A DNA stretch of 64,000 bases, taken from assembly GCA_965645245.1 (NCBI GenBank), contig OZ287068.1:1240001-1304000 (forward strand), written 5' to 3'. Numbering within the stretch: the first letter of the stretch is position 1; each line of letters starts with the position of its first letter. This stretch comes from Massalongia carnosa (taxonomy: Eukaryota). A model generated the notes under the pieces. That model made no database searches. It had not been told where the DNA came from and saw only the letters and a list, made by a program, of their open reading frames with translations. The translations under genes were made by a program, and so were the position numbers. Positions 1 to 64,000 of the stretch are shown piece by piece.

Positions 1-1606
1 CCATTACTTTTCCAAGCGTGTTTAGGAGTGCTATGGGTCGATAGGCGTTCGGGGCCGAATAGTCATCCTTGCCTGTTTTCTTGAGTGTGATTGTGTTGGC
101 GGTTTTGAATGCACGAGGATGATATGCTTGTTCTACACATGCTTGAAACAGTGGGGTGAGTAATTCGACTAGCTTTTCCGAGCATGCCTTTACAATTCTG
201 TTGGCTATTCCGTCCGGACCCGGGGCCGTATCGGGCTTGAGTCGGCGTATGGCTTCCATCACCTCTAGTTTGGTTATGATCATTGGACATTGTGGCGAGC
301 TGGGGTAAAATGAACCCTCTATGTCGCTGAGGTCGGCCGGAGGGGCGGGTGGAAAGAATTTCTGTTTTAGCATGTCCGATTTCTCCTCGAACGTCTCTGC
401 TACTTGGTCGTCTCGAACGAGATTGGGCATTTTGGGAATTTCTCTTGTCTGGTCACTTTTGTCTTTCGCCCATTTGGCTAGTCGCCAGAGACCAGTAGGC
501 GATTCGGTGGCTTTTTCTATTTCCTTGCGGAACGACAGTCTTTTAGCCTTTTGAATGATTTTTTGTTTTCTGTGATTGGATTTTGTGTATGTTATCCAAT
601 CAGAAATGTCTCTGGAATTGGACCAGACACGTCTGAGCCTACGAGTTTCTTTCGTGATCACACTGCATTCATCATTCCAAAAGGGTTTGGCGTACTTACT
701 GGGTCTAGCCCAAGGTACAGAGGTTTCTATCACTTCTTGAAGAAACTTTTGAATTGACACGGTGTAAGCATCGATTTCGGCGGGGGATCGGGGGGTCTTC
801 GGGGGGGGCGCCCTCTTTTCCGCTTCTCTCAGGTTTCTCATCTTCGTCAGTTTCCAGGCCCTGCGTTCTCTGATTGTTTGAACCTCACTGTTCAGCGCAA
901 TTCGGGTGGAGATCGGAATGTGATCGGACGACTGATTGAGTTCCGGTCTTGACATGCAATTTTCTAGTCTATCCATTAATTCTTCTGACATGAATACAAG
1001 ATCGATTGTGCTAGACGATTGTCTAGCCTCCCATGTAATGGTGCCTTTTGGAAGTGTTAGTGATAGATTTGCCTCTTCAATTATGTTCAGTAATTGTTCC
1101 GACTCCGCATGTTGAGTAGGCCTCGACGAATGATTCCACAATGGATGATGTAGGTTGAAGTCGCCCAGTAAAATGTGTTTTGTCTCTGCAATTAATTGGC
1201 GTTTCACTGTTGCTAGCGTGGACGGACTGTCTATAGAAGAATAGGAAATGGGAGAGGGATTATACACATTGTGGACGTGGATCACGTCTGATGTGTTTCC
1301 AATTTTCATTCGAATTTTTAGGGTGCACATGTCGGCCGACGGATACTCTACTTCCCAGCTATCAGGGTCAATAGTATCATTTATGTAGAAACACACTCTG
1401 GTGTCTCCATTTGGGCGATATAATAAATGAAACCCACTTTGATGAGAGCTTAACGTGGTAGGAATAGATGGATTGCGCCAGGGTTCCTGAATTGCGATAA
1501 TGTCATAGTCTTGAGTGTTCGGATCGGCTAAGAGGGGTAACATTGTACTCACTCTGTCATTTCTGACATTGTACTGCAATATGGAGAGAGATTTCGTGTC
1601 CCTCAT
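1..1606 (-). CDS. LINE ORF2 (APE endonuclease plus reverse transcriptase N-terminus), open off the window edge
   Basis: ATG at 1606 gives MRDTKSLSILQYNVRN...DIIAIQEPW (APE motifs). The same frame reads YRPIALLNTLGKV (early RT motif) at positions 43-5. Spot checks found no stop. It is absent from the ORF track, consistent with no stop in the window. Confidence 0.9.
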   Translation of the reverse strand, partial: MRDTKSLSILQYNVRNDRVSTMLPLLADPNTQDYDIIAIQEPWRNPSIPTTLSSHQSGFHLLYRPNGDTRVCFYINDTIDPDSWEVEYPSADMCTLKIRMKIGNTSDVIHVHNVYNPSPISYSSIDSPSTLATVKRQLIAETKHILLGDFNLHHPLWNHSSRPTQHAESEQLLNIIEEANLSLTLPKGTITWEARQSSSTIDLVFMSEELMDRLENCMSRPELNQSSDHIPISTRIALNSEVQTIRERRAWKLTKMRNLREAEKRAPPPKTPRSPAEIDAYTVSIQKFLQEVIETSVPWARPSKYAKPFWNDECSVITKETRRLRRVWSNSRDISDWITYTKSNHRKQKIIQKAKRLSFRKEIEKATESPTGLWRLAKWAKDKSDQTREIPKMPNLVRDDQVAETFEEKSDMLKQKFFPPAPPADLSDIEGSFYPSSPQCPMIITKLEVMEAIRRLKPDTAPGPDGIANRIVKACSEKLVELLTPLFQACVEQAYHPRAFKTANTITLKKTGKDDYSAPNAYRPIALLNTLGKVM

Positions 1607-3127
1607 AGGACGTCCATTGATTCGGCCTGGGAGGTCGAGGGGTCGTTGGTGGTGTTGTTTGCTCTGATTATCGCCGGGGCAGTAGATACAGCTCGGGGTC
1701 TGAGTGGGGGTCTACCTACAACTGGTTTTGCAAGGGCCTTTGTCATGTTTTCTGGATTCATGATGCCCGTGTCAGCCCAGGATGTTCCCGTTCATGGGGG
1801 ATTCGCGGGGCTATCGGAGGGGGGTATGGTTTTCCTCTTTTTGCTGTTTGTGCTGCCAAGGACCGGGTTGATGTTTTCGCTCTGGAACCTGAACGGGGCC
1901 GGTACGGGGGCGACTACTGGGTAGAATGGGACCCGTTTTTGCATGGCCCTCTCTGCTTTGCGTTTTTCGACTTTCCTGATTTCGCAGGATGTTGACCAGG
2001 CTTCGTGTCCCTTTTCACTGCATGCAGCACATCTTCGATATCTACCTGTTGTTTCCATGTTGCATTCGGTGCTAGGGTGAGCCCCAGCACAGTGACCGCA
2101 GGCGGTGGGGTTGGGACATGATCGACCTATATGACCATATTTGTGACAATTAAAACATTGCGTCATGGTGCATCCCTTTGTGAATCTTTCACAGTCTTTG
2201 ATTTCATAGTCGATTATGAGACCCTCGGCTATGACCCGATTGGCCGTTTCGGCGGTGGCGACTTCCATATGTAGCGTGGAGAACGCCTTCTTTTCCCTTA
2301 TAGCCCTGGTGGACCAGGCTATTTTCTTTATCTGCAGGTCCGGGTGCAGGCGTGCGTTAGCAGTCTGCAGGTACCCTATGGCCTGCGATTGGTTGGCGGT
2401 TTTGATGTGTTCCATCTTGACACCATTTACTCTGACCGAGTATGTCCGTGTCTTAATCGCCGCTGAGTCGGCTATTTTTCGGGTCCATTCCGACTTTTCT
2501 TGTAGAGTCTTTTTGACTTCTAGTGATTCCGTGTGAATTTTGAGGTCTCCGCTTATGAGTCGCGAAACTCCCCGAATCCCCTCCGTTTCTGCTTGTAGTG
2601 TCTCCACGAGATCTTTTGTGGGCATGTTCTTTATTTTTTCCTTGTCGCTTGCGCTGGAAATGACTACGGTCATTGCTCTGGCCTGACGAACTTCTTGTGG
2701 TGAGGGTTCGGTTTGTTTTGAAGAAGTGATTGGCTTGGTGCGGCGGGGAATCGGGGGGGCCTCGGAGGCTTGACCTCTGGTGGCGGCTGCGGAATAGCTG
2801 TTTGTGGTTGTCGTGGCTGTCTTAGCACTTTCGATACGGGCTAGACTTCTTTGTATTTCAGTCAGGGGAGAACCTTTCCGGAAGACGTTGCTTGAGACGC
2901 CTGGGAAAACGAAGAAGGGTGTCGTGAATGGGCTTCGGTATGTTTTCGTTGTTGTTGTCGATGCTTCTCTGATTATCGAGAAAATTTTTCACCTCCTCTA
3001 GAATCCCTGTTCCCTCCGGTTCCCCTCCGTCTCCTATACCTATCAGATAGTCATCTATCTTGTACAGCAGTTGATCTCTCTGCTCCGCGTGCGCGATCAC
3101 GAACGTGTTTTCGAGTTGAATGTTCAT
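1603..3127 (-). pseudogene. LINE ORF1 gag-like zinc-knuckle protein, disrupted
   Basis: Knuckles CFNCHKYGHIGRSC, CGHCAGAHPSTEC and CAACSEKGHEAWSTSC. A frameshift lies between ~2990 and 2860 and an in-frame TGA at 1794-1792. The frame then continues to a TGA (1605-1603) overlapping the ORF2 ATG. Confidence 0.8.
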
Positions 3128-3758
3128 CGCGTCCTCGATCACGATAGAGTTTTCACTATGCAAATTGGATATGATATGATAATATAATGAGAACAATTAC
3201 TAAACTGGCCACTACGTTTCTCGTGTGTCTCGTGCGTGAACTGTATGTGTTTATAAAAAGAATTGAATGATCAATGCAATTAAATCGTAAACTTATCGCA
3301 TTCAGGTATAATGTTTCATTCAGAAGAAATACAGGAAATCTCTGTCAGCAAGCAATGCTTTCTGCTATATCTTCCTCTTGTCATACTGTTCAATATGTTA
3401 ACTTAACAATAGTATTACCACATGAATAGGCCTTTGTCTGCTCCGTGACATGAAATCTAGGTCTTCACCGACGAGATATGCGAACAGGATCGTAGAACAA
3501 TTGAAATAATCATAGGTAAAGCAAGCGCTAGACTTGGCGACCACTTACAAGCAGAGGAAATCTAGACAAAACCTATAAATTTCGTCAGCAGCAAAATCGA
3601 ACCTACGGCTTAAGAAATCATCTTACGCCTGGAGCGCAACGTAGGATGTCTAGGGCAAGGCAACCAAACGCATACAATAATCATACCTTGACCTTCAAAG
3701 TCATAGTAATGCAATGATGAAGACCCAAGCATGGTCGAACAGAAAGAGCCAACGCGCT

Positions 3759-5076
3759 CTATCCTGTGGTCCTGGAAACCCCATCTGCTTGCAGGCTTTG
3801 CGTAGACTGTATCAACACCTTATCGGGTATCTGTAGCTCCGGATATGACTCCATAATTAGCACGTCCTTTGTCACGGTGATTCCTTGCCCTTTTTCGAGC
3901 GCGTCTTCGCTCGTGCCACCACAAGTAGCTGAAGTCGTCATATACATACGATGATCAAGTTGGAGTTTTGTCATGTCTCCCGGCTCAAAGGCTGGAACCG
4001 ATGCCCGTATTCGAGATGGTCGGGCTGCGTACAACACGCCTTGAGATGGCTCAGCCAAACAAGGTAGACCGACTTTGACCAAGGGTTTCAGGGGAACGAG
4101 AGATGCGCAGATCAGGCCTGAGCAGATTTCGACAATTGCCCAGTCTTGGGCAGGCACCACAAACCAAGTGGGATCCGAGCGAAATTTAGATGCTGCAATC
4201 CGGTTATTGGACCATAAGATAAGTCTTCCAATCAAGGATGCACAGGGTCTACTATAGGGTCAGTCATCATACAGTAAGTGCAATACTGGAAGTTCAACTT
4301 GCATGGCTCCAATGGAAAATATGCCTAGGACTAGGATTCTTCGTCTCAAGGGCATGTGTAGCCACCAAATCGTGGGCATTGGCAAGAGTAGTATCATCAC
4401 ATTTGTCAATAGGTTGAAAATGACCACAACTTCGAACAACCGCCCTTGATCGAGACATGCACCAGGCAATGCGCCAATCCAGTTCTTGGCAATTGGTTTG
4501 CATTGAAATATTGTTACCGCCGATGCAACCAGACCTCCCACCACAGCCAAGACCATGTGGCCCACTACAAAGGTGCGGAACGACCTAGATGGAAAGAGGC
4601 GCAGATATAGGAAAAGGATGGAAAGTTTGATCGCGGTCACCGCCAGCGGGTAGAGGACTTGAACGGCATAGGATATCTGTGGCACGTATCGGCGATAGCC
4701 ATGCTAGAAAGTCGAAAAACTCACCATCAAGGTAAACGCCAGATGCACCGAGGGCTTGATGTCCCAAAGATGCATGGCTGCCCCGTGTGTTATACATGAC
4801 AGCGTCAACACTGCTTGCATCAACCCTAACACCTGAAACACGAAGTCAGCCACACGTTACTGTGATGGATTGTCCATTCACCATGGCAAGAATGATCATA
4901 TAATCGTCCCAGCCCGGGTTCTTGACCACTAGGTATCGACTTATCAAACGCAGGGCCACCACCAGTGAGGCTAAAGCAATCATCGTTATATGGATCGTGA
5001 GTAATTCTGCCGTTCTCGTTGATGGATCGACGTAATTCGGCACATGATTTAGGCTGTTTACTTCGGATATGCTCAT
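3759..5076 (-). CDS. PTH11-like (fungal rhodopsin-domain) multi-TM integral membrane protein, multi-exon
   Basis: Family motifs VALRLISR..PGWDDY, AIKLSILFLYLRLF, FQCKPI..W, ILLLPMPTIWWLHM and WAIVEICSGLICASL, spread over ORF pieces joined by GT-AG introns. Confidence 0.88.
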
Positions 5077-5630
5077 TACTGCAGCAGAAAGAGAGAGAGA
5101 ACCAGAACAGTAATAGCGGCGCTTTGTAGCAAGATTTGCCTACTTGACGTGACTGTTATTGAGATCACGGAGGAAAAGTAAAGAGAACTCGGGTTTGTAC
5201 TTTGAGAGCAGTATAGCTTCGAAGTAAGGTTGGAGGGAAAGATGGGTTGGGAAATGCAACGAAGGAGCCGAAGTAAAAGGAAAACAGAAAATCTTCAGAA
5301 ATCTAGAGGCCGTAATAATTGTTGACCCGTTGACCCGTTAGCCATGTGTAAGACAGAAGCTGCATTATGGACGAGTGTTTGGTGCAGCAGCATTCGTGGG
5401 ATGATGAGTCGTGCTTGCAAAATGTAGGCTTGCTTTTGCTTTTCTGTTGGATATTTGTAGAGGATGGTTCAGGTCACCAGATATCCACATTTCCTAAATG
5501 CTGTAGATTCATCTCAACACCCGCTTAACATGGACAGTCGATTAACAGGATCATTCAAATTAAACCGCCATTCTATTTCTAAAGTTGACTTATCACCAAA
5601 AACACTGCATCTTAGAGTACGCTAAACGAC

Positions 5631-6047
5631 ATGGCCAGTGTGTCCTCCCTGAAGCTGAACGGCAGTGATCATCGCAACAAGAGATCAACTCCTATACGTC
5701 CCAAAACTGCAGAGGTCATATTATCAGTCATCAACAAGAAACAGAGTCTATGGGCTTCCGTCAAGATGAAGGTCATAAAGCAGCGATCCATGCCAGAATT
5801 GTGGCGCCGGTGGACGCCTCGGTGGCCGTCAGAGGGACAGGACTCATCGTCCCGGAAATCCAAGTGGCCCAAAGATCTCGAGGAGAGTCTCTTTTGTGAG
5901 TCGCTCCTGGGCCTCATGCAAAGATGTGGACGGTTTGACTATATGACATTCGATGATGATGTGCAGGAAGAGAAGGAAGGTGAGAACGGCACAAGAAGGC
6001 TCCTTATGCAGTTAAGAGCCAATCATCCGGCCTTGAGCTTGGCTTAG
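5631..6047 (+). CDS. hypothetical ORF or gene fragment (138 aa)
   Basis: ATG-started ORF with protein-like composition but no recognised domain. Confidence 0.25.
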   Translation: MASVSSLKLNGSDHRNKRSTPIRPKTAEVILSVINKKQSLWASVKMKVIKQRSMPELWRRWTPRWPSEGQDSSSRKSKWPKDLEESLFCESLLGLMQRCGRFDYMTFDDDVQEEKEGENGTRRLLMQLRANHPALSLA

Positions 6048-6057
6048 TCATTCGTCG

Positions 6058-6090
<33 letters not shown>
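6058..6090. repeat. (AGGCTC)5 hexamer tandem repeat upstream of the complex I gene
   Basis: aggctcaggctcaggctcaggctcaggctcagg read directly. Confidence 0.9.
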
Positions 6091-6201
6091 TCACATGATC
6101 GTTCATGAACTCATTCAATATTTGCCCCACGATACGTTGGTGCCACAAATCTACAAGAACTAATTCTTCGTCTTCTTTTTCCATCTCATTCTTGTTTCGG
6201 C

Positions 6202-7063
6202 ATGTTATCGACTATAAGATCAATCGCTGCATTGGCAACTCGAGGTACGTTCTGACATCAGCATAATCCTACTCCTCAACCGGCTACTGACAAGAGCGCC
6301 CTAGCCAAACCATCAACCGCTCTCCTTCCCTTACGAGCGGGCCCATCAGCTTTCATATCCTCTTCATCCACTAGATCTGCCACTGAAATACAACGATCGC
6401 GCGATGTCGAAGGGCCTCCCCTCAGCATTACCGGAAAGCCACGACGAGAAGTGCCATTACCCAGCCAAGAGAAGAAAGAAGGCGCCATGCAATACGCATT
6501 GTATGTTCATACAATTCACCCGTATCCAGTCTCTTAATCACAAATCCCCCTCCTCTCGACCCTCAAACCGCCCCATTCCCCCAAGCCCCTATCGCTAACC
6601 TATTCCTCCCAGAACAACCCTTGACCAAGTCGCTAACTGGGCCCGGCAAGGCTCCCTCTGGCCCATGACCTTCGGCCTCGCCTGCTGCGCCGTCGAAATG
6701 ATGCACCTCTCCACCCCGCGTTACGACCAGGATCGCCTAGGGATAATCTTCCGCGCCTCCCCCCGCCAATCCGACGTCATGATCGTAGCCGGCACCCTCA
6801 CCAACAAAATGGCCCCCGCCCTGCGCCAGGTCTATGACCAGATGCCTGACCCGCGCTGGGTCATCAGCATGGGCTCGTGCGCGAACGGGGGCGGCTACTA
6901 CCATTACAGTTACAGCGTGACCCGGGGCTGCGACCGCATCGTTCCCGTCGATATCTATGTGCCTGGATGCCCGCCCACGAGCGAGGCGCTGATGTACGGG
7001 ATCTTCCAGCTGCAGAAGAAGATGCGGCATACGAAGATTACGCGCATGTGGTATCGGAAGTAG
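6202..7063 (+). CDS. NDUFS7: NADH:ubiquinone oxidoreductase PSST/20 kDa subunit (NDUFS7/NuoB homolog), 2 introns
   Basis: [38 protein letters not shown] and YVPGCPPT motifs. Presequence-like [14 protein letters not shown] from ATG 6202, with introns at ~6245-6304 and ~6501-6612. Confidence 0.95.
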
Positions 7064-7716
7064 GGAAGCGGCGTTTTTGGGACGAGGCGGGCGGAATTGG
7101 CAAGGCGGGGTTTGGGGGTTTTTGGGGGGTGTTTTCTTTCTTTTTTTGTCGTACAACTATCCACGAAACATTCAGAACCTTACACAAACACTCAACCACG
7201 CATGGAAACCCTTGCCTTCCTTCCCCCCCCCTCCAGGGACCCCGGCAAGAGCACCGTTTACTTATTAATACAAGCTTTTGTTGCTTTTCGTTGGCTCCCC
7301 CTCCCACGTCCCTGTCCCTCTCCAGCATAGGCCGGATCGCCTGAAATGTGCAGGTGCCACTCTCCCGCCTACCATACCAAACAGGCAAGTTTCAGGTACG
7401 GTGATGGGTCGGAGTCTATCCGGGGGAGAGGGTTGGTCGTGAGCTGTTACGGTGGTGGTGGTGGGTTCCGAATAGAAGTTAATAGTTTCGACAGGTGCAA
7501 ACCATGTATCTAGATGAAGCTAGAAGGGGGGGGAACGACGAATTCACTCGTCCCGGGGGGGGGGGAGCGGGGGGGGGTTGAAGATCGTGAAGCTATATCA
7601 GAGCAGAGTCGGACGGATTAGAGAGATTCTCTACTCCGTACATGTTGTATTTATTTAATTATGACTAATATAAAGGAAAACTAAAACCTACCTTTTTATC
7701 AGCCAAACCTCCTTCC

Positions 7717-9035
7717 CTACCGTGCTGCTGACCCATCCGGTTCCGTCTCTTCCAACCCCCTTAACACGGTTTCCACCTCCCTCGGCTCCGTAACCCCCCA
7801 CACACCCCCACCTCTCACCACGTCCCTTCCCCTCATCCCTACCTCCTTGCCCACCAGATTCCTGCCCACTTTCCCAGGCCCCACGCCGATCCACCTACGC
7901 ACGCCCATCTCCTGGTCGACGTAGCGGATGCTGTCCCACCAGCGCACCGTCTCGACGCACTGCCGCGCGAGCAGATCCTTTAGGTCGGCCGCTGACTCGA
8001 ACGGGCGCGCGGAGATGTTGGATATGCAAGGGAAGCGGGCGGGGAAGACAAGATCGGTTTCGTCGAGCATGGCGCGAACAGCGGCTTTGGCGGGCGCCAT
8101 CATGGGCGAGTGGAAGGGGCTGTCGCAGCTCAGGCGCACGGCGCGTGGGTCGTGGCCGCCGAACTGCCGCAGCTGTACCAGCAGCGCGTGGATGCGTTCC
8201 ATGTCGCCGCTCAGCACGACCTGGTTCTTCGAGTTGATGTTGGCGAGTGAGACACGCTGAATGGGTGGTGCTTGGGCGGCGGAGTCAGCCTTGGACCCGG
8301 GGGAGGCGTGGCCGAGGAAGTCATGGATGGTGGCGATGAGTGCGGCGAGGCGGTCCGGCTCGCAAACCAGCGCCATCATGCCGTATTCGGCGCCTCCTTC
8401 ATCGCGGGAGGCGTCGCGGCTGCATCGAGCCATGACTTCGGCTCGACGGCGCATCATACGGAGGGCATCGGGGTACCGCAGGTGGCCCGAACTGGCCAGA
8501 GCGGCGAACTCGCCGAGAGAGTGGCCAAGAGCGACGTCGATGCGGTCAGCGGTTTGGAAGCCAAATTCTTGCTCTAGCACACGTAGGATCATGATACTCG
8601 CGGCCATGATGGCTGGTTGGGCGTTTTCGGTCGCGGTAAGAGCGGCGTTAGGACCCTCTGCGATGGTGCGGGAAAGGGGAATGCCGAGGAGGTCGTCCGT
8701 TTCTTGGAGGAACGGGATACAGGTACGGGGGAAGGCTTCGAGCCAAGGGGTTGCCATACCAATACGTTGAACGCCTTGTCCTGGGAAGGATTAGTATGGA
8801 GGAATTGCTTGGAGGGGTTCGGGGAGGTAGGGTTACCGGGGAAGAAGAGGGCAGTTCGTAGCCGCTTGGGAGGAGCGGTAGATGCCCATTTTGAATAGTT
8901 TGGTCGAGTGAACGTAAAGGTAGAGTTCGCATCTAAAGAACAGTTGCTGCGCAAAGGTACATGAAAAGCTGTGGAAGTAAGAGTTTGGCCGGAAAAGGTC
9001 CCCGATCTAGGAAAAGAATTAGGGAGCCGCTTCAT
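7717..9035 (-). CDS. MCT1: mitochondrial malonyl-CoA:ACP transacylase, 1 intron
   Basis: LFFPG|QG joined across an intron, AQPAI, catalytic GHSLG and PFHS motifs. Presequence-like N-terminus from ATG 9035. Confidence 0.93.
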
Positions 9036-9471
9036 TGTGAGGACTCGTGTCACCAAGGCCCGTTGGCAAGTGTGATCGACGAATGCTGTTCACCATGGTA
9101 TCGCTGGAAGAGGGATGGAAAGACTGCTTGAATGCTCGTTTTACTCATAATGCGTTTTTCTTGCGTTTTTCTTGCGTTTTCCTTTCCCGCTCAGCCTTTT
9201 GCCGAGAGCGTTGTAGCTTCTCCGCCAACTCCGCTCCGCCCAGCCGCGTATTCAGCGGAACCAGAGTGTTTACATCACATCGCCCTTGATCAATCGAGCG
9301 CAACAAGCCATTCCACGTTATACTCCGAAGGACTTATTTTCTACTTTGAAGACTACTCTTAACTATATATTCCTCTATATTACACAACATCCTCCTCCTC
9401 CCATCCACCATATTCGCGCAGGCGCTGCGAATCCAGCAGCTGAGCTTGAAGCTATACCATTGGTAATAACG

Positions 9472-11417
9472 TCATTCCTGGTAGGTAAACGCTGAACCTT
9501 GTTTCTGCAATGCCTGCCGCACTGCACGTGGCTCTACACTAACCACATGACCAGCACTATCAAGGTGAAAGACGAAATCATCAATAGCTTTAGACCCGTA
9601 TACGAGCCCGTCGATGCCAAACCAGTTCGTACAAGGGTTAGAAAGAAAATTGGGACCACCAGCGTGAGATTCCGCAGCATCGTCAGGAGGAAGTACTTGC
9701 AAGATCGCTCGAAAGGAGACTTCTTGTGCATTCTTCAATCCGGTAGGGTATAACCTTAAATCCGTGTCCCCCTGTGAATCGCTCCTGAAGCTTTTATAAG
9801 CCTGCAAGATATCCTTGCCATTATTCAACCATTGCTTGACGGAAAGGCCTGGCCCGTTGTCGACGGTAAGATTGACAACAGAATGCGATGATACACACTT
9901 ATACAATCCCGCATAGAGAGTAGCAGCCTGTTTTTTGCCAACTTGCTCGATTATGGGCAGGAACGCTTCCAAGACCATGGCCGCTAGCTCGTGCACTGGG
10001 CTTGCAGGTCCCGCCATGAGTACCACAAGGGCAATATCATAGTCTGGAACTAATACGAGGAGTGAGCTGTACAAGCCAAGCGCGCCGTTCTTGGTGTACA
10101 AATCGACCACTCGACGATCCTGCGTCAATGTGTTGACCCTTATGATTTCCCAAGGTGCGCCCACGGAAAACTCGAGCGATGCCGTGTGCGTGTCAGGCTT
10201 GAGCCACTTTCTAGTTTGTGCAGGTTGAAGGAGAGTGCTTTTCAAAACCGCACGTGCAAGATTCGAAAGGTCTCTTGTAGATGTGTATATCCCACCGGCG
10301 CTAGAAAGTAATTAGCTAATGACTCAGTATACACAGCGCCATGCATACGATGATTGACCACCAAGGTCGTTATCCCATTCGCTATCTCCGACTGGAATCA
10401 CCCCCCAGGAAGATTTCGTCGGACGTTTCACGCTGGTGCGAGTTAAGTTTAGGGGCTTGAAAATACTGTTTTGTAGTGCCACTTCATATGGCAAGCCGGT
10501 AATGTTTTCAAAAACGTATCCGAGGATTTGAAATCCGGCATTAGAGTACACCGGTGTTGTGAAAGGAGCATATACCGGATGTCGTGCCGTAAAGCCCTTG
10601 AAGAAATCTGCCTTGATGTTAGACAAATCGTATTTCGAAAGCTTATAAAATCGCCTACCTTGCCTAGAACATGCAGCCTGCGTGAAATCTTTTCCGCACG
10701 TTGGCACGTCCGCTTGATTTAATCTTGGAAATCCAAACTGTTCCACAAGCAAATCGAACGCAGCTAGATCGCCTGTGGTAACTGCAAGTAACACTGTAAG
10801 TGTCTGCCATTGGGAAAGAACTAATCCTGCACCATTGAAACTCCAAAATAGTACATACATGATCTTCCTATGCCTGCCAAATGTCCTGCTAGCGCCCCAA
10901 CGGTGATCTGTGACCACTGAGCCATCGCCACATCGTCCTGCTCGCTATTTGCGCTGCTCTTGTGTGCCATAGCGATGGCATCTAGTTCGGGGATATACTT
11001 CGTAATTGGATCATCAAAATGCACCTTATTTCCTTGCACGAGTAACCCAAACGTAGTCACCAGCTTGCTGATGCTGCCAATTCTATACACGGAATTCTCA
11101 TCCACTTTCTTTGTTGAGGAAGAGTTCATCGTAGATGCTGTAAAGTGATATTGGAAGATAGACTCGGGCTCATGGACTGAAAAGAGATTGACTGAGAATG
11201 AGGTGGTGTTTGCATCAAACCCGGTCGAATCGTTAGCTCCTGTGTCAAGAAGATGGGCTAGTGTTGCGGAAATATTTCTCGCAGCCCGACGGATGGACTC
11301 ATCAGTGGAAAGATTGTGGGGGACAGCATGGACTGGGCCAAGCGGAGGACAATAGTCTGTAGCGAGAGTGAAGCGGAGGACGGCAAGAGAGAATATGGCA
11401 AATAGCAATGAAGACAT
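9472..11417 (-). CDS. secreted beta-lactamase/D-peptidase-family serine hydrolase, multi-exon
   Basis: Signal peptide then CPPLGP; SxxK (GSISK), YSN and TKNG motifs in successive exons. Confidence 0.88.
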
Positions 11418-12869
11418 TTTATGCAAAAGACGTATGTTGTGTTAAGATGAAGATGTGGAGAAGCAGTGCTATGGGGATATTATATATACAAAAATCCATA
11501 CAAGCTCATGATTGAGCTTACCCATTCTCATGATGCAGCGAGCTTTCAAATGGAGGGACTCTTCCCGCAGTACAGAGCCTAGCTTTTCTAAGGTGGTGGT
11601 GACTGTTCACATTTTGATTAGCTGGCATGATGCATGTCTTCCCTGATCCACTTTGTGATGAAATATAGAAAAGTACGCAACCAGTTTTGAAATGAGCCAA
11701 TCGCAAAATTAAGCATAGAAGCGACACGGCACCCGAACAAGATTTCCTTGCATCCTCTTAATGCTACTAAACGAAGTTTTGTATATATGCTTGTTTGAAG
11801 CCGCGTCATCGCTCATTTCGCCGCGTAGGCCAAGCATCTGACAAGAGCTGTTCCGAGCATGGCGAATGTTTGTGGAAGAGATCCACTGTATTCGTTGGCA
11901 TCGAGCTTGAAGTGAGCAGAATACTTATATCTCAGGGTCCATGCTGCCAATTCTGGGTAGTCTGGAGTATAACTACTGCGCAATACACGGGCAGCAGTGA
12001 ACTTTCGACATTGCACAGTTTTTCAAAGAACGTCGTTCAAGTTCCACAATGCTTAGATAGATAGGTACGTACGTACGCATGTAGGTGGAAAAGAGTGACG
12101 ACATTAGCCTTAGCTTAGGAAGCGAACTTTTGACAGTGAAGATAGAATAACCTCCTGCTCTTCATTGTCAATAAAAAGCGATATGGGCATGGCTGCGGCT
12201 ATCAAAACAACTGCCTTGGCACGCTCGATTAGTTATTATCTAGCCGCCTTGGACGTAAACACTCAACTTAATTGAGCAGGTTATGATCACTCATGAGGAT
12301 CATAATCGCGTTTCAAATCATCCAAAAGTAGACGGCCCGCCAATCCTGAAGGTAGCGATGGAAAAGATATGTACACTTAAAAGGAAGAGAACAAAGAAAG
12401 AAAAAAATATCTCGTGGTGTTAAAACGGGTAAATCTAGCTCTTCAGCCGTCTCCGTCATAGCTATGATTTACTTAATTATGTGAGCACTTGATTGACCCA
12501 TCTTGTCTAATTGAAGAGCACAGGAGTTAAGTATCTCCAGGTAAGTTACATACATCCTAACCAGCTGGTTTTCGCAACTGACTCAATAGGTAGCAAACGC
12601 AATAACACTCGAGAATCCCGATGACACCCATCTCCTCTATAAGGTAGAATAGCATGCAGACTCCACGCTAAATGCACACAAAGAGGCCCACAGACACCAA
12701 AGGTCAGAGGAAGCCCTCTGCCAGCCAAAAAGCCTATATCAAGATATCCTACGCCAGCTTCTGCTCCAGAGCAAGGAAGCAACAAGAAGTAAAAAGCCCC
12801 ATGACAGCAGGCTGGAGGTAGATCTTCCAACACCATCAGTTCAGCACCAAGGTACTTGCTGCCCCGATT

Positions 12870-15365
12870 CTACGACCCGTCGGCATTCCCGTCGTAGATA
12901 CCACGGCTGACTTTTGCCGGGTTTCCTGCGACAACGGTAAATCGAGGGACGTCCTACTATTATTAGACACGCTGTCACGCTTCATTGAGGGGCAGAAGCC
13001 GAAGCAGTACATACCTGATGCAACAAGCTACCCGCTCCAACGGTGCTACTCTTCCCCACCCTCACACCTGCCAGAATAGTTACGTTGCATCCAATCCAGC
13101 AGTCTTCTTCGATGACAATATTCCGCCCAAGAGCCTGGCCGCCACTGCCCATCCTCCGCCGGGGATCGATAGGGTAAGTTGCGCAAACAAGCCGGACATT
13201 GGGGCTGAAGATACATCTTGCGCCGATCGTCACGGCGCACGTGTCGGAGATGCGGCAGTCGGCGCCAATTAGAACATCATCCCCAATGGTGATATTATAA
13301 CCATAGTCACAATGAAATGGTGCCTCGACTACCACACGCTCGCCCACGCTGCCAAAGGGCATAGGGATGCTCATAGATGGAGGGATTGATTCGGTACCAT
13401 TGCTTAGAGGTATCGGCTCTGGAGTCGGGCGTATACCAATGATTGCCTTGAACAAACGTGCACGTTCCTCAGGACTTGCTCCGTGGGATGGGTTTGTAGC
13501 GTTGTTAAAGCGCCAGATAGCGGCAATGCACCGTTCGCGATCCTCGACAAGGGCCGGGCTGAAAGGTAGGTAGTAGTTGCCTTTCAGCATCTTCTCTCGC
13601 TCAGTTAGCTCTACACGCCTATGTGGAGAAGGTCGGAGGGACGAAGAATGCTGGAGCGCAGCTTGTGCTGCTGCCTGAACGTTGTTTTGGTTTGATGTTT
13701 GAGATGATGGCATAGAGTACTGAGACTGTGACGAGTTTGTCCGGTGCACGGGTGCCGGGGGGTGCATGGAGTTTGGGTCCTGTACTTCATAAGACATTTC
13801 ATGCACTGAACCGGTGCGTTGGTCGGTTTCGGGCTGATACTTCGAAATGTGTGGAGGGTTGCTTGGATACGGTCTTGCTGCCTTGGTCCAAGCAGACTTA
13901 GGGTGTATGTTTGGGGGACTAGACTTGGAGTTCATTTCACGTTCTTCATCCACTAGGATTGGCTTCACCCGATCCCCATCTGACGCCGGATAATGACCAT
14001 GGTGAGGAGGTGGTCCTGGATATTCGGGGCTCACTTCTGAGGAGTAGCGAGGATGGTATGGAGGTGCTCGATGAATCGGAACTGGGTAGCCATGCTTTGA
14101 CTGAAGCGGGATAGGCGCTTTTGAGTCGGCGGGTTTCTGCCATGTATTTCGCATCGTATATCCTTCGCAGACAAATCCACCGCGAAGGCAGTTGTTACCT
14201 GAGAAGATGGTCAGCCATGGCACAACATGTATTTCTCAAGGAAGCTAGAGTCAGCAAGGCACCTGGTTGCTCGACTTGATGGGTTAAGGACCATTCAGCC
14301 AACAAAAGAACAAGAACGAAAACGATAAACACCATGGTACTTACATTCCGGATGCTGCTCATCACATTTCTTCTTTCTCCTTCTGCACGTCATACAGCCT
14401 GTCTTAGTCCTATTGCTGAAGACCCTCTTCCTCCGTTTCCTATCCATATCTATTCCCGACTGGGAGCTTCTGTTTGTACCATAATCCCCGTACTGCTGAG
14501 TATGTTGGTCATCATCGTCTTCCGGACTAGCGAAATTATCGCGTGAGCCCATTGCATCGTAGCTGCGGTTCTCGCGCTGTAGTTCTTCAGCCATACGCGC
14601 CTCCGAATAATAAGGTCTGGGCGGAGCAGGTGCAATACTGGCAATATTGGGGTCTACTCGCTGATCGTACTCGTTCCTGGTCATCTGGTGCCGGTCCGGG
14701 CGAGGATACAAATCCGGAGGATGGGGTTGCGACTGCTCAGGTGGAGGAGGATATGTGTGTGGGGGGCTGGCAGTAACGTGATCACGGGTCTGACCGTTTT
14801 CCGTACCGTAAGCCCGTGGCCTTTCTGGGCTATTGGGGAGGGCGTGGCTATGGTAGGTAGTGTTGCTATTCATATTGTCGTAGTCCTCAGAATATGACCG
14901 CTTACGTTTCTGAGGACTTGTCGTGGCCGTCTTAGACTGCTGACTACTGGGAGTCCTAGAATTGCTGCTTGCATAATGAGTCTTAGGCTCTTCGTTACTA
15001 TCTTGTCGTAGTGCAGAGTTAGGATTGGCGGTCGAAGGTGGGACCGAAGTAGGAACTGAGTCTGGACGATCTATTGAAGAATGCTGTGCTGGGGAAGGAC
15101 GGCGTTCTTGATGGCTTGTTGGTTGAACTGGCCGTGAGGGAGCCGGCGACCTCGCCCGTCCTTGCTCATTGGTGGGCCTGGTAGGTCGACCATTTGCTTC
15201 ATCTGAAGTGTCTCTGTGCGCCTCATGACTTGGCTTTATTTTCACGGGAGGAGCTGGTGGTGTAGTCCCGTTGACCGCGGTGAACGACGGCCCGGACTCG
15301 GCGAATTGATCCGCAGTAGATCCACGAAAGCTTTCGGGTATATGATTTGAGGCGACTGCTGCCAT
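12870..15365 (-). CDS. Zn2Cys6 cluster protein fused to a C-terminal maltose/galactoside O-acetyltransferase-like (LbH) domain, 2 introns
   Basis: Spliced CMTCRRRKKKCDEQHPEC|NNCLRGGFVC. C-terminal EREKMLKG, VEAPFHCDYGYNI and hexapeptide repeats. Last exon DVPRFTVVAGNPAK ends at TAG 12872-12870. Confidence 0.9.
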
Positions 15366-18255
15366 CTTCGAAAGTGATAATCCACTAAAGCCCGAGCCAA
15401 GAGGCTGTCCTGAATGCGCCTAAAACAGCAAGGATTCGACCAAGAATTGGCAAGCGCTGCTAATTTATTGCCAATTACCTTTTATTTTATCAATTGAAAG
15501 GAGTGAATGCGATCGCTCGACCCTGTGCACCGTCCAGGCGAATTCGTCTAACGATTTCCACCGAGTTCCTCACCAACTTGCTCTCTGAACTTCGAGGTAG
15601 AGTTTGGACACTATCGGCACTCGGCTTGAAGTATGATGATTGTGATAAAAGGCGTGTTGGAAAAATTAAGCTTAGGACTGGAGGTCAAAGACTGTTGCAG
15701 CAAATTGGATTCTCAAGGAAGGATATCGAAGGGAACGGGAAAAATTATGTTGGGATCAGAAAAAGACTGTCGGTTAATGCAAGTGAATCATCGCACACGC
15801 TAGGTGTTTTCACGCAGTTATTGTCTATAAGGAAAGGTCGAGTGGCCTGAAGGCTACGCAATCTTCAGAGAATTGCGAGGAGGGGGAGAGAGGAAAGAGA
15901 GACCCAGGGGAACGGTAATGGTTTATGGGAAGAGAAGACTACACCGGAGGATTGGCGAGAGAAGGCGGCTGTGTAGTCGCGGAGGCGGGCGTGTGAACAA
16001 GTAAGTTTCCAGGCCCGCGTGATTGGTGTTGTGGGAGTAAAAATACCAGCAGCTGATGATTGGATAAGACTTTTCGGGCGCTTGGAATCTTCACAGAAAG
16101 CACTTGCAGGATTGCAACACACCAGGGGCAGGGGTACAAGGATTGAAGGCTTTCAGTACGTCAGAGAACATCCTCGTGTCGAATTTCAAGTGGTTTGGTC
16201 CTGCAATCAGACGTGGACAGACACCACCTACTTATATTATTCATGTGGGCGGCAACTTTGGATGCTGGGTGAGCTACAACTATTAGTTTGTGGTATTTAA
16301 TGGCACAATCACCCGGCTAACATGACGGCCCCTCAAGAAAACCACCCCTCGCCTCCTTCGGGCAATCAGCACTAATAATTCTATTAGCGTGTACCATCTC
16401 TCGGCCATGTCATTCGCAGCGATGTGCGAAGAAGCTCCTGGCAACGGCCATCATTCATATCATTCTGCTGAAGCAGGATTTTGAAGCTAATAGGACTATT
16501 AGCGTTGCAGAGCTCTCGAACTTTGAAGGGAGATTTTTCAGGCTAATAGCATGTGGCTAACTATCGCACATTATTAGCTTTTGGGGTGGGAGGGTTCCGG
16601 GTTTCCCAGGAGAACCGGGCTAGTAGGATGGCTGAATCGCCATATAGATTTTGCTCGAGTGCGATAGAGGAGGGATGAACAACTTTATCGTTCTTTATGA
16701 ATCACTTGTAACCATGCGCATTGTACGCTGAAACATGGCTGTGTGGCTTGGCCTGAGCTGTGAGATATTTGGAAGACCAAGACAGTTCCGTACCGCGACT
16801 GCATTGATGGAACAAGGCCCCCCTATTTGGGCCGGGCCAGATTTCAAAGCGAGGACGATTGTCACCTGCCGCGCATATTAATCACCACACGCCTGCTATC
16901 TCATCCGCGATTGCGTAACTTGTGTGTGGTATCCATGCAGACTGGAAGGTCAAACTTTAATGGCCATCCATCCGCCAAACTACTCCCGGTAAGGTCGTGT
17001 TTTTTGGGCTTTGCCTGCAGATCAAAGATTCAAATGGCGGCCTGCGCTTATTGCGCCCTCAATGATCTTTCGAGCGTCAAATCCCGGACCGCTCACCCAA
17101 TCGTTCAGTGAGACAACGCCAACCCACTCGTTGCATTAGTGGCGATTGATCATCCTCGGTTCTTATTCCGTATACCGAGTTCAGGTGGACAGAGTGGTCA
17201 TACTTCAGCTTACACATGTTGGTTGTAAAGGAAGCTGCAATCCTCAAGAAGCAACCGATACTGTGGCACAGACTAAAGCGTCTGTTGGACCGAGGATTGT
17301 TTGGGAAAGCCGTCCACCTAGATGGTAAAAATCTCAAGCCGCTTTAACCACACCCATTGGTTTGTCCAGGTGAACTTGATAGAGGAGCAGCATGCACCAC
17401 CAGGCCATCCTTGCACTTTTTTAAAAATTATGGTTAGTCACTGACAGACAAAGCACGCCGTCCTCATCACGCATCATCACCGGATATTTTAGCAAGCTCG
17501 TTCATACTGTTCACACATGACACAGTTTGATGTGTGGTCTGGGTTGTTTTTGTCTCAAGTACTATAAAACAGCTACCCTCAACCCCCCAGCGAAGGATTT
17601 AGGTCTTCGCCGCAAAAATCAACTGTTTGCGGTGTTTTAATCCCATGGTGGATCCTAAGAAGTTCCTATATTAGAATAAATGTCCCTTGCAAATCAACTT
17701 TAATTCACTTGCTGAGACGGTGAAACATCATACCATGCATGTGGCCTGGCCGAGAAGGATTAATGGCGTGTTTTATCATGTGCGAGACCAATGGCGCTTG
17801 TTGCGGTATCTAGGTGGGTTTACCGCCCCAAGGAAAGTGCAGAAAGAGAAGGATCAAACAACATCACTCATGTTCCATCTGATACAGTACAGCGTACAGA
17901 GTATGCGGATGAAATCCTTTGGCGGCTCTAAGCGCTCTCATCCCGTGTACTATTGAAGTTGGAGCATGGGCATCATTACATCAAGATTTCGACGAAGACT
18001 GACTTGAAAGCTACTTTTTTCTTATTTCAGCAGGATCATACCAAATGATTCAATCTCAAACCCCTAAGCGTAATGGTCGATAAGCCAAGCTTGAGGTAGA
18101 TTCACGGTTCCCTTCTCTCCCAACATGCACCTATGCTTCACTAAAGCCGATGAGCTGCACCTTAAATCAATTGATCAATCTGTCGTTATCTGCGTATTTC
18201 TAGCCTTCACCATTTTACTTTGTATCGGACAATTTTTATTCTGGAACACTCCACG

Positions 18256-18289
18256 ATTTGACAGCCACATTCATTTGACAGCCACATTC
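18256..18289. repeat. 17-bp perfect tandem duplication
   Basis: ATTTGACAGCCACATTC twice in succession. Confidence 0.9.
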
Positions 18290-19081
18290 AGACGTTATAA
18301 GATGTTAACATAATCTTTGCACAAACAAAGGGGCTAGTTTATACTCTGAACAATGTATCTGAAGCTACAGTCTAATATCTTCGTCCCATCGCTCTGTTTC
18401 TTACTCTAGTTGGTTCTAATCGAGGGTTCGTTTCCGAGGAAAGGTGGCAATACCTAGGGAGAAGCGGTAGAGATCACTAATGGTAGCAGCTTCAGACTGT
18501 GGACCCGGCCCAAACTACACCGGACCTTTCCCATAACTATCATGGCTATACGGAATAAAATCGTTGTTAAATTTACGGGGATTTGTTTGTTTGGACAATA
18601 AGAACGTTGAGTGATCCAATAAAGTAGGTTCTCTCCACCAGGCCTTCAGGGTTCTTGGGGTAGATTTATCAACCCAAGATGAGCAACCATATCCAGTGTA
18701 AACTACTTCTATTAAAACACTGGCTGAGCACGTTCATGGCGTGCTGTCGTCGAGGTTGACTCGGGGCGTATAAACAACCCCTGACTCAGGGCTTCTTACT
18801 CGTTTGCCTGCCGGTACCGGCATGGGCTTCACCTCCTAGCAGAGCTTAGTACGGTACCACACGTATGGGAACGTACACTAGGAAGGTATTGAAGATATTC
18901 GAGATTGCTTGTCAACGGCTATAATACTCTAGCATAGAAGACGCTTTAGCCGGTGAAGAGTTGAGCAGCAAAGGCATTAGGCTATCTTCGCTGGAATTCA
19001 CGTTTTTAATATTCTTATGTGTCAAGTATTGATAATACACAAACAGAGTTCGAGGTTTAGCTACTTCCTTTCAATATGCTC

Positions 19082-19864
19082 TTATGCTGCTAGACCGGTA
19101 TTTTTGCGAAAAGAGACCTTTTCAACGGCAACATTTTCCACCCCGTGTGGATCTGTCTTCAGCTGGTATACATACAAGACAAGTACATCCCCTTGTACCT
19201 ATCACATTTGTCAGCAATACTCTATCCCAGCTAGGGAACATAAACATACATCCATTAGACAAAAGCTCGGCGTAGGTTCCTCCCCATTTGCCCACCATCC
19301 CGTGCCTAACGCACCCGTTGCGCTGCCAGGATTGACGAAGAACTTTCCTTCCAGCTCGTATGCCTCAAACTTGTGGGTCCCTCCCCACAAAAGCACATCC
19401 ACATCCATATGCCGGGCCGCTATCAGTAAGCTATCAGCGTCCCCAGGCGGTATGATGGTGTGTCCATGCGTGAACCCTATTCTCAGTGAACCGTGCGTAA
19501 CCACTTTGGAGAGGGCTAAGTTCGGCGCTTCAACGTCGAAGTCACCTTTAACAATCTGGAGGTCGGGTGCGATCTGGCGGAGGAAGTCGTAGGTTTCTTT
19601 GTCGGTCAGGTTGCCCAAGCAAAGGATCTGGCCAATTTTGCCAGGAGTGAGAAGCTTTTTGAACTATGTAGGTTGACATTCCAGTAAGCCATCAGACCAG
19701 AATCAGGGGTTCTGTTGTAGGGTGTACTTTTGCCGGTATATCCTGAAGCACCGAATCAGTCTACCTATACTTTGCGCGAGTGAGGATGGATGGTGTGCTT
19801 CTCATACAGGTGCGCGGTCGGGTATGAATAGATCACCGAGCACCAGCACTAATCTGGAAGCCAT
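19082..19864 (-). CDS. VPS29: retromer subunit Vps29, multi-exon
   Basis: MASRLVLVLGDLFIPDRAP, KIGQILCLGNL, VKGDFD, THGHTIIP, FVNPGSATGA and PSFCLMD|VQGD motifs; stop TAA at 19084-19082. Confidence 0.95.
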
Positions 19865-20527
19865 TGCGATAAGATGTCCTCCTCATCGAGTCCCTTGATT
19901 CCTCCTACTGCCCTCCAAACCTCAACTCGCCCTCAGTGAAGGAGCTAGAGGAGCAGAAATATCCTAGAAACACGTTCGTTTCAAAGGAGGTTAGTATACC
20001 TTGCTGTTTTTTGTTAAAACTGGAAAGATAATTTAGATTGATAAAGTTAATTGACGTTTACGAAGTTCATGCTCTGAGCAGAAATATTACATTTCTGTAA
20101 AAATATCCTTGTTGGAGGCGTCACCACGGGGTGGAGATGGCACAGGTTTGCCCCAGGTCTTCAACGACCCTGAAAATAGGTACACTTTTCCAGATTGTAA
20201 ACCTTATAAACTACAACGAAAAGGCTCTACTTTAGCGCCTACCACAAGTCGACTTCTCTACGTACCACAGTAGCACCTTCGAAGTGAGATCATCTTCCGT
20301 CAATCCGTTCCCTCAACTGCCGAAGACCCCTCATATCATTAGCCCTGGCTCCCCCACGCTCACGCGCAAGACTGAGTCTCATCTCAAGGCACCTGGAAAA
20401 TATACCATTATTGGAGCTCAACACCCCATTCTCTACTGAAAGACAATCTGGGAAGCCGGACGACGTGGAGTACATTCCATTTGGAAGACCGGTTTCAGAT
20501 CTAAAGGACGTGCAGGAAAGCAACAAG

Positions 20528-21792
20528 ATGTCTAATCAGCCAGAGCACCCGTCTCTGCTGATTCCAGGGCCAATTGAATTTGACGATGAAGTGCTTCAGT
20601 CTATGGGCCATTACAGGTGCACAGAGAACAGCGCGCCAATGGGTTACGGCAATTTTGCTAACCCTACATCAGCGAGAGCCATGTTGGTGCCCCTTTTGTC
20701 GCTGTATTCGGCGAGACACTTTCTATGTTGCGAAAACTCTTCATTACTTCCGACCCCTCGTCGCAGCCGTTTGTCATCTCCGGTAGTGGTACGCTCGGGT
20801 GGGATTTGGTAGCTGCGAACCTTGCCGAAAGAGGCGACGAGGTCTTGGTTCTACATACAGGATACTTTGCGGATTCCTTCGCCGATTGCTTTGAGACTTA
20901 TGGCGTCAAGGCCACTCAGTTGAAAGCGCCCATCGGCGATCGCCCTCAGCTACCCGAAGTCGAAAAGGCGTTAGGGGAGAAGAAATATAAACTGCTTACT
21001 GTTACGCATGTGGATACCTCTACGGGGGTGTTGAGCGAGATAAAGGCCCTGTCAGAACTTGTGCATCGAGTTAGCCCTGAGACTCTTGTTGTGGTCGATG
21101 GTGTTTGTAGTGTTGGTAGTGAGGAAATACGATTTGATGAGTGGGGCCTTGATGTTGTCCTAACAGCGAGCCAAAAAGGCATCGGTTGCCCAGCCGGTCT
21201 CTGTATATTAATGTGCTCAGGGCGAGCCATTGAAACCTTCAAGAACAGAAAATTACCGCCTGCATCATATTTTGCTTCTTTCAAGAACTGGTTACCAAGT
21301 AGGATTCCCCCTATGGCTTACCGGACAAAGGTTGGGAGCTGACTATCTTCAGTCATGCAAAACTATGAAGTTAGAAAGCCCTCTTATTTCGCAACTCCCT
21401 CCCCTCAGCTCATCCATGCGCTTCATACAACCCTAACTCAAATATTAACACGCCCATTATCGGACCGCTTCGCTGCCCATAGAGAGACCTCTCAACGTAT
21501 AAAAGCAACCGTCATGTCCCTAGGGCTCAAGCAACTTGCTTCGAGGCCAGAAAACCAAGCTAATGGTATGACAGCAGTGTATTTGCCCGATGGCATACAA
21601 GCTCCGGAGATACTCCCAAAATTACTGAAAAGAGGCGTCATTTTTGCCGGCGGGCTGCATAGGGACATTGCAGCAAAGTATATTAGGTTCGGCCATATGG
21701 GAGTTAGTGTGACGGATCCTAAGAGGGGTGATATCGACCGAGCGTTGGAGGCGCTTAAATCGGGATTGGCGGAGGTGGGTTACGCGCCGTGA
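20528..21792 (+). CDS. AGX1: alanine-glyoxylate aminotransferase (class V PLP enzyme), 2 introns; possible CUG-initiated extension from 20345
   Basis: LLIPGP, SGSGTLGWD, THVDTSTG, VDGVCS, ASQK (PLP lysine), YFATP and IRFGHMG motifs. Confidence 0.93.
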
Positions 21793-22004
21793 GAAGACGT
21801 TATGCTTGTAAAAGTAAGTATGAAGGACTATGTTATCAGCATGAACTTAAAACCAATCGATCGGTTCTTATTTACACTTTATGTCAGAGATATGCCCAAT
21901 AGATTTCTTCTTTTCTTCGTAATTAACTGAAAATTTCACTGAAAACTACCTTAACCTAGAATCAAAAGACGAACGAAACGCTGGAATAGAATCAGGGCTA
22001 TTTA

Positions 22005-23064
22005 CGGAGGATGACACAGGAAGTTCTGGCTAGCGTATTTTAGCTTGCATTAGCTTCCGCCACTAGACAAGGGGGTGGTAAAATTTTTAAAGAAAGGTTC
22101 TCCGGGCATCAAGATATAAAATGCTTCATTATTTGTAATTTATAGTTGATTTTAGTTGATATTTGGTAGCTATCATCATCATGACTCGTCCTCAAGATAA
22201 CACACTGACTCTCGCTCAAAGACTTCAGGCCTTGACTCTCGTAGAGCATGGAGTATCAGCCAAAGAGTAGAGGAAATCACTGAATTCTCGACGAGATCTA
22301 TCAGTCATATCAAGAAGAAAGCAAGAAGCAGAGGATATGATCCCGAGATCTCACGAGTCTTGAAGATAGAATATGTAGAAGATGCACCTCGTTCAGGCCA
22401 ACCTTCTAAAGTAACACCTGCATTGGAGGAGGCTATATTGACTGATGTACGCAAAGATCGAAACGGAAGGGAAGATCGTCCAAACACGGTGGTTCAAGAA
22501 GATAAGGCCCCCTGTCATACCTCCAAACATCAGGATATGGTGTTTATGGACTTTCGAGTGCTTCGCTTTTTGTGGCCTGGCAACTCACCTGATCTCAATA
22601 TGATTGAACCATGCTGGCCTTGGATGAAAAGACGTACGACCCTCCTCGGAGCTCCACGAAGCAGACGGGAGGCCGAAGTAGCATAGACTGAATGTTGGGA
22701 CGAACTATCGCAGGAGCAAATACAAAGCTGGATATAGAGAATGCCTCGTCACATACAGACTGTCATTGAGTTTGAAGGAGGAAACGAGTACAGAGAAGGA
22801 AGAACAGGAGGAAGGGTACGACCTTACGATGCTGAGGAGCGGCGCAGTCGATATCTGCGTTCAAAGAGAGGTCCTACTGAAGATGAGGAGGAGTGGGCCA
22901 ATGTAGACTGATGAGGAGGTGGATAAAAAGGTTAAAAAGGAGTAAATAAAGGAGTAAATAAAGGAGTAAATAAAGGAGTTTATCTTCGTAGGGCTGAGGC
23001 CCTTGTAGGTGGCTTATTTAGCGTGCATATTAGCGTCGGCCAGAACTTCCTGTGTCATCCTCCG
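22005..23064 (+). mobile_element. internally deleted, non-autonomous Tc1-like (DD34E) DNA transposon
   Basis: Perfect 26-bp TIRs CGGAGGATGACACAGGAAGTTCTGGC (22005-22030 and 23039-23064) with TA on both sides. The HTH region (APRSGQP) is joined directly to QEDKAPCH...SPDLNMIE. Frameshift and premature stops are present. Confidence 0.93.
22936..22979. repeat. 12-bp tandem repeat (AAAGGAGTAAAT) about 3.7 copies inside the Tc1-like element
   Basis: Read directly. Confidence 0.85.
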
Positions 23065-23265
23065 TACCTAAGGCCAAGGGTTTTGAACAAATATTAGTAA
23101 GCGCTCGCTTAGCGTTACAAGGGGATTAGCCAGGCACGTCTGAGGTCCCCACCAGATGACTACTTAGGTCATGCTCACAATTCCTCCGAACTATAAGCAA
23201 AGAATCATACAGATGAGTATGAATACTTGTCTAAATTCCCGAAACTGGCGATCGAGCTCCGCAGC

Positions 23266-25030
23266 ATGCTTCAGGATGACGAGGCAGAGGCCGTGAATGC
23301 TCCCTTGATTCACAACGAGCATGTTTTTCCCGATAATTTCCAATCGCTACAATGCGACTCAGCCTCTCCGAATGCGTTCATATGGGCGCTAACACTTGCA
23401 GCTGGCATAAGTGGTCTCCTTTTTGGCTATGAGTGCGCTTCCTATCCGCATTGATCATTCGATTAATGCTAATTAGTGGGGTATCAGCACCGGCGTTATA
23501 TCCTCAACTCTAGTTTCCATTGGCCCTAACCTCTCTCTCCCGCTGACGACTCTTGACAAGAGTTTGATTACGTCTTGTACTAGCCTCTTTGCTCTCATAG
23601 CCAGCCCGGTGGCTGGGATCCTAGCGGACAAACTCGGTCGCAAGAGGGTTATATTGGTGGCAGATATTCTGTTTATCGTCGGGGCGCTATGGCAAGCTAC
23701 TACGACGAGTGTGTCCGGAATGATTGTGGGAAGAAGTATAGTTGGTCTCGCTGTTGGGGGTGCGAGCCTGGTGGTTCCGCTGTATGTCGCTCTTTGTATG
23801 CCCCAAAAACCTGGAGAATGGGGGCTGATACGTACATGATAGGTACATCTCAGAGCTCTCGCCATCAGCTTTTCGAGGCATGCTCGTAACACTGAGCATC
23901 CTATTTATTACCTTAGGCCAGGTAGTCGCATATATGGTAGGATGGATACTGTCGACGAAAGCTCAAGGATGGAGATGGATGGTTGGCTTTGGTGCGGCAC
24001 CGGCTGTTCTTCAGTTTGGACTACTGGTTGTATTGCCAGAGACGCCAAGATGGTTGGTGAAGAATGGGGACACACAGCTTGCGCGGATAGTGCTGGGAAA
24101 GGTTTATGGTAGGATAGGCTCCGCTGCTGAAGAGGTATTTCAAGCTATAGGCAAGGAGATCTCCGAGGAGGAGGCGGTAAGTAAATTGACGTATATTTCT
24201 CCACGTGGAGCTGGTTCGTGGACGTGGTACAATCAACTACAAAACTCCTTGAGCGAACTTCTCGGCATTGGTGGAAATAGGAGGGCTTTGATAATTGCGT
24301 GCTTGCTGCAAGGCTTGCAACAACTATGTGGCTTTGTACTACATAACATCTTGGAAATCATTTGGCAACACTAACAAACACTTTGCAGAATTCGCTCATG
24401 TACTTTTCTGCCACCATATTCGCTCTCATCGGATTTTCCTCTCCAACACTCACCGCTCTCTCCATCGCCATCACCAATTTCACCTGCACCTTGATCGCGC
24501 TACTAATCATCGACCATGTTGGCCGACGCCGCATTCTCCTCTCGTCCATCCCGATAATGGCAGGAGGATTACTCCTATGTTCCATCTCTTTCACCTTCCT
24601 CTCCCTCTCTTCCACCACCCTCCACATCGCCAAACCACCACCAACGAACGCCTCACCTAGTTTCTGGGCCATTCTGATTCTCAGTGCCATGATCATCTAC
24701 GTCTGCGGCTACGCCATCGGGCTAGGCAACATCGCTTGGCAACAAAGCGAGCTCTTCCCCCTCTCCGTGCGCTCCCTCGGGTCCGGCCTCGCCACAGCCA
24801 CCAATTGGGGCAGCAACTTCGTCGTGGGACTGACCTTTTTGCCTATGATGCAATATCTCACCCCGGCATGGACGTTTTTCATCTATGCCCTTGTTTGCGT
24901 CCTTGGCTGGGGCTGCGCGTGGCGGATTTACCCGGAGACCAAGGGATTGGGGCTAGAAGATGTGCGAGGGCTGTTAAAGGATGGATGGGGGGTGAAGGAA
25001 AGTCTTGCAAGGGTGGAGCGGGGCCGTTAA
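23266..25030 (+). CDS. MFS sugar-porter, myo-inositol transporter-like, 3 introns
   Basis: ISGLLFGY, DKLGRKR, GRSIVGLAVG, PETPRWL, LQQLCGF|NSLMYFS, WQQSELFPLSVR and PETKG motifs. Confidence 0.92.
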
Positions 25031-25199
25031 ATGGCCTAATTTTCTAGGAAAGAAATCTTTACCATCTTTATCAGCCGCCCTGACTCTCACATGCATTTTT
25101 GCAGGAGCTTTCATTAGTTGATCCTAACGAACCCCCTTGGCTGGGAAAGTGTCCAATCGGTTTTTTTTCTCCCCTTTTCATCGACTCAGCCAATCAGGC

Positions 25200-27110
25200 A
25201 GGAGCATCCGAGCCATCTTTTTTATCTTTCCGTTACACGTAGAAGGAACGCTCCACCCCCTTTTCTATCCAGCCTCCTCTGTCAGAACCCGTCCCCTTCG
25301 CCATCGTTTTAAATTAAACCCTAACCAACCGCTCTACTTCACCTTCGCCCTTACCACTACCACCAAAAAACAGCATGTTTCTACACCCCCTCATTATTAT
25401 TCTCCTCATCACCACTACCACCACATTCCCCCTCCCAATCTCCACCTCGCACATCATTAAGACATCCCCATTATCGTTATTCCCATTCCTACCCCCTCGC
25501 CCTCAAAACCAATCGGCCCTCTTCCCTCAACACCAACATCAACAACAACAACAACAAAAAGTCCAACAACCCCTCTGCAACCGCCCCTGGCGCCACCACG
25601 GCTCCCACCTCTTCTTTCGCCTCGCCCGCTTGCATACCTGCTGTCCCACACCATTGGTGGGGGGTATCTCAGTGTCGGGCGTGGTGCCTAGGGGGCTGGA
25701 TTGAGAGAGCTATTGTTGGGGGGTTTACCAGTAGTCAGCATGTCAGCCTGAGCGGTGCGAAGTGACTTTCCGAGCTAAATCTTACTTTTATTCTCTCCCT
25801 CTCTCTTTCTAGCCCTACCCACTAGCCAGCATAAATCCTGCCGGGTTTTGCCGCACCGCCCCCCGCTCCCCTTCGCCCCCCCAATCGCAAACCACCAAAT
25901 CGAGAAAGACCACAAAGAAACAGAAAAAGCCAGAAAACGACACTCCCAACTCATCCCTCCTATTTTGTCTTTTTCCCCCCCTCCAAACAACACCCCTCCC
26001 AACCCCCTTCCGCACGCATGCTTCATCATCCCGGCGAAACCGTCCCTTTTCTCTCTTCCTTCCGGCCTGGGGTGGCTTGCTCTTCGCTCTTGGTTTCCTT
26101 TAGCCAATCTCGGTCAGTCAGCATGAGCACGAAACAACGGGAAGGGAGGGGTTTGGATTGGAGCTCTCCAGCCTTCCTGGCTTCTTTTCACGGCTGTCGG
26201 GGTTACGGGGTTTTGGCAACAGGCGCGGGGAGGTGATGGGGAAGGGGGAATTGTGATGGGAAGGAGGGGGGTGGTGGCTTTGCTAGATCATTGGTTCTTT
26301 GTTGTGCTAGGGAGATTTTGGAGAAGAAGGGGGGGGAAGGGGAGAGAAAAGTGGGCTGGCTACTAGGAGTGTGTTATGTTTTCTTATTCTTCCTTTTCTT
26401 CTTGTTCTTGAAAGTACAGAGTCAATGGATGAATGAATGAACGTTGAGAGGAAAGTGCTAGATTTGAAGGAGAAACTTTGTTAGGGAAGATAGGGTGAAT
26501 TGAAACTACATCAGAATAGGCGTGCAAAAGGAGACATCGACAGAACCAAAGAAATCTTTTCCATTTTCTTTCTTCTTTCTCTCTTCCTCTCATTTCTCGG
26601 TCTTTTCTTTTGGTTCTTGTTTTTGTAGTAACTCGGGCAGGGCAAAATATAGTGCCGGGACCGAATAGGAAGCAGGTCATGGGTAGCCGACGAAGGCCGG
26701 AGGTGGAAGGGAGATGATGTTAGACAAGGAGTTGAACAAGGAGGAGAGGAAAAGGGCATGAACAGGTGATCTTATATCAATAATATCTTTCAAACTCGAT
26801 TACTCTTGTAGAGTATTTTAAAAAAAAACCCCCCCCGGTCATGAATATCCTCCAGCTATGAATGTATGAATCGCCAAACGGAGATCGAATCTGAAGAGAA
26901 TCCAATTCTTAGCTATTATTACTATGATTGAACGAAGGGAAAGGGATGCCATTTGGCGGGGATTGGAGGGGTTTTAAATTGGAATTATGTGGTTTTCTGT
27001 TTAGAGGAGAGGAGGAGTGTAAAGCGAGTGCTGTAGGGGTTGGAGGGTTGTGGAAGTGTGAAAGGCGGGGATATATACTCATCTGGGAATATCGTTGGTT
27101 TTTTTGGATG
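25200..27110 (+). ncRNA. candidate telomerase RNA (TER); ends approximate
   Basis: AACCCTAACC at 25317-25326; nested helices pairing 25226-25307 with 26924-27064; pseudoknot-like core at 25752-25859 with 26350-26362; three-way junction at 26757-26843; GU7GG at 27098-27107; no credible protein ORF. Found by eye only. Confidence 0.6.
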
Positions 27111-28307
27111 CAACGGCTACTGTACGTTCAAGCCCGAAATGCAAGATCATGACGACGAGATATTGCGTACCTAGGCAATCATTCCATACTTCCTAAACAT
27201 AGTATTGCTTGAGAAATCTCCCAGAAAAGCAATCGATGAACTGCTAACCGGGAACCCAATAGTCAAGAACTCGTACAAGTTCAAAACAGAGACATTCGCG
27301 CAGCGCATCATCTCACAGCTTCTACACCCAAGCACCAGGGGAGATCATCCTATCGGCGTAACCAAAGACTACTCGTCCAGAGCCTGATTCTGAATCGTAG
27401 CAAAATCGGGGTTCCGGCTGCTGAGTTGGGAAGGGGCCATGGGTTGATATTCGGGTTTGGCATGCAACTAGTTATGATGTCGCTCAGAGCACGCCGCTTT
27501 GGTTAGGTGAAGCTGGGGAAACTCAAGGTTGGAGTTTACGTTCGTCTACTCTTGACGTGGAGCGAGAGGGACGGATCGGTGACGTTGATGTTTTGCAAGG
27601 CTGAGGAAATGCAAAGTGGTAGCTCGGCGACAGTACTGATTTGATATTAATCTATTCGCTAATGAAAATGTGCCTATGGTACTCTCTGGTTATGATCTTT
27701 CTACGCCACCTTCCACAATCTCTTTTAGTCATCTCTCCTAATAACTATGATACTAAGGGGAGAGGGTTGTTTTTAAAAAAGGCTAAAATAAAACATTTTT
27801 TAAAAGATAGAAATAACGGTAGGGCAGTAAGCAAAAAACAGAAATGGAAGAAAAAAAAATCACAGAGAAAAGACGAAGGACGGAGGACGACAACAAGAGG
27901 ATGCAGAAAAGTAGACATATTTTAGAGCATGAAAGATGATGGCGCGATGAGAGTGCGATAGAAGATATAGGAATCAAAATGACCATTTGGTGGATACGGG
28001 CGTTGATTACCGATTTGGTGAACCAGGTGAGCATTCAAGGTGGACTACAAAAGGGATGATTATTGAGGTGCTTGAGGATTATAGGTATTACAACTTATAT
28101 ACAACTCTAGATGTGACAGTTTACCCGAGTAACTGATGCTAGGAAACAATGGTTGACTGTTACGCTAGTTCAATGTTGCCATCGTGTAGAATAAAAAAAT
28201 TAGTAGAGAATTAATGGCGATATTAACACAGAGGTTGATGGGGTTATCAACAAGGTTTGAAGAGACAACAAGAGAATTTATGGACAAGGGTTTGGGATTG
28301 GAAGAGA

Positions 28308-30235
28308 TCAGTAATGTCGCCCTCCTCTCATTTGGCGGTTGCGGTATCGATCGGTTCCCTTCTCGTCGGTTTGATCCGGTGGCGTGAACATCGCCCTAAT
28401 GTTGCAATCAGTACACATGTTAAAACATCCCTCCGCTGTAATTGAAAACTCACCCATGAACATTAGTCGACGGTTCCGTGATGCTCCCATTCAAATTCAG
28501 CGGTTGTTTGATGTTCCCTGCGGCATTTCCTGCAGTCTTCTGCCCGTACTTCCTGCACGTTTCAAGATGATCGTGCGGGATATACGTTCCCTGTAGCTCT
28601 TCAGGAGCCTCAACCATAGTCACGGATAGACCGGCTTCAATATGCCACTCGATATGACAATGGAAGAGCCAAACGCCGGGGTTGTCGGCGCGGAAACGTA
28701 GAACGAGGTGCGAGTTGACGTTAGCCATGATGGTATCTCTGCGTACAGGCGTGCTGGAAAGATTGCCATAGCCTTTAAAAGGGCCTGTGTTGGGGTCGGA
28801 GCGTTGGATGACTTGGAAATCATGGCCATGCAAATGCCACGGATGGAGGTTGGCTTGATTGTTGTTGAGGACTATCTCTACAACTTCGTCTTTCTTTAAG
28901 ATAAAAGGATTACTGTTTACGCCGTAGACGAGCGGGTTGGAGGCGTAATCCCGGCCAACGGTTAAGGCGGTGTAGAGAGAGGGGACTTTTTGAGGGATGT
29001 AAGTCACGCCGTTGATTGCGGCCCTAGGTTGTGGTTTAGATTAGGGTCTCGATGAGGTGGGAATAAGCTATACCTATGAATCCCGCTGATATTGGTGAAG
29101 CCAGTTTCCAAGTGAATATGATGATCGACGTGGTCAAGGAGAGGTGCTCGATCATGAGGAATCAAAGACATATCGTCGAAGAAATCAAATCCATGGATTT
29201 CTACAGGGGGTGGCAAAGGTTTCTTATCATCGTACACGAGATATGCTGTGGCATTAGGATTGTACCCGGGAGGTGGAGTAAACATGTTGATATCCTCTGT
29301 AACAAAAATGGCGAAATTCTTCTCTGCCGTAGGCTTGGCTGTAATGAGAAACGCCCATCTTTGCCCAGTCGCAATTCGGAGATTCTTGTCACCCATATAT
29401 GCCTCCTCCGTATACACTCCGTCAACCTCGACCACTGTGAACGGATGCCCATCGAACAAGGCAGCAATGCCCACAAAAGCTCCCATATGTACCATACGAA
29501 CAAGGTACGTTTTACCGGGCTCCATTGGGAATTTTATATTCTGCTGGTCATTGACAAGAGCGCCAGCAGGGATAGGCTCCAACCCGTCCGTCTGCTCTTC
29601 ATTCTTTCTGGACTGGTAAGAGTTAAGAAGGACTGGTATTTGCTCATGGTACCAATCCGAAAAAGTAATGATGAACTCCGCATCCACTTTGCCCGCATAA
29701 GGAGCTGCAGGATCGTGAACAATAAGAGGGCCTCGCAGACCATCTGGCATTTGGCCCATATTGTGCTTTTGTATCGAATCAGTGAAAACGCTCTCCCTTT
29801 ACGGGAAGGAATGGTTTATACCGCATGATACCAATAAGTGCCTGGTTCCTCCACCTGTATAGCGGTCAGCATTTATGTGGTGCTAACAAAAGGCGCAGAC
29901 TGTACTATAAAATCGTATGTAAAACGACTTCCAGGAGGAATGGGACACTGAGAAGCGCCAGTGGCTCCATCCATGGTGCTGTGCTTATACTGGCGGAGGC
30001 CATGCCAATGGAGGCTTGTCGACTGGTTGCCAAGAGCGTTGTTGACATTCACAACTAGCCGGTCACCAAGATCCACCTCGATCACTGGACAAGGCCATTT
30101 GCCGTTGACACCAATTACTGGTCTGGAAAACCCATCTGGGCTTGCGTTCACCCACGTGATGTCCCAGTCGTAGGTGACTGTCTTTGAAAGCGCCAGCTGG
30201 CCGCAGCTCAGTATGAGAGAAAGAAATAATAACAT
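28308..30235 (-). CDS. secreted Fet3-like multicopper oxidase (AA1), multi-exon, no C-terminal TM helix
   Basis: Signal peptide; copper motifs HWHG, WYH, HPWHLHGH and HCHIEWH..GL; Fet3-type DGLRGP, EPIP and NAAGN. The spliced last exon is hydrophilic. Confidence 0.92.
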
Positions 30236-33200
30236 TGCAATGTTGTATGATGAGCACGATTGAGAAAATAAATCTGCAAGGTTGGATTGTAGTTATACAA
30301 ATATCCAGAAATTCTTTAACGCCAATCTGAACGCAAGCTAACAAGATCCATCTTGATGGCTGACGTCGAGATCTATGGTATTGTCCTATCGACAAAAAGC
30401 GAATGCGACGCTTGCGAAAGACTTCTATCAACTAGTAGACTTTTGGGGTGTTCTGTTTTAACAATCGCCGAGAGATACATGAAGCGATAGCCAAAATGGC
30501 ATTCAACCATGGCAGTGGTAGGTCGGTTGATCAATCGATGATCAAAGCTTAAACGCACAACAGGGATATCGCTGACCGAGAGCATCAATCGTCTGCTAAG
30601 GTTCTACTCTGGGAAAGATCGTACGATGGTCTCGTCTGAGAAGTCATGCCTACCTATCGCCGTCCCAGACGGGACTGATGAAGGGGTCAAATTCTAGGAA
30701 ATAGTCCACTCCTCGCAGGGCTACTCCAAGTCTTCTTAGGAGCCATTTTGCTGGACCACAAAGCGCAACATACGTGTGCTAGATGCACCGCGTACTTCCT
30801 CACTAACCATGCAGTGTATATAAGCAGCGACTGCTTTGCGACCGAAAGGTGCATACTCTAACCTCTAGGCGGAATTCCTTCGGGCAATAGATTCTGCAGG
30901 CAATCATCATCTGCTTTGCCGGAAGATGGGATCGGAACATCCATACGAAGATTATAAACGATGCCAGGTCCTTGAAGAGATGTTAGCACACGTCTTGATG
31001 GCGTGTCCACAGAGTCCTCAGTGGCTTTCTTTCTCGAGCTCGCTTGCCACCAACGCTAGCCAAGCACACGTGATCACTGATCAATGAATCCTGGTTGCCT
31101 CAAGAACCTATTCTACCACTCGGGTAGCGTACCTACTCACGTCCTTCTCTGCACTCGGTAATCCACACGCCCGCTCATTCATTCACTTACAAGGCAAGTA
31201 TAGGCTATTCTTATCCTCGATACTTTGTACCTTTGACTTTCCTTCTTTCACTCTTTACCTTCCGTCTTCCATGGACATACTCTGTACAATGACTGTCTAC
31301 CTTAGGAAAGCGGCCTCCAAGTAAACATCGGTATGAGAAATTGATTCCGCAACACGCTCATTCTGCTTTTTTCAATCATGAAGGTCACCACCGTTTCTGG
31401 GACAATTCGCAAACCCTCCTACTCTTCCTAGATTCATGGCCGATCTACAGAGTATAATTGTTCACGCTAAGCCTTTTATAAAAACAAGCTCTGTTCTGGG
31501 ATCTCGTCGAGGTGGAGGAGAACCATACCATCCAATCGAACAAACGACTAGTGGATGTTGTTAACGCGAATAAAGTCCTCCTCATGGAATCCGCACAGAC
31601 TGGTTCATCTTTTAATACTAGTTACGCATGCGAACCCGAGCTGGAAATCTCAGGCTTTTTAATGCCTTCCCCGGGGCTCAAACTCGGCAGGGGGCATATT
31701 AGGTATCCACGAAGCAGCCAATGACGTTGACTATTTTCTCTTCCAATCTTGGTCAACGCTTTTGAGATCCGTAATCAATTATAGAGTGGACCTTGAAGAC
31801 CGTACCTACGGCTTGCTGCTTGAAGATTGTCAGAATTTTTATTATTATTAATTCATTAAGCGTATGCATCCTAAGGATATGACGCTGTGACTGCTGTTTA
31901 TGTACATAAAAAACAGTCAGGAAGTGGAAACCTGGCCCCCAGGGTAAAACCACTCCCTTATTCCATATTGAACGCAACGAAATCGTTCTTCTACCACGCG
32001 GTGCATACACCCAGATCTTTAAGCGCTAGGAATCCTGTAGACTCGATGAACTAGACAGTGTATCTCCACACGTTCGACGAACGTTCTCTCTCTTTAACTG
32101 TTTTGACTCAATGAAGGAAAGACTGGCTGTGATCAAGGCAGATCGTGGTGTTGTATAAATGAAGGTGTGGAAGTGTGGCTATTCTGAGTGAATGGGCTTT
32201 TTCGATGTGGTGGAAGGCTTCCGCCTGAGGGGTGTGGCCATTCCGAATGAATGGGCTTTGTATGTCTTCGAAGTGGTGAATGATCAGTAGAGACGTTGAT
32301 CATGCAAACAGCCACCAAGGTGGGCTTCCGCGTTGGCGACGATCAGATATTAGCCATCTCCGAGGAGGTGTTGATAGCCTGCACCACGCAGAGGCTTCTG
32401 AACTAGCAAGCCAGATTGTCAGAATGCCTGATGGATAGATTCATTCTCCATCTTAGGGAGAACGAGATGAAATGTAGAGATCGTCAATATGCTTTTCAAG
32501 GGCAGGTACCATATATCACATGAGAGATGAATGTCCTTTCTAGATGTTTGAACAAAACTTATATGCCCACGTGCAACGATTAATACTAGTTTAATGATAG
32601 ATCATTTGTACCAGCGAAGCCATCTCCTAGAACTCGAATCAAGCAAAGCTGATTAATTGATTAATTATTTAATGTGGATCAGAGCCAGTGACTGCTACAT
32701 ACTTATCTCTCTCTCGGTTAAGTCACGTGCCTTGGCGTGAGCCCAGGCAATCTCGAAAGAGAAGTTCTCTTGCCCCTGAGTCAATTTGTCTCACCGAAGG
32801 GCATCGCGTTTGATAGCTAACGAGAGAATATTCAGGCAGCAAATAACGTTAGTTGTACTCTGGTTCACGGGCGTGTCTGCGTGCTGAGCTCCCGAAGCCT
32901 TCTTTTGGAACCCTTGTCCCTGTGTATGATCCTTATACTGGTTATGTCCCCCTTGAATCCACCTGCAGGCCTTGCCTAGCAGGCCTGTCCAAGCCATACG
33001 GTTGATGGCGCGTTTGGCTAGCGCAGGCTCGCTCAGTATGAACCAAGCGAAGCATGGCGTCTGACATCATCTAACGCCACGACGCTTGCCGGCTTGTTGG
33101 GTCGATGTCCCAGCAGCTAGCTAGCTCGAACGCCTTATGAGGATTGTGGCAGCAAGGCGGGTGTCAATCTAGAGTCAGGGGGCTAGACGAAGCAGATCTA

Positions 33201-33343
33201 GGAGATGGGCGGCGATTGCTTGATATATATGATACTTATCTGAGATTTCTGGTTCATTCGGAATGTATTCAACATCAGTTCTCAGCTATCGCATTCTAAA
33301 TCTTTTTGTCGCATTGCTCACCGCCAAGCAATAGACATTCATT

Positions 33344-34771
33344 ATGAGTTCGGGGGCACAGCACTCCGTGGACCTGAAGCATGACTGGGGAATGATACAG
33401 TTGGTTGTTTCAGTGGTTTTCGGGACTTTGGCAGTGGTAGCCGTTATCCTGCAGTTATTATCCAGGCGGCTTTCGGGGGTGCACCTGGGGATGTCGGATT
33501 ATACTATTATCCTGGCGCTGGTATATTAACTTCCCGCTGCCGATTGAAGGTGATGCATGCTAATGTTCATTAGGTCTCCGCCATGTGCGGCACTTCGGCC
33601 ATAATGGCAAGTTAGTCGCAGAAATGTCTCTAATACGCTCTTTGCTGACTCAAAAAAGGTGTCATCGGCGGTGGGGTTATACAGCACCAGGATCAGTTAT
33701 CCAAAGCACACCTGGTTGCATATTGGAAAGTGCGTATGGATAACACGATCATATGTTGACTTTGCGAATTGCCCGAATTGCTAACTCATTTGCAAGGCTA
33801 CATTTGTACTGGTCACAACATGGCCTGTAACGCAAACCGCCATTAAGATTTCCATTCTACTATTCTATAATCAGCTATTTGTTATCAAACCTTTCCACAT
33901 TGCCGCGAACACCACCATGGTCGTGGTATGCTTGTGGTGCCTGGAGCTAAGTCGTTGCTAACTTCCTAATATGCAAACCAGTTAGCTTCAACTGGAACTT
34001 CGAACAAAAAGGCAGTTGCGCAAACACCCAGAGTAGCTGCATTGCCGGAGCGGCTATTAATGTTTTTACTGATCTCGTTATCTTAATGCTTCCAATGCCG
34101 GTCATATGGGGCTCAACATTTCCACTAAAAATAAACTGAGTCTGTCCTTTATTTTTGGATTCGGATCACTGTATGACACTCCTCAGCCCCTGGCTCCTAC
34201 ACGGCTTCTTATTGACAGTTTATCCTCGGACAGAATTTGCATAATCAGTCTGTTCCGCCTCAAAGCCATAATAGATTGGTCCATGCAAGATGGCCCCTAT
34301 ACAAACCGTATGGTAGCGATCTGGACCTGTCTGGAGTCTACCCTTGGAATAATTTGCGCCTGTATAGTCGTGATGCGCCCACTTTTTAGAAGGATCTTTC
34401 CCGACCGCTTGAAAATTAGCAAGGTTACCAAGAAACCCAATACTGATCCTTCGAAGTTGTCCAGGAGCAAGCCAACGCTAATGTTCGGCTGGGTACGTTC
34501 CAATGGTCACTCGCAGGGTCTAAGTGGTAATAGAGCGGACTCGTCGAACGAGTTGCAGCCCGGGAGGTTTCAGCGCCTGGATGAAGATATGTACCCACTC
34601 CAGCCTGGACTTGGCTCGAATAATGCTACAACTGCGAAGGTGAATGTCACGCCTGCCGGTAAGATCGAGTCGGCGGTTCCCGACATTGAGGCTCAACATC
34701 CGAAACGAGATTTTTCTCGGGGAGCCATTATGGTGAAGCAGGAATGGGAGATCAACTCTGTGAGGGCATAA
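33344..34771 (+). pseudogene. second PTH11-like membrane protein, frameshifted
   Basis: Motifs SDYTIILAL, AIKISILLFY, CKPVSFNW, TDLVILMLPMP and WTCLESTLGIICAC. One frame break near 33950 (in-frame TAA 33959-33961) and a second at the G-run 34108-34111. Confidence 0.7.
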
Positions 34772-35726
34772 TTTGTCAACGATGTTATCCCTCTTGGCAC
34801 AATAAACCCGCTATCTGACTGTTTGTTTATTCTTGTTAGATGCTTTTTAGGGATGGTAATTTGAGATTAATGAAGAGTATTGTCCACGCAAGCAGCCCCT
34901 CAGCAAAAAGATAATCAAGACACTCGAAAACTTCGCAAAAGCTAAAAGCGCCCTGATAACTCCAACACGCAAAAAAGTCGGTCTCGTCGACTCTCTTCAT
35001 AAACGCCGCGTCTCAGGCGTCCTCTCGTCGGCCTGTTTCTGCGGCCGATACAGACAGACTCTCGAGCATGTAATCATGTAATGTAAACCGATCAGCGACA
35101 GAAAATTGATGCTTCGCTTTACGAACACGAACAACTATCGTCTAATCATCTAATCATCGAAGAAAATCAAAGCACTTACTGTCTGCCTTATCGCTGATCG
35201 TTCAATTATTGTATCAACAATAAGATCTCTTTCCTTTTGTCGCTGATCTCATCATTTCGCTGTTTTGACACGCGCTGACCGCTCGCAAGGGCATCGCTGA
35301 AGCTCAGCGAAATTTATAAAATTCCCCCCTACTTGAAAGATTCTTCATGTAACATAGAGTTGGTCCGCATGGGGCCGGCCTTTGGCTGGTTTCCCATCGG
35401 AGTAAGAAATTCATCATCGTTATCGTCAAGATTTGTGCTTATGACCTTACGAAGAAACAACGCCGACTCCTTGGTCTTCGAGGCCCCTTGGAAATGTAAA
35501 ACCAATTGATCATGCATCGATCGGGGAGACACTCTTTGTACACAAGAACTTCTCAAAGTAAAGCGCAGGACAACCCTAATTAACCCAAAGGCAAAAGGGC
35601 ACAAACCCTAAACCCTAAATCCGAGGGTCAACCCTTAAAGCCGTGATGTGATATCCACCATTTTTACGTACTAGTACCTGTATAGCGTGAGAGCCAGTTC
35701 CCACTCCATCATCCTTCACAACAGCC

Positions 35727-37412
35727 ATGCCCCTCCCCATCCCATCACCTCCTCCCCCCCTCCTCGTCCTAACCCAAGAAACCCTCTCCCTCCTAACATC
35801 CTCCCCACGCCATTTTCCCAATCCATTTCCCCCATCCTCCTCTCCTCCAGCAATTACCACTCCCAAAATCGCGACCTCTCCCCCGCCCTTCCCCCTCCCC
35901 CTATCCCTCCACTCCCTCCTCCCCCACCGCCCCTCCGCCCTCCTCGCCCTCGCCCACCGGCAGCTCTACACCTACCCCTACGCGCACGTCCCGCTGCTCT
36001 GGCGCCGCGCATTCACGGACGCTAGCATCGTGCTTGCGGTGCGGGTTGTGGTGCGGGCGCTTGGGGGGGTAGTGGTGGAGGAGGAGGAAGAGGAGTGGAA
36101 CGATGACGATGATGGGAACGGCGAGGACGGAACGCGGGAGAAGGAGGACGGGGAGGGAGAAGAAGAGGAAAAGGGAAAAGATAATAGGGATGTGGATGGG
36201 GATGGGAACAAAGCCGGGGATTGGATCGGGGACGTGGTACGCACGCTCGACATGGCTGTGATTATGGCTGGGGGGGCAGGACGCGAGGAGTGTATTGAGG
36301 CGCTCATGGACGCGTTGGAGGAGCACGAGCTTGCTAATCCCTCTTCACATTCCGCTTCGTCGGCACCTTCTTTGTCGTCCTCTCCTCTACCGGTAACCAA
36401 ACGGCAGAAACTCCATCATCATCATCATCATCATCACCCACCCACCGCCAAAGACGAAAACGAAGATCTCTTCACCACCCCCTCCTCCTCCTCCCCCCAA
36501 CAACCTCATCCACCACCAGCACTTACATACTCCATTCCCATACACACCACCCCTCCCTCCCTCGCCGCCTTCCAGCAGCACCTTTGCACCCCCCCAGCAA
36601 GTGGCCCACTGATCATCCGCAACGCGCTGACGCACTGGCCAGCGATCAGCGCGTCGGAGCGCTCGTGGCGCAGCAGGCGGTACTTGCTGCGGCGGACGCT
36701 GGGGGGGCGGAGGCTGGTTCCGGTGGAGGTGGGGAGGAGCTACACGGATGTAGAGTGGGGGCAGCGGATCGTGACGTTTGGGGAGTTTTTGGGGGGCGGG
36801 TTTGCGGTCGGGAAGGGCAAGGGGAAGGGAAAGGGGAAAGTGGAGGAGGAAGAGGGAGGGGGAGGGGGAGCGGAGGAGCGGAAGATTGGGTATTTGGCAC
36901 AGCATGATTTGTTTGCGCAGATCCCTGCGTTAAGGGCTGATATCGCTGTTCCGGATTACTGCTACGCGACCCCCCCTCCCCCTCTCGCTCCTGCTTCCGC
37001 GGAGGATGATCTCACCGCAGCACACAAACCGTCTCGAGCACGCTTGGAAGAACCCCTCCTAAACGCCTGGTTCGGCCCCGCGGGCACGATATCCCCCCTC
37101 CACACAGACCCCTACCATAACATCCTGTGCCAAGTTGTCGGCCAGAAATACGTGCGGCTGTACGCGCCCGAGGAGACGTGGCGGGTGTATCCGCGCGGGG
37201 TGGAGGAGGGAGGGGTGGATATGAGCAATACGAGCCAGGTGGATGTGGAGGGAGATAGCAGGGAGATGCACGAGAGGTTTCCGCTGTTCCGAGAGGCAAG
37301 ATATGTAGAGGGGGTACTGGGAGAGGGGGAGTGTTTGTATATCCCGGTGGGATGGTGGCATTATGTAAGGAGCTTGACGGTGAGTTTTAGTGTGAGTTTT
37401 TGGTGGGATTGA
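35727..37412 (+). CDS. JmjC-domain protein, JMJD5/KDM8-like 2OG-Fe(II) oxygenase
   Basis: GRRLVPVEVGRSYTD, GYLAQHDLF, NAWFGPAGTISPLHTDPYHN and LYIPVGWWHYVRSL..SFSVSFWW motifs; low-complexity E/H/GK inserts. Confidence 0.93.
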   Translation: MPLPIPSPPPPLLVLTQETLSLLTSSPRHFPNPFPPSSSPPAITTPKIATSPPPFPLPLSLHSLLPHRPSALLALAHRQLYTYPYAHVPLLWRRAFTDASIVLAVRVVVRALGGVVVEEEEEEWNDDDDGNGEDGTREKEDGEGEEEEKGKDNRDVDGDGNKAGDWIGDVVRTLDMAVIMAGGAGREECIEALMDALEEHELANPSSHSASSAPSLSSSPLPVTKRQKLHHHHHHHHPPTAKDENEDLFTTPSSSSPQQPHPPPALTYSIPIHTTPPSLAAFQQHLCTPPASGPLIIRNALTHWPAISASERSWRSRRYLLRRTLGGRRLVPVEVGRSYTDVEWGQRIVTFGEFLGGGFAVGKGKGKGKGKVEEEEGGGGGAEERKIGYLAQHDLFAQIPALRADIAVPDYCYATPPPPLAPASAEDDLTAAHKPSRARLEEPLLNAWFGPAGTISPLHTDPYHNILCQVVGQKYVRLYAPEETWRVYPRGVEEGGVDMSNTSQVDVEGDSREMHERFPLFREARYVEGVLGEGECLYIPVGWWHYVRSLTVSFSVSFWWD

Positions 37413-37508
37413 GGCTGGATGAGGAGGGGTTCGGGTTGGGTTGGAAATGTATGTTTGTGGTGATAAAGCTAAGCTGCTACTGTTCAAGAAAGGATATCTC
37501 AAGGCCCA

Positions 37509-39103
37509 TCAATCAGGTAGGACTTTCGGCTTGGCCCACGGTGGCCGTCCATCATCGTCAAACTCCGCCCATTGGAAAAACGTGCAGCTTATCGATCCGA
37601 TCAGTCCTCAACCGATCCAGAAAGAACATGGTAGGTCATGAGGAATCTTACCCTTGCTTACCGGGCGTGTTGCCTACATGACACATCCACATATACCGCC
37701 CTCGATTCTCCCTTTTCCTCTGCACGCACCGCAGCACTGTCGCCACATTGCACCTACATCTTGGGGTATATCTATATTGAACCCCCAACTCGGTTAGCGA
37801 AACATAATAAACCGGCCTCACTTCGAAAGGAAGTTGCCGCACCTGGGATGAAAGCTCTCGCGGTAATACCGATAGGTCACATTGATGCGTCTATTCCCGG
37901 CGATCGGATGCGGATCGATGGCTGTAGCGGGGTGAATGCTGTGTTTCCATTCCTCCTGCATCTCCGCATGCATCACGAGTAGTGAGTTGTGGGGCAAATG
38001 GATCGAAATTTGACCTTCGGCGTCTGCGCGCAGGCTCTCTCGCTGCGGCTCTTTGCTGCCACCAACTTCTTCGTGGTCACGAGGGATGATCTTGCGGACA
38101 CGGAACTCTCGGGCCACCCCGAGGCTGAGACTACCGATGATAGCTCTGGGACCAAGATACGTGAGCTGATCCGAATGATAGCCAACACTTTCGCCGCCGC
38201 CTTTGTAGCAGTTCACGAAGGCAGCGTTTGGGATCCACTCATCCGGCGATTGATACCTGAGCTTTTTCCCGTCAGGATAGTAGTGTTGGATTCGGATGGC
38301 AATCTCTTGGTTTACAACCGCCTGCACTTTCACCGAGACCGTCCGCATCTGAGAGGTAATCTGTCGGATATCCTACAGAGATTTGCACATAGCAATCAGC
38401 AGATCTAGACATACATGATTTACCTCTTTACGGAAGTACCAAACCCTACTGTTAAAAAACTGCCATTGTATAGATATTCCGTCTTCTGCCTTGTCTGCTC
38501 TTTCAGACTATCTACATAGAAGCATGCACTATGTGGGCTTTGCACAACGTTGTCAAACAGCTTGAACGTCTGCCTTTCAAACGTCGGTGCCGCTTCAAGC
38601 AGTTCTTTCAACAGCTCCTCTGCTTCCTCCGCAGGGAGGAAGTTATGGATGATGGAGCATGGCGTGTGAGCCGCGATATCCTCAGGTGTATATAAATGTA
38701 AAGTCTGCCCCTTACGCGTCAAAGTCCTTGGCCTTTTTGCCGCAGAACCTTGGTGGATTTCATTGGATCTCCGAAACGCTGCCAACGAGGTCTGGTATCC
38801 AATTGCCCCTCTACCTTTCTTCTTCGGGGATATTACTTGAGCAAGCACATCGAGGGCCTGACAGGCAGATGCTATCGAGCCCTCCGCCTCGACTAGAGAG
38901 TCGAGCAGGGCGTCTTGATCCACATGTGGGTACAAGGAAGCTAGAGTTGCAAGTTTAACATCTGTTGAATCTTCTTCTTCTTCTTCTTCTTCTTCTTGGT
39001 CATTGTGTATTTTTGGCGTAATTTTGCTGCGTAGGGATTCTTCTTGAAGCTCATCATAAAGCGGTGATAACCTTCGCCGCTTACGAGAAACAAAAGCCTC
39101 CAT
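37509..39103 (-). CDS. AlkB-family 2OG-Fe(II) dioxygenase with a CUE-like N-domain and C-terminal GRF zinc finger, 3 introns
   Basis: YHSD, WKHSI and RINVTYR motifs; spliced tail PRCRC..VLRC..RGRYMWMC..GCTFFQW; stop TGA at 37511-37509. Confidence 0.9.
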
Positions 39104-40320
39104 CTGAGCAATGAGATATCAAAGGAAGCGAGGTGCAGGCATGTCAGCGAGCGGGGTAGTCTTGCCATATGTTACCGCTAGCGAAACAGTTCGATCGGAG
39201 GAAAAACCGTTAGACCCAATCAAGGTTTACTCGTGTTCCTCATTGAACTGCCCGTAGGAAAAACGCCCTTCTCGTAGAGTTGCTTCAGTCCCCTGTTACG
39301 ACCATCGTCAGGATTTGATTTCGGAGCTTGACCAAAAGCGCGTGAGTAGACGTGGTAGATTAACTAAGCGCACCTAGCATAGCGCTTAACCTAGTTCTGG
39401 GATTAGATGAAGCTTGCTCCTGTCTCTCTAGCGCGTAGACCTTGACTTTGAAAAGTCTCATGTTTCAATCCATACACCAGCCTGCCAAGCAGAACGTCTT
39501 ATTGTCAGAAGCAAGAAATAGTGAGTATCTCCATACTTGAACTGTTTAACCTCTGTCCTAGTGTCTCTCAGTCAGCTTTACTTATTTTGAGATAATTCCA
39601 ATGGAAAATCATTCATCCAAGCCTCACTACGTTCACTGTGATTCACGATATCTAATGCAAGCGATCCAGCTTGGTGATGTGGGTAAACACCTCCTATGCT
39701 TGATAACATATGTCTACATACTCCGGCTTGAGAGAAACCCGCCGGCTTTGTTGAGGTGGGAATGTCACACAAAACGCACGTTTGAGCTGGAGTAATCTAT
39801 CTCCGTAACATGCCTGTTAACCTGCTTCATTGCCCCTCGTTAGGAACTCATCTGTTCGGAATTACATACTGCCTTTGCCATCTCGACAGGATTTCTCCCA
39901 CAATCTCTACGCAGACCTGGTTCAAGGGTGCGTCGAACTGGAGTTCTCGTTGATTATCGATATGCACAGCTGCAGATCATCTAGTCCGTATGTGTCAGTT
40001 GGACATTTAGGTATCAAGTCACATTTGTTACTTACCTGCCTGTTCGACTACAGGAACCCCTGGTTTCTCTACGGGAAATCAGTATTTGAAGCATCCGAAA
40101 AAGGATATTTAAGGGGAAGATGGTCCAGGAAATATTCTTGCCCATCTCTTAAACTCATCGACATCATCATCACAGCACTGTACTTTGTGTTCCATAGTCA
40201 GCTTTACAGTTAATCCTCAATCCTGGGGCTTGCGATCTGACGCCATAATCTCCACCAATCCATCTCCGATGTTTAGCGCCTATCTCGTGGATTTCTAACG
40301 GCAGTGCCTACTTTATCAGC

Positions 40321-41021
40321 ATGGATGACGAAACGGCTGTGATAATTATCTCCCTTCAGCTACCAGATTCGCTTGAAGCTTATCAGGAGCAGGAGCGTAT
40401 GGCAGCGGAAGAAGTGAAGGGTTTAGAAGATGTAAATGGCTTTAATCAAGAATCTCAAGGGTACTAGCGAAATCTACTACGAGGATTCGAGGAACTACTA
40501 ATGATCGCTGCAGTGAAAATTCTCGCAGCTCAAGTACCCCTTCCTCCGAGACTACGACGCTGTTCGGCCGGTTGATTCGGTTTGTATCGGGTATTGGCAG
40601 CCTGCGGCCTACTCAGCTCGACCTCCCGGTTGCGTCAGACGCAGTCACAGACCGAGCACCTTCAGACGCGATTGGCTCGGGAGGCGCAAGTTGCTCGAGA
40701 GCTCGCCGTTGCCCAACATGAGGAAGAAGTGGTGCGAGCGGCTCGTGAGCACGCGGCCAGGCTGGCCGTTGTGTGGCAAATCGGAGAGGATATCCGTCGA
40801 GCGGAAGAAGCAAGGCGGCGCGAGGCGGAGGACCGCCAGGCTCAGCAGCGCGAATGTAGCCATCGCATCCCTAGTGGCATAAGAACACTGAGCCTAGCGT
40901 GAAAGAGTGCGGGCTCTGCGATCATCGGTTTTTCGAGTATATCCTTGAGTGCGAGCGATGTCGGCTGCAGGCGTGCGTGCGGTGCAAGAGGAAGCGGCGA
41001 TGGGATAGAGTTGGGGGTTAG
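40321..41021 (+). pseudogene. degraded relic resembling the termini of fungal IBR/RBR-finger proteins
   Basis: MDDETAVIIISLQL start, a coiled-coil stretch, then ECSH...ECGLCDHRFFEYILECERCRLQACVRCKRKR across a frameshift near 40870. Stops are present and no RING-IBR-RING core is visible. Confidence 0.5.
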
Positions 41022-42610
41022 GGATCTAGAAGGTGGAAGGGTTTGTTTTCCGTCAAGAGAAAAACTGATGGGTGAAGGTGGATGGATGGGCTGCCTTGTT
41101 GAGTGTGGTATTCATGTCTTTTTAGTTTCTGCCAAGCAAAAGTCCTTTGATTCTTTCTTCATCCCTCCATTCATCTATTCACCAACCCCTCCCCCCCCCC
41201 ATATTCCATAGCTAGAGAGAGAGAAACAAACAGTCAAACACATACTTATCTAATCTGGACTCTTTTCTTCCTCATTTCTTATTCTGTGATTAGCTTAGTA
41301 GCCGAGTCGGGTTTAGATACTTTATATATAGGTATTGAGCTACATAGTAAGCGGACAGGCAGGCAGGGAGAGAGAGAGCAGGGTGAAGTAGCGCAGTGCG
41401 ATGTAGTGCAGGGCGGAGCGGAGTACCTATGTAGTCAAATCAAACCCGTGGGCAGTTACACTTTATGTATCTGCATCTAGTCAAACTAGGTAAGTGCTCC
41501 CAAGGAACACCCCCCCTTTCAGGGACTTCAGGGGCAAAGAGAAAACATGGGTAGTCTAGCTATTCACCTTCACTCAAGAAACTAGTCAGTCAGTGAGTCA
41601 GTGAGTCAGTCAATCGACTGGTCCAGTTAAGACGTATGTATGTTTCTATCTGTATATCCGTAAAGAGTGTTTTGGTTGGTTGGTTGGTGCTCGGCTGGTC
41701 ATTGGGGGCAAGTAACTAAGGGCGGAATTTGGAATTTGTCGGTAGGTGAGATGCCTTTCCTCCTCTTGTACGCTGGGGCGCTAGGAGGTATGTAGGGTTT
41801 GAAAGATTGGAAGGTTTGGAGGCGAATCGCTAAAGTAACTGGGCGTCCGATATATGAGGGCAAGATTGCACAATCGTTAACCCCCCGTAGATAGAAGTGC
41901 TCGGGGTATGATGAGGCTTGGGGGTTGGAGTCTTTGCTTTTGGTAATGTATAGCGGACAAGTACAGGTAAGAGAGGATTGGAGTTGGTCGTGGATTTGGA
42001 ACAATACTTTTCGTGTGCATGGAAAGTTTTCTATTGATGTAACAAACCGACAGTCTTGGTAGATATTAAGAGCGGTTTGATATCCTGTGTACAAACCGTG
42101 GATAGGCAGAAATATAATCGATGCCAGCCCCACTGTACTCACTCTATCTCCTTAGTTTCAGAATTGAAATCTTCCAGCCTTTTCCGTTTCTTACAAAGTG
42201 CTGGAAATTCACCATAAATCCAATAGTTGAGGGCGAAGATGATACAGTCCCGGCTGAACCTGCCGAATCACCATAGGGAATGAGGGAGGGTGATTATAAT
42301 CTGCTTCAGGACATCATTAGATTCTTGCTTTATTTTGACTTAACGTAGTTGATTTCTCCAAAAGGAGATGAAGGATAAGAGAAGTATATGTTTCCAACTG
42401 CAGTTGCTCGGCAGATGGTGTTTATGCATACTTGATAGCTGACGCAAGTCACCACCCTTAGTATACCAAATGAAAACGATGGAACAAGGCAGAGTTGACT
42501 GGGTATAATATATTCCGGCCTACTGAGCGTATGAAACAGACCGACCCATCCTCCTGCTAAATGTTTAGATTCTGTAGCTATTGAGCGAAAGGGAGAGCAA
42601 ACTACACCTA

Positions 42611-42856
42611 CTACGTATGATCGATATTTGCCAGCAGAAACTCCTCCAGGTCATAAGGAACTCGGTATTGAAACTGGCGCCAAAGTTTCAAGGCGGCCAG
42701 TGCCATGAAAACGAGCAAGAGGGTACCTGAAACGGCCATCAAGACAATGATTAAGGTGTGAAGCATACTGCCACCACAATTAGAAGGTAAGGGGGAGGTG
42801 GAACGCAATGGTCAGATAGGTACAACTTACTTAAATTTCATTGCCAACAAGTTCAT
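42611..42856 (-). CDS. putative spliced 60-aa single-TM microprotein
   Basis: ATG at 42856 and a 63-nt GTAAGT..CTAAT..CAG intron (42830-42768) join in frame to a hydrophobic helix followed by KLWR. Confidence 0.45.
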
Positions 42857-43374
42857 ATGTAGAGTGTGAGGCGGTGTGCAGTGGCACTATCTAACAGTTT
42901 TTTTTTATGTTTTAGTGATATCTGAAGAAAGGAAAAGTAGAATGACAGCGGTATGTGAGTTGAGTCGTTTTGTAATGCACAAAATAGATGGGTATGGGAA
43001 TCGTATACCTCTCGTTAGAGGCAGAATCCGTCATCAGGTGGTTCCTTTTGTGATTGCACCTTTAGCGACAGATTTTTTTGCTATACCGAGACATCCACAA
43101 CATCAAGGCATTAGTTGTTAGAACACATTCATACAAACCCAAACTTGATCTTTTAGAAGCTCGACCTTTTAACTTCTAAAGCACTCAATCCAGCTGATTG
43201 AAAAATACCCTTTCCACCATATACTGGCAACTCATCAACGGCCTTCCTAAGCATACACTTCTAGACCACTCCTTCTTCACATGGTATAGCAGTATGCCAG
43301 AATCCTGATGATCTTAGCGTTTTTCTGACCTTTGACTATCATGAATTTGTATATAGATATTTTGGACATCCGAA

Positions 43375-44160
43375 AGTGCCTAGAGAAAGCGATTATGGAG
43401 CAAGCATCCAAAGACCTTAGGTTTCATCGGTTGGAGGCAACGGGCCTCATTAACATACTAGGGAGATTTGCAAAAGGGTGGGGGAGCAGGGGCGGATCTT
43501 CTAGTCCATCCAAGAGATTCACGTACAAATTGCTAGCAAGTTCAGTCATCCAATGACTTCACGACAGGACGAGTTCGCTGCTCAGTTGAAAATACGTCCG
43601 ATATCCGGTGCAGAGGCAATGTGCCTTGTCATCACCACGGAGAAGTGTCCTAGAGAGCGAGTTGCGGAAGCGCATCTCCTGGTTGGCTCTGTCGTGGAAG
43701 ATATGGCAAAGTGTGGAGACAAGGTTTATTTCTCCTTCCACCATCCAGCGATCTACGTGTTGATTCCGAAAACTCGGGAGCCCGATGGCATTACGCCCTG
43801 AATGAGTTCGCTCTTCAGTTGAAAATGCATGTGGTGTCTGAGAAGAGAGACAATGAACCTCATCACCCCTCAAAGGAGTGCCTTGGAAAGCGAGATGGTT
43901 CACCCTGATCATTCATGCATTAATCTGTGGGAACTTCGGCCTTCCCATGACTTTACGTCATAACAAGTTCGCTCTCCGGTTGAATCACATGTGATGCCCG
44001 AGGGGACAGGCAATTGGGCCCATCGCCCCTTAGAGGAGCATTTTGGAAAGCGAGATGCGGAAACGGTTGATCCAGGAAATTCATGTCTTGATTTCCGGGC
44101 AATTTGGTCGTCCGGTAGCTTTGCGTCCAGACGAGTTCGCTGTTCAATTGCCGAGGGCAG
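43375..44160 (+). pseudogene. degenerate tandem-repeat protein relic (4 copies of a ~55-aa unit)
   Basis: Unit LESE..IHVLI.G.FG.PM.LR.DEFA.QL with IHVLI-equivalents at 43517, 43751, 43911 and 44079; frameshifts and stops between copies. Confidence 0.65.
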
Positions 44161-45605
44161 TAGATGATTGGTTGTTATACATCCAACCACGAACCACGGA
44201 AACTGGAGAATATAGGGCTTGCTGTTCCAAAGATACCTGGAGGATGCGATTGTTAAAGACCCTGCTTCTTAGGTGCAAAGAATAATTTTCGCAGCAATAA
44301 TAACAACATCAACATCATCCTTTTCTTGTCCGGGATTTACACATGCAACCTGGCTTGATCAACCGAGCATCTTCTCACCCAACCATCCAGTACATGCGGA
44401 GCCGTTGGCAAGACTAGGGGTTTTCTTTACAAATGGTGGCTGGTCGAGCAATCAGAGGGAGCTGGCTCAACAGCTCCCACTCCGGCAAAAACCGAGAAGA
44501 TAAAAGAGATCGTCTACTCCTTAATAGCTTTTAGACAACGCTTCGATTGCATAGTTAAGACGTGGCATGAGAAAGCTCAAGGATGGAATTAGGAATTGGA
44601 AATAGCAATACGAGAGGGTGAAAAAGGCATTGAAAACAGACAGGATGAGTGGTGGGCGGAGATTGCTCTGCAGAACTGGACGAATTATTATGAATCGGAC
44701 AGGGAAAGGGCCGAGGTGGAAATAGCAATGCAGCGCAAGTAAAATATCGAGAGAAGATAAAAGGAGGAGATGCCGAACGACAGACTCCAGTAAAGCTTTT
44801 GATAAAGGTCTACTGAACCGAATGATCAATCCCTGAAAGTAAACCCTTGTTTGCTTGAATATGGTCTCTTCAGCCAGTACATATAAAGCAAATCTTATAT
44901 GCTCAGAATCAACCATGGCGGCTACAAGAAATTCCTATCGAAGCCCGTTGTCTTCAAACATGTCAAGCGGCAAAACTGGTACTTCAGCAGGAGTCGACGG
45001 ACACAGGCGGTTTGCTACGACCAGGGTCTGGGGGTACTTCGATTTTCAGGCACATCTCAGCCATCTTTGAAGCAACCCCTAAAGCAATGTCGATAAATCT
45101 GGCTCCACGATTGAAATCCAGAAAGCGTCAAGTCTAGACTACTACTGCTCCGAAAGCATGTCGAGAACGGTTCTCAAAGTAGTCCTCCTACCTGTATCTA
45201 GCACCTGACTAGCAAGATCCTTGTATCATTGAGCACGTAATATATGTGTATGATGTATACAAAATACAGGATCATTCATCAGACTTTGATACTTAAGTCA
45301 GATCCAGCAACACAGAGAGAGGACTTGGAGAGTTTCTTGTAAAGTAAAGAGGAAGAGGTGTGAAACCCGGGGCGCTACGGCGTAGTATTCTTCCGAGCCG
45401 TCCCGAGGTATCTTGCTATGACGTATGACTCTATAACTCTCTTCTGACACTCTCGACTGTTGCACCTGTCTTGTGGAAGAAGGAGAACTGGGACGACAAC
45501 GACAACGACATCAAAATCAAGATATTTTCAAGCGTTTGGAGAAACACGATCGGAGTTCAAGTCATTTTCCGTTCATACGGTTCATACGATGCACACCTCC
45601 CGAAA

Positions 45606-46914
45606 ATGCTTGAGTTTCGTACCCAAGGTTTCAATGGCTATGCCGTGAAATACTCCCCCTTCTTTGACTCCCGCATCGCCGTCGCCTCCTCCGCGAACTA
45701 CGGTCTAGTCGGCAATGGGCGCTTATACGTCTTGAACCTCACAGCAAAGGGTATTGTCGCTGAAAAATGGTGTGTCTCCAATGTCCGGTCGCCATCTTTA
45801 TTTAAACCCCGCCAATCCTACATCGATATCCAAATTGCTCACGCAAGAAACTGGGGCTAAAAAAGGTTTGACACGCAAGACTCTCTTTATGACCTCGCCT
45901 GGTCGGAAGCGCACGAGAATCAAGTGGTGGTAGCAATAGGGGATGGCTCCATCAAACTCTTCGATATCGCACTTGACGAGTTTCCCGTGCAATCATGGCA
46001 AGAGCATAAACGGGAAGTATTCGCTGTGCACTGGAATCTTGTCACCAAAGATACCTTCTGCTCCAGTTCCTGGGATGGCACTATAAAGATTGTACTTTCT
46101 CCCCTCACTTCTCATTTTTCTAAAATTTCTCCTTTCCTCCAATACCCTAACCCAGCCACCAAAACAGTGGTCTCCTGATCGCCACGACTCCATCCTGACC
46201 CTCCCAACCCACACCTGCACCTACAGCGCCGCCTTCTCCCCACACAATCCGTCCCTCCTCAGCGCCGTCTCCTCCGATTCGCACCTTCGCATCTTCGATA
46301 TACGCACCCCAGCCTCCGCCTCAAACCATCTCACCCTTACCATCCCTCTTCATGCGCCCTCTGCATATTCAATACCTCCACCACATGAATTTCCCCCTTC
46401 TTCCGCCTGTTATAGCCAACCTGAAACACTACCGCCAGCCGCATTAGCTCTAGCATCTAGCCCCCCTTCTGAAGCACTAACCCACGACTGGAACAAATAC
46501 CGCCCCACCATCCTTGCCGCTGCCGGCGTTGACCGCTTCATCCGTACCTTCGACCTCCGCGCTCCATCCCGAGGCCCCCTCATTATTCTCGCCGGCCACG
46601 ACTACGCCGTGCGGAAATTAGCGTGGAGCCCCCACGCAGGAGACATCTTGCTGAGCGCCAGCTATGACATGACCTGTCGCGTGTGGACCGATGGCACCAG
46701 CAATAGCGCGGATGGTGAGGAGAGGCACAAGAGCCCGATTACAGGAGCAGGAGGAGCATTGGAAGGGGGAAGGGAACTGGGGCAAATGAGCCGGCACACG
46801 GAGTTCGCCATGGGCGTGGATTGGTGCTTGTTTGGCGGGGAGGGGTGGTGCGCCAGTTGCGGGTGGGACGAGCGGGTGCTGGTCTGGGATGTTAAAGCCG
46901 TGATGGGGAGTTGA
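45606..46914 (+). CDS. PEX7: peroxisomal PTS2 receptor (WD40), 2 introns
   Basis: MLEFRTQGFNGYAVKYSPFFDSRIAVASSANYGLVGNGRL, WSEAHENQ, SSSWDGTIK, DWNKY, SASYDMTCRVW and HTEFAMGVDW motifs. Confidence 0.96.
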
Positions 46915-47254
46915 GGTTTCTGGTTCTTGGTCTTCCTTGCAGGGTAGGTACTGGGCGTTTACAAGAGAGCTGTTTTGGGAGGGGTTTAAATTGGGTCTGC
47001 ATTTGGGAGGTTTCATAGGTAACTTGGAGGAATGGATGTCTGGATCCTTCGTAGCCCTCATTCTATTCGGCAATCCGACTATGTATGTCTGTATGCCCTA
47101 GCATATATATTGGTTCAACACAGTTATGTAACCCATCAGCTAGCTATATGTACGTACATGTTCGCCACCTAGCCTATCTACATACCTTTCCTTCCCTTCC
47201 CTTATAACCCCCCCCCCCCAAAACCACCTATCTCAAAACCAAGGAAACCAACCT

Positions 47255-47334
47255 AAACCCAAACCCAAACCCAAACCCAAGAACCAAACCAGCGAGTCAA
47301 GAAAAAGGCAAAAACCAACAAACCAACAAACCAA
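47255..47334. repeat. (AAACCC)n and (AAACCAAC)n microsatellites
   Basis: Read directly between the converging PEX7 and vWA-like gene 3' ends. Confidence 0.8.
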
Positions 47335-47921
47335 GCACCTATCCGGGCAGGCAGGGGTAGTTAGTTCCTCTAAAACCAATTATTTTCCAAGAAGCAGCAG
47401 CAGCAGCAACAGTAACAACGACAAAAGAAATAATCTAAATCCATTCTTTCCCATCTGCCCATAATTACCCAATTGACTAAAATAGCTAGAGAATATCTAT
47501 GCAAGAGCTAATAACCTAACTCATATCTATACATCCCTAAGTACAAAAAAAGGGAGTTCTCTAGAGGGACTCCTAAAGTGGAGTGGAAGATCGCAAGTTC
47601 CACGCTGGCGAGGAGGCACCCAGTTAGGCCGGACCGCGAGTACCTGCTGCGGAAACACATAACAGAGAAAAAAGAGCCGAGGATTGTGGCTTCGACTGCT
47701 GGAAAGAGGAAAAGTCTCCACTGCGTAGGAAAGTGGTGGCAAATGATGGAAAGAAGCAACACAGTAGGATGGCATCGCTCCTCACGAAGGCGTTCAAACC
47801 CATCCAGCACCAAACCACCTCACCTCATCTCTGCAAGATATCTATAAGCCCATACCAATCCAACCGCCAAACCTACAAAAGTAATACTCTCTACCTCATA
47901 ATCAAGAATCAGTTCAATTCC

Positions 47922-50900
47922 TCAAGCCCAAGGCCCAAACCCCCCGGCTCCCTTCCTGCTACGGCCCCTTGCGTATCCTCCTCCCCCAGCATCCCCTCCT
48001 CCCTCACCAACGACAAAACTCCGTAAAGTCCCTTCCCCTAAACTCCGCTGATTGCGTACCGCCATCTCCCGCATCAGCCGAGCCCGCTCCCTCTCATCTT
48101 TGGTAACGATAATACGCGGCCACTGCTCCGCTGGATGGCTCTTGGCCAGACGGTCCTTCTTCTGACGCATGTCTCCCCAGAGCTGGTGCGCTTCGTCTGT
48201 GCTGTCAGTCGTGAAGGGATGGCGGGATGAAGATCCTGGCTGTTGCTGTTGAGTATGATTCTGAGACGCTTGCAGGTTGCGGTGGAAAATGCGGGGCGAG
48301 TTGGGGCTATCCGAGCTGATAGCGTTGCTATCTTTGGCGATTTTGTCCTGGCGGTGAATGGTTGAGATGGTAGAGCCTTTCTCGTTAAGAATATCCAAGT
48401 TCTTGGAGCGCGGGTTTGAAATTCGAGTACCGGCTTGGCCAAAACGGATATTCTGATCCGAGGCCTCCATAAGCCGCAAATGAGGTGCACTGTTATCACG
48501 ATGTTGAGCTCGACGAGATAGCGGGTTCAAAGAGTACATGCTTTGGCATCCTGACATCTTAGAATGCTCACTCGAGCCCGGATTCTGATGGTGATCTGGC
48601 AACCACGCCTTGCCAGCACGCTTGGCCATGTTAGAAGTTATATTCATAGGTTTAGTATTTGCTAGCCATTCCCCTTCGTTGATGTTGCGAAGTCCCAAAA
48701 CTCCGCTTTGGCTGGAGGTGCGTGGGGTCCATGCTTGTTCAGACTCACCATCATCATCATCAAATTCATCCGGTACTTGTAGCATCCATTCCTGGGGTGT
48801 AAAATCCTTGATATCAAAAAGACCTTCACCAAAATGCTCACACAGGGTCTCGCCATCATTTGCAGTGATGGTGCTGACATCGAAGGGATCCAAGCGCTCA
48901 AGAACACGGGCTTGATATTTAAGCTCTTCCATGACGAGCTTCAGGTATTCGGGGCAGACCGAGCCGTGGCCACTGGCGCCAAATTCGCCATGCAAGGTGG
49001 AAAATGCGTGTCTAGGAGAATGATGAGTTGCTAGATGAAACACTAGCCGTTTTTGCACCCAAATCTTAGATTCTTGACCCTGAGGACCATCCTGGATTGA
49101 TGGACCCCCTTCCAGCTCCACACTGAGCACCGACTTCTTTACACAGCTTTTAGCAATGATTGAACAACGTGTTCCCGGTGGAAATAGAGAGTGTCGATAC
49201 TTAAGTTTTGCCGTCAGTACCGTAGCTGAGGAAGCCCCGAGCATCAAATCAAGCTCGTCTAAGAGGTCATACGAAGTTGGAAGGGTGTTGGATGCTTGGT
49301 TGTGGGTCAAATTGGAAGGAGACTGGATAGAGGAAGGCCCAACTCTAACTTTGATCAGCGCTGTAAGGACTTCTCCTGGGCGTAACGACGAGTAATGCTT
49401 TTTGCCTATGATCCCTTCAACACTACAGTTGATCCCTGCATGTACTTCAAGGACAAGATCAGTCAGCTGTCCGGCGATGGTAGCACGACGAGCATGCCCA
49501 ATTACCTCTCGAAGGCCGTTGAACAAGCTGTTTACATCAGTATCTTTCTTATTGCTTATGGACTGAAGCTCGTTATGATACATGGAGCGCAGTTTCCAGC
49601 CGTTGCATTCAACATTATCTTGGCCTTTCCAGGGAACAGTGCCCGAGCAAACAAGATGAATTTGCAAGCTCCTATCATGTAGCAAATAGGAAGGAAGCTC
49701 AGATGGGTTTGAGGTGAGCACGAATATGTGGCCACAAGAGGTTTGACTTCGCTTCCCAGACTGTGTAGGAGTTCTGGGTGCTATAAGAAGATCCTTCGCA
49801 TATCCCAAGGTTGCCTTGAGCATTCCTCGGACAGGTGATTCAGTCGAGCAAACAATACTATCAATAGCAGGTTTGACTCGACGTAGATTGACTGCACTCA
49901 GAGGGAGGATTATGCGTGAATCAGAGTCATCCATAGCTAAAGGCGGTTCGGGTGACGTGCATAAAACGGCCAATTTATCTTCTGGCATATCTAGCAGCGA
50001 GGCTAGGTGTCTTGTTGTCTCACAGCTAGCTATGAGAGCCGCCGGGGATGTAAATAGTCTAGTATAGCAGTTTAGTGATAAGAATGAATTTAGCTTGATA
50101 GGAAGACCTACGAGTTGTCGATGATAACAACAACCGTAAGCCCATAAGGTTGTTCTGAATAGCAGCTTCCATCTTGAGGCTGACTAAGAATTCCCTTGAT
50201 CTCAACTGCAACGAATATGCTCTGTCCGTCATCTGAATCCAAGGCGGCGATCTCGGACACAGCGTGGATTTCCGCACCAGGTATATCGGCATAGCGAGGT
50301 GCACAAGTCGTTCCTTGTAGCTCGGCTCCCCCAAGCGTTGTAGCCATTGATGAGAAAGTTTCAGGGGATGTAAGGGTGTTAGTAGGAGGGGATGGAAACG
50401 CTGTAAGTGTACGGTCAAGTTCACTGCCAAAAAACGAGGTTGCATTCATACTTGACTGGAAACTGATGGCCGACGTGGAGCTGGTTCTAGGACGAGGTGT
50501 ATTTTGACGCTGTAGCTCAGTCAGTGACTTGTTGCTCGTAGCTTGAGGCCCATCCGTTGAAGCTTGTGGTTCACTGATTGAAGGGCGCGGTGCGTCAACT
50601 GAAGCTCTTCGTGTGTCGAGTAAGTAATCTCGTTCAGTTACTGCCTGGTCAGAGCTTTGTTTGGAAGATTTCACACCCATCATGCGTGACAGAAGGCCTC
50701 GTTTGGATGATGATCGTCGGGGAACTAGGTGTTCCAAGGGCCTGCATGTCTGCTCACTTCCAGTGTAATTACTGGTTGATCCTCCTGTTGTTGCTGCTCT
50801 CGGTCGAGATCTAATGACAAGAGGATCTGGCGCTAGAGAAATCAAAGGTCTACTGCTCAACCACTTCGGCGGTCGTGATTGGTTGGTGTTGCCTGTAGTA

Positions 50901-51049
50901 ACAGATCTATCACAGCGTGGAAGGTCCATACTAAAACTCACTCTCTTAGGAGCTGCCAAGGCTCGTTGTTTGATAACTCGCAACGGTGCTGGTTTATCAG
51001 CGTCTTCTGGTGTTCGGCGACCTACTAGATCGGAGCTGTCTTTACTCAT
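47922..51049 (-). CDS. uncharacterised large fungal protein with a vWA-like central domain, 1 intron; start uncertain
   Basis: Two long ORFs join across an intron at VVVIIDNS|LFTSP. A Ser-rich N-terminus is followed by a vWA-like beta/alpha pattern (IFVAVEI, HIFVLT). Confidence 0.7.
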
Positions 51050-51244
51050 AACGCCGATGGACTGCCCAACAGGGCGGGAGGGGTCGTTAGGCTTCCTGGA
51101 ACAAAGTGAAGGTAAGAAACGAACCCGTGATATGAATGTATGAATGAGTGGATGGATGAATTTGATGATCTCACGGTTTGTAGTTTGTATAATTGCTAAT
51201 GTATCGTAGCTGAAACGCAAATATACTCAACTGCTAAAGCGTTC

Positions 51245-51460
51245 TCAAACAGGTCCACGTTCCAAGTCAACCGAAGGTTTGCTTTCTGACGGGTTCGAAT
51301 TCTTTCTCTTATGATGCTTGATAAATGGCCTCTTAATGCTCGTGTGCAGCTGCTGCCACCTGCCCGCACTACAGCCTGCACACTTGATCGACACAAAAAC
51401 AACTACAATGAGAATCGTAATGGGCGTTAAAATAAGCAGACCCTTAACACTATCGCCCAT
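51245..51460 (-). CDS. small single-TM ORF (71 aa) upstream of the vWA-like gene
   Basis: ATG, hydrophobic helix, basic tail and C-terminal DLERG. Confidence 0.35.
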   Translation of the reverse strand: MGDSVKGLLILTPITILIVVVFVSIKCAGCSAGRWQQLHTSIKRPFIKHHKRKNSNPSESKPSVDLERGPV

Positions 51461-51788
51461 AGAGGCTAAGGATCCAACAGCCGATGAATGGAATAACCAA
51501 TGGGCAACTTGGAGACAAAGGACAAGTAGATAAGCGGCGAAGCGGATCCAAACGACAAGTTAACAAGCAATAAAGTTCACAGGGAGTTTGACTATGTAAG
51601 CGTTAAAGTGGATGTGGGGGTCAAGTACTCAAGGGTTAAAGTGGATGGGAAAGTTGAGTAATCAATTGGCGTGTACGAGGTAAGGGTTATAGTGACTGCG
51701 GAAGTTAGGTAGGCAGATGGCAAGTTTGATATGAAAGGAGTCGAAGTAAAGCGTTCGACGAACGCCCTCTGTTAAGAGTTAGCATGGA

Positions 51789-52163
51789 TCATATTAGCTC
51801 CTCAATTGCCGGTACCTTAAAACAAATAGATATCCCGACGAGACACCAAGCAGTCGCATATACAGCGTAAAAGGTTCGTGTGATGCTGTCCCACTTGGAG
51901 ACCGCGGAAAGTAGCAAGATGCCGGCGACGATATGAGATACGAGGAGTGGTTTTCGATGTTCAGGGTATCTTCGGTAACACAATATCAAATACCAAGGGT
52001 ATGAAAAGAAACTGATAGTAGGGACTCCAGCTTTACACCCAAGTCTAGGGCTTGAATGAGGAATTCTCGTGTCTGCTGGGGGTGAATTACAAGCTTGAAG
52101 GGCCTTAATGGCGGGTTTTTGAGCTCTTCGCCGCTGTGATAGGCTCTTACTTCGTTTCGGCAT
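51789..52163 (-). CDS. hypothetical small membrane protein (~124 aa)
   Basis: ATG at 52163, basic N-terminus and 2-3 hydrophobic segments; no recognised domain. Confidence 0.3.
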   Translation of the reverse strand: MPKRSKSLSQRRRAQKPAIKALQACNSPPADTRIPHSSPRLGCKAGVPTISFFSYPWYLILCYRRYPEHRKPLLVSHIVAGILLLSAVSKWDSITRTFYAVYATAWCLVGISICFKVPAIEELI

Positions 52164-52454
52164 GAATTTTGGAATCAGAGTAATCTTTGCAGATAATTTA
52201 GAGTGAAATTGATGCTTTCTGATGTTTGAAATTGCTGAGTGGTGGTTCTCGGACGAGAAAATCATGGTTGATATAACTTATCTTAGTAACGCATCCGGAA
52301 AGAGCTACTAGCAGCTACCACTGCTAGGGAAAGAATGAACGACAGAGTAGTGGGGATGTAGCTAGAAACATTGAGATTCTGGTTGCACAGTATGGTATAA
52401 CTGCTCAGTTTGCAAATAAAGTAATAGAGACATTGCGACAAAGATAGGCTACGT

Positions 52455-53640
52455 TCATGTAGTTTCTTCAGTTACGCTCTCACTGGTGAAAAAGCATTCC
52501 TCCTTGATGGCTTTGACGAAATCATCGTTCACATCTAGAAACCGTATCTACACAATCATAATTAGTAGTAGCTGCCACAGAGGAATATACAGCATACCAA
52601 ATCATCACTCCCGCCAACATTCCCATACAAAACTGAATCTGAAATACTAGCATTTATTCCCTTTTGGACACGCTCTTCCCACACCCCATCCCAACTCCAC
52701 CCATCTAGTTGTTTTTTATGGCTCACTACGTTAACTTTGACAAAATGGCTTCTGGATTGAAGCTGGAGTGGGTTCTCCTGATTCATTTCTGGTTCTTGCA
52801 AATTACTTTTGCGATATGCCTGCCAGGCATTCCAAGCACCTGGGTTTCCAGCAGCTTCCAGAGGTAGTGCATCAAGTGTGTTCTCATCGTCAAACGCGCT
52901 TTTCAAATAGTCCAAGATCTTTATTATATTAACGCCCTTGTCGTCCAAACCAATATTTTCAGGCTCGGGAAGATGGATCCCTGGATGCCGAGATTGAGGT
53001 ACTGGAGAAAACGAGGCCGGGCCCCGCAAAGACCTATTGCTCGCCGCAAACGAATCATGATGAATACTATCTTGCGATCCACTTACGTTTCTGGACGACG
53101 CCATTGACGAGGGGGTACTTCTTGCGGCCCTCCCAAACCAATGGGGAAAGCCATATCGTAAACTAAATCCTCCTGGTGGTAATCTTTCCTCATCCGTGGC
53201 GCTTACACTTTCCGAGCTTGAGGATCCAGTTGTATAAGTGTAAGTTGTAAGGGGCGTTACAAGTGGATGAAAGATGTCGCTAACAAAGGTGATATTGGGT
53301 GGCAGCGTGGGATAGTTTGCTGGAAACGAAACTTGAAATCTCAAGATTGCATGAGCATAGGGGCCTGAGCTAGTCGCCTGAGCTCAGAATATTTGGCCAA
53401 GGACTGTGAGAAAAACCTTCACGCACGAACAGAACGCCCGACCATTGAGATGGATTGCCAGGCCTCAAGCTGATGTAGATGCCTTCGGGGCATGCAGTCC
53501 GGAGGCTTGCACTAGAATACCTCAAGTGGTGAGCTTGATCCAACTAAATTTACTATCTTGAAAGCAACTCACTATTCCAGAAGAGCTGTCCTGTGTGAAG
53601 TTCGGTGCCATTGGCGCCTGCGAAACGAATGTGAAGTCAT
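52455..53640 (-). CDS. ubiquitin-conjugating-enzyme variant, AKTIP/FTS/crossbronx-like, 3 introns
   Basis: Spliced LLE|YASLRTACPEGIY..WSGVLFVREG|PYAHAILRFQVSFPANYPTLPP..DIFHPLV; no catalytic Cys after HP. An alternative ATG lies at 53682. Confidence 0.85.
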
Positions 53641-54081
53641 TATCGAGGATGAAGCGGCTTCGCTTGCGCGTTTAGGTAGCATTAAGTCAGTATCACGTGC
53701 CTTTACCAGCCATGAGTTTGAGTTTGAGTTCAGTAAATATGCTGCGTTCAGCATACACGTGTCTATTGGAGCCTTGCAGTCTTAGCATCCCCTGAGTCAC
53801 CGACACAGACCACAGAGCAAAGCGGAGAGGGCGAAATATCAAAACGACAGTACTGTTATCAGCTGACTTAGAATTATTTTTTGGGGAAGGCAAGGGCCTT
53901 TCGGTATAAAGTTAAATACAGATCATCTCAAACCATTCAACATTCACACCACTAATGGTAGAGACATGAGGAGAGACGTTACAAAACATGCGCTGCTGTT
54001 GAAAGAGCCTAAATAGACTATGCATGACGTACAAGGACCCAGCAAAACACCACCGCTATGCATATGACCCCTCAGAAATTC

Positions 54082-55763
54082 TCATAATGCCATGACGTAA
54101 ACCATCACAATCCCCCAAAAAATCGGAAATTCAACGTGCCATTTTCCCGCCGCAAGGTCAAAGCCCTCGCTCGTTCGCGACTTCGCCTCTACTGATGCCG
54201 TGGCACTAATTTCATTGGCTGTCGCGGTGCAGCTCGACCCACAAGCGTATCCGGTTGGACAGCATCCTCCACCGTTGCTTGCTGCACACGTGAACCAGCC
54301 TTGCGCACAACTGCCTGTCCCGAGTGACTGATCTGCAAGCCCAGTTCCAGATACTGTAGGGGCGACGATCCTAACATCATTTGTGTCCGTAACAACAGTT
54401 GAAGCAATAGTTGGACACGAGGTCAAGCTACAGTCACGGCCAACACGGCAGCAACCCCCATGGTTGTAGTACGCACTGCATTGATAAAAGCCCGTGGGGC
54501 ATATATCACCTGGGAGACTTGTGGCGGCTACTGAAGTGGCTGTTGCAGCAGCGTCGGAGGTTGGGCGGACCGCAATGTTGAAACTGTTGTCAGATGTTGT
54601 AGACAGATAGGAGGGCCCCTGACCAGAAGCTGAGCATGATATAGGGCCACATGCACGGTCAGTAGGACAACAGCCACCACCGACACTTGAGGCACAAGAT
54701 CGGAAACCTGAGGAGCATGTAATCTGTGTAGGAGATAACAAAGAGGAGGTTATGAATGCTATTGATTGAGAGACTGAGGACGCTGCTGCAGAGGAAGTTA
54801 AGGAGGACAAAGCATTTGAGGTCGACGGGGATAGTGTAGGAGCAATGAAGCCGAGGCCGGAGAAGGTGCTAGTAGAAGGCAAGGCTCCAGAAACACTTGT
54901 GCTCCTCAACGGGAAGGCAGTCACGGTGGGATTGACTAACACAGTAGCTGTCGAAATGCGAGCGCCTAAAAATTCCGAGTCAGCTAGTACATCAGGTTTA
55001 ACCAACTTAAATGAAGCAGCTTACAGCCAACACCAACACATTCGTAGCCCGGAATGCAACACCCCCCTCCTGGGCTTCCGGGACAACTTCTGTATCCGTC
55101 TTGGCAACCAGGCACCTGCTGAGAGCAAGTTTGCCCTCCAGCACAGCATCCCGCGTCTCCCAGCCCAGCATTTGCAATGAGCTGACAAGATTCCCCGATC
55201 GGGCAGCAACTGTTTGGTCGGTTGATGGACGTGCAGCTTAAAGTATCGCCGGGGCACTGAAAGTCGTCGCGCTCATTCAACTGACCGAGTATAGCTCTGG
55301 GTAAGCGGCCCAATCTGGGCAGAAGGGGCCTCGGGTCAATCTGCGGATTGTGGTGAAGACTGAGAGGAGCCTGTAACGGATATAACACAGTCGCATTATT
55401 CCAGTTTTCTGGTAGATCGCTGTCCTGAGCTTCAGTAGCCAAATGTGAAGCTGGCAATCTGTTGTCTGTTGGTACATTGAGGGGTGTATGTGCCACCGCC
55501 CCATGAAATAGCCAATACTCTGGGAAGAACATCTCGCCCTCATCAGCGTTCATCTTGCGTACTCCAACTGGCTTTTGACGTCCTAGCCTTTCTCGAATTT
55601 CTAAAGTCCTCCGAACCAAGGTTTCGTCTTCCGGAAAGTATTTCATATGAGGCGGAAGGTTGTAAGGCCATTGTGCTTCCAAGGAAAGTATTCGCGTTGA
55701 CGCATTAACTATCAGGAGTAATAATGAAGTATATACCAATGAGAGAGAAGTTAACCCAAGCAT
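54082..55763 (-). CDS. secreted, probably GPI-anchored Cys-rich protein, 1 intron
   Basis: Signal peptide; repeated C..G..SC..GGCCP modules; Ser/Thr-rich linkers; hydrophobic C-terminus. Confidence 0.85.
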
Positions 55764-55935
55764 TGGACTGAATGATGAGAGTCTTGATCTTTTGGCCAAC
55801 AAGTCACTATGACGGCAAGCTAAGCTGTCGTTTTTGTGATAGTGTAAAAGAAACCTGACTCTAGTAAAAACGGGATGAAAGATAAACAAGAAGATTGGCA
55901 AGGGATGGAGAGAAGTCGTTCATCATTGCTCTGTA

Positions 55936-57246
55936 CAGTACTAGGCCAAAAGTCTGCGGCCCCACACCCCACCAACATTTCAATCATCCTATTCAATCAA
56001 CAATCAACCACGTCACGATTGCTGAAATGTCATGAAACTTTACATAATGATTACATACATACTAAACAAGAATTCCCCCAAATGTTGATTTTTAATATTT
56101 AGTATACCATAATTCCGACGCTATACACGCTTTTATCCTCCTATTCATGCTCTCTATTAACCTCCTCATCATTTTCACATCTATCAACGTCCAGGCTTCT
56201 TCTAACGCTTTCCAAAGTACCTCACGAACAGTTTCATCACTGCCGATCACCAAATCTATGTTCGGGTTGACTTGATAGACGAGCTTTTTGAGCACATACC
56301 AAACGTGCTCGATGGGATTTAAATCAGGTGAATAGGGGGGCCAATCGATGACCTCTATGCCGTTCTCATTGAACCATTCCATCACCTTTTTAGCCTTATG
56401 TATAGGTGCGTTATCCTGCATGAAAATGAGGCCCGGTTGCCAAATTCCAAGCAGATTATCGTTCAATAATTCCATATATGAGTTCGCCGAGTACCCCATC
56501 TTCTTCGCAGCAAAATCACGAGCCAATTTGTAAAGATCTGACCTGTCATCTCCCCAAAAAGCTGCCCAGACCATGACACTGACTCCTTTGCCTTTAGGGA
56601 CAGGTTGTATCATCTCTTTTTTCCATTTTTCTTTCGGCAATCTGAACACCCACTGACGCTGTTTTCCTGACCCCTTTTCCACCGAGCACTCATCTGACCA
56701 TATAGCTCTTGACCACTGCTCAAAAGTCCACTCACGCCGCAGCAAGCACCAATCCAATCGTTTCTTGGCCACCTCAGGCGTCAATAAAGGTTGTTTTTTA
56801 GCCACCCAGTTGGTTAAACCATACAGTTTGAGTGCTCGATAAATAGTCGTACGACTGCAGCCGAGCCCCACTTCTAGTTTTATTTGTGCATAAGTGATTC
56901 GTGGATTGATTCGTGCATGCTTGATGATATAACGTCGATCGCGTTCTGACAGCACTTCAGGCCGTCCAGAACATGATTTAGACACGCCGTCGTTGCGAAT
57001 TGAGTGCTTCTGAATGGTGCTCTGCACGGTCGATTTAGTGAAATTAAGAGTCTTCCCAATCTCGGTCGGTGTGTGCCCCAACGCCTGGGCCCCAACAATC
57101 ATACCACGTTGATATGGCGTCAATTCAGTGTTACGAGGCCGATTACCACTTATGGGGGTCAAAGAAGCACGAAGCATGGTGAAATGATTGAAAACGCGAA
57201 ATCACGAAAATTACGGGTTGGGCCGCAGACTTTTGGCACGGGACTG
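55936..57246 (-). mobile_element. full-length Tc1/impala-like DNA transposon (1311 bp)
   Basis: 27-bp imperfect TIRs CAGTACTAGGCCAAAAGTCTGCGGCCC and CAGTCCCGTGCCAAAAGTCTGCGGCCC (4 mismatches); TA at 55934-55935 and 57247-57248. Confidence 0.95.
56092..57177 (-). CDS. DD34E transposase, uninterrupted 361 aa
   Basis: HTH plus GRP, WSDE, QDNAPIH and SPDLNPIE with 34 residues between D and E; ends WYTKY. Confidence 0.95.
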   Translation of the reverse strand: MLRASLTPISGNRPRNTELTPYQRGMIVGAQALGHTPTEIGKTLNFTKSTVQSTIQKHSIRNDGVSKSCSGRPEVLSERDRRYIIKHARINPRITYAQIKLEVGLGCSRTTIYRALKLYGLTNWVAKKQPLLTPEVAKKRLDWCLLRREWTFEQWSRAIWSDECSVEKGSGKQRQWVFRLPKEKWKKEMIQPVPKGKGVSVMVWAAFWGDDRSDLYKLARDFAAKKMGYSANSYMELLNDNLLGIWQPGLIFMQDNAPIHKAKKVMEWFNENGIEVIDWPPYSPDLNPIEHVWYVLKKLVYQVNPNIDLVIGSDETVREVLWKALEEAWTLIDVKMMRRLIESMNRRIKACIASELWYTKY

Positions 57247-57728
57247 TATATGCTTTTCGTAACACCATCAACACGTTTCGCTTCGATGGATTCAAGTTTC
57301 CGAGAGGTTGGTGAGGCTGCAAACTCGGAGGCTGGACCCTCAGCCACCTTTCAGCCCTACAGAGTATTAACCAGGCGATCAGATTGGACGGTACGGAGTA
57401 CTCCGTACAGAGTACTTTGCTTTGCTAAGTATTGGAGTTATCTGGCATTGAACAAACGCCCTCACGTTTTTGGTTGGATCATCCCTTATCAATGTGACTG
57501 TAGCATACTACGGCGGCGTTTGCTGAGTACCTCGACAAACACACAGCAACATTATAGTTGTAAATGAGCATCAGACTTTACAGTTTGAGAATGCAGAGCT
57601 TTCAAACGCCATGCGCCATCGCTCAAATCTGGCTAAGTGAGGGCTTGAAGACCTACTGAACGAATATTAGACTGGAAGTATAAAATGAAATAAATTACCC
57701 AAAGTAAAACAAAGTATATGGACCACAA

Positions 57729-60700
57729 TCAGCTGGTAAAGATTGCCGGAAGCCACGACGAAGTTCGTGAACGTGAGCCTATTGAGCTTGATCAGCTTAA
57801 ACCTCATTAAGCTGGCTTGTGAACACATACTAGTATCCTGGGGGACTTTCCCCTCCCTGTTCAGGTGGTCGGATGCCTCAGCATTCACTGACTCCTGGGC
57901 TTTTGGAGCTTCATCCTTTAAGGTAGAGACATCCACCTGCTCAATCGCTGATGGCGTAGTCTCTATTTCTTTACCCTTATTGGATGAGTTGTCCTGCTGT
58001 TTTTCCCAGGCTTCACGCCTGTTCTTTTCGTCCTTCGCCTTTCGCAGTCTCTCTGCTTCTTCTACACCTCCACTTTTTTTCAATCTCCCTTCCTCCACGA
58101 AGGATCCGAGCTCTTTGGTGAACTCTCCCTCACGACGGCTTTCTAATTCTTTCTGTCTAGCTTTCTCAGCACGCTCAATTGCTTCGAGCCTCGTCTCATG
58201 ATTTGGCCGTAAAGCTCTGACTTCTCCCAGCACGCCATCTTTCGCCTTTACTGGATCAATGTCGTGATCCACAGCTACAGCCGTCAAACCTTTTGACGTG
58301 GCACGTAAAATTGTGTTGCCACTCTGGCTTGATTGGAGGTTCTGTTGTTTTGTGGCTTGTTCAACAAGTGCGAAGGTCTGCGTAGCTTTCTCCAAGTCAT
58401 CTTCAAGATCTGCTGCTAACTCTTCTTGCATGGTTAGTAGATCTCTATCACTGCACACAACCTCAAGTTCCTTCTCCCATATCTTTGTCCAAAGCGGTCG
58501 CTCCCGCTTCAAGTATTCCTGCATCTTCTTCAACTCAGTTGTCGCACTGCTAATACTTTTGCTGACAGTTTCTAATTGGCGAGGGAGAGGCCGCACGCCT
58601 CGTGAAACGACGTCTTTGCGAAGATCTTCGACGATATCTTGGAGATCATCAACTCGGTTCACAATCCTTTCAGATTCCTCGCCTAAGAGTTTTTTGCCGG
58701 AGTTCACGTGGGAGCGGCCAGCGGAACTGTCCAATACAGAGACCGCGGCATCAAGAGCCATCGCTTTTATGGACGATGCTTTTGAATTAATAGTGGTTAT
58801 TGAAGAACTCAGATCGGAAACAACGGAGGAAAATGTTTGCCGGACTACCGCTAGATCTTGTCGTAGAGACTGAACACTGGCGAGTTGATTTGACTTATCT
58901 TTTGCGAGGGTGCTTGAACGTATGCCGTTTATCTTAGGCTTGTCAAATGAAGCGATGCGAGGAGCCACGATCTTGGGAGCAGTAGCTAAACTGTTCATCT
59001 CCTTCGTGATATTCTGCTGGTGATTCGAGACTTGCTTGATAACATTCTGTTGCCCGTCAACTACAGTGCGAACTCCTTCTACCATGCGGCGTAGACCCCC
59101 AAATCCTTCGTCAATGTGTTTTTTTACTTCGTCTAATACTTCTACATTCAAGACAAGAACGGAGCGGTCTTTTACATCGCTAAGATCTTCTAACTCATGC
59201 CGGACTCCTGAAACTGGGTCTTGTATGTAAATCTCTGGCAAATCATGACCATCGTTGTGAGTGCTCCAAGCAAACTTCTCAATGAAGGCAAGCTGTAATC
59301 TGGCGATAGAGAGGTCAGTTGCACCTCCTGGAAGTACAGATTTCTTGATTTTCGACTTATATTGTAGAAATAGAGTCAGTTCTTTATTAGGTTGAGGAGA
59401 CTGTTCTGGTATGAACTGTTGTGTCTGCGTAAGATCGGTACTAGTCTGCCGATGCATTTCGCTTGTGAATACAGACTCATCTGGCCGATTAAGATCATCT
59501 TCCCCCAGCCGTTGCTGGGAAGTATTCGCTCTAACGGACTCATCCATACTGTATGCTGTTATGGCCTGAATATTATTCGGAGAACGTTCTGCTATGATTT
59601 GCTCGTGGTTTGGGTAATAAGCATCTAAACCAGGGTCATTCTTCCTAAGCTTGTCTTCAGGGGTTTTGACGATGGGGCTTTGATCAACTGATAAATCTGT
59701 TGGAGGTTTGAAATCAGGTATATCGATGCTGTGGTTGCTCTCTTCAGATATGCGTTGGGCAAAAGTATTGTTCCTAGCGGATGCTGGGTCCCCGCCCTGG
59801 TTGTTGGATCGTTGTCGGGTGTGCAAACCAGAACCTCGGACTCGCACGGCATTCATCGATTCTCGCAAATCCCTACCTCTATTTGGGATGGGCGAATTTT
59901 GGGCTGGCGGGAGCATTGAGACGCCGTTTGGTGATGCGCCAAGATGCTTTGATATTTGGTATGCTGAATATCTCCTAGATGCACGTCTCTCAAGATCCCC
60001 ACCTCTCTGTAGTTCCGCAAGGGCATCCTGCGGTTTTGGGGGAGGTGGTGGCGGTGGCTGAGGATAAACTGCATTACTCTTCTGAGAGGACGCTAGTTCT
60101 ACAGGTGCCCGTTCTAGCTCGCTTTGCAGCGATTGTACCGGACTTGCTTGCGTAGTAACAGCAGAGAGTGTGGAATCAGATGGTAAAATCGGAAACCCTC
60201 TTTGGTTTTCTCGATTAAGATTGCGACTGCTTGCGTCTGATGGCACACTGCCACTGTTCTGACGCCCGGGATTGGTTGACCAAAATCGAGGAGCGACTCC
60301 ATGTTCATCGTCCGTAGGTGCATCACCATGAGTATTGTCCCCAACCAGCGTGCTTCCTCCACTCCCTGTGCGTCGGGCTGCCCCACTGCTACCAGACCTT
60401 CTTGACGGAACGTTCTCGAGCATCTGGTTTAGGCCATTGCTTAAGCTTGCCGAGCTTCCGCCAGAAGCAAGGCTGCTAGCACTTGATGAGCTATCTTTGA
60501 CCTGTTTTGATCTTAGTTTTTGTTGCTTCTTCTTGAGGCCATGGAGTAGGGTGATGATGATATCCCGTATCTTTGGTAGAAACTTGTCTAAGCTTGCAGA
60601 GCTAGCTTCTTGACTAAGCGTCTCTTCTAATATTGAGCGCAATAGTTCGGGTACCGGTCCAAGATCAGATGTGTCGACGCCAATGCTAGTGAAGGCTCTA

Positions 60701-61095
60701 CACGCAATGTTGAACTCATAACCCAGTCGCACGTAAACATCCGAAACCTCGCCTTCTGTCGCAGTATGCCGTGACCATTGTGTGAGGGTTTCTAGTAATT
60801 GCTTGGTGGCTATCAGAAGATGTGTCACGCTCTTCTCGATTTGTGACAGCTGTGGGTTTGGCTGAATGACAAAAACCTAATCAGTATCATGAACATGGCC
60901 ATCAATTACACCGGTGAAATTACGAACATTTTGCTTTCGATAGGTTGATGACCTGGTGGAGCCAGAGGAGCTTCGAGGACCTGGAGTAGCCTGGGAGGGA
61001 CTGGCATTCAGTGCCGCTGATTGTGGGGGCATAGAAGTATCGACAGCTGGCGATCTCCGTTGGGTCGAACGCTGAGAATTGGAAATGGCTTGCAT
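57729..61095 (-). CDS. BUD6: Bud6/Aip3 actin-interacting polarisome protein, probably 2 introns
   Basis: IEKSVTHLLIATKQLLETLTQWSR, LFLQYKSKIKK, LEDLSDVKDRSVLVLN, EDLRKDVVSRGVRP and WTKIWEKEL motifs. The 3' end assumes an intron near 57830-57780; unspliced, the ORF ends at 57667. Confidence 0.92.
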
Positions 61096-61215
61096 GGCTT
61101 TCCTATGTAAGTCTTGCAAAACTATCACACCAAGCGTGGCTTTGATGATCAGATGATTGAGGTACGCTATATGGTCCGTACCACTCTCTAGAATCTTTAA
61201 TGGACTCAATTCGAG

Positions 61216-61296
61216 GTGGTCAGGGTGGTCAGGGTGTCCAGGGTTGTTCAGAGTAATCGTAGTCCAGAGTAATCGTAGTCTAGAGTACAGAGTACG
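61216..61296. repeat. 9-bp and 16-bp tandem repeats in the BUD6/PBP1 divergent intergenic region
   Basis: GGTGGTCAG about 4 degenerate copies; AGAGTAATCGTAGTC(C/T) twice. Confidence 0.8.
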
Positions 61297-61881
61297 GTCT
61301 GCGCAAGGATGACAGCGTTATATTACCACTAGACTATCACAAGCGCGGTATTGCTTAATGAAACGCTTTGGGGAACTTCCAGTCAACCTGAATGATTTAT
61401 CTTTCCCAACCCTTTCTTCACCAGCAAATTTGGTTGGTCCTACGGTCGGAAAGTCCATTGCCACTTCTTCCAAGACTCCGAACTGCATGATAATCTCATA
61501 GTGAATTCATCCATATTACCTCGAACCTCAAGAACGATCATTTCTAGACGGTGCAACTTTTGCCTAATTGATTCGAGCGTCAGTCACTAAGCTAGGTAAC
61601 GGGTTTGGCAACTCCCCGGCGGCTTAGGCACAGCAACTAAAAAACCCTGGTGTCGATGATTTGATTTGGCAAGGCGCCGCCAATTTGCCTTAGGGTCTAC
61701 CTCAACTCTCAACTGCAACTTTCCACTTTATCATTCGCTCCGCAGCCGTCGCAGAATTCGTGGACTTTTCACAATAAAAATAATCGTAAGTTAGGATTTT
61801 CTGTGCATCTACGGCTGCACAACAATCAGTAGTAGCTCGGCTCCGGTCGTGGGTGACGGCGGTAACGATCGACCGGCCAGC

Positions 61882-64000
61882 ATGGCTACTACTGTAGTGA
61901 ACGGAGCTCCCATCAATGATAGCAATGTCTCCAACTCTCCAATTTCGGGTTCTGTAAGACAACAACCGAAGTCAACGTTCAGCAACAAAAATTTGGATGG
62001 TAATCGGAAACAAGCTAGCAATCCAGACGCTGCGAGGTAAGAGCTACAGACTCATCATTCACAGGCAGCTGAAAGCATAGACTTGTCTACACTCCGTGTT
62101 TCAATCATCCTACCTGCACTTTCTCTTATTTATCTACTCCCAATCACTACAAAATGCTTACATTATCAATGCTTCTTTCGTGATACCATTTCCTTAAGCC
62201 ATTCAAGTCTAGATGTTTTCTATTTGCATGGAGCATTCAGACTCTTCAACCCTTTATCAAGCTTACACATGGCAATCAGACGGAATGCTCCTCAGAAAGC
62301 TTGGACATCAGGCATGAATCCAATCACCCAACGATCAACTACTCCCGCCCAGCTTAATGGTGCCGGGCCACAGCCAAGGCCTATGTCACAGAAGCCTGTA
62401 AACGCTCAAGAATCGAATACTTCAGATAAGCACGCCAATGATCGCCTAGTTTTCTTGTTCGCAAATATTATGGTACGTCATCTACAAGCTTGGCAAGATT
62501 TCAACCATGCTAACTTTAATAGGGTCTTCCTGCCTCAATCACAGTCAAGAATGGTGATACCTTCACGGGTATATTTTTCGGTGCAACAATGGAAGGTCAT
62601 GACTCTGCCTACCTCTTGAAGATGGTGCAGCAGATCAGCAACAAAGGAGAGATCAATGGCGCAAAAGAAGTCATCGAGGAATACATTGGTGTTGGTGACG
62701 ATTGTGCAATGTCCTTTGACATCAAGGAAGTCATCGACCTTGCTGTTGAAGGGGTTGTATTCAATAATCGAGACAGAGCCCAAAATGGTACTTCCCATCA
62801 GGAAGCTCGTCCCCCCTCGTACTAATCCTTGTCACTAGGTTCTGCAAGTTTCCGGACCGATGCCGACATTTCTGGCAATCTAAATATCCGTGAGCGCGAT
62901 CTTCAACGGTGGGAGCCATCAACGGAACCGGATGTTGACCTTTCACTTGAACAAACGGAGGGATCTTGGGATCAATTCAAGGTCAACGAACAAAAATTTG
63001 GACTCAAGAGCGATTATGATGAGAATATCTATACTACGACCATAGATCGGTCCAACCCATTATATCCGCAACGCGAGGCGGAGGCCCAAAGGATTGCACA
63101 AGAGATCGAACGTACCTCTACTGATAACGTTCATGTGAGGGAAGAGAGAGGCACGTTAAAAGAAGGCGATGGATTAGATGAAGAGAACAAGTAGGTCTTA
63201 CGTCTTGGGTTCTACCCACAACTGCGATGCTGATAATTCATAGATTTAGTGGAGTTCAACGTCAAGCCTCGGATTACCCACCCTTACAGCCTAGTCAAGG
63301 CAACAAGTACATGCCCCCAGCTCGTCGCCTTCCAACGAGTAGACCGACTGTTGCCGGGGCTCCTGTTGACCCTGCAATCATCTCTTCGCAAATTGCTCGC
63401 CCTGAAAGTATTGTTCAAGATCGCAAAATAACAACAGCAACCTCAACCAAGGTTGACACAAATCGGTCAAATAGCACAGAAGCAGGGCAGGCAGAAACTC
63501 CAAAGGAGAGCATAAGAGAGAGTAAGGATGTCATGCCATCTAACCTGCGGCCATTGGGGAACAGCAAAGCACCCATATCGAGTACTTCCGCGACTACGAA
63601 TGTTGAGACCGAGGTCCTCGACTCGTTCCGTCAATTCGCTAACTTGGAGAAAATCAAATTTACGGATAGTCGACGTCAACGAGCTTCGCATGATAAGGCC
63701 ATCAAGCTCAACGATCTAATGAAATTTTCCAAAACTTTTAAGCTCCTCACCCCAGTGCCAAAAGACCTCGTTCCAATCCTTGCAAAGGACAAATCCAAGC
63801 AAGAAGAAATTATGGAAAAGGCTCAACGCAATGCTGAATCTATGATGAATACGCCGCCGAAACTTGCGGCACTCGTGACTTCTGGGGATCTAAAACCTGC
63901 AAGGCCTCTTGCCGAAGCGAAGTATGAAGGGACAAAGATTTCACCAAGCGCTGCACTCGTGCCGAGCGTATCGGAGTCTCAAGACTATTTGCCTGGTCGT
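61882..64000 (+). CDS. PBP1: Pbp1/ataxin-2 homolog (Lsm plus LsmAD), multi-exon, runs off the right edge
   Basis: FRTDADIS, ERDLQRW, WDQFKVNEQKFGLKSDYDENIYTT..AQRIAQEIE..HVREER, and FKLLTPVPKDLVPILAKD. Confidence 0.93.

Follow-up and report, generated by a model that had tools for sequence, protein, structure and literature searches.

Our analysis of a 64,000-nucleotide window of the Massalongia carnosa genome (contig OZ287068.1, forward-strand positions 1,240,001 to 1,304,000; all coordinates below count from its first letter) indicates that the gene for alanine–glyoxylate transaminase (AGT), AGX1, probably gives rise to two products, namely a peroxisomal isoform that would start at a CUG codon and carry an N-terminal PTS2, and a cytosolic isoform that would start at the AUG further downstream. 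Leaky scanning as the origin of a peroxisomal CUG form and a cytosolic AUG form had been suggested by an earlier sequence-only reading of this DNA, and the comparisons with related genomes described here support that suggestion.

The AGX1/AGT core coding sequence (20528..21792, plus strand) encodes a class-V aminotransferase and consists of three exons (20528-20616, 20673-21298 and 21353-21792), with introns at 20617-20672 and 21299-21352 in the model used and exon 1 extending up to 20616. It terminates with TGA 21790-21792, and the protein ends in ...EVGYAP. Of the four sequencing runs listed as containing the locus, none is recorded as RNA; they yielded only long contigs that agree with the window letter for letter and show no joints, with one run (X4) covering the stretch in part. 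Exon 2 matches the Pfam family PF00266 (Aminotran_5) with an E-value of 9.4e-20, and homologues are named alanine–glyoxylate transaminase by their sources. The identity as AGT comes via the homologue P0006, which matches yeast Agx1 (2bkw_A; E 7.3e-92) and is 67% identical to our query P0001, a sequence made up of the N-terminal extension and exon 1. The divergent neighbour is VPS29 (19211..19864, minus strand; exon 2 at 19211-19663, start codon of exon 1 at about 19864-19862), recognized by the Pfam family Metallophos_2 and by its exon 1 translation, and this arrangement is kept in 29 of 70 related loci. About 480 nt separate VPS29 from the proposed CUG start, which is the limit for a shared promoter, and a candidate TATA box (TATAAA, 20205..20210, plus strand) lies 135 nt upstream of that codon.

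Upstream of AUG 20528, the AGX1 frame continues without a stop for 80 codons until it meets TGA 20285-20287, exactly as the earlier reading had it. Its claim that no ATG lies in any frame between the TATAAA and 20528 holds, and the ATG-free region begins even before the TATA box, as no ATG occurs in any frame from 20140 to 20527, the nearest upstream one being at 20137 and the next one downstream that of 20528 itself. The resulting gap of 391 nt is unusual for the window, in which ATGs are spaced 56 nt apart on average and just 10 out of 1136 gaps are 300 nt or longer. There is neither an in-frame AUG between the upstream stop and the end of the extension (20288-20527) nor an ATG in any frame inside the extension (20345..20527, plus strand), whose 61 codons would belong to the long isoform only. 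The proposed CUG initiation codon (20345..20347, plus strand) stands 61 codons before ATG 20528 in the context gccCTGgct, with G at −3 and G at +4, in keeping with the GCC-CTG-G surroundings noted before, and no notable stable RNA structure is predicted downstream of it (−15.7 kcal/mol, z 0.26). The internal AUG (20528..20530, plus strand; context aagATGt), which would be the start of the shorter isoform, presumed to be cytosolic, corresponds in alignment to the beginning of yeast Agx1 (residue 123 of P0006 opposite residue 6 of 2bkw_A). A methionine is found at this place in all 69 scorable loci, and the base at −3 of its codon is a purine in 62 of the 69 (58 with A, 4 with G) and C in the other 7.

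The predicted signal itself is the nonapeptide RLSLISRHL, encoded at 20369..20395 on the plus strand and comprising residues 9-17 if counted from CUG 20345. It matches the PTS2 consensus (R/K)-(L/V/I)-x5-(H/Q)-(L/A) (Kremp et al., 2020; PMC7214817), as noted in the earlier reading. In the six-frame translation of the 64 kb, there are just two occurrences of the motif RL.....HL and five of the broader PTS2 pattern, with this site included, and because the pattern is so rare there, a chance match within the 80-codon leader is unlikely. The same or a consensus-compatible nonapeptide is found in 69 of 71 sequences (the window and 70 loci) and in 110 of 120 proteins, with variants such as RLDQISKHL, RLGQIAKHL, RLNLFSKHL, RLDLFSRHL, RLSVISRHL, RIDQMSKHL and RVDQMVNHL; R1, an aliphatic residue at position 2, H8 and a hydrophobic residue at position 9 are kept, and the x positions vary. 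The C-terminal GYAP contains no PTS1-like tripeptide, as had been stated, and the C-termini of relatives are various (QKA, YKA, KGL or QAP). The gene for the PTS2 receptor, PEX7, is indeed present in the same window (45600..46914, plus strand), with a C-terminal exon ORF at 46087-46914, whose best solved-structure match is 3w15_A, ‘Peroxisomal targeting signal 2 receptor’ (E 2.4e-38), and N-terminal exons upstream at about 45600-46150.

The extension is conserved coding sequence, and its PTS2 is conserved with it, as judged from the alignments. It is not peculiar to this genome but is an ancient feature of the Pezizomycotina: in 110 of 120 related proteins from across this group, a PTS2 is followed by an NTPF block, and the extension is found in 69 of 70 related DNA loci. 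In the window, this downstream block is LNTPFSTER (20417..20443, plus strand). The check proposed with the earlier reading, an alignment of AGX1 leaders from the Pezizomycotina, turned out even more clearly in its favor than had been expected: PTS2 and LNTPFSTER are kept as protein despite synonymous variation, and the proposed CTG is the single near-cognate codon that does not vary. In many lineages, the extension is AUG-initiated and annotated as ordinary coding sequence. In an alignment of 11 lichen-type sequences, the numbers of variable columns at the first, second and third codon positions are 7/24, 3/24 and 22/24 for the core from PTS2 to STER, and 35/59, 25/59 and 51/59 for the whole extension (20345..20527), and all gaps downstream of the CTG are multiples of 3. 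The region upstream (20285-20344) has 13/17, 13/18 and 14/18 variable columns and gaps of 1 and 7 nt. Codon periodicity and in-frame indels thus set in at the CTG, and neither is seen further upstream. A conserved nucleotide box, TGCCGAAGACCCCTC (20318..20332, plus strand), is located 13-27 nt upstream of the CTG and is without codon periodicity in the same 11 sequences, and beyond it the lichen-type alignment contains no sequence that can be aligned between groups. Coding sequence upstream of the start was also considered and rejected: in the 31 distinct non-AUG sequences, frame 0 is no more open than frame +1 (medians of 47 and 42 codons; frame 0 longest in 11 of 31), and the long open frames in this region therefore reflect base composition.

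The start codon was surveyed in the 71 sequences, from which the 31 distinct non-AUG sequences were derived. At 5-12 codons before the PTS2, CTG-GCN is present in 35 sequences and GTG-GCN in 5; 21 have an ATG within 20 codons, 8 are of other types, one lacks a PTS2, and one is truncated. Where the window has its CTG, the codon of the 31 non-AUG relatives is CTG (26) or GTG (5) and nothing else, always with G at +4 and with A (24) or G (7) at −3, while another 17 relatives have ATG at the homologous place, mostly in a weaker context, as 9 of the 17 have a purine at −3 and 5 have G at +4. These raw counts overstate independence, since the sequences are phylogenetically related; a 60-row tree places the non-AUG sequences in at least 10 separate clades and calls for no fewer than 4 changes of state. 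As a control, the three conserved leucines of the PTS2 use CTG in only 11, 5 and 7 of the same 31 sequences and are otherwise encoded by CTT, CTC, TTG, CTA or TTA (4-6 different codons). The homology of the start place can be followed within orders, for example in ..VMAPSRATS-RL (L027) versus ..TVAPSRAPS-RL (P0061) and in ..GVMSASRANP-RL (P0032) versus ..IVLAPSRANP-RL (P0050), and paired species with M versus L/V at the start exist in Onygenales, Pleosporales and Eurotiales. In CTG-type Penicillium or Aspergillus species, the PTS2 is preceded by ..KLAP.., ..TLAP.. or ..KLAS.. (P0020, P0023, P0030, P0034). By these alignments, CTG/GTG is the invariant codon where other lineages have ATG, and a strong initiation context is a feature of the non-AUG lineages only. 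Of the 31 non-AUG sequences, 23 lack an in-frame ATG in the stretch that runs from the upstream in-frame stop to the start, and the nearest upstream ATG in any frame is 101-422 nt away (median 207). The other 8 have a far-upstream in-frame ATG with an open frame, 40-152 codons away, and these lineages may produce a longer, AUG-initiated form. One intronless CTG-type contig of 1802 nt (L029), considered as a possible transcript, was ambiguous and left unused, as its upstream portion, rich in AT, resembles a promoter and a terminal poly(A) is missing.

Out-of-frame ATGs are depleted within the extension, with 3 observed against 16.5 ± 3.6 expected from codon shuffles in the non-AUG loci and 1 against 7.5 ± 2.4 in the ATG loci, and in neither set did any of 1000 shuffles reach a value as low as observed. 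This depletion and the weak context of the ATG-type starts compared with the internal AUG are signs of leaky scanning. For the course from transcript to compartment, we infer the following: the AGX1 mRNA of this lichen-type member of the Pezizomycotina would start upstream of 20345 and have an AUG-free leader of about 200 nt, and a minority of scanning ribosomes would initiate at CUG 20345, with its purine at −3 and G at +4. The protein thus made would be 61 residues longer, with RLSLISRHL at residues 9-17, and Pex7 would import it into peroxisomes. Most ribosomes would pass the CUG and, because the next 183 nt are without AUG in any frame, would initiate at AUG 20528; the resulting short enzyme, having neither PTS2 nor PTS1, would stay cytosolic.

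An unlikely alternative is that an upstream AUG exon is spliced in frame to the extension, constitutively or alternatively, which would give an ordinary AUG-initiated PTS2 isoform, similar to what Kremp et al. (PMC7214817) cite for PGD of Candida albicans. Six GT..AG combinations would indeed, if spliced, bring the upstream ATG 19874 or ATG 20137 into frame with the extension, one of them producing MAQVCPRSSTTLKI-A-LAPP.. via a donor G/GTACAC at 20180 and an acceptor TTAG/ at 20343. As intron 1 of AGX1 itself uses a non-consensus donor (GTGCAC), weak donors are tolerated, and donor quality does not exclude these candidates. However, a CTRAY branch point 8-45 nt before the acceptor is present in both real introns and in none of the six candidates, and the TTAG beside the CTG is missing in the L004-L009 group and in L010 (TTTACC, TTAACC). 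In lichen-type relatives, a pyrimidine-rich box ends in AAG or GAG at 19, 19, 19, 19 and 13 nt from the CTG, and these distances, all 1 mod 3, bear a faint likeness to a phase-conserved acceptor; but AAG and GAG are poor acceptors, the gene's own two introns end in CAG, and the sequence before the box is not alignable between groups. The short distance to VPS29 leaves little room for an extra exon, and ATG 19874 adjoins the VPS29 start codon on the opposite strand. Furthermore, the coding sequence has no introns at all in several CTG-type lineages, and splicing would leave the invariant CTG/GTG with its purine at −3 unexplained. A separate candidate exon, MNRSPSTSTNLEAIA (ATG 19824), resembling the N-terminus of the Polycauliona model P0018, was rejected, as it is the antisense of VPS29 exon 1 (MASRLVLVLGDLFIP..).

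We regard it as quite improbable that the extension is untranslated or negligibly translated in this genome, with AUG 20528 as the only start and the PTS2 as a relic left by an ancestor with an AUG start. Initiation at CUG is by nature inefficient, with about 2% measured for Pgd1 (PMC7214817), which fits such a view, but a relic would have decayed, and the window's extension keeps an intact frame and an exact PTS2, its codon-periodic conservation is common to relatives that also lack the AUG, and lineages without the AUG are still found in at least 10 clades, in which synonymous sites are saturated. Very improbable is a start at one of the other in-frame near-cognates downstream of stop 20285, ATA 20333 or ATC 20303, as both are unconserved and have a pyrimidine at −3 (ctcATAt, tcaATCc), and frame and codon periodicity are lost upstream of the CTG.

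The proposed initiation at CUG 20345 has relatives among known systems. In mammals, AGT is dual-targeted from one gene: an upstream start adds a mitochondrial presequence (MTS), peroxisomal import depends on a C-terminal PTS1, and there is no PTS2. Enzyme family and the use of alternative N-termini to set the organelle distribution are shared with AGX1, but the N-terminal addition of AGX1 would be a PTS2 and a PTS1 is lacking, so the mammalian analogy is loose.

The closest precedent is found in fungi, where a non-AUG-initiated PTS2 isoform of 6-phosphogluconate dehydrogenase is known from Ustilago maydis Pgd1 (Kremp et al., 2020; PMC7214817), in line with the mention of fungal cases in the earlier reading, and AGX1 would be a further case of this known phenomenon. 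According to the accessible parts of that paper, the PTS2 of Pgd1 is also located in the annotated 5′ UTR with no in-frame AUG upstream, the near-cognate start is kept in relatives, and the main AUG yields the cytosolic form. The two cases differ in the enzyme (AGT versus PGD), in the start (a single CUG/GUG in strong context versus a tandem AGG AUU), in the extension (61 codons with an extra conserved block versus about 20 codons), and in the conservation of AGX1 across Pezizomycotina classes with repeated exchange for AUG. The words ‘glyoxylate’ and ‘aminotransferase’ do not occur in the accessible parts of PMC7214817. In fungal dual-localized aminoacyl-tRNA synthetases (Wallace et al., 2020; PMC7049704, accessible parts), leaky scanning likewise proceeds past a weak upstream start to a strong in-frame AUG, and weak AUGs and near-cognates are exchanged between lineages, but the extensions are mitochondrial presequences and not PTS2. 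Neurospora cpc-1 (Ivanov et al., 2017; PMC5487733) shares Pezizomycotina-wide extensions started at a near-cognate with A at −3 and G at +4; it encodes a regulatory transcription factor without organelle signal, and the accessible parts of the paper mention neither AGT nor peroxisomes.

Bhadauria et al. (2012; PMC3338719) reported that the orthologous enzyme AGT1 of Magnaporthe oryzae is peroxisomal and that it works together with the glyoxylate cycle and beta-oxidation. As presented in the accessible parts of that study, it was based on a short ORF of 385 residues and ascribed the targeting to the C-terminal ‘QKA’; no signal was obtained with full-length GFP fusions, and a C-terminal fragment alone was localized. 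A PTS2 extension was not considered there, and the window's protein ends in GYAP. Among the titles, abstract openings and passages covered in open-access PMC and bioRxiv, we found no description of a PTS2-bearing or non-AUG-initiated fungal AGT; the 65 predicted M. oryzae PTS2 proteins in Supplementary Table S2 of PMC3237427 could include it. If our model is true, it bears on the M. oryzae AGT1 work, and AGT would be only the second enzyme after PGD known to reach fungal peroxisomes by a non-AUG-initiated PTS2, conserved far more deeply and with a series of naturally occurring AUG, CUG and GUG variants.

Our data also expose a systematic annotation problem for AGX1 in CTG-type species, in which public models are marked partial, begin at an arbitrary far-upstream ATG, or are chimeric, one of them borrowing the antisense strand of VPS29 exon 1. 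The paired species with M versus L/V make the start-codon question directly testable. We put forward tentatively, leaning slightly to the doubtful side, that the CUG (sometimes GUG) start of PTS2-bearing AGT is ancient in the Pezizomycotina, that selection has preserved it in at least 10 clades belonging to several classes, and that AUG took its place at least 4 times on the tree. The choice of start codon and its surroundings, a strong-context CUG or a weak-context AUG depending on the lineage, would then be an evolutionary dial for the peroxisome-to-cytosol distribution of glyoxylate detoxification, and in some lineages, where an Arg/Leu/Ser-rich presequence is gained from an additional in-frame AUG upstream, one gene could serve three compartments. 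If true, the CUG-initiated PTS2 isoform would explain how fungal AGT enters peroxisomes without a PTS1.

The alanine-glyoxylate aminotransferase (AGT) gene AGX1 occupies the forward strand with a conventional start at ATG 20528, two introns at 20617–20672 and 21299–21352, and the stop codon TGA at 21790–21792, and its exon 2 matches the Pfam family Aminotran_5 (E 9.4e-20). The protein P0006, a close homologue, aligns to yeast Agx1 (2bkw_A, E 7e-92) with its residue 123 at yeast residue 6, and the yeast protein thus starts at the internal Met encoded by ATG 20528, everything upstream being an addition. What the sequence-only reading had described for this leader agrees with the sequence in every detail: upstream of ATG 20528 the AGX1 frame runs without a stop for 80 codons as far as TGA 20285, the stretch 20140–20527 lacks an ATG in all frames, a TATAAA lies at 20205–20210, CTG 20345 has the context gccCTGg, RLSLISRHL, the nonapeptide resembling the Pex7-dependent peroxisomal targeting signal PTS2, is encoded at 20369–20395, and the C-terminus is ...EVGYAP. 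PEX7 is likewise present in the window (~45600–46914), its best solved-structure match being the PTS2 receptor 3w15_A (E 2.4e-38). The open reading frame of its last exon (46087–46914, forward strand) has a long Pro/Ser/Ala-rich stretch ahead of the part that aligns to yeast Pex7, which comprises only residues 128–268 of 275. VPS29 (19211–19864, reverse strand) is the divergent neighbour of AGX1, a synteny found in 29 of 70 related loci, and remnants of Tc1/mariner-type transposases (Pfam DDE_3 and HTH_Tnp_Tc3_2) lie at 22201–22686 on the forward and 56092–57201 on the reverse strand, the one directly downstream of AGX1 being broken by a stop near 22268.

The extension is almost certainly real coding sequence, as judged from its conservation, and its PTS2 is very likely functional. 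When the 109-residue translation of 20288–20616 was searched against longer proteins, 181 matches were obtained, and among the best 120 of these, on which the motif counts rest, 110 contain the PTS2 nonapeptide followed by an NTPF-type block, while the remaining 10 show motif variants or have evidently mis-modelled N-termini. The leader alignment across Pezizomycotina by which the sequence-only reading had wanted its proposal judged came out in its favor. Named matches include Umbilicaria, Histoplasma, Aspergillus, Penicillium, Hortaea, Alternaria, Neurospora, Geoglossum, and Peltula, and so cover Lecanoromycetes, Eurotiomycetes, Dothideomycetes, Sordariomycetes, Geoglossomycetes, and Lichinomycetes. 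Many matched proteins start with a Met a few residues ahead of the PTS2, so in these fungi the long AGT ordinarily carries a PTS2; the N-termini read MASKLTKE-RLSLISRHL in Penicillium chrysogenum and MPRSSGPVDSPA-RLSLISRHL in Neurospora. The LNTPFSTER block (20417–20443) is conserved across classes as strongly as the PTS2, which exceeds the need of a linker.

A nucleotide alignment of the window with 10 lichen-type relatives indicates where coding begins. Variable columns at codon positions 1, 2, and 3 amount to 35/59, 25/59, and 51/59 in the extension and to 7/24, 3/24, and 22/24 in its core from the PTS2 to STER, and all gaps downstream of the CTG are multiples of three. In 20285–20344 of the same alignment, codon periodicity was absent (13/17, 13/18, and 14/18), and some gaps measure 1 or 7 nt. 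A 15-nt box at 20318–20332 is conserved, and further upstream the groups are unalignable. This box, TGCCGAAGACCCCTC, with equivalents in loci L001–L011, lies just upstream of the CTG and has no coding signature; in other classes, a C-rich motif is found 12–24 nt upstream of ATG- and CTG-type starts alike. These elements may belong to an initiator or transcript-start region, or to the leader. The open frame upstream of the start, often tens of codons long, was rejected as coding evidence: median lengths are 47 codons for frame 0 and 42 codons for frame +1, frame 0 is the longest in 11/31 sequences, and since frame +1 is equally open, openness reflects base composition.

As for the start codon itself, 70 related loci were recovered from metagenome contigs, which together with the window makes 71 sequences. 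CTG-GCN precedes the PTS2 by 5–12 codons in 35 and GTG-GCN in 5, an ATG lies within 20 codons of it in 21, and 8 have an ATG 21–35 codons away or no clear candidate; one locus (L068) has no PTS2 and one (L070) is truncated. In L068, a highly similar AGT core is preceded by in-frame stops and its Met has no PTS2 ahead of it; by its sequence, this lineage is without the extension. Collapsing identical sequences left 31 distinct non-AUG and 17 distinct ATG-type sequences. All 31 start with CTG (26) or GTG (5), with A (24) or G (7) at −3 and G at +4 throughout. As an internal control, three conserved PTS2 leucines in the same sequences are each encoded by 4–6 different codons, CTG accounting for 11, 5, and 7 of 31. 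Within single orders, an M in one species stands against L or V in another between the same flanking residues, as in ..VMAPSRATS-RL against ..TVAPSRAPS-RL and ..GVMSASRANP-RL against ..IVLAPSRANP-RL, the expected pattern if a start codon alternated between AUG and its best near-cognates, and not that of an ordinary leucine. CUG 20345 is probably the start in this genome, being the likeliest candidate. In L001–L003, the open frame upstream also encodes a second PTS2-like string, RIDVILAHI or RIDAILAHI, ~25 codons before the true PTS2; it is probably a chance match.

Alternatively, an upstream AUG exon could be spliced in frame onto the extension, and six GT..AG combinations in the window would indeed join ATG 19874 or ATG 20137 in this way. 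However, none of the six has a CTRAY branch point 8–45 nt before the acceptor, whereas both real AGX1 introns do, and the AG adjoining the CTG is missing in the L004–L009 group and in L010. The distance from the end of the upstream box to the CTG is always 1 modulo 3, which would arise by chance in about one of nine cases, but the box ends in AAG or GAG, a poor acceptor, and the start codon of the conserved neighbor VPS29 is just ~480 nt from the CTG. The "upstream exon" of P0018, a public AGT model from a related lichen fungus, is the antisense of VPS29 exon 1 and was dismissed as an annotation artifact. Other public models (P0006, P0014, and P0017) are flagged as partial or lack part of the PTS2, so annotation pipelines evidently had no convincing AUG either.

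The closest precedent for a non-AUG start is the PTS2 isoform of the Ustilago maydis 6-phosphogluconate dehydrogenase Pgd1, an analogous case in which ~2% long form was measured (Kremp et al., PMC7214817); that paper does not mention AGT. Exchange of weak AUG and near-cognate starts is described for mitochondrial/cytosolic tRNA synthetases (PMC7049704), and for cpc-1, near-cognate starts with −3 A and +4 G have been described as conserved across Pezizomycotina (PMC5487733). The study of Magnaporthe oryzae AGT1 worked with an ORF of 385 residues and pointed to a C-terminal QKA; its full-length fusions gave no signal (PMC3338719). We found no report of a fungal AGT with a PTS2 or non-AUG start in the open-access literature; subscription journals or supplements may differ. 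In a quick-method tree of exon-2 proteins (60 rows), the non-AUG state occurs in at least 10 separate clades with a minimum of 4 AUG/non-AUG changes, an unrooted count that gives no direction.

Nine of the 17 distinct ATG-type loci (L028, L030, L038, L042, L043, L045, L051, L055, and L057) have a second in-frame ATG 15–23 codons further upstream. The resulting peptide is rich in Arg, Leu, and Ser and poor in acidic residues (e.g., MWTRGSQRLLASAASIRLKPR-MAP...), some named proteins from Histoplasma, Emergomyces, and Helicocarpus have a similar N-terminus, and it may be a mitochondrial presequence giving a third isoform.

Both starts appear to be in use. From the upstream start to the internal AUG, out-of-frame ATGs number 3 in the 31 non-AUG sequences (16.5 ± 3.6 expected from 1000 codon shuffles) and 1 in the 17 ATG-type sequences (7.5 ± 2.4 expected), and no shuffle was as low in either set. 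The leader upstream of the CTG is free of ATG in any frame for 101–422 nt (median 207), the internal Met is kept in 69/69 scorable loci with a purine at −3 in 62, and ATG-type starts have a weak context (−3 purine in 9/17, +4 G in 5/17); together, this fits leaky scanning. We infer, with good support, that AGX1 yields dual isoforms by this route: a minority of ribosomes would produce the long, PTS2-bearing form of AGT, and the majority would produce the short form.
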